Shown here piece by piece: positions 1-57,151 of a stretch of DNA of 57,151 nt (position 1 is its first letter; each line of letters begins with the position of its first letter). The stretch lies in IMG/VR virus record IMGVR_UViG_3300035211_000082, positions 1 to 57,151 of that record. One strand, given 5' to 3'. The position numbers were made by a program, and so were the translations under genes. The DNA is from a virus. The notes beneath the pieces are model-generated. The model was not told the origin of the DNA. It saw nothing but the letters and a program-made list of their open reading frames with translations, and ran no database searches.

Positions 1-127
1 TTTTTTTCATAGTCTCTTACGTCTTGAAATTTTATTGTTTCATTAATTCTTACAGTACCATCAATTGACATTAATAATTCTAATGTATTTTTATCCTTCA
101 ATTCTGCGTATATAAAATATATAAGTT
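1..127. repeat. Terminal direct repeat identical to 57025..57151 (circular-closure overlap; unit genome 57,024 bp)
   Basis: Compared base by base: both copies run tttttttcatagtctcttacg...gcgtatataaaatatataagtt; exactly 127 nt. Confidence 0.92.
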
Positions 128-148
128 TGCTCATGCTTTTAATCCTCC

Positions 149-340
149 CTATTGTTTAATTCCTGTTATGTAATCATCAATAATTTTAATTACAAAATTT
201 TCAACATTAACCATTGATTTTTCAATTGTCTTCTTCATGGACTTATCATCATAAGTTCCTCCAAGATAAAAATAATCGCTTTTTCTGTAAATATATGTTG
301 TATAATTGTCTTTGTTAATGCTTGTGTATTTTATAAACAT
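149..340 (-). CDS. hypothetical small protein (63 aa)
   Basis: ORF in the minus-strand gene string, abuts next gene; no recognisable motif. Confidence 0.45.
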   Translation of the reverse strand: MFIKYTSINKDNYTTYIYRKSDYFYLGGTYDDKSMKKTIEKSMVNVENFVIKIIDDYITGIKQ

Positions 341-346
341 TATGTT

Positions 347-697
347 TCATCCTCCGTTTATTTCATTATAAAGTTCTGATAATTCGCTAACCATATTTAA
401 TAACATACTGTTGCCATAATATTTGTAATAACATTCCGAAACAATATTTACTTGTTCGTATATTTCTTCATCGCAATATCTATCTCCTATATATAAAATA
501 TACGACTCATAAAATGCTTCCATAGCTTCAGAGCACGCATTGCGTTTTATATATTTTTCTAATGTCTCAAATTGGCTAAAATCATCAGGAAATTTATTAT
601 CATCATTTAAGTCTTTTGCTAAATCTCCATATATGTTGTCTTTGTTTAAATAAGTTTTTAACATATATTGCTTGTATGTCATCATTTCAGTAATCAT
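347..697 (-). CDS. hypothetical protein (116 aa)
   Basis: ORF with ggagga-type SD upstream (aggaggataacac ATG); no recognisable motif. Confidence 0.55.
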   Translation of the reverse strand: MITEMMTYKQYMLKTYLNKDNIYGDLAKDLNDDNKFPDDFSQFETLEKYIKRNACSEAMEAFYESYILYIGDRYCDEEIYEQVNIVSECYYKYYGNSMLLNMVSELSELYNEINGG

Positions 698-735
698 TGT
701 GTTATCCTCCTATTTGTAATTATTAGCTCTTTATG

Positions 736-2760
736 TTAACATTTAGCTGAAGTATTATTTTTTTGTTCCTTTTTATCTTTATATTCTTTAGATTGATCAT
801 ATATGTTTTTGCGTTCAACAATATCAAGATTGAACGCTTTCATATTCTGAAGACAGACACGCCTTATTAATTCATCTACAAACTCTGGATAATAAGGGCA
901 ATCATTTTTATCTAAAAATATTTTTCCTTTTATATGTTCGGAGTCATCAGTATTTAAATCAAATAACCCTTTAACTCTATCAAATACTTTGAAGTGTCTA
1001 TTAACTTTTACATAAGTCAGCGAAACCATGTTTTTAGTTGCGCTATGAGTATCCAGCAAAGGAAGGTTAGTATCATTATATTGCTCTTCATCATCATTAT
1101 TTCTTAAAAATCCCATATCTAATTTTGACAACTCTTTTATTGAAAATAAATGGCATCTTTTCACCGAATTTATTCCATTCCATTCATTTCTTACATTTTT
1201 ATCTGTAACAAAATAATCTGTTTTTTCAATTTGTTTTTTAAATGGTGAAACTTTTTCGTAGCATTCAGATTTTATGTTAAATTCTCTTAAATATTTCGTA
1301 ACTTTATCATATGTCTTACTTAATCTTAAGCAAAACATATCATCCTTAATGCAATAATCATCATTTTCAATAAGATTGCCGTTATCTATCATTCTGCCTA
1401 TTAGTTCTAATGTGCTTTCCGAAACTGATTTATTTTTTGTTTCACCGTCAAGATTAAACATTTTTTGAGATCTTTTAATAATTTCAAATACGCCGTCTAC
1501 GTCTTTTGTAATAACGCCATTTTTCTTAAAAACATTAAATAATAATTTATATGATAGTGCAGACATTATAATGGTATTTTTTACTCTATCAGGCATTCTT
1601 TCATTTGATAATTTTTCTTCCAAATAGTTATATGTTTCTACAATTTCTTCATCAGTTATCAATAATGTTTCATTTAATAAAGATCTGCCAAGCCTCGTAA
1701 TGCTATCTTCTAACTTTTTTATTTTTTTCATATTAGCTTCATATTTTTTATCAAAATATTGCCTTGAAAACTCAACTAATAAGACTCGGTCTTTTGCTGC
1801 AACTTCATCTATCTGCGTTTCTCCTACTATTAAAAGAGGTGCTATAATTTGATAATTTTTATATGTTAGGTCTGGCTTACCTCTATGAAGCGCATGATTA
1901 TCATATAAACTTCTTATTATGCTAGATATTAAATCTATTCTGTATTTTGTCATTTTATGTTCCTTGTATTCTTCAATTATTATTGGAAATATATTGGTTT
2001 CCGTAAACTGCTTTAATATCGCAAACTCTTTAATTGCTGAAGCTATTGAGGCTTTTATACAAGAATATCCACCAAAAAATGGTACAAATACATTTTCAGT
2101 TGTTTCAGTTTTGCCGCTCCCAGACTCGCCACAAAAAAATACAAGTGGAGTTTTCTTTTTTAGGCATTTTATCCGTCTTATTCTGTAGTTAATGAAGCAA
2201 TTTGTTACTCCAGATAATACGCTATAAACAATTTCTTCAATGTTAAAATTAAATAAACATTCATTTAAAAGCTTTATATCTTCATAAGAAGCTGGATCTT
2301 CATTAAATGCATTATCGTTTAATACTTTTTTAGATACAGAAACATGCTTATTATTGTTAGTATTATCTACATAACTCCATTTGCCATCATGTTTAACAAT
2401 CCCAACATAATCAACACCATATTTGCATATATTTGATTCGTCCTCAGTAACAAAACATTTTATAGTTTCTAAATCATTATCATTCCCTATAAACTTTAAT
2501 GTTGCATCTATTTTATTTATTGATTTTTTAAAATCTTTAACTGATGTAAAATCCTGAATATCAAGAAGCATTTCTATGCATTTTGTTTCTTTTTGAAACA
2601 TAACCCTAATTTCTATAGTATCTTTATATTTAATAATTTCTTTGGGAATTATTACAAAGTTGCTTATTGTTATTGTTTCAGAATATTCATTGCCTTTTGA
2701 GTCTGTTTTTATAATATCTTTCATATAGCTATATCCGCTAGGCTTTATTGTGAAATTCAT
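736..2760 (-). CDS. replicative NTPase/helicase of the phage-plasmid primase-helicase type (P4/D5/DUF927-like)
   Basis: 674 aa; Walker A FFCGESGSGKT, Walker B-like LLIVGETQ; lies next to the iteron field; start abuts stop of AbrB-like ORF. Confidence 0.6.
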   Translation of the reverse strand: MNFTIKPSGYSYMKDIIKTDSKGNEYSETITISNFVIIPKEIIKYKDTIEIRVMFQKETKCIEMLLDIQDFTSVKDFKKSINKIDATLKFIGNDNDLETIKCFVTEDESNICKYGVDYVGIVKHDGKWSYVDNTNNNKHVSVSKKVLNDNAFNEDPASYEDIKLLNECLFNFNIEEIVYSVLSGVTNCFINYRIRRIKCLKKKTPLVFFCGESGSGKTETTENVFVPFFGGYSCIKASIASAIKEFAILKQFTETNIFPIIIEEYKEHKMTKYRIDLISSIIRSLYDNHALHRGKPDLTYKNYQIIAPLLIVGETQIDEVAAKDRVLLVEFSRQYFDKKYEANMKKIKKLEDSITRLGRSLLNETLLITDEEIVETYNYLEEKLSNERMPDRVKNTIIMSALSYKLLFNVFKKNGVITKDVDGVFEIIKRSQKMFNLDGETKNKSVSESTLELIGRMIDNGNLIENDDYCIKDDMFCLRLSKTYDKVTKYLREFNIKSECYEKVSPFKKQIEKTDYFVTDKNVRNEWNGINSVKRCHLFSIKELSKLDMGFLRNNDDEEQYNDTNLPLLDTHSATKNMVSLTYVKVNRHFKVFDRVKGLFDLNTDDSEHIKGKIFLDKNDCPYYPEFVDELIRRVCLQNMKAFNLDIVERKNIYDQSKEYKDKKEQKNNTSAKC

Positions 2761-2925
2761 TTAACCAGCTCCAATTTCTAATTTTTCAATAATCATTTTT
2801 TTACCTTCTATTTTCATAGTTACATATTCATCAAGCTTAAGATCTTCTTTTATTTTTTTAGGAACTAGCAAATATTCAGAATTGCCTATTTTCATTAACT
2901 GCCTTACTATTTTTTTATTTTTCAT
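2761..2925 (-). CDS. AbrB/MazE/SpoVT-type small DNA-binding protein (54 aa; not in ORF track)
   Basis: ATG at 2925 preceded by ggaggtg; MKNKKIVRQLMKIGNSEYLLVPKKIKEDLKL... fits the looped-hinge-helix pattern (IGNS..L.VPK.I); TAA immediately followed by helicase ATG. Confidence 0.6.
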   Translation of the reverse strand: MKNKKIVRQLMKIGNSEYLLVPKKIKEDLKLDEYVTMKIEGKKMIIEKLEIGAG

Positions 2926-2998
2926 GCCACACCTCCATATAATCTAATTTCTGCAACAATTAAATTATAGCATATAATCAAATCAAGATAAATATTTT

Positions 2999-3805
2999 TG
3001 TTACATTTTTTTTGTTACGTTTTTTTGTAACAGCTATAACTATTTATTTTAGCTGGTTATAGCTGTATTTAAATTTTGCTGTTACATTTTTTAAAAAATG
3101 TTACACCTGCATGTAACACTTGCAAGCTTGTATACTAGTAGAGTACAGCCATTTGTTACATTGTTACGCTTATTTTTTTTCATGTATTTATATATAAATA
3201 TATAAAAACGTAAACATATGTATGCATTTTTGTATTTTTTCTAAGTAGTTATAAAATAATATTATGTAACAATGTAACAAATATCTTATAATATAGTGTT
3301 TTTGCTGAATTGACCCTGTTACATTATTTTTTTTACATATATAACAATGTAACTTTTTATATATAAATCAAGTAATATAAATGGTTATAGCTGTTATAAA
3401 AAATGTAACAAGCAAATATATACCCTATTTTGCTTACATATTAGTAATTATTTTACATATATAATAAATTACAGCTGATTCTAATAAATAATAAGTAAAT
3501 AAGTTTTGTTACTTTGTTACCGCTCACATATATATAAGAAAAATAGCGGTTTTAGCTGGTAACAAAATCGGTAACACGAGGTAACAAAATTATAAGTCGT
3601 GTTACCGTTAAAACAAATCAAAATATATTTTTCTATATGGGGGTATAAATATATATATAAGTTACTTTAATAATAAAATAATATATATATAAGACTATGA
3701 CTAAATTTTTAGGGTAACTTTTAGGGTAACTTTAGGGTAACTTTTTTACATTTGAAAAAGTTACCCTATTACAAACCATTATTATTACTATGTTTATAAG
3801 GTAAC
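2999..3805. repeat. Iteron field / candidate replication origin
   Basis: 25 copies of GTAAC/GTTAC counted (often TGTTAC/TGTAACA, in pairs such as ttgttacattgttac, ggtaacaaaatcggtaacacgaggtaacaaaat), plus TTATAGCTG repeats; non-coding, adjacent to the helicase operon. Confidence 0.6.
3711..3767. repeat. Three tandem AGGGTAACTTT units plus one inverted copy AAAGTTACCCT
   Basis: agggtaacttt at 3711, 3723, 3734; aaagttaccct at 3757-3767. Confidence 0.85.
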
Positions 3806-3913
3806 CTATATTTAAACTGACATACTTATTAAAACAAATCGCATTTCACCTTAAAAAGATGACATATATATGATTTCACTAAAGTGGATTTCACAAAGTT
3901 TGAGTCTTGTAAA

Positions 3914-3939
3914 TTTTGATCCCGGCAAAGGAAAGAAAT
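3914..3939 (+). repeat. Left inverted repeat of the 890-bp non-coding module; contains CCGGCAAA motif
   Basis: ttttgatcccggcaaaggaaagaaat; reverse complement of 4778..4803 is ttttgatccccggcaaaagaaaagat (about 22/26 identical, 1 indel). Confidence 0.85.
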
Positions 3940-3960
3940 ACTCACTTAGTTTGTTAGATC

Positions 3961-3989
3961 TGTTAATTTAGATTTAGAAGTGTTATAAT
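3961..3989 (+). promoter_or_regulatory. candidate extended -10 promoter (TGtTATAAT)
   Basis: aagtgttataat; same RTGTTATAAT box recurs at 17947-57, 27261-70, 5033-42 (plus strand) and 15310-20 (minus strand). Confidence 0.35.
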
Positions 3990-4075
3990 TGTTGTGTGCA
4001 TTTTGATTATAGAACTTAGAATTGAAAAAAGTGGTTAAGAAATTAATCGCTTTTTTCGTGCTTGATTTCTTAGCT

Positions 4076-4099
4076 ATTCTTTCCTTTTGCTGGCTCAAA
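4076..4099 (-). repeat. Degenerate third copy of the module-end repeat
   Basis: attctttccttttgctggctcaaa; rc tttgagCCAGCAAAAGGAAAGAAT. Confidence 0.5.
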
Positions 4100-4302
4100 T
4101 ATTCACAACTATTCGATTGATTTTAAAACATTTGACTTGTTTCAAAATATTAAGATAAAATAAATTTATAAATATTTTTGATAAATATTTAAAATAATAA
4201 AATAACTAAGTATTTTATATTTTTTGTATATTTTGTAAAGAACTTTTGTATTTGTTAACAAGCTGGCAAATACATTTTTTTTGTGCTTATTTTGTCTTTG
4301 CA

Positions 4303-4330
4303 TTGACTTATTTTGAATATTTATTATAAT
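4303..4330 (+). promoter_or_regulatory. sigma70-type promoter TTGACT-N16-TATAAT
   Basis: cattgacttattttgaatatttattataat read directly; no ORF with an RBS follows for 700 nt. Confidence 0.6.
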
Positions 4331-4337
4331 TAACATG

Positions 4338-4645
4338 TTAACACAAAGTCTACTTTAGGCATTTTTCGACTTTACAAAAACGTACAATGTCAGGGCTTGT
4401 TGGAGTCAAGCAATCGAGAAACAGTATATACTTTATCTTGAGAGTTGGCGTAATTAGTGGCGTACGTCAGTCGACAAACTCAAAATCGTCACTGCCGTGT
4501 CTGGTAAACTAATGGTAAAGAAAAGTTATTGACGAATAACTAGTATCTTGGGTTCGATTCCCAAGTCAGGCTTTTATAAAATTCACTGAGGTTTACTATA
4601 TAAGATTAATTTAATGATTGGCGCTTGAAAGAGTGCTTTTTCTTT
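4338..4645 (+). ncRNA. candidate ncRNA (about 240-310 nt) ending in a hairpin series that includes a tRNA-like T-arm
   Basis: Starts after the 4303 promoter; locally higher GC. Hairpins: gcttg/caagc (4395-4411), agttatt-gacg-aataact (4524-4541), TTGGG-TTCGATT-CCCAA (4548-4564, canonical T-loop), then gtcaggctttt. Weak terminator gcgct..agtgc+T-run at 4621-4645. No cloverleaf found. Confidence 0.4.
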
Positions 4646-4687
4646 GCATAAATGATAAAATAGTATTTGTTTATAATTGTTTTTCAT
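4583..4687 (-). CDS. possible 34-aa ORF antisense to the 3' part of the candidate ncRNA
   Basis: agaggactaaaaaa ATG; MKNNYKQILFYHLCKEKALFQAPIIKLILYSKPQ; no similarity recognisable. Confidence 0.2.
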   Translation of the reverse strand: MKNNYKQILFYHLCKEKALFQAPIIKLILYSKPQ

Positions 4688-4777
4688 TTTTTTAGTCCTC
4701 TATAAGTTGATTTGTTGATTTGCTAGAAAGATATGAGTATTTGAAAGTTTTCGATACTTGTATCTTTTAGTTTGATT

Positions 4778-4803
4778 ATCTTTTCTTTTGCCGGGGATCA
4801 AAA
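4778..4803 (-). repeat. Right inverted repeat of the 890-bp non-coding module; contains TTTGCCGG motif
   Basis: atcttttcttttgccggggatcaaaa. Confidence 0.85.
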
Positions 4804-5013
4804 TATACGAATTACTATCTAAAAAACAAATCAACATCTCTTTTCAAAAAATAATATATATTTATCGTTTTTTTACTACTTTTTAAAGCCATTTACACAC
4901 TTAAAATAATTAAAGCTAATTTTATACGGCTAAAATTTAAATTGAGTATTTGGGCAATTAACTAACAAATAAAGGCATGTAAAACTTTTGTTATATATTT
5001 AACACTAAAGTAA

Positions 5014-5042
5014 TTGATTTATAATTAAAGTTGTGTTATTAT
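5014..5042 (+). promoter_or_regulatory. promoter TTGATT-N17-(TGt)TATTAT for the plus-strand block
   Basis: taattgatttataattaaagttgtgttattat; places the TSS after the 5041 ATG, supporting the 5074 start. Confidence 0.5.
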
Positions 5043-5073
5043 GTTAGAAAATAAATTATTGGAGGATAAAAAA

Positions 5074-5280
5074 ATGAGTAACTTTGATAGTCATAAAATA
5101 CCATTAACAAAAGATACGCCTGTAAGATTGCTAATGGATGACGGCACAGAATTATTCTTAGTATTAGACGGGAATAGTGTTGACATTAGAGCAAACCATT
5201 GTAATATTGCAATAAGGCCAAAAGCCGATAACCATATTACAATTATAAGGATTAATAGAACAATACCAAAAAAAGGATAA
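5074..5280 (+). CDS. hypothetical early protein (68 aa)
   Basis: ATG preceded by ggaggataaaaaa; internal Met of track ORF 5041..5280. Confidence 0.6.
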   Translation: MSNFDSHKIPLTKDTPVRLLMDDGTELFLVLDGNSVDIRANHCNIAIRPKADNHITIIRINRTIPKKG

Positions 5281-5285
5281 ATAAA

Positions 5286-5504
5286 ATGTTAGAAATAAAA
5301 GTAAATTACAAAAAGCTTGATGATGACATCAAGCACAAATATAGAATACCAAAAAAAGAAATTTGCAAAAACCTAGAAATAAGCTACACAGGCCTAAGCA
5401 AAAAAATCAAAAAATGCAATTTCAATGTTGCTGAGATGACTATATTATTAGACATATTAAGCATAAGTTTTGATGATTTTGTAAAATTATACTTGGAGGA
5501 TTAA
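5286..5504 (+). CDS. small HTH-type DNA-binding protein; paralog of 28803..29021
   Basis: 72 aa; both end ...(A)E(M/I)xILL(D/K)xLxISFDDF; helix-turn-helix-like centre (ICKNLEISYTGLSKKI). Confidence 0.55.
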   Translation: MLEIKVNYKKLDDDIKHKYRIPKKEICKNLEISYTGLSKKIKKCNFNVAEMTILLDILSISFDDFVKLYLED

Positions 5505-5507
5505 ATT

Positions 5508-5972
5508 ATGAATACAAACTTAGAAATAGAAAAAAAGGTAATAGAATTTAAAAAATACAAAGAAGAAAATGAAAAACTAAAAAATACTTGCGAATTGTTA
5601 ATCAAAGAATACAGAGAAAAAATTGAAGAATATAATAATAATATTCAAAAAGCAGAAGACTCATTAAAAGAACAATTGTTTAGATCAATACCTGACGCAG
5701 ACTTTAAAGAAACAAAGACTCAATTTAATTATAGGTTTCCATCTGGGAGTTTCATAAAGAAAAAACCAAGTAAGTCAATTAAATTAAGATCTGATTATAA
5801 AGAATCAGAGATACCTAAAGATTTTATTAAAATCAAAAAATCCGTTGACTGGATTAACTTCAAGAAAAATTTAATTATAAATGACGATAAAATAATTAAT
5901 AAAAACACTGGAGAAATTATTGAAAGTTGTGAAATAGAAACAAAACCTGAAGAATTTAGAATTAAAATATAA
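5508..5972 (+). CDS. coiled-coil early protein, Gp157/Gam-like; paralog of 49983..50465
   Basis: 154 aa; shares KETKTQ..Y..PS, EIP.(D/E)FIKIKKSVDWINFKK, NK.TGEI(I/V)ESCEI with the 160-aa minus-strand paralog; family name is from memory only. Confidence 0.45.
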   Translation: MNTNLEIEKKVIEFKKYKEENEKLKNTCELLIKEYREKIEEYNNNIQKAEDSLKEQLFRSIPDADFKETKTQFNYRFPSGSFIKKKPSKSIKLRSDYKESEIPKDFIKIKKSVDWINFKKNLIINDDKIINKNTGEIIESCEIETKPEEFRIKI

Positions 5973-5990
5973 ACCTGGAGGATAAAAAAA

Positions 5991-6215
5991 ATGAAATTTA
6001 CAATAAAATTGTCAGAAAAAGCAAATTTGATAGATCTTAAGAAATTAGAAATAATTGTTAAAGATTGGATTATTTCGAAAAGTATTGACTTAAAGAAATT
6101 TACTGTATACTTTACAATGAAAAATACAACACCTATACACTTATATAATGCAATTGCAACGCAAGACTATGTCGATAATACGTTTATTATGTATGATAAA
6201 ATTTGTGCAAAGTAA
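5991..6215 (+). CDS. hypothetical protein (74 aa)
   Basis: ggaggataaaaaaa ATG. Confidence 0.55.
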   Translation: MKFTIKLSEKANLIDLKKLEIIVKDWIISKSIDLKKFTVYFTMKNTTPIHLYNAIATQDYVDNTFIMYDKICAK

Positions 6216-6293
6216 ACTGTAAAGTATACAGTAAAGTATACAGTAAATTTACACAAATATTTTGCAATAAACAACAAATATTTGGAGGTTAAT

Positions 6294-6458
6294 ATGAACA
6301 TGTATTTAGATTATTTTTCATTCTGCGATGCTTGGCAAGAAAAAATTACTAGTGACATTTTTGATAAAATAATTACAGAAAAAGACAAGATAGAACAAGA
6401 AAAACGTAGCGAAATAATTGAAAGGCTAAAAAAGGATAAGAATGACAAAAATAAGTAA
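6294..6458 (+). CDS. hypothetical small protein (54 aa; not in ORF track)
   Basis: ggaggttaat ATG; MNMYLDYFSFCDAWQEKITSD...; overlaps next start. Confidence 0.45.
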   Translation: MNMYLDYFSFCDAWQEKITSDIFDKIITEKDKIEQEKRSEIIERLKKDKNDKNK

Positions 6459-6705
6459 ATTAAAGGACTTGAAAGAAATGACAGTTATAGCAATTATAGC
6501 AATGTGTATTTTGTTTTTTACAATTTGCAGTATTGCAGGATTAATTGGCAAAACAATAATTGAGTGCTTAAAATGGATATTTAAGCGTAATAAAGCTTCT
6601 AATTGTAATCTTACTTGCATTAAGTTTAATGAATGTATTAATCATGAGGACTGCATTAATTGTGTTGATTATGATAAATATATTGGTAAGGGAGATATTA
6701 AGTAA
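6442..6705 (+). CDS. small membrane protein with Cys-rich tail; paralog of 7013..7159
   Basis: hydrophobic IAIIAMCILFFTICSIAGLIG, then C..C..C..C and ...CINCVDYDKYIGKGDIK. Confidence 0.55.
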   Translation: MTKISKLKDLKEMTVIAIIAMCILFFTICSIAGLIGKTIIECLKWIFKRNKASNCNLTCIKFNECINHEDCINCVDYDKYIGKGDIK

Positions 6706-6968
6706 TGTTTAATTTATTTAAAAATATAGATGATAAAGTAAAAGATCTTGGATTTACAAAAGTTCATAGTTCAAAACTTGTAGAATGTTATGAAAGAAAA
6801 AATGAGCAATTTAATTATACTCATTGTGTAGATATAATTAGAAAAACAAAAAGGATTCCTATAGTACAAAGTTACCAAAAAGATACAGATAACATGGTAG
6901 GATTAAATATAATAGAGGCAAATATATTTATAAATAAAATAAAAAAACTTGGATGGTTTAAAAGATAA
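6705..6968 (+). CDS. hypothetical protein (87 aa)
   Basis: start overlaps previous stop (TAATG). Confidence 0.5.
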   Translation: MFNLFKNIDDKVKDLGFTKVHSSKLVECYERKNEQFNYTHCVDIIRKTKRIPIVQSYQKDTDNMVGLNIIEANIFINKIKKLGWFKR

Positions 6969-7012
6969 GATATGATGTTAAATTTGTTTAAAATATTTTG
7001 TAGTATTTAATT

Positions 7013-7159
7013 ATGAAAATTATAGTTGATGTGGAAATAGCTATCATCATGATATTTGTTTGTAATACAGATTGCGGTAAATATACTTGCATAAATAAAG
7101 AGAACTGTATTGATTGCATTGACTATGACAAGTATATTGGAGGTGAGGATTTGAAATGA
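7013..7159 (+). CDS. short paralog of 6442..6705 (48 aa; not in ORF track)
   Basis: MKIIVDVEIAIIMIFVCNTDCGKYTCINKENCIDCIDYDKYIGGEDLK; same C-terminal CI.C.DYDKYIG.(G/E)D.K; no clear SD. Confidence 0.4.
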   Translation: MKIIVDVEIAIIMIFVCNTDCGKYTCINKENCIDCIDYDKYIGGEDLK

Positions 7160-7521
7160 TATTCAATAATTTAGCAGACTTTATAATGACAATATTTTTT
7201 TCAAATAGAATAACATTTTTTAAAGATAAAATAAACAACAATACAGAAATTAAAAATAAAAAAATAGATATACAAAATACTACTTTTAAAATAGAAAAAC
7301 CTATAATTAAAGAAAATAGGCATACAACATCAGGCAGCGTTAATTATGTTAAGCCACAATTATATCCACTTTCAACCTCGTCATTAGAGCATAATAAAAT
7401 GAAATTTGAAAAGAAATATAATGTAAAACTAATTGAAAATCAAGATAATTTTACTTATTTTTTTATAAAAAATGGTAAAAAGCACGAAATATGTCAAGAA
7501 TATTTGTTAGATATGGATTAA
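7156..7521 (+). CDS. hypothetical protein (121 aa)
   Basis: ggaggtgaggatttgaa ATG, overlapping previous stop. Confidence 0.55.
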   Translation: MIFNNLADFIMTIFFSNRITFFKDKINNNTEIKNKKIDIQNTTFKIEKPIIKENRHTTSGSVNYVKPQLYPLSTSSLEHNKMKFEKKYNVKLIENQDNFTYFFIKNGKKHEICQEYLLDMD

Positions 7522-7545
7522 ATAATAATATTGGAGGATTAAAAT

Positions 7546-8100
7546 ATGAAAAAAATAAAAAGCTTATTTAAAAGAGATTATGACGGCAACAGAAAAGTTT
7601 ATAATGAAATTGTGCCAGGTTGCGAATGGGTAGCACATGGTGAGGGCGTAGCCACTAGAAAATTTAATGGTACGCCTTGCGCTATAATCAATGGCAAATT
7701 TTACAAAAGATATGATGTCAAAGATAAGGCTGTGCCAGTCGGGGCAATACCTTGTCAAAAAGAACCCGACATTGAAACCGGACATTTTCCACATTGGATA
7801 GAAATTGTTGATAATAAAGAAAATAAGTGGTTTATGGAAGGATATTATAATTTAGTAAATGCTGGACTTGCGATCAGTGGCACTTATGAACTATGCGGGC
7901 CTAAAATTAATGGCAATCCTGAAAAGTTTGAAAATCATTTTTTAGTGCATCATGGTTGCGAACAATTAGTAGATTGTCCTAGAACATTCTGGGGTATAAA
8001 AGAATATCTTGAGGATAAAGATATAGAGGGCATAGTATGGCATAGGGAAAATGGCGATATGGTTAAAATTAAAAAGAAAGATTTTGATTATAATATTTAA
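7546..8100 (+). CDS. conserved phage protein, possibly ligase-like nucleotidyltransferase fold
   Basis: 184 aa; ggaggattaaaat ATG; GEGVATRKFNGTPC resembles a KxDG-type lysine motif with N for D; weak call. Confidence 0.35.
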   Translation: MKKIKSLFKRDYDGNRKVYNEIVPGCEWVAHGEGVATRKFNGTPCAIINGKFYKRYDVKDKAVPVGAIPCQKEPDIETGHFPHWIEIVDNKENKWFMEGYYNLVNAGLAISGTYELCGPKINGNPEKFENHFLVHHGCEQLVDCPRTFWGIKEYLEDKDIEGIVWHRENGDMVKIKKKDFDYNI

Positions 8101-8122
8101 TTAAGTAATTGTAAAACTTGAT

Positions 8123-8138
8123 CCGGCAAACAAAGAAC
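8123..8138 (+). repeat. CCGGCAAA motif copy
   Basis: ccggcaaacaaagaac, 23 nt after the stop of 7546..8100. Confidence 0.8.
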
Positions 8139-8151
8139 TAACTATTAATTA

Positions 8152-8185
8152 AAAGACTAGGCAATCTATAACCTAGTCTTTTCTT
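8152..8185. terminator. Bidirectional hairpin terminator; copy 1 of a 34-bp direct repeat
   Basis: aaagactaggcaatctataacctagtcttttctt; stem gactagg/cctagtc with A-run before and T-run after; identical to 9225..9258. Confidence 0.75.
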
Positions 8186-8187
8186 AC

Positions 8188-9060
8188 TTACTTTGATTTT
8201 AATATTCCAATTCTTACAGCCTCATTTAATGGCAATATATCAGCTAATAAAGCTATATTTTCATGCATCTTATCACGCTTTAATAATGTATCGGCATCAG
8301 CCTTTTGCCAATCGTCCCAATATTCTATACCGCAGGCAGATTTTATATCTTTTGATACAGATTTTATATAATTCTGAAACTCTCTTTTGTTTGGACACTT
8401 ATCCCATAATGCTCCAGACATTTTTTTGAAAGAATCTCCACTTTTATTTCTATATTTTATTAAATAATCATATAGCCATTCATATGTTTCTATCTTTAAT
8501 TTAGGGCTAATTGCCAAGGCGATATCAATAAATAAATATGGATGCACCCAAGTATGTGCACTTCTGCCGCGACCTTTAATTATTGGATTACCATATTTAA
8601 ATGTTAATTCGTCAATGAATTCTTTCGTAGATTTTTGAGTTAACCATAATGATAAATTAAAATCTGATAATTCATTATTTCTACGCCATTTATTTCCAGC
8701 CTTAACTAAATCTGTAGCACTAAAAAATTCGCTTTTAGATTTAGTAATTGAATTTATTTTTACATTAAATATCATATATTTACTATTTAATGGAATATCA
8801 TTTAAAACATTATTTATTGTTTTTTTTATTTTATTAATGTCTATTTTAAACCATTCACCTTTTGTATTATATTCCATCAATCTGTTATGTATTATTGATT
8901 CGTTTTCAAAACAATTATTTATTGAATCTACACAATAAACAAGACTTAAGCTTTGTCCGATAGCAGCCTCTATCGATCGTTTTCTTTTTTCTATATTGTT
9001 TGTGGCTCCTATTTTGTATAATCCATTTTTTTCGTTAAATAAAACATATATTTTATTCAT
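8188..9060 (-). CDS. T5orf172 (GIY-YIG-like) domain fused to KilA-N DNA-binding domain
   Basis: N-term IYVLFNEKNGLYKIGATNNIEKRKRSIE...GEWF; C-half SAHTWVHPYLFIDIALAISPKLKIETYEWLYD is KilA-N-like. Confidence 0.6.
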   Translation of the reverse strand: MNKIYVLFNEKNGLYKIGATNNIEKRKRSIEAAIGQSLSLVYCVDSINNCFENESIIHNRLMEYNTKGEWFKIDINKIKKTINNVLNDIPLNSKYMIFNVKINSITKSKSEFFSATDLVKAGNKWRRNNELSDFNLSLWLTQKSTKEFIDELTFKYGNPIIKGRGRSAHTWVHPYLFIDIALAISPKLKIETYEWLYDYLIKYRNKSGDSFKKMSGALWDKCPNKREFQNYIKSVSKDIKSACGIEYWDDWQKADADTLLKRDKMHENIALLADILPLNEAVRIGILKSK

Positions 9061-9122
9061 GTCAATCTCCTTAAAACATTTATTTTATGCACAATTTAAA
9101 AATATAGTACTTATTAATATAT

Positions 9123-9151
9123 ATTATATAAAATATATTGATAAGTGTCAA
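9123..9151 (-). promoter_or_regulatory. consensus promoter TTGACA-N17-TATAAT for 8188..9060
   Basis: minus strand: ttgacacttatcaatatattttatataat; the -35 lies in the second of two agtgtcaagatat direct repeats. Confidence 0.55.
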
Positions 9152-9224
9152 GATATTAAATAGTGTCAAGATATAAATATTTTTAAAAAAGGTCAATAGC
9201 TTTTCCATTATAAATACATGTTAT

Positions 9225-9258
9225 AAAGACTAGGCAATCTATAACCTAGTCTTTTCTT
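9225..9258. terminator. Copy 2 of the 34-bp terminator repeat
   Basis: identical to 8152..8185; lies after the LPXTG gene. Confidence 0.75.
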
Positions 9259-9328
9259 GAATTAACTTTCATATAATATTTTTAATAGGGAGAAGCTTTA
9301 AAACAGAACCTCTATTTATATTATATCA

Positions 9329-10426
9329 TTATTTCATATATTTATTGATAACTTTTTTTCTCAAAAGTATTCCACCGCCAACAAATACAATCAAAGCACC
9401 AATTGCGAAAAAAACATAATCTAATGTTGAGTCTTCGCCAGTTTTAGGCAAGCCGCCAGAGTAAACAGTTTTGTCATCTTTGGATGAATTACTTGTGTTA
9501 CTCGATTCGCTTAAATCACTTGACTCATTAGAACCTGAATTATAAGAATAATCATAATTGCTTGTTGAATTGTAAGTATTCTCTTCTTTGCTGGAGTCGT
9601 TATTGACCGTAACAACTTCTTCTTTCTTAATTTTTACATATTTTCCTTTGTGCTGCCACTTATTATATTTGAATAAATAACCGCTATGCCATTTACAAGA
9701 TTTCTTTACATAAATACCAAATTTCATACATTTTAGCTTATGCCAATCCTTGGTATCTTCTGTTTTAATAATTTCTTCTTTGCCATCAACAATTTTGAAC
9801 TGAATAGTACATTTCAAAACTTTTTCTGCAAACATTACCGAATATCCAGCATATTTACCGCTAGTAATTTTATATCCAGTTATATATATTTCTTTTACTC
9901 CAACAATTTCATCAACAGCTTCCACACCTTCAACGGCTTCAGTGATCGTAACCTTAGTTACTTTAACATTAACTGTAAAACTTGCTCCACCATTAAATTC
10001 ATTGTCAGCTTGATTTGTAGATTCATCAAGCACGATAACATTGTTGCCTTCTACTAAATCGTTCTTTGCAACATGAATAGTATAACTTGGACTAGTTCTA
10101 GTTGCCTCTACATAAATATCAGGTATTTCATTTTCAAAAGGATCTGATTCTGTATTTTCTGTAACTTCTTTATCGTTAAATTTAACATCATATATCCAGC
10201 TATTATCAATGGCTGTTTGATTTGGCGTTATAGAATAATTTATAGTATATCCAATAACTTCATCGACAGCTTCTACACCTTCAACACCAGCAACATATTC
10301 CTGAGTTATATTTTCTTCCTCAATAAATTCACCATTACTCCCCTTATGTCCCGAAGCAAAGACTCCAGCAAAAGAAACAAATAAGAATAACATTATAATT
10401 GTTGAACTAATTATCTTTTTTAACAT
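9329..10426 (-). CDS. secreted LPXTG cell-wall-anchored surface protein
   Basis: signal peptide MLKKIISSTIIMLFLFVSFAGVFA; C-term LPKTGEDS + hydrophobic stretch + RKK; internal repeat VEGVEAVDE(V/I) twice. Confidence 0.75.
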   Translation of the reverse strand: MLKKIISSTIIMLFLFVSFAGVFASGHKGSNGEFIEEENITQEYVAGVEGVEAVDEVIGYTINYSITPNQTAIDNSWIYDVKFNDKEVTENTESDPFENEIPDIYVEATRTSPSYTIHVAKNDLVEGNNVIVLDESTNQADNEFNGGASFTVNVKVTKVTITEAVEGVEAVDEIVGVKEIYITGYKITSGKYAGYSVMFAEKVLKCTIQFKIVDGKEEIIKTEDTKDWHKLKCMKFGIYVKKSCKWHSGYLFKYNKWQHKGKYVKIKKEEVVTVNNDSSKEENTYNSTSNYDYSYNSGSNESSDLSESSNTSNSSKDDKTVYSGGLPKTGEDSTLDYVFFAIGALIVFVGGGILLRKKVINKYMK

Positions 10427-10448
10427 TTATAAATCTCCTCCATTTTTT

Positions 10449-10814
10449 TTATTTTATATATTTGCCTTGAACATTTCTTTTTTGCTTGTTCAAAGTTCTT
10501 TTTCTTAACCACATTAAAGATTCTTCTAATTTTGTTATAGCTACAGCATTTTCTCTACATCTAAAATCAGAATTCTGAAAATTTTCAAGACGATTAATGC
10601 AGATCGCAATTAAATCTTCCATAAAAATACCATTTAGTCCAGCTTCTTTAACTCCGCCTTGTTGAAAATGTACTTTGCAAAGCATATTATTATTATCATT
10701 TTGCAAAATCTCATAATCATGAGGTGCATTAAATTGAATACTGTCATTGTCTATGACTATATGAGTATTATCAGTTGTTATTAAATCATGTTCTAATTTT
10801 GAATATTTATCCAT
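10449..10814 (-). CDS. conserved phage protein of unknown function
   Basis: 121 aa; ggaggattaaa ATG; C-terminal FQNSDFRCRENAVAITKLEESLMWL, a motif I recall from many phage hypotheticals. Confidence 0.55.
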   Translation of the reverse strand: MDKYSKLEHDLITTDNTHIVIDNDSIQFNAPHDYEILQNDNNNMLCKVHFQQGGVKEAGLNGIFMEDLIAICINRLENFQNSDFRCRENAVAITKLEESLMWLRKRTLNKQKRNVQGKYIK

Positions 10815-10870
10815 TTTAATCCTCCAATAAATTTACTTATTTTAAAAATTTAGATTATATTATATCATGT

Positions 10871-11113
10871 TCATAATCTATTAACAATGTCAAATTTTAA
10901 CTTAACAACGTTGTCTTTATTTTTAAGTAGCATAACAAGAAAATCGACTTGTCTATCATTTAAGTACACAGCCTCAAAAGGCCTACCAGGAGTTGAAACC
11001 TTTTGAGACTTAATTTTACCTAATTTTTTAAAATATTTTAAATATAATTCTATTGCTCTTATTACAGTGCAATGTCTTATATTTAGTTTTTTTGATAGTT
11101 CTATTGAATTCAT
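10871..11113 (-). CDS. small HTH DNA-binding protein
   Basis: 80 aa; ELSKKLNIRHCTVIRAIE helix-turn-helix-like. Confidence 0.5.
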   Translation of the reverse strand: MNSIELSKKLNIRHCTVIRAIELYLKYFKKLGKIKSQKVSTPGRPFEAVYLNDRQVDFLVMLLKNKDNVVKLKFDIVNRL

Positions 11114-11508
11114 CTAAATCTAAATCCTTTTAGTTTTAATTGTGCTATTATTTCATTTGCTATCATATCTGAAGAATTTTTTATAATAATATCTTTTATT
11201 TCATTTTGTAATATTTTAATAGTTGATTGATCTTTATTTTCAATTTCAACATTTACAGGCATAACAATGCCATTATTAGGCATATCATTCAATGCATTTA
11301 CTAGATGCTTTTCAAAATCTTCTTGTTTAGCATCCATTATATTAATATCAATATCGTCATGCCATTCAAACTCTTTGCTTTCAACAACTTTTAGACAATT
11401 TATATTTAAATACTTATCATTGTCAAACAAGTCTTCTATTTGATTTTTGTCAAATCCCTCATCATCATGATCTATTATATATCCACTTATCTTTAATATT
11501 TTTGCCAT
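11110..11508 (-). CDS. hypothetical protein (132 aa from internal ATG)
   Basis: aaggtggataattaaa ATG GCA (MAKILKISGY...); the track start is further upstream. Confidence 0.5.
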   Translation of the reverse strand: MAKILKISGYIIDHDDEGFDKNQIEDLFDNDKYLNINCLKVVESKEFEWHDDIDINIMDAKQEDFEKHLVNALNDMPNNGIVMPVNVEIENKDQSTIKILQNEIKDIIIKNSSDMIANEIIAQLKLKGFRFR

Positions 11509-11544
11509 TTTAATTATCCACCTTATCCACAAAGTTATTAACAA

Positions 11545-11727
11545 CTACAATCTATCAGTCAAACTTACAAATGCTTGCAAATAACCTATTAAATTAATAA
11601 TCTCATGATTGCTTAAAATATTCAAGCCATTATGATTATTGTAATTGTCCTTGGAATAATTCTTTAAAAATTCTATTGCTTTACCAACATCATTAAATCT
11701 TTCTGTTTCAAATGTTATATTATCCAT
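11545..11727 (-). CDS. hypothetical protein (60 aa)
   Basis: ORF in gene string. Confidence 0.45.
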   Translation of the reverse strand: MDNITFETERFNDVGKAIEFLKNYSKDNYNNHNGLNILSNHEIINLIGYLQAFVSLTDRL

Positions 11728-11813
11728 AATTCCCCTTCCTCTATTTTGCTAATTTCGAATTCTTCATCTTTATTTTTAGCATCTTTAATTTTGTCTTTTT
11801 GATATTTGTTCAT
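11715..11813 (-). CDS. possible 32-aa Lys/Glu-rich ORF
   Basis: MNKYQKDKIKDAKNKDEEFEISKIEEGELWII; ATGA overlaps on both sides. Confidence 0.3.
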   Translation of the reverse strand: MNKYQKDKIKDAKNKDEEFEISKIEEGELWII

Positions 11814-11962
11814 TTAAATCTTCCATTATCTTTCTTATTTGCATTATCTGATTTTATGTCATCTTTAATTTTATTATTTAAATTCTTAACATATTTTTCA
11901 TTATCATCTTTTTTATATTTATAAACACTATCTTCTTTATCTGATTTTCTAAAAAAACTCAT
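11810..11962 (-). CDS. possible 50-aa Lys-rich ORF
   Basis: ggaggattaaaa ATG; MSFFRKSDKEDSVYKYKKDD... Confidence 0.4.
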   Translation of the reverse strand: MSFFRKSDKEDSVYKYKKDDNEKYVKNLNNKIKDDIKSDNANKKDNGRFK

Positions 11963-12155
11963 TTTTAATCCTCCAAATCATTTTGTATTTTATTTTGATA
12001 GTAACAAAATTTAACAAAATCTTGCTAATTACATTTTTTTTAAGTTGATTTTATCCTAACAATCACATGCCAGTTACATTTGCTAGATATGATTATAACT
12101 AGTTAGCAGCTAGTTTCTTTAAGTTGCTAAGTTAAAATAATCACATTAATTTAAA

Positions 12156-12542
12156 TCATGCAAAATCATCCTGGCCATCAAATTTTTTGTCCTTAGCAAT
12201 ATTTTCATTTTTGCTAACTACATTTTTGTCTTTAGCAATCTTATCGCCTTCATTCCAGTTTAATAACTTTTTCTTAAGTTCTATTTCTTTCTCAATATCT
12301 TCTTCCGAAATATTAAATACAATTTTTAAACTTTCAAATGTCATAAGCACGTGAGACATTTCGGTAACAACTTTTTCCTTAAGCTTTTCAATTGATAATT
12401 CTCCAGGCTTAGTCTGGCTCTTGATCAATACATCTAAAAGCTCGACAAGTTCTTCAGTACATTTATTTATTTGTACCCTTGATCCATTTTTCCTCACTAG
12501 CTTACTGTAAAAATCAATATTGCTATTTTCATTATTATCCAT
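12156..12542 (-). CDS. MazG-like nucleotide pyrophosphohydrolase (tentative)
   Basis: 128 aa, all-helical; INKCTEELVELLDVL...VTEMSHVL resembles the MazG EExxE/helix pattern. Confidence 0.4.
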   Translation of the reverse strand: MDNNENSNIDFYSKLVRKNGSRVQINKCTEELVELLDVLIKSQTKPGELSIEKLKEKVVTEMSHVLMTFESLKIVFNISEEDIEKEIELKKKLLNWNEGDKIAKDKNVVSKNENIAKDKKFDGQDDFA

Positions 12543-12596
12543 TATTTTATACCATGCTTTCTTTTATACATATCAACAATGTTAGAATCTAGAAAT

Positions 12597-12818
12597 TTAG
12601 AAATCATTTTTAATACTTAGCTCCGGCAAAAGAGAACAAGCTATTGTAGTAGTAGGTTCATTGCAATATGGCTGAACTGGAGTAATTGGATATACTGGTG
12701 TAACAGCAACATCATCAACTCCAACACATTTCTTAAAAATTTGATCTAATTCCATATCGTTACATTGTTTTATGTATTGTATTATATATTCTTTCTTTAA
12801 TTCATTTAATTTATTCAT
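12597..12818 (-). CDS. hypothetical protein (73 aa)
   Basis: ORF; contains a motif copy at 12623. Confidence 0.45.
   Translation of the reverse strand: MNKLNELKKEYIIQYIKQCNDMELDQIFKKCVGVDDVAVTPVYPITPVQPYCNEPTTTIACSLLPELSIKNDF
12623..12638 (+). repeat. CCGGCAAA motif copy (inside CDS)
   Basis: ccggcaaaagagaaca. Confidence 0.8.
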
Positions 12819-12884
12819 TTAATTCACCCCATCTTAATCATCCTTATTTTAATTATTTTAATTATATGATACAATTATATAGAA

Positions 12885-13064
12885 TAGTGAATTTATTTGC
12901 AAACTAGAAAAAGTAAGCAGAATTTCACTATTTAGATAATGAGTAGGTTCGACTCCTACCAGGAACATTATCGAAAAATCGTGACACGACTCGAGAGTGG
13001 ATCATGTGATCAGGTTAAGTCGCCAGGTTTCTTAACCATAAAAGATCAAAACCTGGCTTTATTT
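12885..13064 (+). ncRNA. candidate plus-strand ncRNA with a second tRNA-like T-arm, in a gap between minus-strand genes
   Basis: hairpin agtgaa..ttcact (12887-12929); GTAGG-TTCGACT-CCTAC (12943-12959) then caggaac; palindrome gatcaTGtgatc; plus-oriented terminator at the end. Promoter unclear. Confidence 0.35.
13022..13064 (+). terminator. plus-strand intrinsic terminator
   Basis: gccaggttt-N18-aaacctggc followed by tttattt; the T-run is present only on the plus strand. Confidence 0.55.
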
Positions 13065-13151
13065 ATATATAAACAAAGCTTAATAATCTTATATATAAAT
13101 ATCTATATATAAGAAAATCGCCAAAAACTTATATAAGAAAATTAGATCTAC

Positions 13152-13748
13152 CTATTTCTTTTCTTTGTCGGTATCGTCAGAGCTATCAACCTTATCTTTT
13201 ACATTTTTCTTGCTATCATTACCCTTGCTAGCGTTATCCGTAGCAGCTTTCAAAAACTTCTTATTATTAAATCCTTTTGCAATTTTATCCAATTCTTTCT
13301 TAAGATCATCAATAGCATCCTTGTCAACTCTCTTAAAAAACTCTGGATTAAGATTACACAAAGCAAATATAAGCAACGTAGCTTGCGGTCTAGCATACTT
13401 TTTATACTTAGTTTCTCTTCGCTTACTTATAATAAACTCTTTTTCTCCATTATTGGTAGAACTATCATATTTAGGATTTCTGACCTCTTCTTTATATTCG
13501 ACAATTTCTTCATACTCATATCCTTTAGCCTCTTGCCATAAACTTTTTTTCAAGTTAGACACTAATTTCTCTTTGGACGCAGCTAGGACTCTTACCAAGT
13601 CTGGGTTAGAGCGTTTATGGCTTTGTAATGTACTATAACCAACGTTTAACTTATCAGCTATTTGCCTCTCTGTAAACCCTTGTTGCCTCCAGTCTTTTAT
13701 TAAATGTAATTTATCAGCTATATGAGTATCATACTTGCTTTTCCCCAT
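13152..13748 (-). CDS. HTH-domain protein, terminase-small-subunit-like or regulator
   Basis: 198 aa; QGFTERQIADKLNVGYSTLQSHKR HTH, then KKSLWQEAKGYEYEE as in many small terminase subunits; not adjacent to terL. Confidence 0.35.
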   Translation of the reverse strand: MGKSKYDTHIADKLHLIKDWRQQGFTERQIADKLNVGYSTLQSHKRSNPDLVRVLAASKEKLVSNLKKSLWQEAKGYEYEEIVEYKEEVRNPKYDSSTNNGEKEFIISKRRETKYKKYARPQATLLIFALCNLNPEFFKRVDKDAIDDLKKELDKIAKGFNNKKFLKAATDNASKGNDSKKNVKDKVDSSDDTDKEKK

Positions 13749-13862
13749 GCAGTCTCAATCCTCCGTATTATGGTATTATTACACTATTATATCACACTTA
13801 AAAAATTACAAAAATGTAAAATTATTATAAGCACATATTAATATGTTATGGTATAATGATAT

Positions 13863-13962
13863 TGATATTTCATGCATGATAATTCATGTTTTTAATTCTC
13901 CAATAATGCTTGGGCGATAAAGCATTACATAAAAAATAGGTACTTGATAGGTACCTATTTTT
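13863..13962 (+). ncRNA. possible ~100-nt plus-strand sRNA
   Basis: extended -10 tgGTATAAT at 13848-13856; hairpin aatgctt-gggcgat-aagcatt; ends at the 13936 terminator. Confidence 0.25.
13936..13962. terminator. bidirectional intrinsic terminator
   Basis: aaaaa-ataggtac-ttgatag-gtacctat-tttt; 8-bp perfect stem. Confidence 0.65.
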
Positions 13963-14080
13963 GTTCTATTACTGTTTCTGTATTTCCGCATTTATTGCAT
14001 TTATATATAATTATATAATAACCATCTTTGTAATCTATATCTGATACTTCCATGTCTTCACCGCAACATTTATTTTCCAT
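13955..14080 (-). CDS. zinc-ribbon mini-protein (41 aa; not in ORF track)
   Basis: MENKCCGEDMEVSDIDYKDGYYIIIYKCNKCGNTETVIEQK; start abuts the stop of 14081..14296. Confidence 0.45.
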   Translation of the reverse strand: MENKCCGEDMEVSDIDYKDGYYIIIYKCNKCGNTETVIEQK

Positions 14081-14296
14081 TTAAAACGGTTCTACAAAGT
14101 TATCAATTGCCTCTTGTCTTAATATTTCTAACTCAATCATTCTTGCTAGTCTTGAGTCCTTAAGATCGATTGTGTGCCATTCTCCATCAATTTGGCTATA
14201 AATTTCTTCTGGCTCAGTATCAAATATTTCTTGATTGTTGATTTCTAAATTTTCTAAATTTTCTAAATTTTCTTTATTTGGATCAGCGCTTAGCAT
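14081..14296 (-). CDS. hypothetical acidic protein (71 aa)
   Basis: gggaggatattatt ATG. Confidence 0.5.
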   Translation of the reverse strand: MLSADPNKENLENLENLEINNQEIFDTEPEEIYSQIDGEWHTIDLKDSRLARMIELEILRQEAIDNFVEPF

Positions 14297-14334
14297 AATA
14301 ATATCCTCCCGATAAAATAATTTACTATAAATAT

Positions 14335-14363
14335 ATTATATAGCATTGTATTTTAAAAGTCAA
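14335..14363 (-). promoter_or_regulatory. member of the conserved promoter family TTGACT-N17-TATAAT
   Basis: minus strand: ttgacttttaaaatacaatgctatataat. Confidence 0.6.
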
Positions 14364-14425
14364 CTATATAGATTAATTAAATTATAAATTATTAAAAAAA
14401 ATTAGATTAGATAATTAATTGCATG

Positions 14426-14453
14426 TTCTTTCTTTTGCCGGCAAAGGAGTTCA
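14426..14453. repeat. Dyad motif TTTGCCGGCAAA
   Basis: ttctttcttttgccggcaaaggagttca; 32 nt after the stop of 14477..15211. Confidence 0.85.
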
Positions 14454-14476
14454 CATGTACAAAATAGAGGTGAATA

Positions 14477-15211
14477 TTATTTCAATTGTGTAAGTTCTAA
14501 ATTAGGAATAATTTCCTTAACTCCTAAACTATTGCTTAAGTCAATAACTCTTTTTTTAGCTAATTGAAAAATGTCTTTATAAAACATTTCTTTGTCCATA
14601 CCTTCAATAAGAGCTTGCCTTACAATCATATCAGCTACTGTAATTTTATTTAGTTGCTGAATATTTAATATTTCTCTAACATTTGTGAACTTTTCTTTTA
14701 TTATAAAAAATGCTTGATTCTCCATTTTACTTATTGCCATATAATATTTGTTGGCTGATTTACTACCTTGTTTTGTGGCATATTCTACAAATATTTTTAT
14801 TACATCCGTTTCTTGTATTCTACCTATTTTTGATTGATTCCTAGTTTCTAAGTAATGTCGATTTGCTTTTTGCGTTTTTTGTTCAAGTATCCATTTGCGC
14901 ATTTGAACAAATTGTTTAGATATTTCCATTTTGGCCTTCATGACAGTGTCAATTTCGTTTGCCTTTGTTCTCATATTAGTTATTAAAAAAATATATTGTT
15001 CTTCGTTAAGATAAAAAACTTTTGAAGTCCCACCACCAATATTATCCTTTTTTGGAACACTTTGAAATGACAGGACCCCCAAAATTTCTAATTCTTTTTT
15101 GTATTTATTTACCAAATTATATATTACTCTATGTTGCCTATTTAATTTTTCTGCTAAAATTTTTGTTGACACATAAATAGTTTCATTTTTTACATTTAAT
15201 AAATTACTCAC
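14477..15211 (-). CDS. Rha-family phage regulatory protein / antirepressor
   Basis: 244 aa; VSTKILAEKLNRQHRVIYNLVNKY...KVFYLNEEQYIFLITNMR, typical Rha N-domain. Confidence 0.65.
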   Translation of the reverse strand: MSNLLNVKNETIYVSTKILAEKLNRQHRVIYNLVNKYKKELEILGVLSFQSVPKKDNIGGGTSKVFYLNEEQYIFLITNMRTKANEIDTVMKAKMEISKQFVQMRKWILEQKTQKANRHYLETRNQSKIGRIQETDVIKIFVEYATKQGSKSANKYYMAISKMENQAFFIIKEKFTNVREILNIQQLNKITVADMIVRQALIEGMDKEMFYKDIFQLAKKRVIDLSNSLGVKEIIPNLELTQLK

Positions 15212-15319
15212 AAAATCACCTCGACTATATTATAAAGTAATTACTTTATAATGTCAATGTTCGCAAAAAATAGCACGCCACCAACGACGCACTATCTAAG
15301 CTACTTACTATTATAACAC

Positions 15320-15610
15320 TTAACTTGCATTTTTAATTTCCTCATCAACCAACAATCTGCCTGACTCAAGACCATCAGTAGCATATTCAACTTTCTCATA
15401 AAAGCTCATGCCCCAAGTCTTTTTACTAACCCATCGTTGCCAAAAAGTTTGCATACTTTTTTGAGTAGCTATATTTGTTTCACCAACTAGAACATATTGC
15501 TTTATAGATTCACAATAATAGCAATATGGTATATTTCTATTGCTAGGCTGTAATTTCTTGTAATGCAATGGTTGGCCTTTTCTTAACCTCTTTTTGTTTC
15601 CTCTAGTCAT
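15320..15610 (-). CDS. hypothetical protein (96 aa from internal ATG)
   Basis: ggaggataaaaca ATG ACT (MTRGNKKRL...). Confidence 0.5.
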   Translation of the reverse strand: MTRGNKKRLRKGQPLHYKKLQPSNRNIPYCYYCESIKQYVLVGETNIATQKSMQTFWQRWVSKKTWGMSFYEKVEYATDGLESGRLLVDEEIKNAS

Positions 15611-15614
15611 TGTT

Positions 15615-15719
15615 TTATCCTCCAATCAATGATTCAATTATAAAATATGCTAAAAGTGAATATATAAATATTAACAAAATAATACATAATATTCGCATTT
15701 TTTTATCATTTAATTTCAT
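15615..15719 (-). CDS. 34-aa membrane peptide (not in ORF track)
   Basis: taggaggattaaaat ATG; MKLNDKKMRILCIILLIFIYSLLAYFIIESLIGG. Confidence 0.4.
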   Translation of the reverse strand: MKLNDKKMRILCIILLIFIYSLLAYFIIESLIGG

Positions 15720-15737
15720 ATTTTAATCCTCCTAAAT

Positions 15738-16325
15738 TTACAAATGCGTTAACATAAAATTTCTTAAGAAATATTTAATATTTCCTAATATAAATTGTCC
15801 TGACAGCCATTTGTTTTCTATAAAATTGAACTGTAAATTATATTCTGTCATCCTAGAATACATCATAGTCCTAATACATTGCTTTGTATCTTTTATTTTT
15901 TTGTTGACATCTTTGTATCTATCTGGATTAGGTTTTATGCGATAATTGCCTACAAGTAAATCATTAAGGCTGCCATCCTCAATAAATATACTAAATTGTA
16001 GCAATTCTTGACCTCTTAGTATTTCGCGCTCAAACCTTCCGGCAAAAAGAGAACTAATCAATTCTTGTATACCGTTTTTTCTTTCAAGTGCGAAATAATC
16101 AGAGAAATTGGTTTTATCATAAATAAAACTATAATCTCCAGTATTCAAATGCGTTATTTCATAGTTGACACATATCTTTTTAAAATAATCTAATATATGA
16201 CTATTTTCTTTTTCTTGCTGATCAACTAATACAATGACATCATTAACAAAACTTTCTAATATTTTGTTAATCCTTCTTTTGTGTTTATCGATCTTTTTTT
16301 GCTCATCTTTATCTTTAGAGATCAT
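15738..16325 (-). CDS. ERCC4/XPF-type nuclease (junction resolvase-like)
   Basis: HLNTGDYSF ... FALERKNGIQELISSLFAGRF = GDY...ERK...S..GR pattern; ATG at 16325 overlaps the upstream stop. Confidence 0.55.
   Translation of the reverse strand: MISKDKDEQKKIDKHKRRINKILESFVNDVIVLVDQQEKENSHILDYFKKICVNYEITHLNTGDYSFIYDKTNFSDYFALERKNGIQELISSLFAGRFEREILRGQELLQFSIFIEDGSLNDLLVGNYRIKPNPDRYKDVNKKIKDTKQCIRTMMYSRMTEYNLQFNFIENKWLSGQFILGNIKYFLRNFMLTHL
16039..16054 (+). repeat. CCGGCAAA motif copy (inside CDS)
   Basis: ccggcaaaaagagaac. Confidence 0.8.
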
Positions 16326-16608
16326 AAAGAAGAATCCTTTCCCATCCTTCCTTATTGTTAAATTTGTCACTTTTCCAAATCTCGAATGACTTCTTATTAT
16401 TTTTATAAAAAATCACATGATTGCCTTTATGTTCGACAGTTATAACATGTTGCCACATGTCAAATATTTTATATTTTCCAGCTATTGCTTGAAAATCTCT
16501 ATTATAAATAAGTTTATGAACATTAGTTTGATATTGATATCTGTTCATAAACTTTTCTTTATCATCTTTTTTGAATATATTAAATATCTTTGTTAAAAGT
16601 TTCATCAA
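16315..16608 (-). CDS. hypothetical protein (97 aa)
   Basis: ORF in gene string. Confidence 0.5.
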   Translation of the reverse strand: MMKLLTKIFNIFKKDDKEKFMNRYQYQTNVHKLIYNRDFQAIAGKYKIFDMWQHVITVEHKGNHVIFYKNNKKSFEIWKSDKFNNKEGWERILLYDL

Positions 16609-16609
16609 A

Positions 16610-16906
16610 TTATATCCTTTCTATTACCAAATATTTTTGGTTTTCTATATATAATTTTACTAATCCTTCGATAAATAATTCAGAAGGTATAAGTATCTTA
16701 TAAATACCTTTGCCATTTAAAGTTACAGTAGAAGTATAATTTGATTTATCGCATTTACTTACTATTATTTTACATTTATCTCTCCTTAGGTATAAAACAT
16801 CATTGTATTTTATACCTAACTTACCACATATTTTAGCCGGAAGAGGAATCTTTGAAGATACCCCTGAATATTTAGTCAGCCTTCTTATATACACTTTACT
16901 TGCCAT
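16610..16906 (-). CDS. AbrB/SpoVT-like DNA-binding protein
   Basis: 98 aa; SSKIPLPAKICGKLGIKYNDVLYL resembles the SpoVT-AbrB swapped hairpin. Confidence 0.45.
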   Translation of the reverse strand: MASKVYIRRLTKYSGVSSKIPLPAKICGKLGIKYNDVLYLRRDKCKIIVSKCDKSNYTSTVTLNGKGIYKILIPSELFIEGLVKLYIENQKYLVIERI

Positions 16907-17885
16907 TAGATTTTTGCTCCTCTTCTATCTCTATAAGTTTTGCATATACTTCATTGACTTGAGCTTCGTTTAATTCATCTATTTCATCTTTATTTGTAAC
17001 TTCTTTAATTATTTTATTTAATTTGTTATCAGTTATTTTTAATTTTTTTTGATAAACTCTTAAAGATTTAACATAATCAGTATTATCTTTCTCTGCTGGA
17101 GTTTCTTGATTATCTTTCCTTTTGCCGGCCTCTCTTTTAGCCGACATCGTATCATCTTTTTTAGTTTTATCATTAATTACAAATTGCTTGAAATCGTTAA
17201 ATGTCTTAATTCCTTCTATAATTCCATCTGATTTGCTCAATCTAGTTTTAACAATATTTATATTTCTATCCTCTGTGATTTCTATAACAACATCAACTAA
17301 GCTTTCTAGTATTTCTAAGGCATCAACTTGAGTACCCACTGGCTGAGTCTTTCCATCACTTCCAGTTCCCCATACAATTTTTGACCTGGCAGTAAATATT
17401 ATATTGACATCTAATGCAATTATCTTGTCAAGTAATCTTCTTGTATTATCCCTTCTAAACGCATACCACTTAGATTTTTGTAATTGGTTTAACTGCATTA
17501 AGTTTTTACCAATTTTCTTCTCATATTGATTAAGCAATATTGATTCAATGTTATCTAATAGATCCGTAGCTGAATCTATTATTAACGTATTAACAATATT
17601 GTTATATACACCATCAGATATTTCTTTTATTATTTCTGTAGTCAATAAAGTTGCATTTGATATATCTTTAACATTTGAATCCTTTTTGCTTTTAGCAGCA
17701 GTCGAATGATCGACTGCTGCCCTATAAAAATCAAACTCATTAGAATACAGTGTAGTAGAATTTTCAAAATCTATTACAAGCGGTTTATCACTGTTCAATG
17801 CCCAACGACTTTTGCCTACGCCAGGCTTTCCCCAGATTAACACCTTTAATTTATAATCTTTTATCTCTGCTTTTTTAGCAATCAT
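16896..17885 (-). CDS. AAA_24/Sak4-like RecA-fold ATPase (recombination)
   Basis: 329 aa; Walker A KVLIWGKPGVGKS near the N-terminus, LIIDSATDL Walker B. Confidence 0.6.
   Translation of the reverse strand: MIAKKAEIKDYKLKVLIWGKPGVGKSRWALNSDKPLVIDFENSTTLYSNEFDFYRAAVDHSTAAKSKKDSNVKDISNATLLTTEIIKEISDGVYNNIVNTLIIDSATDLLDNIESILLNQYEKKIGKNLMQLNQLQKSKWYAFRRDNTRRLLDKIIALDVNIIFTARSKIVWGTGSDGKTQPVGTQVDALEILESLVDVVIEITEDRNINIVKTRLSKSDGIIEGIKTFNDFKQFVINDKTKKDDTMSAKREAGKRKDNQETPAEKDNTDYVKSLRVYQKKLKITDNKLNKIIKEVTNKDEIDELNEAQVNEVYAKLIEIEEEQKSNGK
17113..17128 (-). repeat. CCGGCAAA motif copy (inside CDS)
   Basis: rc ccggcaaaaggaaaga. Confidence 0.8.
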
Positions 17886-17917
17886 ATTCTCAATCCTCCA
17901 AAATATTTAATAATATA

Positions 17918-17946
17918 ATTATATATCATTGTAAAATAAAAGTCAA
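17918..17946 (-). promoter_or_regulatory. member of the conserved promoter family TTGACT-N17-TATAAT
   Basis: minus strand: ttgacttttattttacaatgatatataat. Confidence 0.6.
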
Positions 17947-17948
17947 TG

Positions 17949-17957
17949 TGTTATAAT
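17949..17957 (+). promoter_or_regulatory. divergent extended -10 box TGtTATAAT for 18000..18182
   Basis: aatgtgttataatt directly abutting the minus-strand -35. Confidence 0.4.
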
Positions 17958-17999
17958 TAATTTCACCAATAACTATTTGTTAGAAAGGAATTAAGTAAT

Positions 18000-18182
18000 A
18001 TGGATGAACACAATATAAACGTAAAAATAAGCCAAAAAAGTTATATAAAATTACAAGAGATTTTTTATGATTTGAAACAAATCAATAAAGGCATCAAAAT
18101 TAATGAGGTACTTGAACAGATAATTGAGTTTTCATATTCAAATTTAGATAAGTTAAAAGACTTGCCGGCAAAAGAAAAGTAA
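18000..18182 (+). CDS. hypothetical protein (60 aa)
   Basis: aaaggaattaagtaat ATG; the only plus-strand ORF here; motif copy at its 3' end. Confidence 0.45.
   Translation: MDEHNINVKISQKSYIKLQEIFYDLKQINKGIKINEVLEQIIEFSYSNLDKLKDLPAKEK
18165..18180 (+). repeat. CCGGCAAA motif copy (inside CDS)
   Basis: ccggcaaaagaaaagt. Confidence 0.8.
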
Positions 18183-18277
18183 GTTAAAATATAATTGAGA
18201 GTTATTAATTAACTCTCCCTTATGTGAATAAAAAAATAATAAACAAAATATATTAATCACCACAACGGTGATTTTTT

Positions 18278-18925
18278 TTACATTTTTTTTATTATTGCTT
18301 CAAAGCCTAATTCTTTTAGTTTGTCGGCTATATCTTGGGCGTTTTTTTTATCTTTAAAAGCCCCTACTTGAACCCTATACAATTTCTTATTATTGTCAAC
18401 ATTTATTATTTTTTTATCAAATATAGCCTTTCTAAAATAAGTATATGCACTATTATAACCAGCAATATTTAAATCAACATACATGGCTGGACATAGTTTT
18501 CTACTTGCATCATAATGACGTATTAAATTTTTAGTAAAATTATTTTCATGCAAATACTTGATATAGGCAATAGCATTTTCTTGAGTCTTTGCAAAGTCGC
18601 CATCTGCATTTACGCACATTTCTATAGATATTGTATTTTGATTCGAATAACCATACTTATTATGACCATCACCAATTGCCCAAGTATAATACTTATACCA
18701 GTTATTTACGCGCCAAATTGATTTGTCATCGATAAATACATCTGCTGAGGCATTTCGATTACCATTATTGAAATAATTAAAGTGTGCTTCTGCATCAGCG
18801 CCTTTTGAGCTATTGCCTGTATAATGGATAACTATTGCCTTGAAATTTGATTTCGATCTTGTTAACGCAGTGCGATTGTAGCTTATTTGCTTAATGTAAT
18901 ATGGTATTTTGTTTATTGTCTGCAT
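18278..18925 (-). CDS. endolysin: N-acetylmuramoyl-L-alanine amidase (Amidase_2/PGRP type) + SPOR domain
   Basis: AIVIHYTGN...ADAEAHFNYF...SIEMC...RHYD..RKLCP; C-term YRVQVGAFKDKKNAQDIADKLKELGFEAII = SPOR. Confidence 0.8.
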   Translation of the reverse strand: MQTINKIPYYIKQISYNRTALTRSKSNFKAIVIHYTGNSSKGADAEAHFNYFNNGNRNASADVFIDDKSIWRVNNWYKYYTWAIGDGHNKYGYSNQNTISIEMCVNADGDFAKTQENAIAYIKYLHENNFTKNLIRHYDASRKLCPAMYVDLNIAGYNSAYTYFRKAIFDKKIINVDNNKKLYRVQVGAFKDKKNAQDIADKLKELGFEAIIKKM

Positions 18926-19599
18926 GTTGTCACTCCTTTTAATTGTAATATTTCACCTAATTTCTTCTTTCTAGTTTCATAATCCATATCTAATTCTATC
19001 ATAATAGCATTTTTGCGCTGCATATCTTCGATTAAATTTATCTGCTCAATAGATAGATAATCTCTAATAGTCCTAACGTTTTCATCTATATTATGTTTTT
19101 GTTTAAATTGTTTTGCATTCATACCTAGAACAATTTTGTTGATCATGTTATACTCATTAGAGTAATGAAATGGCTTTATTTCTTTACCTTGAAGTTCTCT
19201 GTGACTTTTAATGGAATCTGTTAAATGGGTAGATTCCATTTTTAATTTCTGTCTTGATTTATAATATTCTTCGTATTGATTAAATTTGTTGATATAAGCT
19301 ATCTTGTATTTTAATGCTGTTTTTCCAGTAAAACCCATAGTTAATAAAACAAATCCGTCTCTATTCATTATATACATTTTGTCACTTCTACCTGACTTAT
19401 TTTTCTTAAAGGTCAGCGCAAAATTTCCTACATTTTCTCCCATTTCAGATAAGTTTTCAATCAAATTATCTATAGCTTTTAAAACATCTTTATGGCTTTT
19501 TGTAAAATTTTTAGCTATAGATTTAGAGTCGACAAGAAATTTATTTCCTTTATCAAATATTCCATATTCTTTTTTAATTATTTTTAATTCTTTATCCAT
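18913..19599 (-). CDS. Rha-family phage regulatory protein / antirepressor
   Basis: ggaggatatt ATG (MDKELKII...); SKSIAKNFTKSHKDVLKAIDNL...MYIMNRDGFVLLTMGFTGKTALKYKIAYI. Confidence 0.65.
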   Translation of the reverse strand: MDKELKIIKKEYGIFDKGNKFLVDSKSIAKNFTKSHKDVLKAIDNLIENLSEMGENVGNFALTFKKNKSGRSDKMYIMNRDGFVLLTMGFTGKTALKYKIAYINKFNQYEEYYKSRQKLKMESTHLTDSIKSHRELQGKEIKPFHYSNEYNMINKIVLGMNAKQFKQKHNIDENVRTIRDYLSIEQINLIEDMQRKNAIMIELDMDYETRKKKLGEILQLKGVTTCRQ

Positions 19600-19611
19600 A
19601 ATATCCTCCAA

Positions 19612-19735
19612 AATTAAAAGACTTTATAAATCCAAATTTCCCCACTCGAATTTATAAAGTCTTATACTATTTTTAAATAGTTTGTACTGGTGGGGAATCA
19701 ATGCAAACTATTTAACTCCCACCATTATATCATTT
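19612..19735 (-). promoter_or_regulatory. structured 5' leader, copy A (two hairpins with complementary loops)
   Basis: own promoter ttgatt-N17-tataat (rc of 19722-19750). Hairpins 19675-19713 and 19619-19662; loop gtggggaa (19690-97) complements loop ttccccac (19638-45). The proximal hairpin is followed by a U-run and the SD. Confidence 0.6.
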
Positions 19736-19753
19736 GAAATAAAAATAATCAAA

Positions 19754-20053
19754 CTACCCTTTTAACTGCTTAACCAACTCAATCAACCCATAAATGCACC
19801 CACTAACCCCACTAATCATTAATGCCAATTTCTTGTAAGACAAATTCTTATTATCATTTTCTCTCTTTTCAATTTTTTCAACATTGTGGTTACAGTCTTT
19901 TTTAGTAACATAATCTTTTTTAATTTCATTTATTATTTTGTTATTTTCTTTGACATCTGCTTGCAATATTTTCATATCATCTTTTATATCTTCTCTTAAA
20001 TTTTTTACATTATCATTTATGCTTTCTAGTAGTATTCTAGTTGATTCATCCAC
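19754..20053 (-). CDS. XhlA-like / holin-associated membrane protein (tentative)
   Basis: 99 aa; N-terminal coiled coil, single C-terminal TM LALMISGVSGCIYGLIELV; between tail fibre and lysin. Confidence 0.4.
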   Translation of the reverse strand: MDESTRILLESINDNVKNLREDIKDDMKILQADVKENNKIINEIKKDYVTKKDCNHNVEKIEKRENDNKNLSYKKLALMISGVSGCIYGLIELVKQLKG

Positions 20054-20082
20054 TGATACAACCTCCTATATGCCTTATTATA

Positions 20083-21807
20083 TTACCAAGTAACCGCTTT
20101 AGACCCATCTAGCTTCGTAACTTTCATATACGTCTCTTTTCTTACATAGACAGGATTTGACCCATCCGTATTGCGCTGATGAAATCTTGGCTGAAATGTT
20201 GCTCCAATATCTTCAACTCTAACGACCATTTTTATTACAGCATAGGCAACATTTATATCTGTTCCAAAATAAATTTCATCATCCAAAGCATCATACCCTG
20301 CAAACTTGCCTTCTTCTGCTGCACCAGGGTTTGTCGAATCAACCGCTGGTCCAATTGCACCGATGCCGCCATTTTGATTAAGTAGTTCAACTTTACTTGT
20401 ATTAAACGATACAGTAATATCTGGTGTTTCGGCTGCGCAATTGAAAAATAAATTAAGTTCAATTTCATACAATCCATGGCTTAAACCTAACTGACAATCA
20501 CTAATATTCACCCAGCTACTGTTATTAGACGATGATTCAACTGTTTCATTTTTTAACAATTTTGGAGTAGTCCACTCTTCTGTCAATAAATTTGTAGGCA
20601 AATGAGAAACTACAAAATCACTAACAAAAGAAAAATTAGAAGTATTCATACTTCCACAAATATATATACAACCTTCACTTCCTAAAACCGTTTCATAATC
20701 TAACGCAATTGTATAATTTAAGGTTTTTAAAATAACTCTTATGTATGTTCCATTTTTTTCTATTATAAGTCTTGCTTTACTAAATTTTTCAAGAGTATAT
20801 CCAAGCGCAAATGAATCGACATGACCACCTGACGCAAATATATATTCATCAATATACAACGTACCAGAAGTAACATAAACATCAATATAATTATTTGCAT
20901 CAACGCCCCATCTAAAATTTGAAAGTTCGTCCTCGACTGTTACATAATGCTCTATTTCACACACAAAGTCAGTAACATCACAATATACATGTAGTCCATA
21001 TTCCCATGTTCCTCCTCCTTTTTGTAATCCTATTTTGCCAAAAAACGGATCAAAATACTGATATATTTCAGCTTGCGGCTGAAATATTTCAATGTCCCAA
21101 TTGCCGTTTCCGTCATCTAATAGCCAGGGATGAGGAGCACCCCCACTAGCACGTACCATTGATAAAATGTCAAATATTACATAATCTCCTGATGCACCTG
21201 AAGTACTATTCCAGCCAACACTTATATATGTCATTGTGTCAGACCATGCAACAGTTCCGGATGTGTTAAACCCAGATTTTGTTAAATATGCAGATTGATA
21301 ACCTGTTGAAATTCCGCTTGAAAATGTAAAATAAAAATAATTACTTGTGTCTTTTCCTACCCTAACGGTTATACTAGATACCTTGCTAGAATCATTGCAA
21401 TAAAATAACAAATAAAAATAATCGCTTGTAGATGATGAGTCATCTGAATTTAGAAAATCATTAACACTCAAACTAAAATCTGCCCTATATATTCTGAGCC
21501 ATCCAGATGCTGCATCGTCATCCGCTATTTTTACACTGCTTTTGCCAACTCGATTATATGTGCTATCGTCTGTAGCTGTACCATCTGTAAGAGTCCAATC
21601 GTCTTTATTTTCAAAGGTGCTAATCAACTGAGTACTTCTAGTTGTAAAATAATCTTTATATTCAGAAAAGCTAATAGCTTGACTTCGCCTACACTCTTCA
21701 TCAAGCTGACCTATTTTTGTTTCTCTTGCATTTAGAGTAGTAGCATTTATACTCTCTCCACTGCCATTTGTCCATGTTTTTTCTGTAAAATTTCCAAATT
21801 CAGCCAT
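20083..21807 (-). CDS. tail fibre / receptor-binding protein
   Basis: 574 aa; N-term TWTNGSGESINATTLNARETKIGQL, typical of Firmicute phage fibre N-termini; last large gene of the tail module. Confidence 0.55.
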   Translation of the reverse strand: MAEFGNFTEKTWTNGSGESINATTLNARETKIGQLDEECRRSQAISFSEYKDYFTTRSTQLISTFENKDDWTLTDGTATDDSTYNRVGKSSVKIADDDAASGWLRIYRADFSLSVNDFLNSDDSSSTSDYFYLLFYCNDSSKVSSITVRVGKDTSNYFYFTFSSGISTGYQSAYLTKSGFNTSGTVAWSDTMTYISVGWNSTSGASGDYVIFDILSMVRASGGAPHPWLLDDGNGNWDIEIFQPQAEIYQYFDPFFGKIGLQKGGGTWEYGLHVYCDVTDFVCEIEHYVTVEDELSNFRWGVDANNYIDVYVTSGTLYIDEYIFASGGHVDSFALGYTLEKFSKARLIIEKNGTYIRVILKTLNYTIALDYETVLGSEGCIYICGSMNTSNFSFVSDFVVSHLPTNLLTEEWTTPKLLKNETVESSSNNSSWVNISDCQLGLSHGLYEIELNLFFNCAAETPDITVSFNTSKVELLNQNGGIGAIGPAVDSTNPGAAEEGKFAGYDALDDEIYFGTDINVAYAVIKMVVRVEDIGATFQPRFHQRNTDGSNPVYVRKETYMKVTKLDGSKAVTW

Positions 21808-21818
21808 TAAATCACATC

Positions 21819-22175
21819 CTATCCCTTAGGGTTAAAAGTTTTTCTTGCTCCAGCATTAAATGGATTAGTGCAAGAACTATTTTTTTTTATAGCTTTTTTA
21901 GGTACTTTTGTCATACTTATTATTAATCTATATACTTTCTTTTTACCTTTTTCTTTAAGTGTTTTCTTGTTTCCTTCTTCGTCTTCAACTTGCACATCAA
22001 TTAAATCTTCAACCTCTACTTCTTTTCCTTCTGCACTTTCGATTTTAATAAAATTACCTTCTTTAACCATTTCAAGTATTGAAAGGCCCACCGTTCCTAA
22101 AGCATTTTTTTTAAAATTTTCATCTAAAGTTTTATCTTTCAAATCAAATTCTTGCACATATTTATCAAAATACAT
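21819..22175 (-). CDS. hypothetical tail-module protein (118 aa)
   Basis: position only. Confidence 0.45.
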   Translation of the reverse strand: MYFDKYVQEFDLKDKTLDENFKKNALGTVGLSILEMVKEGNFIKIESAEGKEVEVEDLIDVQVEDEEGNKKTLKEKGKKKVYRLIISMTKVPKKAIKKNSSCTNPFNAGARKTFNPKG

Positions 22176-22183
22176 TTATATCA

Positions 22184-22199
22184 TCCTTTCGTTTGCCGG
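22184..22199 (-). repeat. CCGGCAAA motif copy
   Basis: rc ccggcaaacgaaagga; between 22175 start and 22218 stop. Confidence 0.8.
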
Positions 22200-22217
22200 C
22201 ATAAGTTTAATCTATGC

Positions 22218-22664
22218 CTATTGACTTATTGTTATTGTATATTGTATCAAAAGTTCCTCTGATGCAGATTTGTCATAATCCCATAATACATGTGATATTA
22301 AGACACCAGTGTCTGCGTATTGACTAGCTGTATTTCCGCCAAATATACCGACTTCTTCGATAGTAGTTACACCAGCGTCTGTAATATAAAAATCTATAGT
22401 AACAACACCGCTTGAAGGATTTGCTCTTGCAACATACGGACTCCTATGTACTTCAGTGCCTAATGTTTTATCCGTTGCTGCTACCGCTGTATTATCTGTC
22501 CCAACCGCACAATATTTTATAATATTGCTTACTGAATAAGTCCCAATAAATGACAATGCCGTATTGTTTAAACATGCATTAGTTATTATATTTTTTCTAA
22601 ACCCTACTATTTTTTTGTGTCTAGTTTTTTTGTCTATGCTAAAGAATTTATATGTCCCTAGCAC
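22218..22664 (-). CDS. tail-module structural protein (148 aa)
   Basis: position only. Confidence 0.45.
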   Translation of the reverse strand: MLGTYKFFSIDKKTRHKKIVGFRKNIITNACLNNTALSFIGTYSVSNIIKYCAVGTDNTAVAATDKTLGTEVHRSPYVARANPSSGVVTIDFYITDAGVTTIEEVGIFGGNTASQYADTGVLISHVLWDYDKSASEELLIQYTITISQ

Positions 22665-22701
22665 TTTGGGATTGCTATTAATATTTATTTTAAATCACCT
22701 C

Positions 22702-24159
22702 TCAATCGCTTACGCTGTCGGTATCATTTACGGCGCCTGGATATAATGAAGTACTCGGATATAAATCAGTATCTGGAAATAGAGGGTCCAGCAAAGTAAA
22801 AGCATACTCGCCATCCTGGTCGAATGTTTCGCTTACGTCTTTCAAATATATCAATATCTCAGTTTCTTCTACATCAATGCGATCAGGCTTTAATAAGTTC
22901 TTAAAAAATTCTTCCCATCCACCGAGTGCAGCCCCATCTAATACAGTATAATTATAATTTATATCATCAAGTCCGCGCGGTGTCCATGTGCAGCCTTCAA
23001 CTAAGACTTGCTCATCATAATTCCAAGGATTACTTTTTGTCAATTGAAACAATTCTCCAACATTGTAATCTTTTTGTTGCAATGTAAATGTAAATTTATC
23101 AGCATCATTTGCATATTTACTAAGTAACTGTACTCCGTATTGCAAGGCATCTACAGCACTAAATAATTTAGAATTTTCTATATAATTTGAATGTGTAAAC
23201 CCTCTGTTTGCAATTTCTGCCTGATTTGCAACAACTACAAATAGAGGTATTAATCCGTAATAAGTGGCTCTTATGTATCCACCTGTGTTTAGTGCCGCCA
23301 AAGTATCACCGTCTTGCGTAATTTGTGTCGATCCATAACTCCAGTAGAATTGCTTACCTTCATGTAGTCCCTTAACTCCAACTGCAGCTTCTGTCCAGTT
23401 TCCTGCAGCTGGCTTGTATTCAATAAATGGATCTTTAGCTATTGGAAATTGTGTAAAAAACTCCAATGTTTCGCCATCGCATGATGGAGACAATATTTTT
23501 TCACTTTGTTCTACTGTAATTTTTTTATTGCCTTTAAGATACAATTTATTATAATAGTTTTCTCCAGACTTTTGTCTTTTTAGGCCTTTCTCGTTCGCTA
23601 AACTTGTACTACTTATTGTTCTACCAGTCCCACTTAAATCTATAAAATGTAATTGCTTGTCTTTGTCAACCCACCAAATAATATTGCCAAAACTTTTCAA
23701 ATGATCTAAAGCTTCGGACCCTTTCATATAATTTATTATTACAACATTAATTTCTATATCTGCATCAATTGTTCCAGCTGTTATTCCAGAATCTGTAAAA
23801 TCATTAGTTATTAATTCATTTACAATATTTTCTAAAGTATAATCATCGTAAGCACCTTTTATTATATGTCTGTCTAGCAATGCGGCATAATCCTCGCACT
23901 TTATAGTATGCCATAATGATCCTTTTTCGACTTCTTCTGAATCTGAATTTATTATAACACCGCCCCACAGAAGAGCAGTATCTTCATATAAACCAATTTC
24001 GACACCGTACTCTATCGTAGTACTATTGTCATCTACAATTACGCAATCCAGCGTTCCTCTCGCGTTAAGCCTTTCATTAATACTCCAACTGTCTTTTTGT
24101 ATCTTTATTTCTGTATCTAAAATTCCGTCTCCATTAGTATCAACCTTAAAATATCTCAA
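22702..24159 (-). CDS. distal tail / baseplate-hub-like protein
   Basis: 485 aa, immediately downstream of the tape measure. Confidence 0.5.
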   Translation of the reverse strand: MRYFKVDTNGDGILDTEIKIQKDSWSINERLNARGTLDCVIVDDNSTTIEYGVEIGLYEDTALLWGGVIINSDSEEVEKGSLWHTIKCEDYAALLDRHIIKGAYDDYTLENIVNELITNDFTDSGITAGTIDADIEINVVIINYMKGSEALDHLKSFGNIIWWVDKDKQLHFIDLSGTGRTISSTSLANEKGLKRQKSGENYYNKLYLKGNKKITVEQSEKILSPSCDGETLEFFTQFPIAKDPFIEYKPAAGNWTEAAVGVKGLHEGKQFYWSYGSTQITQDGDTLAALNTGGYIRATYYGLIPLFVVVANQAEIANRGFTHSNYIENSKLFSAVDALQYGVQLLSKYANDADKFTFTLQQKDYNVGELFQLTKSNPWNYDEQVLVEGCTWTPRGLDDINYNYTVLDGAALGGWEEFFKNLLKPDRIDVEETEILIYLKDVSETFDQDGEYAFTLLDPLFPDTDLYPSTSLYPGAVNDTDSVSD

Positions 24160-24163
24160 CTTA

Positions 24164-27100
24164 TCACCCCTTTTGAGGCCTTATACCATATGTTTGCAAT
24201 GCCCCAACAACGGCGCGGCCTATTTCATCCGTAGACATTCTAGCACCATTTATATTAATTATAGCATTATTATTATTTACTGTACCACCGCCTCCAGGAT
24301 ATATATTTCCTTTTGCGGGCACGAAATTTATCTCTGTTGCCAATTTTGCGGTAATGTTATTTAAATTAGTAGATAAGTCTGCTATTATTTCTTGCAATTT
24401 TGGTTTCCTCTCTTTTAGTCCTTTTACAATTGTATTTATAAAAGCTGGACCAGTTCTATCTAAATCTTTTAAAGGCCCTTCTTTAGCTGGACTAAAAGGA
24501 AGTAAATTTCTAATAGATGCTATTATTTTTTTTACTTCTTTTATTGGCACGTTAGCAACAGCCTTTATACCATCTACTAATGACTGAATCGCATTCTTTC
24601 CAGCAGAATAAAGCTTAGAACCTATACCTCTAACCTTACTAACTATTCCAGACATTGCTTTTCCTACAGCTGACCTAGCAGAATTTAATTTACTTCTAAT
24701 TATACTTACAACTTTACTAAAGATAGATGACACCTTTGAATAAATACTACTTGCAACTGATGATATTTTAGATTTAATAGCATTCCAGATTGACGAGGCT
24801 GCTGATTTTATTGCATTAAAACGTGCTTTAGCTTTGCTATATAAATTTACAAAATAATTAACAACTTTTGAAATTAAACTTTTTACTACTGATGTTACCG
24901 CAGACCTAATTGCATTAAATATTGCTTTCGCTTTATCATAAAGAAATTTTACATAGCTCACTGGTTTACTTATCAATTTTTTAAACCAATTTATAACACC
25001 ATTTATTAAATCTGGAATTATACTACCACCAACAACAGCCATATACACACTCTTAAAAAAATCTATAATTGATGTTACAAAACTTGAGACAAAATCAATA
25101 ATTGCTGTAATACCATTTACAAAAAATCCTTTTACATTTTCCCAAAGCGCCTTTGCACTATCTTGTAGCATAGTCCAATTTCCTGTAAATAATCCAATAA
25201 TTAACCCAATAGCTATTCCAATTATACTTTGTATTATGCCAAACACATTTGCAATCATAGCAACAATATTATCTATTGCTGCTATAAAACCATTTAGTCC
25301 ACCAATCGCTATTCCTACTGCAACCGTTATAACAGTTATTAATATTGTTCCTAACAATTTTAGAATTGGCATTAATGGTTGCACAGCTGTTTTTAAATTA
25401 CTAAAAGCTGAAACTATTGCACTAAAATCAAATTTTGATAAGCTTTTTCCTATGCTATCTTTTACTGTTCCTAAAATATTCATAACTTTAGAACCAAATT
25501 TTATCAATGCATCGCGAATATTTATAACCTTTTGTCTAAATGTTACAAATTTTAAAATAATATCATCGATAGTTTTAGCGTGATTAGGGAACATATTTTT
25601 TAATGCATTTTTCATTGATTCAAAGCTGCTATCAAAATTACCACTTGTCAGAAAATTAAAAAACCCTTGAAACACAGTCTTAATGTCGTCTATATGTGTT
25701 TTAATAAATGATATTGCTCCGCCAACTTTTTCTTTAATTGAATTGAACACATTGCCTATCCCGTTTCTAACATCTTTACTTGATAATAATAATGCCGCTA
25801 ATGCTGGTATTAATAGAGCTAAAGCGCCAACAACTGCAATAACCGGAGCGCCAATTGCAGATATTACTGGCGCTAATGCCGCCCATAATATAATAATATT
25901 TGAAACTAAACTACCAAGTCCAGCAAAGACCAAAAGTAGCGGGCCTATAGCCGCTGCAATCGCCGCAATAATTCCAACCATAATTTTACCGCCATTACCC
26001 ATGCCATTAAATCCTTCAGCCAGTTTCATGAGCCAGCTCAATCCTTGTTTTAAATATGGCAAAAATGCTGTGCCTATGCTAATTGCTATGCCTTCAATAG
26101 CAGATTTAAATTTAGTCCATTGACCTAACAAGTTATCCTGCATAGTCTTTGCCATGCCAGATAAAGCGCCTTCTGAGTCATATAATTTTTTAGTAACATC
26201 TGATAATTCTTTGCTCTGCCCATTTAACAAAGCATTTAGCTCCTTAGTCCTTGTTTTACCGCCAATCATCTGTATGTATGTATTTCTTTGAGCATCAGTC
26301 ATGCCGTCAAACTTTTGGTTCATTTCTCCTAATATTTTTGTCATTCCTCTAAACTTGCCATTACCGTCATATATTTCAATTCCTAGTTCACCCATTGCTT
26401 CTCCTGCGCGGCCTGTTCCAGTCGTTAAATTATTCATGATTGAAATCAAGGCGTTGCCAGCCTCACTACCCTTATATCCTCTATTTGCCAGTACAGATAA
26501 CAATCCGCCAGCCTCTTCAAGCGGAACATTAAACATTTTAAAGCTCCCACCAGCTGTAACCATTGCTTCTAAAAATTGTTGCATACTTTGATTACTGCTG
26601 TTTTGAGCTTTTGCTCCGATATCAAGATATCTATTTAAATCTTTAGTTTCTATCCCAAGCGCTGACATACTATCAGTTACTAAATCTGAGGTTAAACCAA
26701 GATCCATCATGCCTGCCTCAGAAGCTCTTAGCACAGGTTCAAGCCCCTCCTGTATTTGGCGGGTTGTCCATCCCGCAAGGCCCATGTATTCTATTGCCTG
26801 AGCTGACTCAGTTGCTGTTTTAGTTGTCTTGCTGCCCATCTCTAAAGCTAAGTTTTTCAATGTTGTAAAATCTTTGCCTGTAGCTCCTGTAACAGCTCTT
26901 ACCCTAGACATGCCTTGTTCAAACGTGGCAGCTGTTGCAATAGAACCCGTTGCAACTTTAACTAAATTTTTAGTAACATAATTTGTAAGATTACGTCCAA
27001 CATTGCCTAATGACTGACTTACTTGTTGCAGTCCCTGTCCTAGTGCTAATGATTTAGTCGCACTGTTGCTAGCTTGTCTTGCATAATCCCTAATTACGTC

Positions 27101-27181
27101 ACGTATTGACCTAAGTTGTTGCTCTGTATTTCGTCCACCTTGTTGGCTAATCCTTAAAATTAGTTCTTCTACTGATGCCAT
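24164..27181 (-). CDS. tail tape measure protein
   Basis: 1005 aa; N-terminal helical TP901-type core (GSKTTKTATESAQAIEYMGLAGW), central Gly/Ala/Ile-rich TM-like block, long helical repeats. Confidence 0.85.
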   Translation of the reverse strand: MASVEELILRISQQGGRNTEQQLRSIRDVIRDYARQASNSATKSLALGQGLQQVSQSLGNVGRNLTNYVTKNLVKVATGSIATAATFEQGMSRVRAVTGATGKDFTTLKNLALEMGSKTTKTATESAQAIEYMGLAGWTTRQIQEGLEPVLRASEAGMMDLGLTSDLVTDSMSALGIETKDLNRYLDIGAKAQNSSNQSMQQFLEAMVTAGGSFKMFNVPLEEAGGLLSVLANRGYKGSEAGNALISIMNNLTTGTGRAGEAMGELGIEIYDGNGKFRGMTKILGEMNQKFDGMTDAQRNTYIQMIGGKTRTKELNALLNGQSKELSDVTKKLYDSEGALSGMAKTMQDNLLGQWTKFKSAIEGIAISIGTAFLPYLKQGLSWLMKLAEGFNGMGNGGKIMVGIIAAIAAAIGPLLLVFAGLGSLVSNIIILWAALAPVISAIGAPVIAVVGALALLIPALAALLLSSKDVRNGIGNVFNSIKEKVGGAISFIKTHIDDIKTVFQGFFNFLTSGNFDSSFESMKNALKNMFPNHAKTIDDIILKFVTFRQKVINIRDALIKFGSKVMNILGTVKDSIGKSLSKFDFSAIVSAFSNLKTAVQPLMPILKLLGTILITVITVAVGIAIGGLNGFIAAIDNIVAMIANVFGIIQSIIGIAIGLIIGLFTGNWTMLQDSAKALWENVKGFFVNGITAIIDFVSSFVTSIIDFFKSVYMAVVGGSIIPDLINGVINWFKKLISKPVSYVKFLYDKAKAIFNAIRSAVTSVVKSLISKVVNYFVNLYSKAKARFNAIKSAASSIWNAIKSKISSVASSIYSKVSSIFSKVVSIIRSKLNSARSAVGKAMSGIVSKVRGIGSKLYSAGKNAIQSLVDGIKAVANVPIKEVKKIIASIRNLLPFSPAKEGPLKDLDRTGPAFINTIVKGLKERKPKLQEIIADLSTNLNNITAKLATEINFVPAKGNIYPGGGGTVNNNNAIININGARMSTDEIGRAVVGALQTYGIRPQKG

Positions 27182-27466
27182 ATTAAAATATTAAACCCCC
27201 TTTCAGAAGTTGTCTTACTTAGATTATGACATATTTTTATGTTTTTTTATAGTGCGCTGAGTGTTATAATAGAGATGCAAAAAGTCGAAGTGGTCAGCTC
27301 CGACTCAAAAATTTTTTTCAACGGGTAAATATGCCCGATTGAGAAAAGTCATTATAATAATAAAAAGAAACTTTAGAAGCTCTTTTGCTTATAATTATAT
27401 AGCAAAAAATGATTAAAGTAAATAGAATTAATACGAATATTGATCAATCGAAATTTATATATTGTT

Positions 27467-28054
27467 TTATTGAATTTTATATTTTAATCCTAATATATAC
27501 ATTAATCTTTTATTATCAATTCTTTTTCTTAATGATTTTAAATTATAACTTTTTTTAAGTGTTGAAATAAATTTATTTTCAGGCATTTTACTTCCACCAA
27601 AACTCCAATCACTATAATAATTATAAAGTCCACGACTGCTAATCATGCTATTATCATTAATTTCACAACATTCTTCAACAAATTGTATTGCTGAATTATT
27701 AGTTTTATCTTGGCCATCAATATTCATTTCATCAGTCTTAATTTTTTCTATAACTTTATTGGGCTTTCTATGTTTATTATTAATGCCATTTATATTATAA
27801 TCATTAATATCTAATTGGTTTATGTATTCAGATTCTAGTTTATTTAGGTCTTCAAAATCGCAAATATCTAGAATCTCATATGTAAATCCATTGTAACCAT
27901 TCTTTATAAAATCTTTTTGTAAATAATAATTATGATGCTTATTACTTAATAAATATTCAATATGACTATCCAATCTTTTAAAAATATTTTTGCTTTTACC
28001 TATGTATCTTTTGTTATTAAATTTATTTTTAATTTGATATATTCCTATCATCAT
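27467..28054 (-). CDS. GIY-YIG homing endonuclease
   Basis: GIYQIKNKFNNKRYIGKSKNIFKRLDSH = GIY...YIG..R motifs; free-standing between tape measure and chaperone genes. Confidence 0.75.
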   Translation of the reverse strand: MMIGIYQIKNKFNNKRYIGKSKNIFKRLDSHIEYLLSNKHHNYYLQKDFIKNGYNGFTYEILDICDFEDLNKLESEYINQLDINDYNINGINNKHRKPNKVIEKIKTDEMNIDGQDKTNNSAIQFVEECCEINDNSMISSRGLYNYYSDWSFGGSKMPENKFISTLKKSYNLKSLRKRIDNKRLMYILGLKYKIQ

Positions 28055-28184
28055 ATCCCTCCATATATTCTTTTATTAACCTTATAATGACCTTAGACAT
28101 ATTTTTGTCATTATCATTACAAAAATTCTTAAATTTAATTTTTAAATCTTTTTCAATTAAGATTCTAATTTGTGAATCTTTCAT
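28029..28184 (-). CDS. ribbon-helix-helix (CopG/Arc-like) protein overlapping the GIY-YIG start (51 aa; not in ORF track)
   Basis: gaggtgattattatg; MKDSQIRILIEKDLKIKFKNFCNDNDKNMSKVIIRLIKEYMEGYDDRNISN: beta strand, then two helices. Confidence 0.5.
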   Translation of the reverse strand: MKDSQIRILIEKDLKIKFKNFCNDNDKNMSKVIIRLIKEYMEGYDDRNISN

Positions 28185-28257
28185 AATAATCACCTCTTTA
28201 TATATATTATCATATATTATAATATATTACAATGCTTATATATCCATCTCTCCCCAT

Positions 28258-28273
28258 GCCGGCAAAAGGAAAA
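28258..28273 (+). repeat. CCGGCAAA motif copy
   Basis: ccggcaaaaggaaaag, intergenic. Confidence 0.8.
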
Positions 28274-28355
28274 GCGGTCATTCGATAATCCCGAACAACT
28301 ACTTAACCAAATATTAAGCTACAAAAAAAAAGTTTATAAAAATAATAAAAAGTTG

Positions 28356-28384
28356 TTGACAATAATAAAAAGTTATGGTATTAT
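28356..28384 (+). promoter_or_regulatory. promoter TTGACA-N17-(TGg)TATTAT
   Basis: ttgacaataataaaaagttatggtattat, 34 nt before the 28418 gene. Confidence 0.6.
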
Positions 28385-28417
28385 ATATACATACTAAAAA
28401 ACAAGGAGGAGCATACA

Positions 28418-28798
28418 ATGACTAAATCATTATTATTCAAAACAGCTCATAAAAATACTAAAGAAATGAAAAGAAATTATCCAGAGGTAAATTACAGAGT
28501 TCAATTTGGATTAGAATTAAAGACATTGTATGCAAATATGAATATGACAATGAATGAACATACACAAAAATGGATTAAAAGAGCAAAAAGAAATGAAAAA
28601 TTGATGAATATGGATTTAAATGATTATTCAGCAGCCAGATATTTTATTGAATCAAAATTCATCACAGAAATTACTAAAGAAAGCGAAATGGGAATACATA
28701 ATCATGACATATTTAGCGAAAAATTATCTAGCGAAAAACACAGAGATTTGGTTATAAAAGAAGCAAAACAAATAAAAAAAATATTTCTAGAAAGGTAA
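28418..28798 (+). CDS. hypothetical protein (126 aa), plus-strand moron
   Basis: aaggaggagcataca ATG. Confidence 0.6.
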   Translation: MTKSLLFKTAHKNTKEMKRNYPEVNYRVQFGLELKTLYANMNMTMNEHTQKWIKRAKRNEKLMNMDLNDYSAARYFIESKFITEITKESEMGIHNHDIFSEKLSSEKHRDLVIKEAKQIKKIFLER

Positions 28799-28802
28799 AA
28801 AA

Positions 28803-29021
28803 ATGATTAAAATTAATTTAAACTCAAAACTATTAATTAAAGACATAATCTACAATATAAACTTTAAAGATCTAGCTAAACAGTTAGATCTTTCTGAGTA
28901 TGGATTGCGCAAAAAAATAGAAAATAGTAGTTTGCGGCTTGCTGAAATAATAATATTATTAAAAGTTTTGGCCATTAGCTTTGATGATTTTTGCAGTATA
29001 TATATTAAAGCACCTGAGTGA
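28803..29021 (+). CDS. small HTH-type protein; paralog of 5286..5504
   Basis: 72 aa; LAKQLDLSEYGLRKKI...LAEIIILLKVLAISFDDF. Confidence 0.55.
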   Translation: MIKINLNSKLLIKDIIYNINFKDLAKQLDLSEYGLRKKIENSSLRLAEIIILLKVLAISFDDFCSIYIKAPE

Positions 29022-29028
29022 AGGTGCT

Positions 29029-29334
29029 TTAACTTTTATCATAATTTCTTTTAACTGGTATAATCCCTTTATCAATCGCGGTCTCGATCGGTATTGCTCC
29101 ATCAGTGTCAAGTCCATTAGTCTTCATTTCTCCGCCATGTAGCTTAGCTTGAAATTTTCTTTCTTGTATCAATCTACTTTCAATTTTATCTTTCATTAAA
29201 AATATTTGTTCTCTAGTCAATTCTTGTATATCTAAAAATGAGATATTATATTCAGACATAATCATGTCAAATACACCACCCCAACCAAATTCTTGGCCTA
29301 TTTCAATCCCTTGGTTAGGGTCATTAAGTTTTTT
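29029..29334 (-). CDS. C-terminal extension of the tail assembly chaperone (G-T product) reached by -1 frameshift
   Basis: The -1 frame stays open from the slippery site: KKLNDPNQGIEIGQEFGWGGVFDMIMSEYNISF... into track ORF 29029..29265. Confidence 0.65.
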   Translation of the reverse strand, partial: KKLNDPNQGIEIGQEFGWGGVFDMIMSEYNISFLDIQELTREQIFLMKDKIESRLIQERKFQAKLHGGEMKTNGLDTDGAIPIETAIDKGIIPVKRNYDKS

Positions 29335-29735
29335 ACATAGCCGTAGTTACATGTCAAACATGTTGCAATAGCTTTCAATACATCGTCCCTTGTTGCCCCC
29401 ATGTCAATAATTGTATCCATTGTAACATGTCCATTAGTTCCTCTTTCGAGAATCTTTGGCAAATCGTCTCTTATTAAGCCTGATATTTGTTTTAAAATAT
29501 CAGCTAGTGAAAATTCAGATCCTTCTTTCATGAAATCAGATTTTATCAAAGGATCTAATTGTGTTAATGCTTCAACAAGTGCATCGTCAAAATCATTGCA
29601 AGCCTTCCAGGACAATGCTTTTATCGTAATAGCGTCGTTACCAAATGGGACAACTTCTCCTTTATTTACTAATTTATCTCTTTCTTTTCTTTGTTCAACT
29701 TTTTTAAATACTTTTTCTTTTTCTTCTCTTGTCAT
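29298..29735 (-). CDS. tail assembly chaperone (gpG-like)
   Basis: 145 aa, between tail tube and tape measure; ends ...GYVKNLMTLTKGLK. Confidence 0.65.
   Translation of the reverse strand: MTREEKEKVFKKVEQRKERDKLVNKGEVVPFGNDAITIKALSWKACNDFDDALVEALTQLDPLIKSDFMKEGSEFSLADILKQISGLIRDDLPKILERGTNGHVTMDTIIDMGATRDDVLKAIATCLTCNYGYVKNLMTLTKGLK
29328..29334 (-). promoter_or_regulatory. -1 programmed frameshift slippery heptamer A_AAA_AAC
   Basis: G frame reads GTA AAA AAC; plus strand gttttttac at 29328-29336. Confidence 0.65.
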
Positions 29736-29783
29736 TTTTTGTTAAAATCCTTTCCATTCATTATATCTATTTATTGTTTTATA

Positions 29784-29811
29784 TATTTTCTTTTGCCGGC
29801 AAAGGAATCAT
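29784..29811. repeat. Dyad motif TTTGCCGGCAAA
   Basis: tattttcttttgccggcaaaggaatcat; 20 nt after the tail tube stop. Confidence 0.85.
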
Positions 29812-29822
29812 ATAACTACTAA

Positions 29823-30698
29823 CTAGGCTACTGTTGTAAAGTCAAAGATTTCTGTTACAGCCATCTTGGAGTAATCATCCAATGCACGACAATTCTCAGA
29901 TACTGATACTAGATAAGTTGTAGTACTTGCTGACAAATCAGAGCTTGGTGTAATAGTAACTTCGTCAGTATCTGTTTGAGAAACAGTAGTAGTTACTATT
30001 GTACCGTCATCTTCAGTCAAAACAAAATTACCATCATTAACGCTATCAGGATGAATATCTCTATTAAACGTAACGACAATAGTTGTATCAACCGCAATTC
30101 CAGATGCCCCATCACCTGGTACAATACTACTAGTTTCCAATGTAGCAGGACTACCATCTGTAGCTGCGGCAGTTTCTTCCATCCAGTATCCTAGTTGCTC
30201 ACCAGCACTTTGAGTGGTGTCGCATACAGCCATAGCGGTAAATTTAAATCCCATTGAGCCATCTTTTAGGAATTGTGGTTCTAAATTAGGACTTATATTT
30301 ACTTTTAACAATCTTAATCTTAAATATAAGCTTCTATTAGTACGTTTTGGCGCTCTATATTCTAATACATAATCTGTAAGCACGGTTTGACCGCCAAAAG
30401 GGATTTTATCATATCCGACTTGACCTGCATCTGGTGCTTGAGTTGTTATTGTTCCACCGCCAATTGCATATTTAAAAGCAGTAGCTCCACTTTCGCTTAA
30501 AATTGTTTCAAAAGAACACTCTTCGCCAGGAATATAGTATCCGACCGGTGCTAAATATTGATCAGTTTTAATTGGTTCTAGTTCGCCATTATATTTAAAA
30601 GTAGCTCCTTCTGATGTTAATCCTAAATCAATAGGGACTGAATCTGGATTTAAAACTACGTTTCCAGCTCCTACATGTATTTTACTAGGTGTTGCCAT
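29823..30698 (-). CDS. major tail (tube) protein with C-terminal Ig-like domain
   Basis: 291 aa; directly upstream of the chaperones; C-term IVPGDGASGIAVDTTIVVTFNRDIHPDSVNDGNFVLT is Big-like. Confidence 0.7.
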   Translation of the reverse strand: MATPSKIHVGAGNVVLNPDSVPIDLGLTSEGATFKYNGELEPIKTDQYLAPVGYYIPGEECSFETILSESGATAFKYAIGGGTITTQAPDAGQVGYDKIPFGGQTVLTDYVLEYRAPKRTNRSLYLRLRLLKVNISPNLEPQFLKDGSMGFKFTAMAVCDTTQSAGEQLGYWMEETAAATDGSPATLETSSIVPGDGASGIAVDTTIVVTFNRDIHPDSVNDGNFVLTEDDGTIVTTTVSQTDTDEVTITPSSDLSASTTTYLVSVSENCRALDDYSKMAVTEIFDFTTVA

Positions 30699-30715
30699 AA
30701 AATCAACTCCTCTCT

Positions 30716-31186
30716 TTAATAATTCGAAATTATATAATCTATTGAACCTAAAATTTGAGAACCTTGCGCTAATCCATGATCTACTTCAAATAAATCACTT
30801 ATTGTCGCATCTCCAATTTTAGGAGAATGTAAACTATTTTTCCAATTGTTTTCATTTCTTAATACTCTTACTACTGCTTCTGTATATCTACAAATAAATC
30901 TTTGCAGCTCATCAGCATCTATGTTAACGCACCAAACCTGTATTTCAAAGTTTAAGCGCCTTTCTTGATGTTCGTAGTCGTCTTGCTTATCAGACGTTTT
31001 CTGAGCTTTAATTAGCACGGCTGGAAATTCGTCTAACTCAGTTGGCAAGTAGCTTCCTATTTTAAAACTTTCAATTGTCGGAGCGTTAGTTGAGGCACTA
31101 GCCTCCGTTTCAACCGTATCAACAACACTATTTATATTAGCAATAAGATAATATTTAATTGAATTTAAGGCATATTCAGGATTCAT
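30716..31186 (-). CDS. tail completion / terminator-type protein
   Basis: position between gp10-like and tube genes. Confidence 0.4.
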   Translation of the reverse strand: MNPEYALNSIKYYLIANINSVVDTVETEASASTNAPTIESFKIGSYLPTELDEFPAVLIKAQKTSDKQDDYEHQERRLNFEIQVWCVNIDADELQRFICRYTEAVVRVLRNENNWKNSLHSPKIGDATISDLFEVDHGLAQGSQILGSIDYIISNY

Positions 31187-31653
31187 GTACTACCTCCATG
31201 CTCAAAAATATATTCAAATGCAAGTCTGGTCCATCTACGCTTTTGTGCTGCTGTTAAGCTTACAACTTTTCTTTGAGGCATTTTGCTAGTGCCTCGCTGA
31301 TGAAATACCGCCTTTGGATCTTTTGTACCAATTTCCAAACTATTAGATGACACATGGTTAACATGATTACCTCCTATACTTGTCAATGACTGCATTAAAT
31401 CACCACGTCGTTGCAATATTGGCTTGCCTGGGAATTGTTTGTCCTTAATAGCTTTATATGCTGGTGATAATGGCTTCCACCTAGAATTGCCTTCAAAAGC
31501 ACCTTCAGAGCTAAATATACCTTTTTCAGTTTCTCTGAAATCATCTGCTATATCTTCAAATAAAGGCCTAAAATCTTGTAAATGATCTGCCATAATATCC
31601 AAATATCTTGATAATTGAACATCACCATCAACATCAAATCTTAATCTAAACAT
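31183..31653 (-). CDS. HK97 gp10-like / virion morphogenesis (head-tail joining) protein
   Basis: GKPILQRRGDLMQSLT and overall pattern typical of this family. Confidence 0.55.
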   Translation of the reverse strand: MFRLRFDVDGDVQLSRYLDIMADHLQDFRPLFEDIADDFRETEKGIFSSEGAFEGNSRWKPLSPAYKAIKDKQFPGKPILQRRGDLMQSLTSIGGNHVNHVSSNSLEIGTKDPKAVFHQRGTSKMPQRKVVSLTAAQKRRWTRLAFEYIFEHGGST

Positions 31654-31654
31654 A

Positions 31655-32101
31655 TTACCATTGCTCCGTTTCTAACTTCCAAACCGGCTCAGTATCTTCA
31701 TAATCATTATCAGAATTTCCATGGCTTGTAAAAGAATATAATCCATTTGTGCTATCTTTTTCAGTCGAATTAGGCAATATAAGATCACGAGATATAATTT
31801 GCATTATTCTTTTGTCGGCACTATTTTTCCAACTATAAGCAATTTCTGGCATTTTGCCAGCGGTTTGCATAACTAAAACTTTAGCAACCTCATAAGCTGC
31901 TAGCCTTGTAGATATAAATTTTAATATTTCTACATCATCAACATTGGTTATTGGAGTATTGTAAATTAAAGCAATTCTCCCATTTATTAAAGCATCAGCC
32001 TCTAGTATAAAATCTGCAACATCATTAGTATTAACTTTGCTTGTAGTTGTAAAAGTAGTCCATTTAATTAAACTTTGAACATCGCTTATACTACAATACA
32101 T
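31655..32101 (-). CDS. head-tail connector protein (Mu gp36/DUF1320-like)
   Basis: 148 aa; N-term YCSISDVQSLI...; position. Confidence 0.45.
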   Translation of the reverse strand: MYCSISDVQSLIKWTTFTTTSKVNTNDVADFILEADALINGRIALIYNTPITNVDDVEILKFISTRLAAYEVAKVLVMQTAGKMPEIAYSWKNSADKRIMQIISRDLILPNSTEKDSTNGLYSFTSHGNSDNDYEDTEPVWKLETEQW

Positions 32102-32390
32102 TATCTTCTCTCACTTTCATTAATATATCTTCTTCAAAAATATTAGAATCAGAAGTAGTTATTTTAACAGTAATTTTATGATTTTCTCCATCAAGTCCTG
32201 CTTTTACTTTTATAGAAACTGTATTTGTTGTATTTGAATCTGAATCAATTATTACAGAAGAAGAGTCAGAATCGTCACTCAAATCAGTACAAGTAATAAT
32301 ATATGAACTAATAGTTTCATCTGTCAATACACTAGCAAAATTCACAGTTATTGTAAACTTTTCACTTGGTTGTTTCAAAAACCTATCCAT
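32091..32390 (-). CDS. hypothetical structural-module protein (99 aa)
   Basis: position. Confidence 0.45.
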   Translation of the reverse strand: MDRFLKQPSEKFTITVNFASVLTDETISSYIITCTDLSDDSDSSSVIIDSDSNTTNTVSIKVKAGLDGENHKITVKITTSDSNIFEEDILMKVREDNVL

Positions 32391-32391
32391 T

Positions 32392-35208
32392 TCATACTCC
32401 TTTTTTCACAAAATTCATTTTCCTATAAAAGGTAAAATAATGTTTGCTATATTTAATGTAACATTCCGCATTTGATTGATTAATATCAACATTAGTTTTA
32501 GTTAACACATTTATTATGTTTAAGACTAAATAGGCATTTTTTGTATTAATATCAATATTAGTTTTATCAATACGTATATTAACCCATCCAGATGTATTAG
32601 TGCTTACACTAATATTGCTTGCACTAATAGCAATGTTACTCTTTGTTAATAATAAAGTTTTACTAATATTAATATCAACTACTTTGCTATTTATGTTAAT
32701 GTTACTTTTTATAATATTTATACTTTTACTAATACTTATTATAACAACTTTTGCATTGACACTAACATTTGATAAATTAATAATATTATTATAACTTACA
32801 TTATTGTTTACATTTTTTGTATTTATTAATATATTAGTTAAATCTAATAAAATATTTTTATTAATACCAATTGTAACATCTTTTGTATTAATATTAACAT
32901 TTGTTTTACTTACATTGTTATTAATATATAATTTTAAAGAAACATTTTTTGTATTAACATTTATATTTGCTTTTTCAATATTGATATTTTTTTCAATATT
33001 AGTTATTGCATTTTTTGCATTTAAAGAAATATTAGTTTTGGTTAATAAAATATTTTTGTCAACACAAATTGTAACATCTTTTGCATTGGTACTTATGTTA
33101 GTTTTAGTAGTAACAATATTAGCATACACTTGAATATTAATATCTTTTGCATCAATAGAAATATTGCTTTTAATTAATGATAAAATTTTATCTATACTCA
33201 AACTAACTGTTTCATTACTTATATTTATATTACTTTTAGTAATGTCCAAAACTTCATCAAGTCCAGTACTTACTAAAATATCCTTAGTATTTATGTTAAT
33301 ATTTGATAAATTAGTTATTATGCCATAGCCAATATTAACTCCAACATCTTTTGTGCTAATGTCAATGCCGCTTTTGGTTAACAAAATATTTTTATCAATA
33401 TTAATTCCAACATCTTTTATGTTGATATCAATATTTGTTTTATTGACATTGTTATTAATATATGTTTGTAAAGAAACATCTTTGATATCAATGCCTATAT
33501 TTGTTTTTGTTGTTTCAATATTTCTTCCAACACCAATTACTACGTCCTGTACATATAAAGGAATATTAGTTTTGATTAATAAAATATTTTTATTAATATT
33601 AAGTGTAACATTTTTTGTATCAATACTTACATTGGTTTTAGTGGTATTAATATTAGCATACACCTGAATATTAACATCTTTAGTATTTACTAATATGTTT
33701 GTTTTGTCTATACTCAAATTTTTAGCAAAACTAATTATAATGTCCTTTGTATTAATACTAATACCTGTTTTATCAACATCAATATTAGCATTTTTAATAG
33801 CTTCTATACCTACGCTATTTGTATCAATAGAAATATTGCTTTTAGTTAATGAAACAACATTACCTACATTGATATTAACATTTTTTGTGTTAATAGATAC
33901 ATTTGTTTTTTCAACGTTTATTGACACATTTTTAGTAACATCAATATTTGCATTTTGTGTATTTAAAGTAACATTATTTTTTGTTATTACAATATTTGTT
34001 GCAGTACCTATATTGACATTTTTAGTATTGATTAAAATATTAGTTTTAGTTAAATTTATATTTTTTGCAATCAATGTAACAACATCTTGAGCATCTATCG
34101 TTATACCAGTTTTAACTAAATTTTCTAAAAAGCCAAAAATAATATTAATATCTTGCGAATCAATACTTACATTACTTTTTATGACAGATTCATTAATGTT
34201 TTTAATAGCTATTATACTTACATTTTCTGCACTAATAGCAATATTAGTTTTTGTAACTAATACATTTTTATCGATTACAATACCAACTGTTTTTGTGTTA
34301 ACTGATACATTAGTCTTTATAATTGATTCACTAATATTCTTTGTAACTGATATGCTAACATCTTGCGTATTAATTTGTATATCACTTTTTGTTACAAGAT
34401 TATTTGTACTTTTAACAGTAGCTATCTCTACTATCTTTGTGTTTATTGATATATTAGTTTTTGTTAAAGAGTTACTCACATTTTTAATTGTAGAGATAGT
34501 TACATCTTTACTATTTATAGAAATATTAGTTTTTGTTGTACTAACACCAATATCAGTAGACATTGTAACTGTTTGAATATCTAAAGAAATATTAGTTTTT
34601 GTTGTCGGCACTGAAACATCAGCACTTCCAGCATCTACAATTACATTTTGTGTGTCAATACTAATATTTGTTTTTGTTATTGATATTGATTCATTTAAGT
34701 TAAAACTTCCAGTTATGGTTAGCAACGTATCTGTTTCGCTATAATCGTACGAATCAAGTTGAACTTTGTCACCAATACCACCACTAGAATTATCAGTGAA
34801 GACCAACAAAGCATTCCCAGCAACCCAAGAACCTCTATTAATGATTTCTTGGATTATACTTGTTACATCAACAGAAAATGACGTCCATGTTTTTGCTGTT
34901 GTTGCTGTAGTTTTTGATAAAGCTGCAAACTCACTATAATTTGTTGGCGCAGCTTGATTGTCAGCATCAGCACCATAAAAATCTGAACTAACATCTTCTG
35001 GATCAGTAGATGAGTATTCTGTAAAAGTTATAGTAGCACTAGAGATCGTTGAACCTTGATCTATTCCAATGCTTTGAAATCTCCAAAATCCTTCGTAATT
35101 AAAATATGGAGATATATGAACAAAATTATAATTATTATTAAACGAACTTGTGCCATTACTATACCCATCATCTGCTCCAATAGAAATATACCTTTGTAAT
35201 GTTGCCAT
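32392..35208 (-). CDS. giant repeat protein (about 938 aa): ~170-aa N-terminal domain, then >30 degenerate ~21-23-aa repeats
   Basis: aggtgattcaa ATG GCA (MATLQRY...); repeats such as (L/V)TKTNISI(N/D)TK(N/D)V.I....KN; lies in the head module between connector and capsid-side genes. Confidence 0.7.
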   Translation of the reverse strand: MATLQRYISIGADDGYSNGTSSFNNNYNFVHISPYFNYEGFWRFQSIGIDQGSTISSATITFTEYSSTDPEDVSSDFYGADADNQAAPTNYSEFAALSKTTATTAKTWTSFSVDVTSIIQEIINRGSWVAGNALLVFTDNSSGGIGDKVQLDSYDYSETDTLLTITGSFNLNESISITKTNISIDTQNVIVDAGSADVSVPTTKTNISLDIQTVTMSTDIGVSTTKTNISINSKDVTISTIKNVSNSLTKTNISINTKIVEIATVKSTNNLVTKSDIQINTQDVSISVTKNISESIIKTNVSVNTKTVGIVIDKNVLVTKTNIAISAENVSIIAIKNINESVIKSNVSIDSQDINIIFGFLENLVKTGITIDAQDVVTLIAKNINLTKTNILINTKNVNIGTATNIVITKNNVTLNTQNANIDVTKNVSINVEKTNVSINTKNVNINVGNVVSLTKSNISIDTNSVGIEAIKNANIDVDKTGISINTKDIIISFAKNLSIDKTNILVNTKDVNIQVYANINTTKTNVSIDTKNVTLNINKNILLIKTNIPLYVQDVVIGVGRNIETTKTNIGIDIKDVSLQTYINNNVNKTNIDINIKDVGINIDKNILLTKSGIDISTKDVGVNIGYGIITNLSNININTKDILVSTGLDEVLDITKSNINISNETVSLSIDKILSLIKSNISIDAKDINIQVYANIVTTKTNISTNAKDVTICVDKNILLTKTNISLNAKNAITNIEKNINIEKANINVNTKNVSLKLYINNNVSKTNVNINTKDVTIGINKNILLDLTNILINTKNVNNNVSYNNIINLSNVSVNAKVVIISISKSINIIKSNININSKVVDINISKTLLLTKSNIAISASNISVSTNTSGWVNIRIDKTNIDINTKNAYLVLNIINVLTKTNVDINQSNAECYIKYSKHYFTFYRKMNFVKKGV
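32450..34700 (-). repeat. coding tandem-repeat tract of the giant protein
   Basis: recurring ...aatattagttttngt.../...atcttttgt... on the plus strand; period about 63-69 nt, degenerate. Confidence 0.7.
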
Positions 35209-35217
35209 TTGAATCAC

Positions 35218-35652
35218 CTACCCAGCGGTAGTTGTAAATATCCCGTCACCATCCCAGGTTAATGTAAAGTTTCCGTTTTCAGAAGATTTGTCTTCACCAA
35301 AATCTGTATATCCTATCAGTACGCTTGTTGACGGCGTTCCAGTGTCAACATACACAATAGCATACCTTGCAGTTATTGTCGATGAACTCCATGTTACATC
35401 AGCCGCATCAAACTTTGTTACATTTGTTCCTGCTGTATAACCAATAGTTTTTGATGCTAAAGTAGCGCCACCTGCCGTATAACCAGTTCCTGACACTTCA
35501 TTATCATCTAAATCATCTACGTAATCATGAGTATCTTGATCTGGAGCTAATGTGTCATCTAACAACATAACTTTTATAGTATCTGCTTCCCAATCAATTT
35601 CTTTATTGAAAGCTTTTATGATTAAATTTCCAAATGTATAAAAAGTAGACAT
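35218..35652 (-). CDS. structural-module protein (144 aa)
   Basis: position; EVSGTGYTAGGATLASKTIGYT. Confidence 0.45.
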   Translation of the reverse strand: MSTFYTFGNLIIKAFNKEIDWEADTIKVMLLDDTLAPDQDTHDYVDDLDDNEVSGTGYTAGGATLASKTIGYTAGTNVTKFDAADVTWSSSTITARYAIVYVDTGTPSTSVLIGYTDFGEDKSSENGNFTLTWDGDGIFTTTAG

Positions 35653-35677
35653 ATACTCACCCCTTTTTTATTTTTTA

Positions 35678-37093
35678 TTATGCTGTTGCAGTAATAGCTC
35701 CATCAGTTGATAGCTTTTTATATTTACAATAAAAAGTAACTTCACCTGTAATAGCTGCGCTTGCAACTCCTCTTATTTTGCCATTACCTGTGCCACCGCC
35801 ATCAGATAATTCAATTTTTCTACTTTGACCCTGACTAACATTTCCTGCTGTAACAGCAAGAGCATTAGCAAAAGTTCCATCAATAGCTAAATTAGTTCCA
35901 ATAACTTTATCTTGTATAGATGTTGTAGTACATAAGTCTGTTGCCGTAGTTCCATCATAAAAATCAAATTTATATGTACAAGCTGCATCTTCTGTAGCTG
36001 TCGTAACTACACCATAAATACTTTCTATTTCTACTTCACCTACTAGGTCAAACAAGTTGGTATTACCATTTGCAACGCTTGAAACAGATTTTGTTACAAC
36101 ATCTGGAATCTTAGAAGTTATTTGTGCAGGTATTGTTGTACCTGTATCTACTAAAATATCATCTACTATCCCATCAACTGTTGACAAAGCTGTCGCTATT
36201 GCTCCAACATCATCGCCTGCAACAGAAAACCCAGATCCAGCATTTCCACCAGAAAAACTACTCATTGCTTCAAGGTCGTAACAATTTCTTACTATAACAG
36301 TTGAATCACCATCTGTATCTACTACATTCAATGATAAATCAGATGTACCTGCAACTCGGAATAAACAATTGTCTATAATTCCATTTATTCCAGTAGAAGC
36401 AATTTCTATTACACCAGTTCCGCATAATGTTATAAATGCACATTTTCTAATTTCAAAATCACTAACATCTGTAAGATTAAAAATTGATTTGCTTGCATCG
36501 CCGGTTGATACATCGCCTATATGTTTGTGGCCATATGCTTTAAATCTGCTTGCTGTAGTTGTAACAGTAAATGCATCAATAACTTCTTTAGCTGCCGCAT
36601 CTCTAGTCTCGCAATTTATGAGTTTGCAGTCAGCACCACTGATTGTGCCGTACGTAACTACTGAATCAATCCCAGTTACGAATAAAACATTATATATTGT
36701 TACATTTGCAGCACTTATTGTTGTTGTGGCTCCTGTATGCGAAAATGTAAGCGTAGCTCTGTCACTACCTTCTCCCAAGCCAATGATAGTAATACCAGCA
36801 ACATCAGCAACAAATTTAGCGCCTGTAGTTGTATAAGTTTCAGAATGAGATTCAGCAAGTATAATTGTATCACCTTGATTTGCAGTACATTTATTTATAG
36901 CTCCATCTATTGAAGCTAAAGGCTTAGACCATGATCTACCGCTATTTGTATCAGCAGCGTTACTGGCGTCTGAGTCAACATAATATGTTGTGCCTGTCCC
37001 TGCAAATATAGCTTTATTTCCAATTTCAAGTTGATTGTTTACTTTAAGTTTGTTTGTAGTTACTTTTCTAAAATAACCTATAAAATTATCCAT
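35678..37093 (-). CDS. structural protein, probably beta-helix rich (head- or virion-associated)
   Basis: 471 aa, Gly/Thr/Ala/Val-rich with recurrent short beta-like segments; directly downstream of the capsid gene. Confidence 0.4.
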   Translation of the reverse strand: MDNFIGYFRKVTTNKLKVNNQLEIGNKAIFAGTGTTYYVDSDASNAADTNSGRSWSKPLASIDGAINKCTANQGDTIILAESHSETYTTTGAKFVADVAGITIIGLGEGSDRATLTFSHTGATTTISAANVTIYNVLFVTGIDSVVTYGTISGADCKLINCETRDAAAKEVIDAFTVTTTASRFKAYGHKHIGDVSTGDASKSIFNLTDVSDFEIRKCAFITLCGTGVIEIASTGINGIIDNCLFRVAGTSDLSLNVVDTDGDSTVIVRNCYDLEAMSSFSGGNAGSGFSVAGDDVGAIATALSTVDGIVDDILVDTGTTIPAQITSKIPDVVTKSVSSVANGNTNLFDLVGEVEIESIYGVVTTATEDAACTYKFDFYDGTTATDLCTTTSIQDKVIGTNLAIDGTFANALAVTAGNVSQGQSRKIELSDGGGTGNGKIRGVASAAITGEVTFYCKYKKLSTDGAITATA

Positions 37094-37166
37094 AATTTGT
37101 ATTACACTCCTTTATGGAAAAGTCTCGTAATATTTAAAATATTACGGAATTTAGTTAATATTATAT

Positions 37167-37194
37167 ATAGTTCGTTTGCCGGCAAAAGGATTAA
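37167..37194. repeat. Dyad motif TTTGCCGGCAAA
   Basis: atagttcgtttgccggcaaaaggattaa; its purine arm abuts the capsid stop codon. Confidence 0.85.
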
Positions 37195-38123
37195 GATATA
37201 CAATCTTCTAACAAGTAACCTAAATCTGATCCTGTGATTTTTACATCATATCGCATAAAAGCTTCGTAAACATCACTATGTATATCTTCATCTCTCCATG
37301 TCCTAATACCACGCATTTGTCCTTGATCAGGCCATACAAAAGTATAAAGAGCTGTTGGTACTTCAATTCCTGGTGTAGGAGCAACATGACCTAGCCATAC
37401 ATCACCACTCCAAACATTTGAATAGCTCGCTGTTTGACCTAAATTTGCAGTGTTAATAGTTGTATTGCCGATCGAAATGTCTTGTATTTCAAAAATAGAC
37501 TTTAATAAATCTAAAGTTGCAGATTTGACATCATTCGAACTCATCCTTTCAAGAAGCTGTGGATGATGTTTTAATTTTTTCCAAACATTTTTTGAAATGA
37601 TCATTTTATTTACTTTTTGCCCTGTGTTGTCCTCAACTGTAGAAATAGCTGTTTCTATATCATCGATCGGATCCGAATTTTCGTAGTCATCCCATAGTAC
37701 AGTTGGAGTTGTATAATTTGATCCCCAGTTCGAGTTTGTAGTTACAGCACTCGCAACGTCTTGCTCAAATTTCAGCAAAATTTTATCAGTTACAAAATTC
37801 ACCTTATTTGTTTCCATTCTTAAAATAGCATCAGCATTTTGCCTTGTTTCATCTGCAAGAATTGTAGAATCTGCTACTTCTTCACAAAAGTACGTGCTAG
37901 TACTTAAAGCAAATCCATGCCTTTTAGAGGCCGAGCCTGGCGCTCTTTTTTGTGCTGTACTCCTAAATTGATCTGCTTTATTAAACACATAATATTTGTT
38001 CGACTCATTCATTACCTCTACCATCGGAGCCACTGAATCCCCAATGTAATTCATGTTTCTATACATAATCGAAATATTGCTTAAGGGTATGTCAACATGT
38101 GCATCAGACGCTGTTGGTCTCAT
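37191..38123 (-). CDS. major capsid protein (Mu gpT / gpE-like HK97 fold)
   Basis: 310 aa; follows the protease-scaffold and DUF2190-like genes; N-term ...LSNISIMYRNMNYIGDSVAPMVEV.NESNKYYVF typical of this family. Confidence 0.7.
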   Translation of the reverse strand: MRPTASDAHVDIPLSNISIMYRNMNYIGDSVAPMVEVMNESNKYYVFNKADQFRSTAQKRAPGSASKRHGFALSTSTYFCEEVADSTILADETRQNADAILRMETNKVNFVTDKILLKFEQDVASAVTTNSNWGSNYTTPTVLWDDYENSDPIDDIETAISTVEDNTGQKVNKMIISKNVWKKLKHHPQLLERMSSNDVKSATLDLLKSIFEIQDISIGNTTINTANLGQTASYSNVWSGDVWLGHVAPTPGIEVPTALYTFVWPDQGQMRGIRTWRDEDIHSDVYEAFMRYDVKITGSDLGYLLEDCIS

Positions 38124-38152
38124 AGTCTCACTTCCTTTTATTTAAAAATTAA

Positions 38153-38548
38153 TTAGCCATTGTCACCTGATCCAGATAGTGATCCACCAATACATAATAG
38201 TGCTGAAAATACATCATTATCAACAGCCGCTTCTAATGCAATTGCAGAATATTCAGCATCATCGCTTGTAGTAGCAACCGCATCACCACTAGCGTCAGGA
38301 GTTAGTTTTGCAAGTCTTGTAATGGTTCCGCCTGCTACCAAATTGGTAACCCCCATTACCATAACATTTGCAGGTCTTCCGCTTTCGGGATTATTTTGTA
38401 ATACTCCTACTGCTGCTTCAGCTGAATCGCATAACTCACAAGTTGTATCACTAGCTAAATTTACAAATCTGTATTGTCCAGCAGTTGACAGATCTTCAGC
38501 TGCTTCAAATGTTAAGTTTAAAACACTTTTTTCGCCATGTACTGCCAT
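38153..38548 (-). CDS. head decoration/cement protein (DUF2190-like)
   Basis: 131 aa; GVLQNNPESGRPANVMVMGVTNLVAGG pattern. Confidence 0.55.
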   Translation of the reverse strand: MAVHGEKSVLNLTFEAAEDLSTAGQYRFVNLASDTTCELCDSAEAAVGVLQNNPESGRPANVMVMGVTNLVAGGTITRLAKLTPDASGDAVATTSDDAEYSAIALEAAVDNDVFSALLCIGGSLSGSGDNG

Positions 38549-39864
38549 TATAATCCTCTCCTTTCGTTTCTGTATGCTTCGAATAACTCTGGAGTTTCTC
38601 TTGTTACTTTTTCCATAGCCTTGTCATATTCAAGCTTATTAGTTTCCATGCATTTTATTACAGCTGCATTAAACTTATCTCCTGCTCCAGTTCCGGATAC
38701 TTCATTATCGCCCCTGCTTGAACCATTTTCACCCATGTTTACTACAGGTTGCAATGTTTCCATAAGAGCTATAGTGCCTTCTTTGTCTTTCAAATAAGCT
38801 GCTTTAAATTTTTCAGCCATTGCTGGAGTCATAACCCCTTCACTTAATTTTCTTTCGGCTAATATTTCCCAATCTTTTTCATTTAATTTGTTTTCAACTT
38901 TTAGAATTCTTTCAGATAATTTTATATTTGTTTGATCTAAGTCATTTTTTTTATTTTCAGATTCGCTTAATTTTTTTGTTAATTCATCATTTTCTTTTTT
39001 TATTTTTTTTGAATTTTCAATTAAATCTTCGTTGTCTTCTGACAATTTTTTCAAATCTACAAGTTGCTTATTAATAGCCTCGTTTACCTGATCTTCTGTA
39101 GCATTTTCGTCAAGTTTCAATGCCTTTAAGATATTTTCATTAAATTTCATTACGCTTTCCTCCTTGTCGGATTTAAACGGCGCAATACCTGTAAGTGTCT
39201 CCTTGTACACTTCTTCCGATAATAGCACTGGTGCCATATTTTTTATAAATGGTTTGTTCGTAAGGCTTCCGCCCATCAGAACGTTATTAAACTTTTTGTT
39301 AGACTCTAGGTCTGTATATTGAAATACAAACTCAGGACTAAAATATTTATACTGTTTAGATTGTACCATATCTTTGCCAAAATTTGTCCATTCAATTTCG
39401 GCTAACAATCTTTTATTATCTTTTTTTAAGCTTTTAATCCATCCAATTGCAGCCCCTTTGTGGCTAGTTTCGCCATGTTCAAGATCGATCGCAATTTGGA
39501 TACCTCGAACATTTTCATCAAAACTTTTTATAAATCCATTTAGATTGTCTTCTGTAATTTGAAAATCTCCATATTTTGGATGGCTCCAAGAGCCTGTCCT
39601 CATGATTTCGATATCTGAATTAGTTTCAGACAAAGATAATTTAGTAAAATAATGTATTAATTCTAATTCGTCGGCTTTAATCCATTGGTCATTTTCTTTT
39701 TTATAGCCAGCATTGCCAACCGCCGACCATGCTATTTTAATAGCAGATTCTTCATTTTTATTTTTTGAATAATCTGAATTAAAGGCAGCTAACCATATTT
39801 CTTTTGCTTTTGCTGGCAGTCTTTTTGTATTTTCTGACAAATCTTTTATTGAGTTGTAAGGCAT
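38548..39864 (-). CDS. prohead protease / scaffold fusion (Mu gpI-like) with ChaB-like N-terminus
   Basis: 438 aa; RTGSWSHPKYGDFQITEDNLNGFIKSF...IDLEHGE; C-terminal long coiled coil. Confidence 0.6.
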   Translation of the reverse strand: MPYNSIKDLSENTKRLPAKAKEIWLAAFNSDYSKNKNEESAIKIAWSAVGNAGYKKENDQWIKADELELIHYFTKLSLSETNSDIEIMRTGSWSHPKYGDFQITEDNLNGFIKSFDENVRGIQIAIDLEHGETSHKGAAIGWIKSLKKDNKRLLAEIEWTNFGKDMVQSKQYKYFSPEFVFQYTDLESNKKFNNVLMGGSLTNKPFIKNMAPVLLSEEVYKETLTGIAPFKSDKEESVMKFNENILKALKLDENATEDQVNEAINKQLVDLKKLSEDNEDLIENSKKIKKENDELTKKLSESENKKNDLDQTNIKLSERILKVENKLNEKDWEILAERKLSEGVMTPAMAEKFKAAYLKDKEGTIALMETLQPVVNMGENGSSRGDNEVSGTGAGDKFNAAVIKCMETNKLEYDKAMEKVTRETPELFEAYRNERRGL

Positions 39865-39925
39865 TTTTAATCACCTTCTTTTATTAATTAATTTTAGCAT
39901 TAAACAAAACTAGACTTTTGTATAA

Positions 39926-40759
39926 TTAAATATTAGCTGCTAATTGATTATAATTACTATACTCATTTGAATTAAATATAAGAATACTTTTAATATGCCC
40001 ATTAAAATAAACACTTCCACCCGCTCTATTTCCTATAACGAAAAATTGTCTATTTGTTAATGTTATGTTTGCAGTTGCACTATCTGAAGCATATCCTATA
40101 TTAGATTTAACTTGATTAGTTCCTTTGCCTTGCCAATTGACAATATGCTTATTTTGCGAATTTATATTTTGATTCGTTGAAGTATATATATTAAATCCAT
40201 TCATAAGAAATTGCATGTTTGCATTATTTGACAAGTTTGAAAATTGAATATCTGAAACTGTACTTAAGTTTTTAGTTAAAACATAACCTATATGTAATAT
40301 TAAAACTTTATAATTAATATAAATCGTCAACGGTGGATTTATTATTTGAATATCTGAATAATCATCAACTAACATATAATCATTACTACCATCAAATTTA
40401 ACACCATTTTCTTGCCAAACTCCAGAAACAACAATCTTTGGAGCTTTATTAACATCTGCTTGATAAGCTTTTTCTCCTGAAGCCGTTTCAGAATAACAAT
40501 CATGTAGTAAAACATCACCACCATTTGCCCAAGCTGCGATTTCAGAAGAATTTATATTTCCATTGCTATCATAATCAGAAGTATGGATATAATCAGTTGC
40601 TGAGTCAGTGGTTCTTTTAATATATAATTTATTTCCTTCATATGTGTTCGTCAATCTCTTATAAGGTAAAAAATCATATTTACAGTTATTGACAATATTT
40701 AACGTGTCTAATATACCTTTATATCCACCCATTAACCTTATTCTTTTAGAACTAATCAT
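39926..40759 (-). CDS. LamG/concanavalin-like domain protein (tentative)
   Basis: 277 aa; ...VKFDGSNDYMLVDD...GGSVYFNGHIKSILIFN resembles LamG jelly-roll signatures. Confidence 0.35.
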   Translation of the reverse strand: MISSKRIRLMGGYKGILDTLNIVNNCKYDFLPYKRLTNTYEGNKLYIKRTTDSATDYIHTSDYDSNGNINSSEIAAWANGGDVLLHDCYSETASGEKAYQADVNKAPKIVVSGVWQENGVKFDGSNDYMLVDDYSDIQIINPPLTIYINYKVLILHIGYVLTKNLSTVSDIQFSNLSNNANMQFLMNGFNIYTSTNQNINSQNKHIVNWQGKGTNQVKSNIGYASDSATANITLTNRQFFVIGNRAGGSVYFNGHIKSILIFNSNEYSNYNQLAANI

Positions 40760-41268
40760 GCAGCGATCACCTCTAAAGAGATATCAATTACATCTTCACT
40801 TGCTGGAGTAAAAGCACCATTTGTCACCAATTGTCCATATATTGAAGTACTATCTGTCGCTAATTTTCTTTTTATATTCACACTATCTACATGCGTAACT
40901 AAAACATCACCCAAATCTGTAGGCAAAGTTATTGTTATGCTACCTAGATATTTATCCTTATCTGCACTTGCCAATGACCATGCCGCATTATCTGCAATTG
41001 CCGTTGGAGCTGCATTAAATAAGTGCAAAGTAAATGTTGACATACTGGCTGGTACTGCATTTGCATTATATACTAACCTACTTCCTGTTATATAAAAATG
41101 TTCACCAGCGGTCGGCAAAACATCTTCGAACTCGATATTTGTTGCTGGACTAGTCCCGAACACGTCGCCAGCTGTATAAGCTGTTGTATTGTCAGGTCTT
41201 GTTATTGTCGCAGATGGGTTGCCGCATGGACTTTTTACATATTTGCCATCTATTCTTCTTGTAGTCAA
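40756..41268 (-). CDS. structural-module protein (170 aa)
   Basis: position. Confidence 0.45.
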   Translation of the reverse strand: MTTRRIDGKYVKSPCGNPSATITRPDNTTAYTAGDVFGTSPATNIEFEDVLPTAGEHFYITGSRLVYNANAVPASMSTFTLHLFNAAPTAIADNAAWSLASADKDKYLGSITITLPTDLGDVLVTHVDSVNIKRKLATDSTSIYGQLVTNGAFTPASEDVIDISLEVIAA

Positions 41269-41272
41269 ATAA

Positions 41273-41680
41273 TCACTCCTTTTCTTTTTGAGTGCTTTCT
41301 ATTATTTCTTTAATAATATTTCCTAATGTTTCATCCTCGGTCGAAATATAATTTTTGCCGACCAAATATCCGTGCTGTAATATCAAATTTTCATCAATAT
41401 CATTCCATTGATAATTTGGTTGATTTGTCTCTTGTTCGTCATAATATACCCAAATACATCTACAACGATTGTGTATAGGTGGCATATGGTTTTGATGTTC
41501 GGAACTGCCTACCTCAACCACACTGCCGTCAAGTTCTCTACACAATGGACATGTTTTTTTGTCTAAAATTGCGTAATATTCAGCCTTTTTACATTTACTT
41601 ATAGCTGTTCTATCTCTACCTAAATTTACCATATTTGCCAATCCTGACATTTGGTCATTAATAATATCATCATAAATCAT
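41273..41680 (-). CDS. Mu F / SPP1 gp7-like minor head protein domain
   Basis: KKTCPLCRELDGSVV...PPIHNRCRCIWVY, conserved C-terminal motif of the family. Confidence 0.6.
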   Translation of the reverse strand: MIYDDIINDQMSGLANMVNLGRDRTAISKCKKAEYYAILDKKTCPLCRELDGSVVEVGSSEHQNHMPPIHNRCRCIWVYYDEQETNQPNYQWNDIDENLILQHGYLVGKNYISTEDETLGNIIKEIIESTQKEKE

Positions 41681-43482
41681 TTTTTAATATTCCTCATGAT
41701 TTTTTTAGTTATTTTTTCTGTATCTCCTAAATCTTTACTAATTAAATACTCATTTAAAAATCTAGTTTTAATTCTTTCTGATAAATTGTTAGCTACTATG
41801 CTAGCCTTCGCTTTTAGTATATCATTGTCTAGCTTTGGCTTGTAATCTGTTTTAATTTCTTTTTGCATTTGCTTAACGCCTCTGTTAAAAGCGTCCTCAA
41901 ATGCATCAATTACAAAGTTTGTCATTGCGCCTTTATATCCGACTTCTATTTTTGCTATTTCGGATAACTTTATATTTTTAGCTTTATTGACTAAATCTTT
42001 TATTTGCTTTTCAACTATTATTCTAGCCGCATTAAAAAACTTAGATTCTATATTGTCAAAATCCTTTTCTATGTTTAGAAAGCTTGCAGGTTCAGACATT
42101 TTTTTAATTTTTTCGTCTTTGTTATTTTCTTGCTTATTTTCACCTATTTCTTTTTCTTTTTCTAGGATTTCTTCATCTTTGTTCTCATCTGTTTTATCTT
42201 GGTTTTTATTATTTTGTATCTCAATCTTATTTTTTTCAAAAGTTTCTGAATCATGATTTTCTCCTTTGCCGGCAAAAGAACTATTATAGCTATTCGACTC
42301 TTTGGATTTCTCTGGTAATTCCATCATGTCCCGTAACCAATCCTCTAAATCTCTGTCAGGAATTATAAGATTTCCATCGACCATATTTTTTAATGTTTCA
42401 AGTATTTTATTATTGCCTAAAGGCTTAAAACAAAGTTTAGGATATAAATCACTATTAAAATTAAACTCAATCAATTGAGGGATAGCTTCAGTATTTATTA
42501 CATTTGCTATATACTTAGCTATTGCACCCAACATCATTAAAAACAATTCAGTTTGGTCTTTAGATAATGCAAAACTACCGGCACTATTTGAACCCAAATT
42601 CATAAATTGAGCTAGAATGCTCCTAGAAATTAACAAGTCTTGATGTTCTATGTATGGTAATACGTCTACCATCGTGCGCTTGCCCTCGAAAAGTTCTAAT
42701 AAAAAACCTTCAGGTAACGTAATCCCGCCATATTGATTGCTCCTAAGATCTGTCACTATTTTTTTTGCTCTTGCATAATCAGCTTCATCATAATTTTGAG
42801 GCAGGGTTATTACTGGAGTCCCTACAAAATTTCTTTCTATTCCAATATTAGTTATCTTATACAAGAAATCTTTTATTGACCAATGCTTATAGGCGGTTCT
42901 TAGCACACTGCGACCTCTATAGTCTCCTTGTTTCATATCATGCGTAAATACAATCAATTTTTGTTTTGGCATTTTAACTCTAGTGTAAGATGGTTGATAT
43001 ATCCATTGTTCTACATCTGTTAAATCGCCAAATTTATTATATAAAAAATCATATAAAGTTGATTGTGGCCTTGGTGCAAACTTTTTCCATTGCAAGAAAT
43101 TGTTTTTAACTTCAAAAACTTTTTCAAATACCGCATGTCCATATGTAAACATCGAACATGACTCTTTTATAAAATCGTCAAAATGATTTTTCATACCCGA
43201 CGGCGGACCCTTAAATAAGTTATCTTCAATAAATTCTTTATTTTTTTTTGCTTGACTTGAATTATCTGCTGATTTCAAATACCAGCTTGTAGACCTTATC
43301 GGCAATTCTAACATTAATAAGGTTGCTTTTACTTGGGCATCTGATCTTTCCATTTTATTGTAAATTTCAATATCGCTAGGCCATTGCAAAGTTGACAGAT
43401 ATTCATCTGTCGGCAATGAATATTGAAATCTAGCTGAATAGCTTCTGCCAGTGCCTCCAAGTTCACCTCTTCTTGTCGCCAT
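41677..43482 (-). CDS. portal protein (Mu gp29/DUF935-like) with acidic/Lys-rich insert
   Basis: 601 aa; position between terminase side and MuF; N-term ...WPSDIEIYNKMERSDAQVKATLLMLELPI. Confidence 0.7.
   Translation of the reverse strand: MATRRGELGGTGRSYSARFQYSLPTDEYLSTLQWPSDIEIYNKMERSDAQVKATLLMLELPIRSTSWYLKSADNSSQAKKNKEFIEDNLFKGPPSGMKNHFDDFIKESCSMFTYGHAVFEKVFEVKNNFLQWKKFAPRPQSTLYDFLYNKFGDLTDVEQWIYQPSYTRVKMPKQKLIVFTHDMKQGDYRGRSVLRTAYKHWSIKDFLYKITNIGIERNFVGTPVITLPQNYDEADYARAKKIVTDLRSNQYGGITLPEGFLLELFEGKRTMVDVLPYIEHQDLLISRSILAQFMNLGSNSAGSFALSKDQTELFLMMLGAIAKYIANVINTEAIPQLIEFNFNSDLYPKLCFKPLGNNKILETLKNMVDGNLIIPDRDLEDWLRDMMELPEKSKESNSYNSSFAGKGENHDSETFEKNKIEIQNNKNQDKTDENKDEEILEKEKEIGENKQENNKDEKIKKMSEPASFLNIEKDFDNIESKFFNAARIIVEKQIKDLVNKAKNIKLSEIAKIEVGYKGAMTNFVIDAFEDAFNRGVKQMQKEIKTDYKPKLDNDILKAKASIVANNLSERIKTRFLNEYLISKDLGDTEKITKKIMRNIKK
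42257..42284. repeat. Dyad motif TTTGCCGGCAAA (inside portal CDS)
   Basis: ttttctcctttgccggcaaaagaactat; encodes ...SSFAGKGEN... Confidence 0.85.
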
Positions 43483-43501
43483 TTAATTACCCCTTTTGTT
43501 G

Positions 43502-44065
43502 TTATTTCCCATAATTTTCTTTCATAAATTTTACAACTTCTATAAATAGACTATTAATATTTTTATCTGCTTTATTTTCTTGTAACATTTTAGCAGTATT
43601 TAGTAATATATCATACTCTTTTTCGTCATATTTATATTTCATTTTACCTATTTCAATGCTTTTAATAATATTCCCGTTTTTATTTCTTTCTGTAGCTGCT
43701 AACCAATCGCACAGCATTTCTATTTTATCCAATGTAGTCATATTATTATATCCGCTATATTCAGGATGATGCCTATTATTGTTATAATGGTGCTTAATTG
43801 CAATTTGCATTTTGTCTAAATACTTTTTGTATTCATCAGAACCATATTCGCATTGTTTAAGCTTAGAAGTAAATATGTCATAGTAACCTTTTTCATATTT
43901 TCCCAATTTGCTTTTATCATGAATATTTGCTCTGTGTATAAAACTTTTCTCCAGCAAAGGAAGCTCAGTAACTACGAAATTTTCTTTTAACAATAATAAA
44001 AATCTTAATATCCAATATTCGACTCTGTTTCTGTGCAGCAATGTATCAAGTTTTGAATCATACAT
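43502..44065 (-). CDS. His/Asp-motif phage protein (HD-like, DUF5662-like; tentative)
   Basis: ggaggatcgaaaa ATG (MYDSKLD...); HRANIHDKSKL...HHYNNNRHHPEY. Confidence 0.35.
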   Translation of the reverse strand: MYDSKLDTLLHRNRVEYWILRFLLLLKENFVVTELPLLEKSFIHRANIHDKSKLGKYEKGYYDIFTSKLKQCEYGSDEYKKYLDKMQIAIKHHYNNNRHHPEYSGYNNMTTLDKIEMLCDWLAATERNKNGNIIKSIEIGKMKYKYDEKEYDILLNTAKMLQENKADKNINSLFIEVVKFMKENYGK

Positions 44066-44504
44066 TTTTCGATCCTCCACTTGATTTCGGTTCATATCTT
44101 TCTTCTTTGCCGGCATGGGCATTCATATTTTTCTTGCCTTCTTCTGAAACAATCCCAAATTTAGGTTTTTTCCTACTTGTTATCCCTTCTTTTTCTGCCA
44201 GTTCACACATTCTCAAAAATGCTTTAGTTTTCATTTGCTTTAAATAAAACAATGGGAAATTTTCTCCATTCGGCGCACTATAACTCATTGTTTTAATATG
44301 ATTCATTCTTGTATCATATTTAACGCAAGCATCTGCAAGTTTCATAAACTCTGCATTTTCATCTAGCACACTGTCATTATTGCCAATATTGGATTTACTA
44401 GTTTTAATTTTATCCATTTTTTTGTTTAATTTTTCAATTTCTTCTTTCAAAATTTCAATTTCAATCTGATTTTCATTTTCTAATTCATCATTTTTCTTTG
44501 TCAT
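44058..44504 (-). CDS. hypothetical protein (148 aa)
   Basis: N-terminal coiled coil; motif copy near the 3' end. Confidence 0.5.
   Translation of the reverse strand: MTKKNDELENENQIEIEILKEEIEKLNKKMDKIKTSKSNIGNNDSVLDENAEFMKLADACVKYDTRMNHIKTMSYSAPNGENFPLFYLKQMKTKAFLRMCELAEKEGITSRKKPKFGIVSEEGKKNMNAHAGKEERYEPKSSGGSKNV
44098..44113 (-). repeat. CCGGCAAA motif copy (inside CDS)
   Basis: rc ccggcaaagaagaaag. Confidence 0.8.
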
Positions 44505-44627
44505 ATTGTTGCTCCTTTATGCTTTTATTTTTATTATAGCATAACTTGTTTTAGAGCATAATAAAACACCTAGTTTTTAGTTAGGTGTTTTTATGTAATG
44601 TAAACTATTTATTTAAATTTATTGTTA

Positions 44628-45329
44628 TTATCTTTTTATTTTCACGCTTCCGCCTGCATCTATATCTCCGGTAACGTTTTCACAACTGCATGATCTTTCC
44701 CTTTTATTTAATAATTTAGGTGTATATTTATTATATAGCAATGTTTTAATCACGCTTGTATCTTGTGTAATTTCAAATAATTTTACATAATCCTCTAATA
44801 CCATTTTACGTAAATCTTTCATGTCTTCACTCATATCATTTTTCTTTACCATTTTTTTAAATCCAAAAGCATTACTAACAGCTTTGTTTGTTACTGAATT
44901 AGCTTTAATATAATTTATTTTTGCTGTTTGTTCTTCGGTTGGCAATAAATCGTGCAATAATGTCATAGCTTGTTTTTGATGTTCTTTATCTTGTTTAACA
45001 TTTTTGTATTTTTGAATTTGATTTGATAATTCTTCAACTTTTTCTATTAATAAATGTCTAATTTTAGCATTATATCTTGAAGCAATTTGTAACATGCCTT
45101 TTTTGGAAAGTTTATAATGCGCATTTGATATTATGCTGTTAACATTAGTATTTTCAACGAGCTCAAAAATGAGCTCCGTCGATATATGATTGCTATTGAG
45201 CTCTATAATTTCTTCTCTAATATCTCTCATTACATTTTTATGATCTTTGTTTGCCCATTTAGCTATATCCAATGATACCCAATTAAACCCATCATGTCTT
45301 AATAAAATTAATCCTAATTCTCTATTCAT
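44628..45329 (-). CDS. Rha/antirepressor-like regulatory protein
   Basis: 233 aa; LDIAKWANKDHKNVMRDIREEI...; carries the same structured leader as 18913..19599. Confidence 0.5.
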   Translation of the reverse strand: MNRELGLILLRHDGFNWVSLDIAKWANKDHKNVMRDIREEIIELNSNHISTELIFELVENTNVNSIISNAHYKLSKKGMLQIASRYNAKIRHLLIEKVEELSNQIQKYKNVKQDKEHQKQAMTLLHDLLPTEEQTAKINYIKANSVTNKAVSNAFGFKKMVKKNDMSEDMKDLRKMVLEDYVKLFEITQDTSVIKTLLYNKYTPKLLNKRERSCSCENVTGDIDAGGSVKIKR

Positions 45330-45455
45330 ATTTCCTCCATATAATAAAAGTATCTTTGTAAATCCAAATTTCCCAGCTCGAATTTACAAAGATACTATAA
45401 CTTATTATATGGATTATATTGGCTGGGAATCAATATAATCCATATAATTTATTAA
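45330..45455 (-). promoter_or_regulatory. structured 5' leader, copy B
   Basis: Hairpins 45406-45446 and 45350-45395; loop gctgggaa (45422-29) complements loop ttcccagc (45370-77). Stems differ from copy A but stay paired. Confidence 0.6.
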
Positions 45456-45477
45456 CTTAATACTATTATACTATATA

Positions 45478-46989
45478 TCACCATACATTACAATCCTTAT
45501 TACTACTAGGCACCAGCTCAACATCCTTCAAACTGCCCCTACCATGTATCATAATCATAGCAACGCAACAAGCGTCTAGAATATTAGGAGACTTACCCCC
45601 AGGCTCAAATTCCAAAAATTCATTTTCAAATAGTTTATGGGTTTTATTTATCCAAAATCTTTTAGTCTCACAATATACACTAAAAGATTCTATCCTAGTA
45701 GCCTTGCTTTGTGTACCGACGTTAACTGGCATAATCGGCGGTAAACTGCCTAATATAAATGCTTGTTGTGCCAATACTCGCTGATACTGAACACTTTCAA
45801 CGCCCATTTTATATGGCTTATACTTTCTATTATATCGGTCAACTAGTTTTAATTGTTCTGGGAATGTTAACCAATCCTCAAATTCTTCTATCAGATATGC
45901 CTTAACTCCATCAAATCCAATAACAGCTAACCCAAACTTATCTTGTCGCTTGCTTTCTGCTGTTGTTTTATCGTCAGCGACCGCGGGATCAATGCCTATA
46001 TATATTTTTAGCCTCGGAGGCATGTTGTCATAATAATTCAACCAATTAGGATCTAGCAATTTTGCTGAAATTGATTTTCTATCATTCTGCATTACTTTGT
46101 TGAACTTAATTGTACCGATAGAGTCTTTTTTTGCCAATACTCTTGACAAGGGCCATTGCTCCGGCCACAAAGTTGTTGTTTGATCTGAGTCGAGAGCCGA
46201 CAAATGCACATAAGCATATTCGTTTTTATCTGAAAGAACACATAATAAATCCTTAGTATGTTGCAATGTCCCTAAAAGAATTTTACGTCCACCATCAATT
46301 ACCCTTGCGTCGATTATTTCAAGCCACCAATCCTCAACTTTTTTTCTAAGTATATCTGTTTGTGAATTAGATAGATCTATAATATCATCAGCGATTACCC
46401 AATCAAGCCTAGCTCCCATTACTGCTCCACCTGTGCCAATTGCGACAATTGTAGGATCTTTTGATTGATATCCCTGATCTCTTTTTATAATTATCTCTTC
46501 TGTTGTCCATTTGCCAGCATCGTCATTTTTGGTTGGCTTATGAGGTATGATATAGTCTCCAAAATCTTCTTTAAATCGTGGATTGTACTCTATATGCCAT
46601 TTTATAAGTCTTAGAAATCCCTTTGCTTGGCGAGAAGTGTTTGATAAGATGCACCCTTGTGTATTTCGATCCCGGCAAAGAAAGAATAGAGGTAATACTA
46701 AACTGAACCAGGTCGACTTTGCATGTTCAACTGGTACATGAATCACCAAATTGTTATTAATCATAGCTTCTTCAAGCATATAATATTGATGATTAGCTGT
46801 ATTACTGTTCCATTTACGAGTATATGGCTTAATATAATATTCGCCAAATAATGCAGGATTTTGCAATACTATTTCTTTTCTAGTTTTTTTATCTAAATTT
46901 TCAAGCTTATTTCTTAATGCTTCTGTAGTTGGCTTTAACAAATATTCACCTGGTAATTTTGAATGTTGTCTAATTTTTTCTTTAATCAT
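45478..46989 (-). CDS. terL: terminase large subunit
   Basis: 503 aa; ATPase half (VPVEHAKST..., WVIADDIID) and nuclease half (YIGIDPAV...); next to the portal side of the head module. Confidence 0.8.
   Translation of the reverse strand: MIKEKIRQHSKLPGEYLLKPTTEALRNKLENLDKKTRKEIVLQNPALFGEYYIKPYTRKWNSNTANHQYYMLEEAMINNNLVIHVPVEHAKSTWFSLVLPLFFLCRDRNTQGCILSNTSRQAKGFLRLIKWHIEYNPRFKEDFGDYIIPHKPTKNDDAGKWTTEEIIIKRDQGYQSKDPTIVAIGTGGAVMGARLDWVIADDIIDLSNSQTDILRKKVEDWWLEIIDARVIDGGRKILLGTLQHTKDLLCVLSDKNEYAYVHLSALDSDQTTTLWPEQWPLSRVLAKKDSIGTIKFNKVMQNDRKSISAKLLDPNWLNYYDNMPPRLKIYIGIDPAVADDKTTAESKRQDKFGLAVIGFDGVKAYLIEEFEDWLTFPEQLKLVDRYNRKYKPYKMGVESVQYQRVLAQQAFILGSLPPIMPVNVGTQSKATRIESFSVYCETKRFWINKTHKLFENEFLEFEPGGKSPNILDACCVAMIMIHGRGSLKDVELVPSSNKDCNVW
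46672..46687 (+). repeat. CCGGCAAA motif copy (inside terL)
   Basis: ccggcaaagaaagaat preceded by gatc; encodes ...LFFLCRDRN... Confidence 0.8.
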
Positions 46990-47572
46990 CTTTTAGCCTT
47001 TTATTCGCCTTTTTTAAAGCATCAATTGTCTTCATAAAATTTTCTTGTGTTAATCCTTGCATATTATTTCCTTTGCCGGGATCACAATTTAAAGACTCAT
47101 CTTTATTTATATCAATAAAATTAATTTCATTTTTATCTATCTTTTTGCTACAAGATACTAACTTGTCAAGTATACTCGTTAAAGTATTAATTGATATTTT
47201 ACCAGACTTAGATGCTTCCACAATTTTATTTAACAACACAGGAATTTCTTCCCATATAATGCTATTGCAAATCAATTGCATTTGTTCAATATTTTTAGAT
47301 AGCTTTGTTTCATTAATGCCATTATTGTTTATATTAAAATTATGATCTTTGATTTTTGCTAATAAACTTTTTTCACTGTAAATTTGCGGTATAAATAATT
47401 TATGCTCTTTCAATATGTCAAAAGTTATATCAAATTTTGCTTTGACTTGAGCATATATTACAAATTCTGATTTACTATTAGTATATAAATCGACATCGTA
47501 ATTTGTTATTTTATTTATGCATAGCTTACATTTAAGCTTATGCTGTAGTAATTTATCGTTATTATTATCCAT
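46982..47572 (-). CDS. possible terminase small subunit (position only)
   Basis: overlaps the terL start; ATG at 47572 (MDNNNDKLL...); the track start is a GTG further upstream. Confidence 0.3.
   Translation of the reverse strand: MDNNNDKLLQHKLKCKLCINKITNYDVDLYTNSKSEFVIYAQVKAKFDITFDILKEHKLFIPQIYSEKSLLAKIKDHNFNINNNGINETKLSKNIEQMQLICNSIIWEEIPVLLNKIVEASKSGKISINTLTSILDKLVSCSKKIDKNEINFIDINKDESLNCDPGKGNNMQGLTQENFMKTIDALKKANKRLKDD
47064..47079 (-). repeat. CCGGCAAA motif copy (inside CDS)
   Basis: rc gatcccggcaaaggaaataa. Confidence 0.8.
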
Positions 47573-47628
47573 AATCTTATTATACAAAAAAAATAACACC
47601 TAGCGATAGGCATTATTTGAATCAATTA

Positions 47629-47757
47629 TCATTTTCTCTGAATACATTCATATCCGCATTCTGGGCACTTGTATTCTGTGCCTCCTGTTATATCATCAGT
47701 GCCAACATTATCCATCGCAACTGATTTTTTCTTTTTCTTGCATTCTGGACAATCCAT
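47629..47757 (-). CDS. zinc-ribbon mini-protein (42 aa; not in ORF track)
   Basis: MDCPECKKKKKSVAMDNVGTDDITGGTEYKCPECGYECIQRK. Confidence 0.45.
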   Translation of the reverse strand: MDCPECKKKKKSVAMDNVGTDDITGGTEYKCPECGYECIQRK

Positions 47758-47922
47758 TTTATCTTTCACCTACCAATAATTTTAAATCAGGACTTAAATC
47801 AATATCGCAATCCTCAGCCTTATTAACTAATACAGCTCCAGCATTATTTAAAACCTCATTTAAGCTAATACTATTACTGTAAAAATTAAGCAAATATTTT
47901 AAATGTTTGCAATAAGTATTTT

Positions 47923-48699
47923 TTATTTCAACAAATTCAACATATCGATTTGATTATTAACTAATATATCTATAATCTTACTCTTGCCCGAAAGCTCAGC
48001 ATAAGTCTTAATTTTTGCCTTAGTTGTCTTAAATATCTCATGATATTCAGTGCCTTTGTCGATCTCCTGCTGTATTATTTTTTGTGTAAGTATTTCAGCA
48101 CTATTAACAATGTCTAATTGATCTTTAGTCATATAATTTCTAGTAGTTCCGGCTTTAGGCTTGAACTCAAAATCGAACAATGACTTGTTTATCATATTGG
48201 TAAATTGAGAATATGCTAATTGCGGCTTCTTTTCGTAGGTTTTAGAACCGTTTTCAATAGCATACTTTAAATAGTTTTCGTACTCTTTTGCTACTTTCTT
48301 TCTTGTTTCTTTACCTTTTTCTCGTGATTCTAGCCATTCTTTGTTTTGTTTGTTAAGCTCTACTTGTAATAAAGCTCTACGCATTCTATAAAATTCTTTA
48401 ACTAAGTATTGTTTAAAATCTAACACTTCTTCGCTATTGTCCATCAAAGAAATTAAAAAACTCGCCTGTACTTCATTCAATAAATAAAATTTAGAAGGTC
48501 GTCCTCGTCGTTCTATTTTCCAATTATTAGTTGATTTTTTTTCTGTTTCAAACGGAAGAATTCCTCTTATTTTTTTTATTCTTTCAAAATGATTTTCGAT
48601 TAATTGAATTACATTTTTATGCTTGTTGTTAACTCCATCAGCAATCATTTTGCTAGTTATTATTAGTTCATTCTTATTTATTTCTATTAAATTTTTCAT
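47923..48699 (-). CDS. Rha-family phage regulatory protein / antirepressor
   Basis: 258 aa; TSKMIADGVNNKHKNVIQLIENH...KFYLLNEVQASFLISLMDNS. Confidence 0.6.
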   Translation of the reverse strand: MKNLIEINKNELIITSKMIADGVNNKHKNVIQLIENHFERIKKIRGILPFETEKKSTNNWKIERRGRPSKFYLLNEVQASFLISLMDNSEEVLDFKQYLVKEFYRMRRALLQVELNKQNKEWLESREKGKETRKKVAKEYENYLKYAIENGSKTYEKKPQLAYSQFTNMINKSLFDFEFKPKAGTTRNYMTKDQLDIVNSAEILTQKIIQQEIDKGTEYHEIFKTTKAKIKTYAELSGKSKIIDILVNNQIDMLNLLK

Positions 48700-49035
48700 T
48701 TATGGTCCCTCGCTTTATTTTTAACGTTTATGTAAATATTATATTATTAATTTACGCTAATGTCAAAAATAAATTAAGGTTTACCACTCATTAACTTGCC
48801 TAGTAACAATAGACAACTATTTTTTTTATAATATATAATCCATAATTTATGGACTATATATTTATTGTCATTTATTACATAACTATGCAAAATATATTTC
48901 GCAATCACAAATTATATTTTAAAATGTTTCTGGTCTTCCTTTTTTTTACCATTATTTGTTTTAGAGTTTTCAAAACCCAAAAAATCAAATCTTTTTTATT
49001 CTTTTAGAAATATTTATATCAAATTGCGAATATAA

Positions 49036-49521
49036 TCACAAATCATATTCGCAAAACAACTGCTTCAAATAAACATATTTTGACTTATCCGGCAAGGAAG
49101 ACAACCTGACAATAATCTTAAAGTAAATATTGTCATCGCCCTCAATCCCTGCATCAATATATCTTCCTGCTTCGCCTTCTAGATATTTAAATGCCTTATC
49201 TATATATCTTTTTCTCTTGAACTTAACAACTTCTTCAATCCTTTTGTCGGCAATTGTCGGTTTCTCAATTTTGCCATCTAATCCATACTCTTTCACCAAA
49301 TCACTAAACGACTTATTGTATTTCTCTCTCATGAAGTCGATTGAGTCTCCGCCATCACAGCAACCATTATAACTGTAATAGCTGTTATTGTCGTTCAGCA
49401 TAAAATGCCATTTATGATTGCAGAAAGGGCAATCTTTTAATAATCGCCCTTTTCTTGTTTTTTTAAAGTCTTTTGTGTTGCAATAATCGGCTATTCTAAT
49501 TTTTGATTTTAGATCAGTCAT
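49036..49521 (-). CDS. CHC2-type zinc-finger protein (primase-finger-like)
   Basis: CPFCNHKWHFML...NGCCDGGDSIDFM resembles the DnaG/P4 primase zinc finger. Confidence 0.4.
   Translation of the reverse strand: MTDLKSKIRIADYCNTKDFKKTRKGRLLKDCPFCNHKWHFMLNDNNSYYSYNGCCDGGDSIDFMREKYNKSFSDLVKEYGLDGKIEKPTIADKRIEEVVKFKRKRYIDKAFKYLEGEAGRYIDAGIEGDDNIYFKIIVRLSSLPDKSKYVYLKQLFCEYDL
49089..49104 (+). repeat. motif variant CCGGCAAG
   Basis: ccggcaaggaagacaa (inside CDS). Confidence 0.5.
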
Positions 49522-49538
49522 TAAATTTACAAACCCCT

Positions 49539-49979
49539 CTACTCACACCGAATATATAACTCATCACACATTTCACAGTATTGCGTAATTATTTTTATTT
49601 TTTTATTTTTTCCATCTTTATCAATGTATAATGTATTGTGATTATTCCAATGCATTATATCTTCACATTTAGGACATTTTCCTAAATCTGTATACTTATA
49701 ACTGCCATATTGTTTACGATCAGATTGATTTACAAATATTCTTTTATGCACTCTCTCAACTAAATCAATCATAATCTCAGTTACCCAGTATTTAGCACAC
49801 ATAAAATCTGACTTATCATCACATGATTTAATTCTAAAATCTTCAGTATCTTCTTCTACTATTTCAAAAGTTTTGTTTCTTTGTTTGTGCATATCTGAGC
49901 TAAAACCAAATCCGTCATAACAATTACCTATTTTTAAACCATTTTTAAACTTAACTTTGTCACCAATTTGAAATTTCAT
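49539..49979 (-). CDS. hypothetical protein with C-terminal Cys cluster (146 aa)
   Basis: ggaggattaaatt ATG; CPKCEDIMHW...YCEMCDELYIRC. Confidence 0.55.
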   Translation of the reverse strand: MKFQIGDKVKFKNGLKIGNCYDGFGFSSDMHKQRNKTFEIVEEDTEDFRIKSCDDKSDFMCAKYWVTEIMIDLVERVHKRIFVNQSDRKQYGSYKYTDLGKCPKCEDIMHWNNHNTLYIDKDGKNKKIKIITQYCEMCDELYIRCE

Positions 49980-49982
49980 AAT

Positions 49983-50465
49983 TTAATCCTCCAATTTGAT
50001 TTTAAAACTTTCTAAATTATTTTTTATTTCGCAGCTTTCTACGATCTCGCCAGTTGTTTTATTTATTACAGATTCGCCTTCTATGACCAGATCTTTTTTA
50101 AAATTAATCCAGTCTACGCTTTTTTTGATTTTTATAAATTCTTCAGGTATTTCTTTTTCAATATAGTCTGTTTTTAAGGCAATTGTTTTAAAAGCTTTCT
50201 TTCTTGTAAGTTTGCATGACGGAGTTTTATAAGTGTATTGTGTTTTCGTTTCTTTATAGTCCTCTTCTGGTATCATGCTAAACAATTTTTGTTTTAAGCT
50301 TTCTTCTGCATTTTCGATATTGCTCTTATATTCTGATATTTTTTCTTGATATTTTGCGATCATGCTTTCACAAGTATTTATAAGCTTTTCATTTTCAAGC
50401 TTAATTTCCTTAAAATCGTTTACAATTAATTCTGCATTAATGTTTTTATCTTGTAAGTTTTTCAT
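49983..50465 (-). CDS. Gp157/Gam-like coiled-coil protein; paralog of 5508..5972
   Basis: see 5508..5972; ggaggattaaaat ATG. Confidence 0.45.
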   Translation of the reverse strand: MKNLQDKNINAELIVNDFKEIKLENEKLINTCESMIAKYQEKISEYKSNIENAEESLKQKLFSMIPEEDYKETKTQYTYKTPSCKLTRKKAFKTIALKTDYIEKEIPEEFIKIKKSVDWINFKKDLVIEGESVINKTTGEIVESCEIKNNLESFKIKLED

Positions 50466-50502
50466 ATTTTAATCCTCCATTTTGTTATTTGTAAAACTTG
50501 TG

Positions 50503-50518
50503 CCGACAAAAGGAAATC
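50503..50518 (+). repeat. motif variant CCGACAAAAGG
   Basis: ccgacaaaaggaaatc; flank aaaggaa(a)tcatataa shared with 29801-29815. Confidence 0.5.
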
Positions 50519-50549
50519 ATATAATTAATTATCTCTTGACGGCATATTC

Positions 50550-50651
50550 TTATTTGCTTGGACAATTAGGATTACTGCATTCATAAGTTTCATTGCCATT
50601 TTTATCTATAATCCTTGTCATAATACATCCGCATTCTGGACATCTAGGCAT
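50550..50651 (-). CDS. zinc-ribbon mini-protein (33 aa; not in ORF track)
   Basis: aaggaggattaagat ATG; MPRCPECGCIMTRIIDKNGNETYECSNPNCPSK. Confidence 0.5.
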   Translation of the reverse strand: MPRCPECGCIMTRIIDKNGNETYECSNPNCPSK

Positions 50652-50681
50652 ATCTTAATCCTCCTTAAAATTAATACTCTT

Positions 50682-50710
50682 ATTATATATCATTGTATTT
50701 TAAAAGTCAA
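50682..50710 (-). promoter_or_regulatory. member of the conserved promoter family TTGACT-N17-TATAAT
   Basis: minus strand: ttgacttttaaaatacaatgatatataat. Confidence 0.6.
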
Positions 50711-50714
50711 TTGT

Positions 50715-50924
50715 CTAATCAAAATAAAACATTTGATCTTGATTTACATTAAAATAGTTACATATTTTTGCTCTAACTTGATATTTAGGGTAAGAGCAAT
50801 TAGCTTCAATTCTTCTAAGTGTGCAAGTTGATACACCTAATATTTCTGCAAGATCTACCTGTCTTAAATTTTTCCATACCCTGTATTTTTTTAAATTGTT
50901 TTTAATGTTTTTATTTTCTTTCAT
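50715..50924 (-). CDS. XRE/Cro-type HTH transcriptional regulator
   Basis: 69 aa; LKKYRVWKNLRQVDLAEILGVSTCTLRRIEAN. Confidence 0.7.
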   Translation of the reverse strand: MKENKNIKNNLKKYRVWKNLRQVDLAEILGVSTCTLRRIEANCSYPKYQVRAKICNYFNVNQDQMFYFD

Positions 50925-50947
50925 TTTTTTATCCTCCTATGTTTATA

Positions 50948-51115
50948 TTATATTTCCACCCCATATTTTCTCATTTCTCTGTGCCTATTTTCTAACTTAA
51001 TCTCATCTGCCCTGCACCATACACATTTTCTTTGCGGCTTAGGGGTTAAATTGCCACACTTGCATGTATTTTTATTTATTTGATTGAACCATTTAATTTG
51101 ATTTTTAGTCGCCAT
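50948..51115 (-). CDS. small Cys-containing protein (55 aa from internal ATG)
   Basis: aggagtgggatt ATG GCG; MATKNQIKWFNQINKNTCKCGN...CVWCRAD. Confidence 0.45.
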   Translation of the reverse strand: MATKNQIKWFNQINKNTCKCGNLTPKPQRKCVWCRADEIKLENRHREMRKYGVEI

Positions 51116-51125
51116 AATCCCACTC

Positions 51126-51260
51126 CTATTCTTCAACATTCCAAGACCACCCACATTTATTACAAGTCAATTTAAATAATTTTATTAATTTACTATCTTG
51201 TATATATGTATGTACAAGTTCTTTATCAATGTCTGTGCTTTTGCATTCACTACATTTCAT
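51126..51260 (-). CDS. zinc-ribbon mini-protein (44 aa; not in ORF track)
   Basis: gaggatgaaaaa ATG; MKCSECKSTDIDKELVHTY...LTCNKCGWSWNVEE. Confidence 0.45.
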   Translation of the reverse strand: MKCSECKSTDIDKELVHTYIQDSKLIKLFKLTCNKCGWSWNVEE

Positions 51261-51276
51261 TTTTTCATCCTCAGTA

Positions 51277-53409
51277 TTATTTTAATATTTTTCTTAACTT
51301 ACTAACAAAATTAGTTTTTCTAGTCCAGTCTAAACTTTTTCTACAAATTTCAAATATTTCTGATTGATTTTTAGCTAATATTATGCAGTTTTGCTTTGCT
51401 CTAGTTATTGCTGTATATAGCAACCTATGATCACTTATGCAATTATTCTGTAACAATATCAATACGCTTTTGCTCTCTGAACCTTGCAGCTTATGCACTG
51501 TACAAGCATAAGCATACACAATTTTCTTAAGCTCACTATTTTTAAATATAATCCTAAGATTTAAAAAATAAAAATATATTGTTGTTTCTTTCTTTGTAAC
51601 ATGTTCAACTATGCCCATGTCTCCATTAGATATGCCTTTTTCACGATCATTTTCTAAGTTAATTACTTTATCATTAACCCTAAATTTACATTTCTTAAGT
51701 TCAGGATTGACATTGTCTTTAACCTTGTATTTCTCATTTATTGTTTCTCTAGTTTTATTTGTTATAGTTGCAATTTGGAAATTTTTATAAAATTCCAAAA
51801 CATTGCTATACTTACTCTTAAATTTAAAGTATATCTTTTCAATTAAGTCCTCTTTCAACTCGCCTATAAAAAATTCAGCAGTTTTTATAATATCAATCTC
51901 TTTTTTGTTCCTTACTTTTTTTGCATTCTTAATTATAAGGCTGTCCTTGGCTTGCCTAAATGTCTCAGGCAAGTGCAAATGTGTAAAACATTTGCTTTCA
52001 ATCAAGTCATTTAATACCTGACCGCAGCCAACGCTTGGAAGCTGGAATGGATCACCAACAAATAATATTTTTTCAAATTTTAATCTGACCTGGTTTAACT
52101 TGTTGATTGTTTTTAATAGCCTGTAAAATAAGTGTTGATCAATCATACTGCTTTCATCTACTACTATTATTTTTTTATTTGTTCTTAGACTAAATCTATC
52201 TAATACTGCACTTGCACTTACTAATGTCTCCATAAACTCTATATAACAAACTAGGCTATGTATTGTAAATGCTTTTTGGTTTGCGCATTCTGACAATCGG
52301 CAGGCTGCTTTGCCCGTCGGCGCTAAAAGCAATGATGAATAATTAAATTTGTTCAAAACATCTAGTAATGCGCTTGTTATAGAACTCTTGCCTGCCCCTG
52401 CCCCGCCAGTAAGAATTGATATATTGTCTCCAAATGTTATTTTTGATAACGCTTCTTTTTGGCTGTCTGCTAATTCAAGATTATTGTAATTTTCAAAATC
52501 TTTGATTGAGTCTTGAAATGTTTCGACATTTATATCATTTTGTTCTATTATTTGATATTTATTAAACTGCGCCAGCAAAGAAGGACTTATAGTCTCAGCT
52601 TCGAATATTTCTTTTAGATAAACTTTTTTATCTTCTGTCTCAAGCAATTCATTCTTGTCTATAAAATCATCTACCGTTTCGTTTGCTGGCAAATACCTAA
52701 CCTCATTTATCAGGTATTCCTTGAACTCGCTGAATTCAACATAATTACTGTTCTTGCTGTTAAATTGTTTAAACTTATGTTCAACCAAATATTTATTTCT
52801 TTCTGTATTATCTAAGCTAATATTTAATTTTGTCCTGGCAATTTCATCAACCGCTAAGAATCCTATGTTTAACTTAGATAAGTACTTGTATGGCTGATCA
52901 TACAACTGTTCTAAGCTCCTAATCGACTTACTTAATTTGCTTGCATAATTATAATTATCAATTATGCAAGCGATCTCGGCTGTTATGTTTTCGGCCTCAG
53001 CTTGTTCCAACTTTTTCAAAACTAACTCTGACTTTTTCGGACCTATTCCTTTTATCTTTTTGCCAGCCTCGACATGATTTATAAAGTCTTGGGCTGATTC
53101 AAACTTATATGTTTCAAACATTTCATCAATTGATTTCCTGGTTATGCCCTTAATCTCCGACAGAATACATTTGAAGTATTCTGTGCTTTTTGTGTCTACT
53201 TTTTGGTATTTAACCCAAATTGTTTTGCCAAAACTATTTTCTGTTTGAGATCCTTCGACTATTATGTTAGGCAATAATTTTAATTCTATGCCCTGTATTG
53301 CTAATGTTATGTCATCAGCTACAAATGCACCTGGTTTATAAAAGTTCCAGTCTGATTTCGCTGGTGCTTTATAGAAATTATATTCGTTGTTGTTGAATTG
53401 ATATTCCAT
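51277..53409 (-). CDS. RecD-like SF1 DNA helicase (AAA_30 + UvrD_C-like) with N-terminal HhH
   Basis: 710 aa; IKGIGPKKSELVLKKL; Walker A ILTGGAGAGKSS; IIVVDESSMID; YACTVHKLQGSE; YTAITRAK. Confidence 0.8.
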   Translation of the reverse strand: MEYQFNNNEYNFYKAPAKSDWNFYKPGAFVADDITLAIQGIELKLLPNIIVEGSQTENSFGKTIWVKYQKVDTKSTEYFKCILSEIKGITRKSIDEMFETYKFESAQDFINHVEAGKKIKGIGPKKSELVLKKLEQAEAENITAEIACIIDNYNYASKLSKSIRSLEQLYDQPYKYLSKLNIGFLAVDEIARTKLNISLDNTERNKYLVEHKFKQFNSKNSNYVEFSEFKEYLINEVRYLPANETVDDFIDKNELLETEDKKVYLKEIFEAETISPSLLAQFNKYQIIEQNDINVETFQDSIKDFENYNNLELADSQKEALSKITFGDNISILTGGAGAGKSSITSALLDVLNKFNYSSLLLAPTGKAACRLSECANQKAFTIHSLVCYIEFMETLVSASAVLDRFSLRTNKKIIVVDESSMIDQHLFYRLLKTINKLNQVRLKFEKILFVGDPFQLPSVGCGQVLNDLIESKCFTHLHLPETFRQAKDSLIIKNAKKVRNKKEIDIIKTAEFFIGELKEDLIEKIYFKFKSKYSNVLEFYKNFQIATITNKTRETINEKYKVKDNVNPELKKCKFRVNDKVINLENDREKGISNGDMGIVEHVTKKETTIYFYFLNLRIIFKNSELKKIVYAYACTVHKLQGSESKSVLILLQNNCISDHRLLYTAITRAKQNCIILAKNQSEIFEICRKSLDWTRKTNFVSKLRKILK

Positions 53410-53417
53410 AGCTTAAT

Positions 53418-53700
53418 CCGTTAAACAAAACTTATAAAAACTTTATAAAAGTTATTCATCTTGTCTTATAAAGGTAATAGTAAAAGACAGGGTTTAACCG
53501 TTAAACAAAACTTATAAAAGTTAATAAAGCTTATTCCTCATTCATTACGTCCCATTTGGTATAATCTTTAAAGATTATAGCTACTTTGGTTTGATATAAC
53601 GCTCCAAAGGCTTAAATTCCCGTATAACGCACGGTACACATTAACATTATCTTTCAAATGATACTATGCTAATTTTGATAAATTTATTGCAGCATTTAAA
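53418..53700 (-). ncRNA. candidate TnpB omega-RNA scaffold region (overlaps the tnpB 3' end and runs to the right end)
   Basis: Minus-strand stems ccgt..acgg, ctttgg..ccaaag, ataatcttt/aaagattat downstream of the tnpB stop; the position matches known omega-RNAs; exact ends unknown. Confidence 0.45.
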
Positions 53701-54791
53701 TCTCTATCAATCATCAAACCACAATCACATTTATAAATCCGGTCTGATAATTTTAAATCTTTCTTTATTTGCCCGCATGAGCTACACATTTTAGAGCTCG
53801 GAAACCACCTATCAGCCTTGACTAAATTAATTCCATAAAATTTAGTTTTATATTCCAATATATTTGCAAATGTATATAAACATTGTTCTTGTATAGCTTT
53901 TGATAAATGTCTATTTTTCATCATTCCTGATATATTTAAATCTTCAATTACTATATTTTGTGGTTTGGTTTTCACCAAAGATGTAGTAATTTGATGAATA
54001 TTATTCAATCTAATATTAGTCAATCTTCTATAAATAAGCTTTATTTTCTTTTTAGTTTTCATAATATTTTTAGTCTTGTTATAACGGACTTCACCACCTT
54101 TCATTTTAATTTTATTCTTTTCATATTTACGACTTACTTTTCTTTGTAATCTCTTAAGCTTCTTTTTAATCTTTTTAACAGAGCTAGTTTTATTAATATT
54201 TTTATACTTTTCACCTGTATTAATAATTGCTAAATCTTTTATTCCTAAATCAATTCCAATAGTTTTATCTGTCAATTCTTGATATTCTGTTTCTACTTCA
54301 ATTCCAACTGATAAATACCAATACTTGCTATCATGTGTTATTCTAGGATTTTTATATTTTGTATCTACAGGTATTCGTTTTGGTTCTGATAATTCAATCC
54401 ATCCTATTTTTTCAATCAATACAGATTTTTCTTTGACCTTTAATTTCTCACAGTCATTGTAAAAACTTGTTTTACATTTATTCTTTTTCTTAAATTTGGG
54501 CTGTTTAGCTTGCCCTTTAAAAAATCTCTTATATGCTAAACATAAATCTTTAACAGCTTGTTTTGGTACATTATTAGATATTTCATTTAACCAGGCTAAC
54601 TCAGTTTTCTTTAATTGTGTTATTTCTTTTCTTAAGTCGTTGTCAGATATAAATTTCCCGCCATTTTTGTAATTAACTAATTGTTTATCTAAGGCCCAAT
54701 TGTAAATATATCTTGCTGTTCCTGAAGCTTTCCAAAATAATTTTTCTTGTTCTTCTGTAGGTTTTAACCTAACTTTTATTGCTTTTATCAT
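53664..54791 (-). CDS. tnpB: TnpB RNA-guided nuclease, catalytic residues intact
   Basis: MIKAIKVRLKPTEEQ...; RuvC-I IGIDLGIKD, RuvC-II IVIEDLN, zinc finger CSSCG...CDCG, RuvC-III IDRDLNAAINL. Confidence 0.85.
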   Translation of the reverse strand: MIKAIKVRLKPTEEQEKLFWKASGTARYIYNWALDKQLVNYKNGGKFISDNDLRKEITQLKKTELAWLNEISNNVPKQAVKDLCLAYKRFFKGQAKQPKFKKKNKCKTSFYNDCEKLKVKEKSVLIEKIGWIELSEPKRIPVDTKYKNPRITHDSKYWYLSVGIEVETEYQELTDKTIGIDLGIKDLAIINTGEKYKNINKTSSVKKIKKKLKRLQRKVSRKYEKNKIKMKGGEVRYNKTKNIMKTKKKIKLIYRRLTNIRLNNIHQITTSLVKTKPQNIVIEDLNISGMMKNRHLSKAIQEQCLYTFANILEYKTKFYGINLVKADRWFPSSKMCSSCGQIKKDLKLSDRIYKCDCGLMIDRDLNAAINLSKLA

Positions 54792-54921
54792 TCCCCACCT
54801 GCTCAATTTTCTCATCTAAAATACGTCTAATCAATTCAGCGAGTGGAATCCCCTTCTCTTTTGCCATTTTTTCAAGAATATTATGCTGTATTTCAGATAA
54901 ATAAATCTGAAATCTTCTCAT
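54769..54921 (-). CDS. ribbon-helix-helix (CopG-like) protein overlapping the tnpB start (50 aa; not in ORF track)
   Basis: gaggtgttaat ATG; MRRFQIYLSEIQHNILEKMAKEKGIPLAELIRRILDEKIEQVGNDKSNKS. Confidence 0.6.
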   Translation of the reverse strand: MRRFQIYLSEIQHNILEKMAKEKGIPLAELIRRILDEKIEQVGNDKSNKS

Positions 54922-54952
54922 ATTAACACCTCATTTCTTTAAATATATGTTT

Positions 54953-54981
54953 ATTATACATTTAATAAGCGTATATGTAAA
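54953..54981 (-). promoter_or_regulatory. promoter TTTACA-N17-(TGt)ATAAT for RHH-tnpB, inside the element left end
   Basis: minus strand: tttacatatacgcttattaaatgtataat. Confidence 0.5.
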
Positions 54982-55152
54982 TACTATAAAAGTATTAATA
55001 TTTATAACTTTTATAAAGTTTTCTTTAACAGTTAGCTGCCTCCAAAATTTTAATCTATATTAAGATAACTAACTTGTCGAAACAGTCTCAAAATCTGTTA
55101 AGATATCAAAATTTCGAGTACAATTTCGACCAGTTATTTTTTTGAAATTCCA

Positions 55153-55605
55153 TTATACTAAATCTAAATCAACATATCCTGTATCAGCTTTCCCAAGCCA
55201 AGAATCAAATCCATCTTCGTTTATTTCTTCCAAGATAGACTCTATATCTTCTATTTTTAAATTCCATTCTTTTTTATTTATATATTCATCTAGATTCTCA
55301 TTTACTTTTTCATCTAACGCATATTGCTCTAATTCCTCAGGTATTTCTTCGTCTTCACTATTCAACCTTTTTATTTCTTCAAATTTTTCCCAATCCTTTG
55401 GTCTTTCTACTTCTGACGTATTTGCATTATAATTTACAAAAACTTCTATTCCTTCAAAGTGATATGCTACTTCAAATGAATCTTCGCAATCTGGTCCTGA
55501 CCAACTTGTCCCAGCTTGAAATTTAAATATTTTGCTTTTAAGCATTTCTAACAATTCACATTTATCAATTCTCATAATTCTTGTAAGTCTTATTTTATCT
55601 CCCAT
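55153..55605 (-). CDS. highly acidic protein (150 aa)
   Basis: ggaggattaaac ATG; C-half very rich in D/E (EDEEIPEELEQYALDEKVNENLDEY...). Confidence 0.55.
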   Translation of the reverse strand: MGDKIRLTRIMRIDKCELLEMLKSKIFKFQAGTSWSGPDCEDSFEVAYHFEGIEVFVNYNANTSEVERPKDWEKFEEIKRLNSEDEEIPEELEQYALDEKVNENLDEYINKKEWNLKIEDIESILEEINEDGFDSWLGKADTGYVDLDLV

Positions 55606-55636
55606 GTTTAATCCTCCAAAATTTTAATATACATAT

Positions 55637-55665
55637 ATTATATACCATTGTAAATTAAAAGTCAA
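55637..55665 (-). promoter_or_regulatory. member of the conserved promoter family TTGACT-N17-TATAAT
   Basis: minus strand: ttgacttttaatttacaatggtatataat. Confidence 0.6.
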
Positions 55666-55703
55666 TTGTATGTTGTGAGTAATATTAATTTAATTGTTGC
55701 ATT

Positions 55704-56087
55704 CTAATCATTTCGACCCTCCCAGCATGGTAAATCTGAAACATGAGCATTCCACCTTTTGATAAAAGTAACGTTTTCCTTAGAACATGTTACAATATAC
55801 TCTAATATTTCGGGTAATCTTAATGTATCTTTTGAAATATGCTTACAATGATCACATGTCATGCATTTAAGCATTTTATCGTTTTCTGAATTATGATATG
55901 ACATTTTCATTTGTTTTTTATGATTTTCATTTAAAAAAGAACTGTATTTTAATATTTCTTCTTTTGTACAATCTTCAGATGATTTTATATTTACTATTTT
56001 TGTCACATTGTAAAGATTGCACCAATCAATATATTCTAATATTGTTAATCCTCTATTTATGTCGTTTTCTTTTAATAAATTGATCAT
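55704..56087 (-). CDS. hypothetical Cys-containing protein (start uncertain)
   Basis: The track start at 56111 is TTG; first ATG at 56087 (MINLLKEND...); CMTCDHCKH motif. Confidence 0.45.
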   Translation of the reverse strand: MINLLKENDINRGLTILEYIDWCNLYNVTKIVNIKSSEDCTKEEILKYSSFLNENHKKQMKMSYHNSENDKMLKCMTCDHCKHISKDTLRLPEILEYIVTCSKENVTFIKRWNAHVSDLPCWEGRND

Positions 56088-56092
56088 ATTTT

Positions 56093-56278
56093 TCAATAAT
56101 CCTCCCTGCAATCTTTACAATAATCTTCCCATCCATCATCAACTTTTCTTGTCAACCAATCATCGCTATTAACCTTAAAATCTACTGCATCCATAAAGCT
56201 ATTAAACTCTTCAAACTCTGTTTCTCCGCAGCAATCACATATTAATTTGTAATATTTGCCTTGTTTTTCAATTGCCAT
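56093..56278 (-). CDS. small zinc-binding protein (61 aa)
   Basis: ggaggattaacaa ATG; CDCCGE...CKDC. Confidence 0.5.
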   Translation of the reverse strand: MAIEKQGKYYKLICDCCGETEFEEFNSFMDAVDFKVNSDDWLTRKVDDGWEDYCKDCREDY

Positions 56279-56316
56279 TTGTTAATCCTCCCTCTAATTT
56301 TTTTCTGTTAAAATTA

Positions 56317-56508
56317 CTAGTCTGGAAATTTCATACTTACATATAATTCTTCTAATTCTTTCAATGTTTTATCAGCATATCTGTCATGGCTATAGATAAA
56401 ACTTACAAATTGTTCGCCCAGGCTTGCTATTTGATTATTGCGAAAAGTAATTCTAACTTGTTTATCTTCTAATACTTCTATACTATAAAAATCATATTTT
56501 AGGTACAT
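56317..56508 (-). CDS. hypothetical protein (63 aa)
   Basis: ggaggattaacaaaa ATG. Confidence 0.5.
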   Translation of the reverse strand: MYLKYDFYSIEVLEDKQVRITFRNNQIASLGEQFVSFIYSHDRYADKTLKELEELYVSMKFPD

Positions 56509-56522
56509 TTTTGTTAATCCTC

Positions 56523-56864
56523 CTATTTAATTACAATATTTTGTGTTTCAGACTTATAATAATTCTTGTATAATGTCTCAAATGTTTGTCCAATTTTTAT
56601 AGATTCTTTATCAATCAACCTAATAAAATATCCATGACTAGTCACCAACAATAAATTTTCATATTCGTCTTTGTTGTCTATTTTGTAGACGATGTCTCCA
56701 GCATGTATCTCTTGTACTTTGTCTTTCCATTGTAAAAATTTATCAATAAATTCGCTTGCTGTTTCATTTGAGTTTCGCTTTAAGTAGTCGTAAATTTCTT
56801 TAAATATTTCTTCTTGTTCGTAATCTATGCCTATTGTTACTTTAAAAGCTTTAAAATTGTTCAT
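56523..56864 (-). CDS. hypothetical protein (113 aa)
   Basis: ORF in gene string. Confidence 0.5.
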   Translation of the reverse strand: MNNFKAFKVTIGIDYEQEEIFKEIYDYLKRNSNETASEFIDKFLQWKDKVQEIHAGDIVYKIDNKDEYENLLLVTSHGYFIRLIDKESIKIGQTFETLYKNYYKSETQNIVIK

Positions 56865-56867
56865 TTG

Positions 56868-57151
56868 TTAATCCTTCAAGTTATTTTCAACTTTATTAAA
56901 ACTCTTGATAATCAACAAAACTTCATCATGTTTTTTAATATTAGATTTTTTAATATTGCATTGAATCAAGTTGTCATTTTTTTCAGTTTCTTTAATTGAT
57001 TTATTATATTTATCTAATAAATAATTTTTTTCATAGTCTCTTACGTCTTGAAATTTTATTGTTTCATTAATTCTTACAGTACCATCAATTGACATTAATA
57101 ATTCTAATGTATTTTTATCCTTCAATTCTGCGTATATAAAATATATAAGTT
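56868..57151 (-). CDS. hypothetical protein that crosses the circular junction (96 aa in total)
   Basis: The true ATG lies at position 134 of the repeated copy (gggaggattaaaagc ATG; MSKLIYFIYAELKDKNTLEL...); 134 nt + 157 nt = 291 nt in frame. Confidence 0.5.
   Translation of the reverse strand, partial: LIYFIYAELKDKNTLELLMSIDGTVRINETIKFQDVRDYEKNYLLDKYNKSIKETEKNDNLIQCNIKKSNIKKHDEVLLIIKSFNKVENNLKD
57025..57151. repeat. Second copy of the 127-nt terminal repeat
   Basis: identical to 1..127. Confidence 0.92.

Follow-up and report, generated by a model that had tools for sequence, protein, structure and literature searches.

RAGATH-18-derived reRNAs guide the TnpB nucleases of IS607 elements, and the structure of ISFba1 TnpB (PDB 8IAZ) is that of such a complex (Ren et al., Cell Res 2024, PMC11061315). 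ISFba1 TnpB recognises AGGAG or GAGGG as its TAM, and its reRNA is disordered at positions -1 to -21, which can be deleted with cleavage unaffected (PMC11061315). IS607 ends are made of repeat units and a GG terminus, and integration takes place at GG (PMC13565253). TnpB elements of Twort-like Staphylococcus phages (phage 110, OQ448195.2, in which RAGATH-18 is annotated, and Twort ORF021) share ~68% DNA identity with the element described here over the stretch between tnpB and the right end (RE), reRNA included. Classical PATEs belong to the IS200/IS605 family (Y1 transposase, hairpin), not to IS607; their hallmarks are ends of the Y1-transposase family, subterminal hairpins and a target of the TTAC or TTGAT type. 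A route from TnpB to Cas12, in which arrays arise by duplication of the 3' part of the guide RNA, was reportedly set out by Altae-Tran et al. (PNAS 2023, PMC10691335).

The locus considered here lies in a phage genome of 57,151 nucleotides (IMG/VR record IMGVR_UViG_3300035211_000082), referred to below as the window. As a viral record the window is complete, with repeats at its termini. Its element resembles ISFba1 in the TnpB protein with its RuvC triad, in a RAGATH-18 motif after tnpB, in a guide that follows a GG-ending terminus and in a Shine-Dalgarno (SD)-like 5' flank, TGGAG-G in the window as compared with the published TAM AGGAG. It adds to the published IS607 TnpB/RAGATH-18 family, from which it differs by the absence of tnpA, by a ribbon-helix-helix (RHH) ORF present instead, and by its phage location inside a ribosome-binding site (RBS). 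Unlike ISFba1, it also has a joint region of 36 nt, rather than 50, from RAGATH-18 to the guide, and a terminal module that is doubled, with 44 nt between the copies. With the Twort-like phage elements it shares the terminus ...TTATAAGTTTT-NNNN-AACGG and insertion just upstream of a start codon; those elements, in contrast, end in one RE only and lack an RHH ORF, and the phage 110 junction has a 7-nt ambiguity, GGATGAA. The second copy of the right end is, in our assessment, fairly likely to be a leftover or duplicated transposon end and not the seed of a CRISPR-like array.

Gene content, family and insertion site

Judged by its sequence, the 1621-bp insert is a phage-borne, non-autonomous TnpB/reRNA element of the IS607 family. 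The tnpB gene (53664..54815, minus strand), for an IS607-type RNA-guided nuclease, encodes 383 aa with the Pfam domains HTH_OrfB_IS605, OrfB_IS605 and Cas12f1-like_TNB, and the product matches ISFba1 TnpB with the catalytic motifs aligned (E = 2.3e-77). The RuvC triad is intact (D189, E291, D372), with the motifs IGIDLG, IEDLN and DRDLNAA present. An exact look-up of this TnpB sequence showed it to be not on record. Directly 3' of tnpB lies the RAGATH-18 core of the reRNA scaffold (53534..53610, minus strand), a full-model match to Rfam RF03064 scoring 59.2 bits against a gathering score of 44.9. When the whole 273-nt region was folded as RNA, its MFE was no better than that of shuffles (z = 0.54). 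An RHH ORF of 50 aa (54769..54921, minus strand; Pfam DUF6290, 9.5e-7, and RHH_1, 1.7e-4) overlaps the start of tnpB and occupies the place that tnpA has in relatives.

Relatives came from IMG/VR and from scanning for TTATAAGTTTT-NNNN-AACGG, the terminal motif. Versions of 2.0-2.07 kb with the same left-end (LE) and RE motifs carry a tnpA with MerR-HTH and resolvase domains (e.g. L129), and no match to the resolvase domain PF00239 was found anywhere in the 57-kb phage; the window copy would therefore be a non-autonomous derivative. The assignment to IS607 rests on RAGATH-18, the TnpB match to 8IAZ, the tnpA-bearing relatives and the GG-bounded ends. An earlier framing of the locus in terms of PATEs and IS605 hairpins does not hold, since a MerR-resolvase TnpA is encoded in the relatives and the element has the GG-bounded ends of IS607. 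An IS200/IS605 hairpin element was considered and rejected: the modules are near-palindromic, yet the relatives use a serine recombinase and GG/SD-like targets. The same serine-recombinase partner and the same kind of target in the family separate the element from the PATEs of IS200/IS605.

The left end (55000..55038, minus strand) reads CAGCTAA-CTGTTAAAGAAAAC-TTTATAAAAGTTAT-AAAT, agrees with the family LE consensus directly after GG, and carries subterminal modules that form an inverted repeat with those of the right end. These units, TTTATAA(A)GTT, are near-palindromic, ~11 nt long, and present at LE (55006-55020) and at both RE copies. An exact 15-mer is common, in inverted orientation, to LE (55006-55020) and the outer RE (53439-53453), and is not found in the inner RE. 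A promoter-like site, TTTACA-17-TATAAT (54953..54981, minus strand; 11/12 consensus match), is placed with the left end and reads into the RHH gene, tnpB, the reRNA and beyond; it is the only strong site in the region. Terminator prediction gave none before the helicase gene, and both RE copies are probably transcribed on one RNA.

The gene downstream encodes a RecD-like SF1 helicase of 710 aa (51277..53409, minus strand; Pfam AAA_30, AAA_19, SH3_13, UvrD_C_2), whose RBS is split by the insertion. Homologues were recovered on metagenome contigs by protein search and contig look-up, at 86% identity (L202, L203) and 75% identity (L204), and in none of the three does a tnpB stand upstream of the helicase. 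The TnpB of L202 was considered as a donor and set aside as a member of an unrelated family (27% identity). No match was obtained by blastn of the helicase region against phages, or when viral contigs were scanned with the helicase for close relatives. The empty sites read TTGGAGG|ATTAAAACCATGG (L204) and CTGGAGG|GTTAAATTATGG (L202), and over a longer stretch CTGGAGG-GTTAAATT-ATGG (L202) and GATTAAAATCTTGGAGG-ATTAAAACC-ATGG (L204).

In the window the left flank GATTAAAATTTTGGAGG ends at 55039, and the sequence past the outer copy is ATTAAGCT-ATGG. Joined together, left flank and outer flank align through the junction with both L202 and L204; the left flank joined to the sequence past the inner copy does not. 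Since the empty sites of the related phages read GGAGG|ATTAA..ATG, both RE copies lie inside the insert. On this alignment the inserted DNA is 55038-53418, 1621 bp, and lies between the SD and the ATG of the helicase gene. The junctions GGAGG|CAGC...AACGG|ATTAAGC show the element directly after GG and itself ending in GG, with no target-site duplication. GGAGG (55039..55043, minus strand) is, from the empty sites, the original SD of the helicase gene and now serves as the left flank, the TAM-like target and the GG of the crossover. The flank of the outer end, ATTAAGCT plus ATG.. (53398..53417, minus strand), is the original spacer and helicase start, as identified by the ATG distance and the RBS consensus. 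The sequence GGAGGATTAA is an RBS consensus of this phage (12 in the window vs 0.18 expected), and it is reconstituted with the outer flank.

Insertion of this kind is a habit of the family. Left flanks are SD-like purine runs ending in GG in 21/21 members with a located LE (AAGGAGG, GGAAGG, TGAAGG and similar), which fits the published AGGAG TAM with its last G common to TAM and crossover. The 5' flank in the window, TGGAG-G or GGAGG, is one base off AGGAG in the register in which the guide starts at the last G; the GGAGG-like TAM of the original prediction is probably right. Family right ends are conserved up to AACGG and not beyond it. An ORF start (ORFs of at least 50 aa) follows AACGG by 5-14 nt in 35/74 non-redundant right-end flanks, with a mode of 7-9 nt. 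As a calibration, the phage 110 element was compared with the empty site in its sister phage phiIPLA-C1C, which gave the junction ...AAAAGG / ...GACAACGG with a short ambiguity. Through AACGG and the ~8 nt that follow, the element takes over the RBS of the downstream gene, a family-wide habit in agreement with the published AGGAG TAM.

The two copies of the right end

The last ~22-40 bases of the element are present twice in direct orientation. The 20-mer TTATAAGTTTTGTTTAACGG occurs on the minus strand ending at 53498 and at 53418, and nowhere else in the 57 kb even with 3 mismatches allowed (shuffles expect 0.02, and 0/100 reach 2). In a repeat search of the region the top direct repeat was of 27 nt, at 93% identity and 80-nt spacing. 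Below the tnpB stop (53664) the order on the minus strand is RAGATH-18 (53610-53534), 36 nt ending ...TTTTATAAGTTTTGTTTAACGG at 53498, a unique 44 nt (53497-53454), AACTTTTATAAAGTTTTTATAAGTTTTGTTTAACGG ending at 53418, ATTAAGCT, and the helicase ATG (53409). The original prediction of two direct RE copies on the minus strand, an inner aacttttataagttttgtttaacgg ending at 53498 and an outer aacttttataaagtttttataagttttgtttaacgg ending at 53418, was confirmed to the coordinate, as were the two would-be guides that follow them, ttaaaccctgtcttttacta (53497-53478) and attaagctatggaatatcaa (53417-53398). The segment between them had been given as 51 bp; the gap is 44 nt (53454-53497) between the strings as predicted, and 58 nt between the exact 22-nt repeats. 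The 10-11-nt internal duplication ascribed to the outer copy is present, but it is the normal architecture of family right ends and not peculiar to that copy: tandem TTTATAA(A)GTT modules of ~10-11 nt, 2-3 per end, are seen in L095, L139, L189, L113 and Staphylococcus phage 110.

The record is a metagenome assembly and its sole full-length holder may be its own source sample, so that the doublet could in principle be an assembly artefact. A Logan assembly of a wetland run, independent although it may share the same reads or sample, agrees with it base for base over 7.5 kb (100% identity, doublet included) at ~10x depth. The exact repeat, at 22 nt, is shorter than assembler k-mers and has unique sequence all around it. 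An artefact is thus hardly credible.

The inner right end (53498..53533, minus strand) is a short form with 2 modules that ends in AACGG and is contiguous with the scaffold. A family profile from the scaffold through AACGG was built from 61 distinct sequences (nhmmer); it aligns unbroken from the scaffold to 53498 and matches the outer unit only with its positions 94-127, the last ~35. In Staphylococcus phage 110, RAGATH-18 and AACGG are 36 nt apart, as they are for the inner copy, and blastn homology with the Staphylococcus phage elements ends at 53507. The inner copy (53498) should be the expected 3' end of the reRNA scaffold, and would be the working reRNA end, because only this copy follows the structured scaffold.

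The outer right end (53418..53453, minus strand; located by empty-site alignment and nhmmer) is a long form with 2 tandem modules plus a terminal GTTTAACGG and no scaffold in front of it. It is, as read from the empty-site alignment, the physical boundary of the transposon, and the helicase ATG 8 nt downstream, a distance typical of the family, points the same way; no such start codon lies within 60 nt of the inner copy. The outer copy is also an RE terminus with no tnpB or scaffold directly upstream, as in solo right-end relics. L139, L095 and the X2 contig (marine sediment) each have one right end, of the long form; in L139 and X2 its 3' part corresponds to the outer copy of the window. The nearest right end is that of L095, which reads AATAAGCTTTATT-AACTTTTAGAAAGTT-TTTATAAGTTTTGTTTAACGG; compared with it the inner copy is without one module, and the outer copy without the AAGCTTTATT piece. 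By analogy with ISFba1, the duplicated stretch appears to correspond to the transposase-recognition end or linker and not to the TnpB-binding scaffold, since it matches the last ~21 nt before the guide that are disordered and dispensable in 8IAZ.

The segment between the copies and the array reading

The unique segment S (53454..53497, minus strand) is 44 nt long, and no significant similarity was found for it. One more module, degenerate in sequence (CCTTTATAAGAC), lies within S at 53463-53474. An inner-ending reRNA would have the first 20 nt of S as its guide and carry TTAAACCCTGTCTTTTACTA, starting TTAAACCC..., and an outer-ending RNA would carry a guide starting ATTAAGCTATGG..., with the corresponding target ATTAAGCTATGGAATATCAA in the helicase 5' end. 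By blastn-short against the window and all fetched loci S gave only matches of chance size, and against phages and plasmids matches only at E ~3-9. Smith-Waterman comparison of S with the scaffold of the element itself gave p ~0.2-0.3 on shuffles, and the family nhmmer profile does not extend into S. In the material searched, S is conserved nowhere. Within the region GACAAGATGAA resembles the 3' strand of RAGATH-18 at 10/11 positions, a suggestive likeness to which the profile gives no support.

An exact 18-mer of the inner guide was scanned against IMG/VR viral, JGI metagenome and GTDB genome contigs. It gave 13 matches (1 viral contig, from a giant virus; 7 metagenome contigs; 5 genome contigs), 0 of them with AGGAG or GGAGG upstream, and 12 of the 13 look like chance. 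The remaining one, L211, has 23 identical bases (AACGG plus the 18-mer) and falls in a gene for a large serine recombinase; what precedes the 18-mer there is AACGG, which is not a TAM. This match is probably coincidental, with an estimated chance of a few per cent given 12 hits. A conserved KRQGL recombinase motif was tried as the source of the 18-mer matches and rejected, as ORF checks gave unrelated or non-coding contexts. The database search that had been proposed along with the array idea, for the spacer together with a GGAGG-like TAM, thus produced no TAM-flanked match in phages, plasmids, or viral, metagenome and genome contigs.

The repeat, unique segment and repeat directly downstream of the TnpB scaffold have only a formal likeness to the TnpB-to-Cas12 route. 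The locus differs in that its repeat is the transposase-recognition or linker part, no adaptation machinery is present, the arrangement is a single instance and the spacer has no target. In an array the repeats would be expected to hold the effector-bound part of the RNA, the arrangement to recur with varying spacers, and the spacer to match a foreign TAM-flanked target. The outer unit is without RAGATH-18. A second terminal module (at most 3 mismatches) within 300 nt was found in 0/128 family right ends of the fetched loci, and none of the 13 18-mer matches has a TAM. The comparison of right ends of homologous elements had been suggested as a check, and it went against the doublet as a family trait: 0/128 have it, and the close relatives L139 and X2 are single-ended. 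The notion of a minimal array of scaffold end, spacer and scaffold end accordingly finds no footing, its repeat lacking the effector-binding part, its arrangement not recurring and its spacer having no TAM-flanked match.

A working mini-array with two guides would take the form of a read-through RNA with one guide at each AACGG, directed at S and at the helicase 5' end. The LE promoter and the lack of a predicted terminator before the helicase gene speak for it, in that one RNA should span both copies, and so does the flexibility and dispensability of the last ~21 nt before the guide in ISFba1 (PMC11061315), by which linker length may be tolerant. The outer copy is nevertheless without RAGATH-18 and the joint region and lies ~80 nt further from the structured scaffold; there is no processing site and no second scaffold, the arrangement does not recur in the family (0/128), and the spacer bears no sign of selection. 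We regard such a mini-array as highly improbable.

Origin of the second copy

As a structural variant the doubled end is unusual and was encountered a single time; insertion history is the reading that suits it best. The outer copy, at 53418-53453 and possibly extended by the third module at 53463-53474, would be a second transposase-recognition end, the leftover or duplicate of the end of a sibling element. It may stem from an earlier insertion at the GG of the RBS that was reduced to a ~80-bp RE remnant, after which a sibling re-entered the retained GGAGG; or the doublet may have formed elsewhere and been mobilised as one unit via the outer GG; or it may reflect a local rearrangement within the module repeats, with filler DNA. 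Taken together these three origins are likely to very likely, with no firm ranking among them. Solo ends of this family do exist. L095 (IMGVR_UViG_3300014205_005400) has a solo RE remnant of ~75 nt that ends in the identical 20-mer, is not accompanied by tnpB and lies shortly before a gene start, and in L170 a 22-nt RE terminus abuts another tnpB. Unlike these, the relic-like copy of the window stands 44 nt downstream of a complete element. The original prediction had offered the relic of an older solo right end, next to which the element landed, as a possible explanation. As a kind of explanation it is the better supported, given the scaffold-less outer copy and the precedent of L095; its geometry does not stand, as both copies are inside the insert and by the empty sites it is the outer copy, not the inner one, that abuts the original target.

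Several features bear on these origins. The terminal 22 nt are identical in both copies, including the rare tetranucleotide GTTT (1/116 other sites); an old decayed relic should have drifted, so the identical termini point to a recent event, selection or homogenised copies. That LE and the outer RE have an exact 15-mer in common fits one cognate pair, which counts against the leftover-end reading, and like the identical 22-nt termini it argues for a recent event or constraint. For a relic to begin precisely where LE was once joined, a special deletion is required, e.g. an aberrant recombinase event. The 44-nt segment, for which the searches gave no source, also counts against a leftover end.

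Local duplication in situ after a single insertion, without function, through break repair, or through slippage or template switching between modules of ~11 nt, accounts for some of these observations: once the 80 nt separating two AACTTTT motifs are taken out, what is left is almost exactly a single end of the L095 type, relatives vary at the same point (an 11-nt insert in L139, a 21-nt replacement in X2, none in L095), and identical 22-nt termini fit a recent event. S, however, is not a copy of neighbouring sequence, so that a simple tandem duplication is insufficient and filler DNA would be needed; taken by itself this origin is unlikely. A further possibility is that LE and the outer RE are the true ends and the inner guide TTAAACCCTGTCTTTTACTA is cargo, a fixed guide carried to every insertion site with one target, which might be a host site or belong to a plasmid or a competing phage. 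In favour of it, the insert encloses both copies as well as S, the outer copy carries its full set of modules next to a family-typical flank and shares the exact 15-mer with LE, the TnpB catalytic residues appear intact, and the inner junction is without a TAM, so the locus would not cut itself. Against an internalised guide stand the lack of a TAM-flanked match in phages, plasmids, IMG/VR, JGI metagenome contigs and GTDB genomes, the single occurrence among 128 right ends, the conservation of S nowhere, and the fact that relic scenarios give the same layout trivially. We give it a small chance.

Returning to a leftover or duplicated end, the two termini would define units of different behaviour. 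From LE to the inner GG the unit measures 1541 bp, and its excision joint, TGGAG-G-TTAAACCC..., would match the inner guide. From LE to the outer GG it measures 1621 bp, and the excision joint would be the true empty site, matched only by an outer guide. As only the inner guide has a scaffold, TnpB should protect the 1541-bp unit from loss and be blind to the ancestral empty site. The retained end might serve the helicase gene as a stand-in RBS or as a 5' leader.

If the inner guide were cargo, or both guides were used, this would be a rare natural case in which the guide of a TnpB locus is uncoupled from the insertion site. Such an uncoupled guide would, if true, bear directly on the origin of Cas12 arrays, and an internalised guide would make the locus a natural intermediate with one spacer, standing between TnpB guides templated by the flank and Cas12 loci that bear spacers. 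If the second copy is only a leftover end, the value of the locus is descriptive: right-end remnants of IS607 TnpB elements persist in phages beside gene starts, and a single RBS can hold a layered insertion history.

Related elements, a related phage and a helicase homologue

The element in the window (minus strand, 55038-53418) has close relatives in marine sediment metagenomes (runs X2 and X3), where these occupy several other insertion sites. They match it at 90-99% across parts of its tnpB and reRNA (window region 53417-53700). Each carries one right end, and the flanks are all different, e.g. AACGG followed by TTAAAAATGAAC. Within the window's element, the position held by tnpA in family relatives is occupied by a 50-aa RHH (DUF6290/CopG-like) ORF at 54769-54921 on the minus strand, overlapping the start of tnpB.

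A related 63-kb phage, L202, is without the window's element. It carries, on the opposite strand and about 0.8 kb downstream from its helicase gene, an unrelated TnpB (27% identity; L202:7915-9039, minus strand). The helicase homologue P0002, of 1032 aa, shares 85% identity with the helicase of the window and is 320 aa longer, the match spanning only 53% of the query; an intein or some other insertion may be present in it.

Solo and possibly tandem right-end termini

A solo right-end remnant of about 75 nt, with the same terminal 20-mer (GTTT variant), is present in the IMG/VR contig L095 (positions 250-346). The remnant keeps part of the 3' end of the scaffold and is without tnpB; an upstream ORF reads into it and terminates inside, and the following gene begins approximately 12 nt past AACGG. 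On the reverse strand of locus L170, a right-end terminus of 22 nt, TTTTATAAGTTTTCAGTAACGG, is found at about 6380-6460, and another tnpB begins some 50 nt downstream of it. No left end is recognisable beside this terminus, which may be the remnant of a tandem insertion or of a circle junction.

A 23-nt exact match to AACGG plus TTAAACCCTGTCTTTTAC of the window, longer than the other 12 matches, lies within the gene for a 524-aa large serine recombinase on metagenome contig L211 (6128-6157, minus strand). GTTTAAC is also present there, 3 nt further up. The match is probably due to chance.

Junctions and insertion into ribosome-binding sites

In Staphylococcus phage 110, an identical 7-nt GGATGAA flanks the element at both junctions (L085:1385-1400 and 2785-2800; L086:680-700), and the upstream gene has had its final codons rewritten by the insertion, with a stop codon retained. 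Both right-end junctions in the window are near-palindromes on the minus strand, i.e. GTTTAAC-G-GTTAAAC at the inner (53484-53506) and GTTTAACGGATTAAGC at the outer (53404-53426). The TTAA of the flank mirrors that of the element end, which may merely reflect the RBS spacer consensus ATTAA.

Insertion into ribosome-binding sites is seen throughout the family (loci L005-L201). Each of the 21 left flanks that were mapped is SD-like, with GG as its last two bases; the corresponding sites in the window are 55039-55043 and, on the right, 53409-53417. Among the non-redundant right-end flanks of these loci, 35 of 74 have an ORF starting 5-14 nt past AACGG, so that the element end takes the place of the downstream gene's SD.
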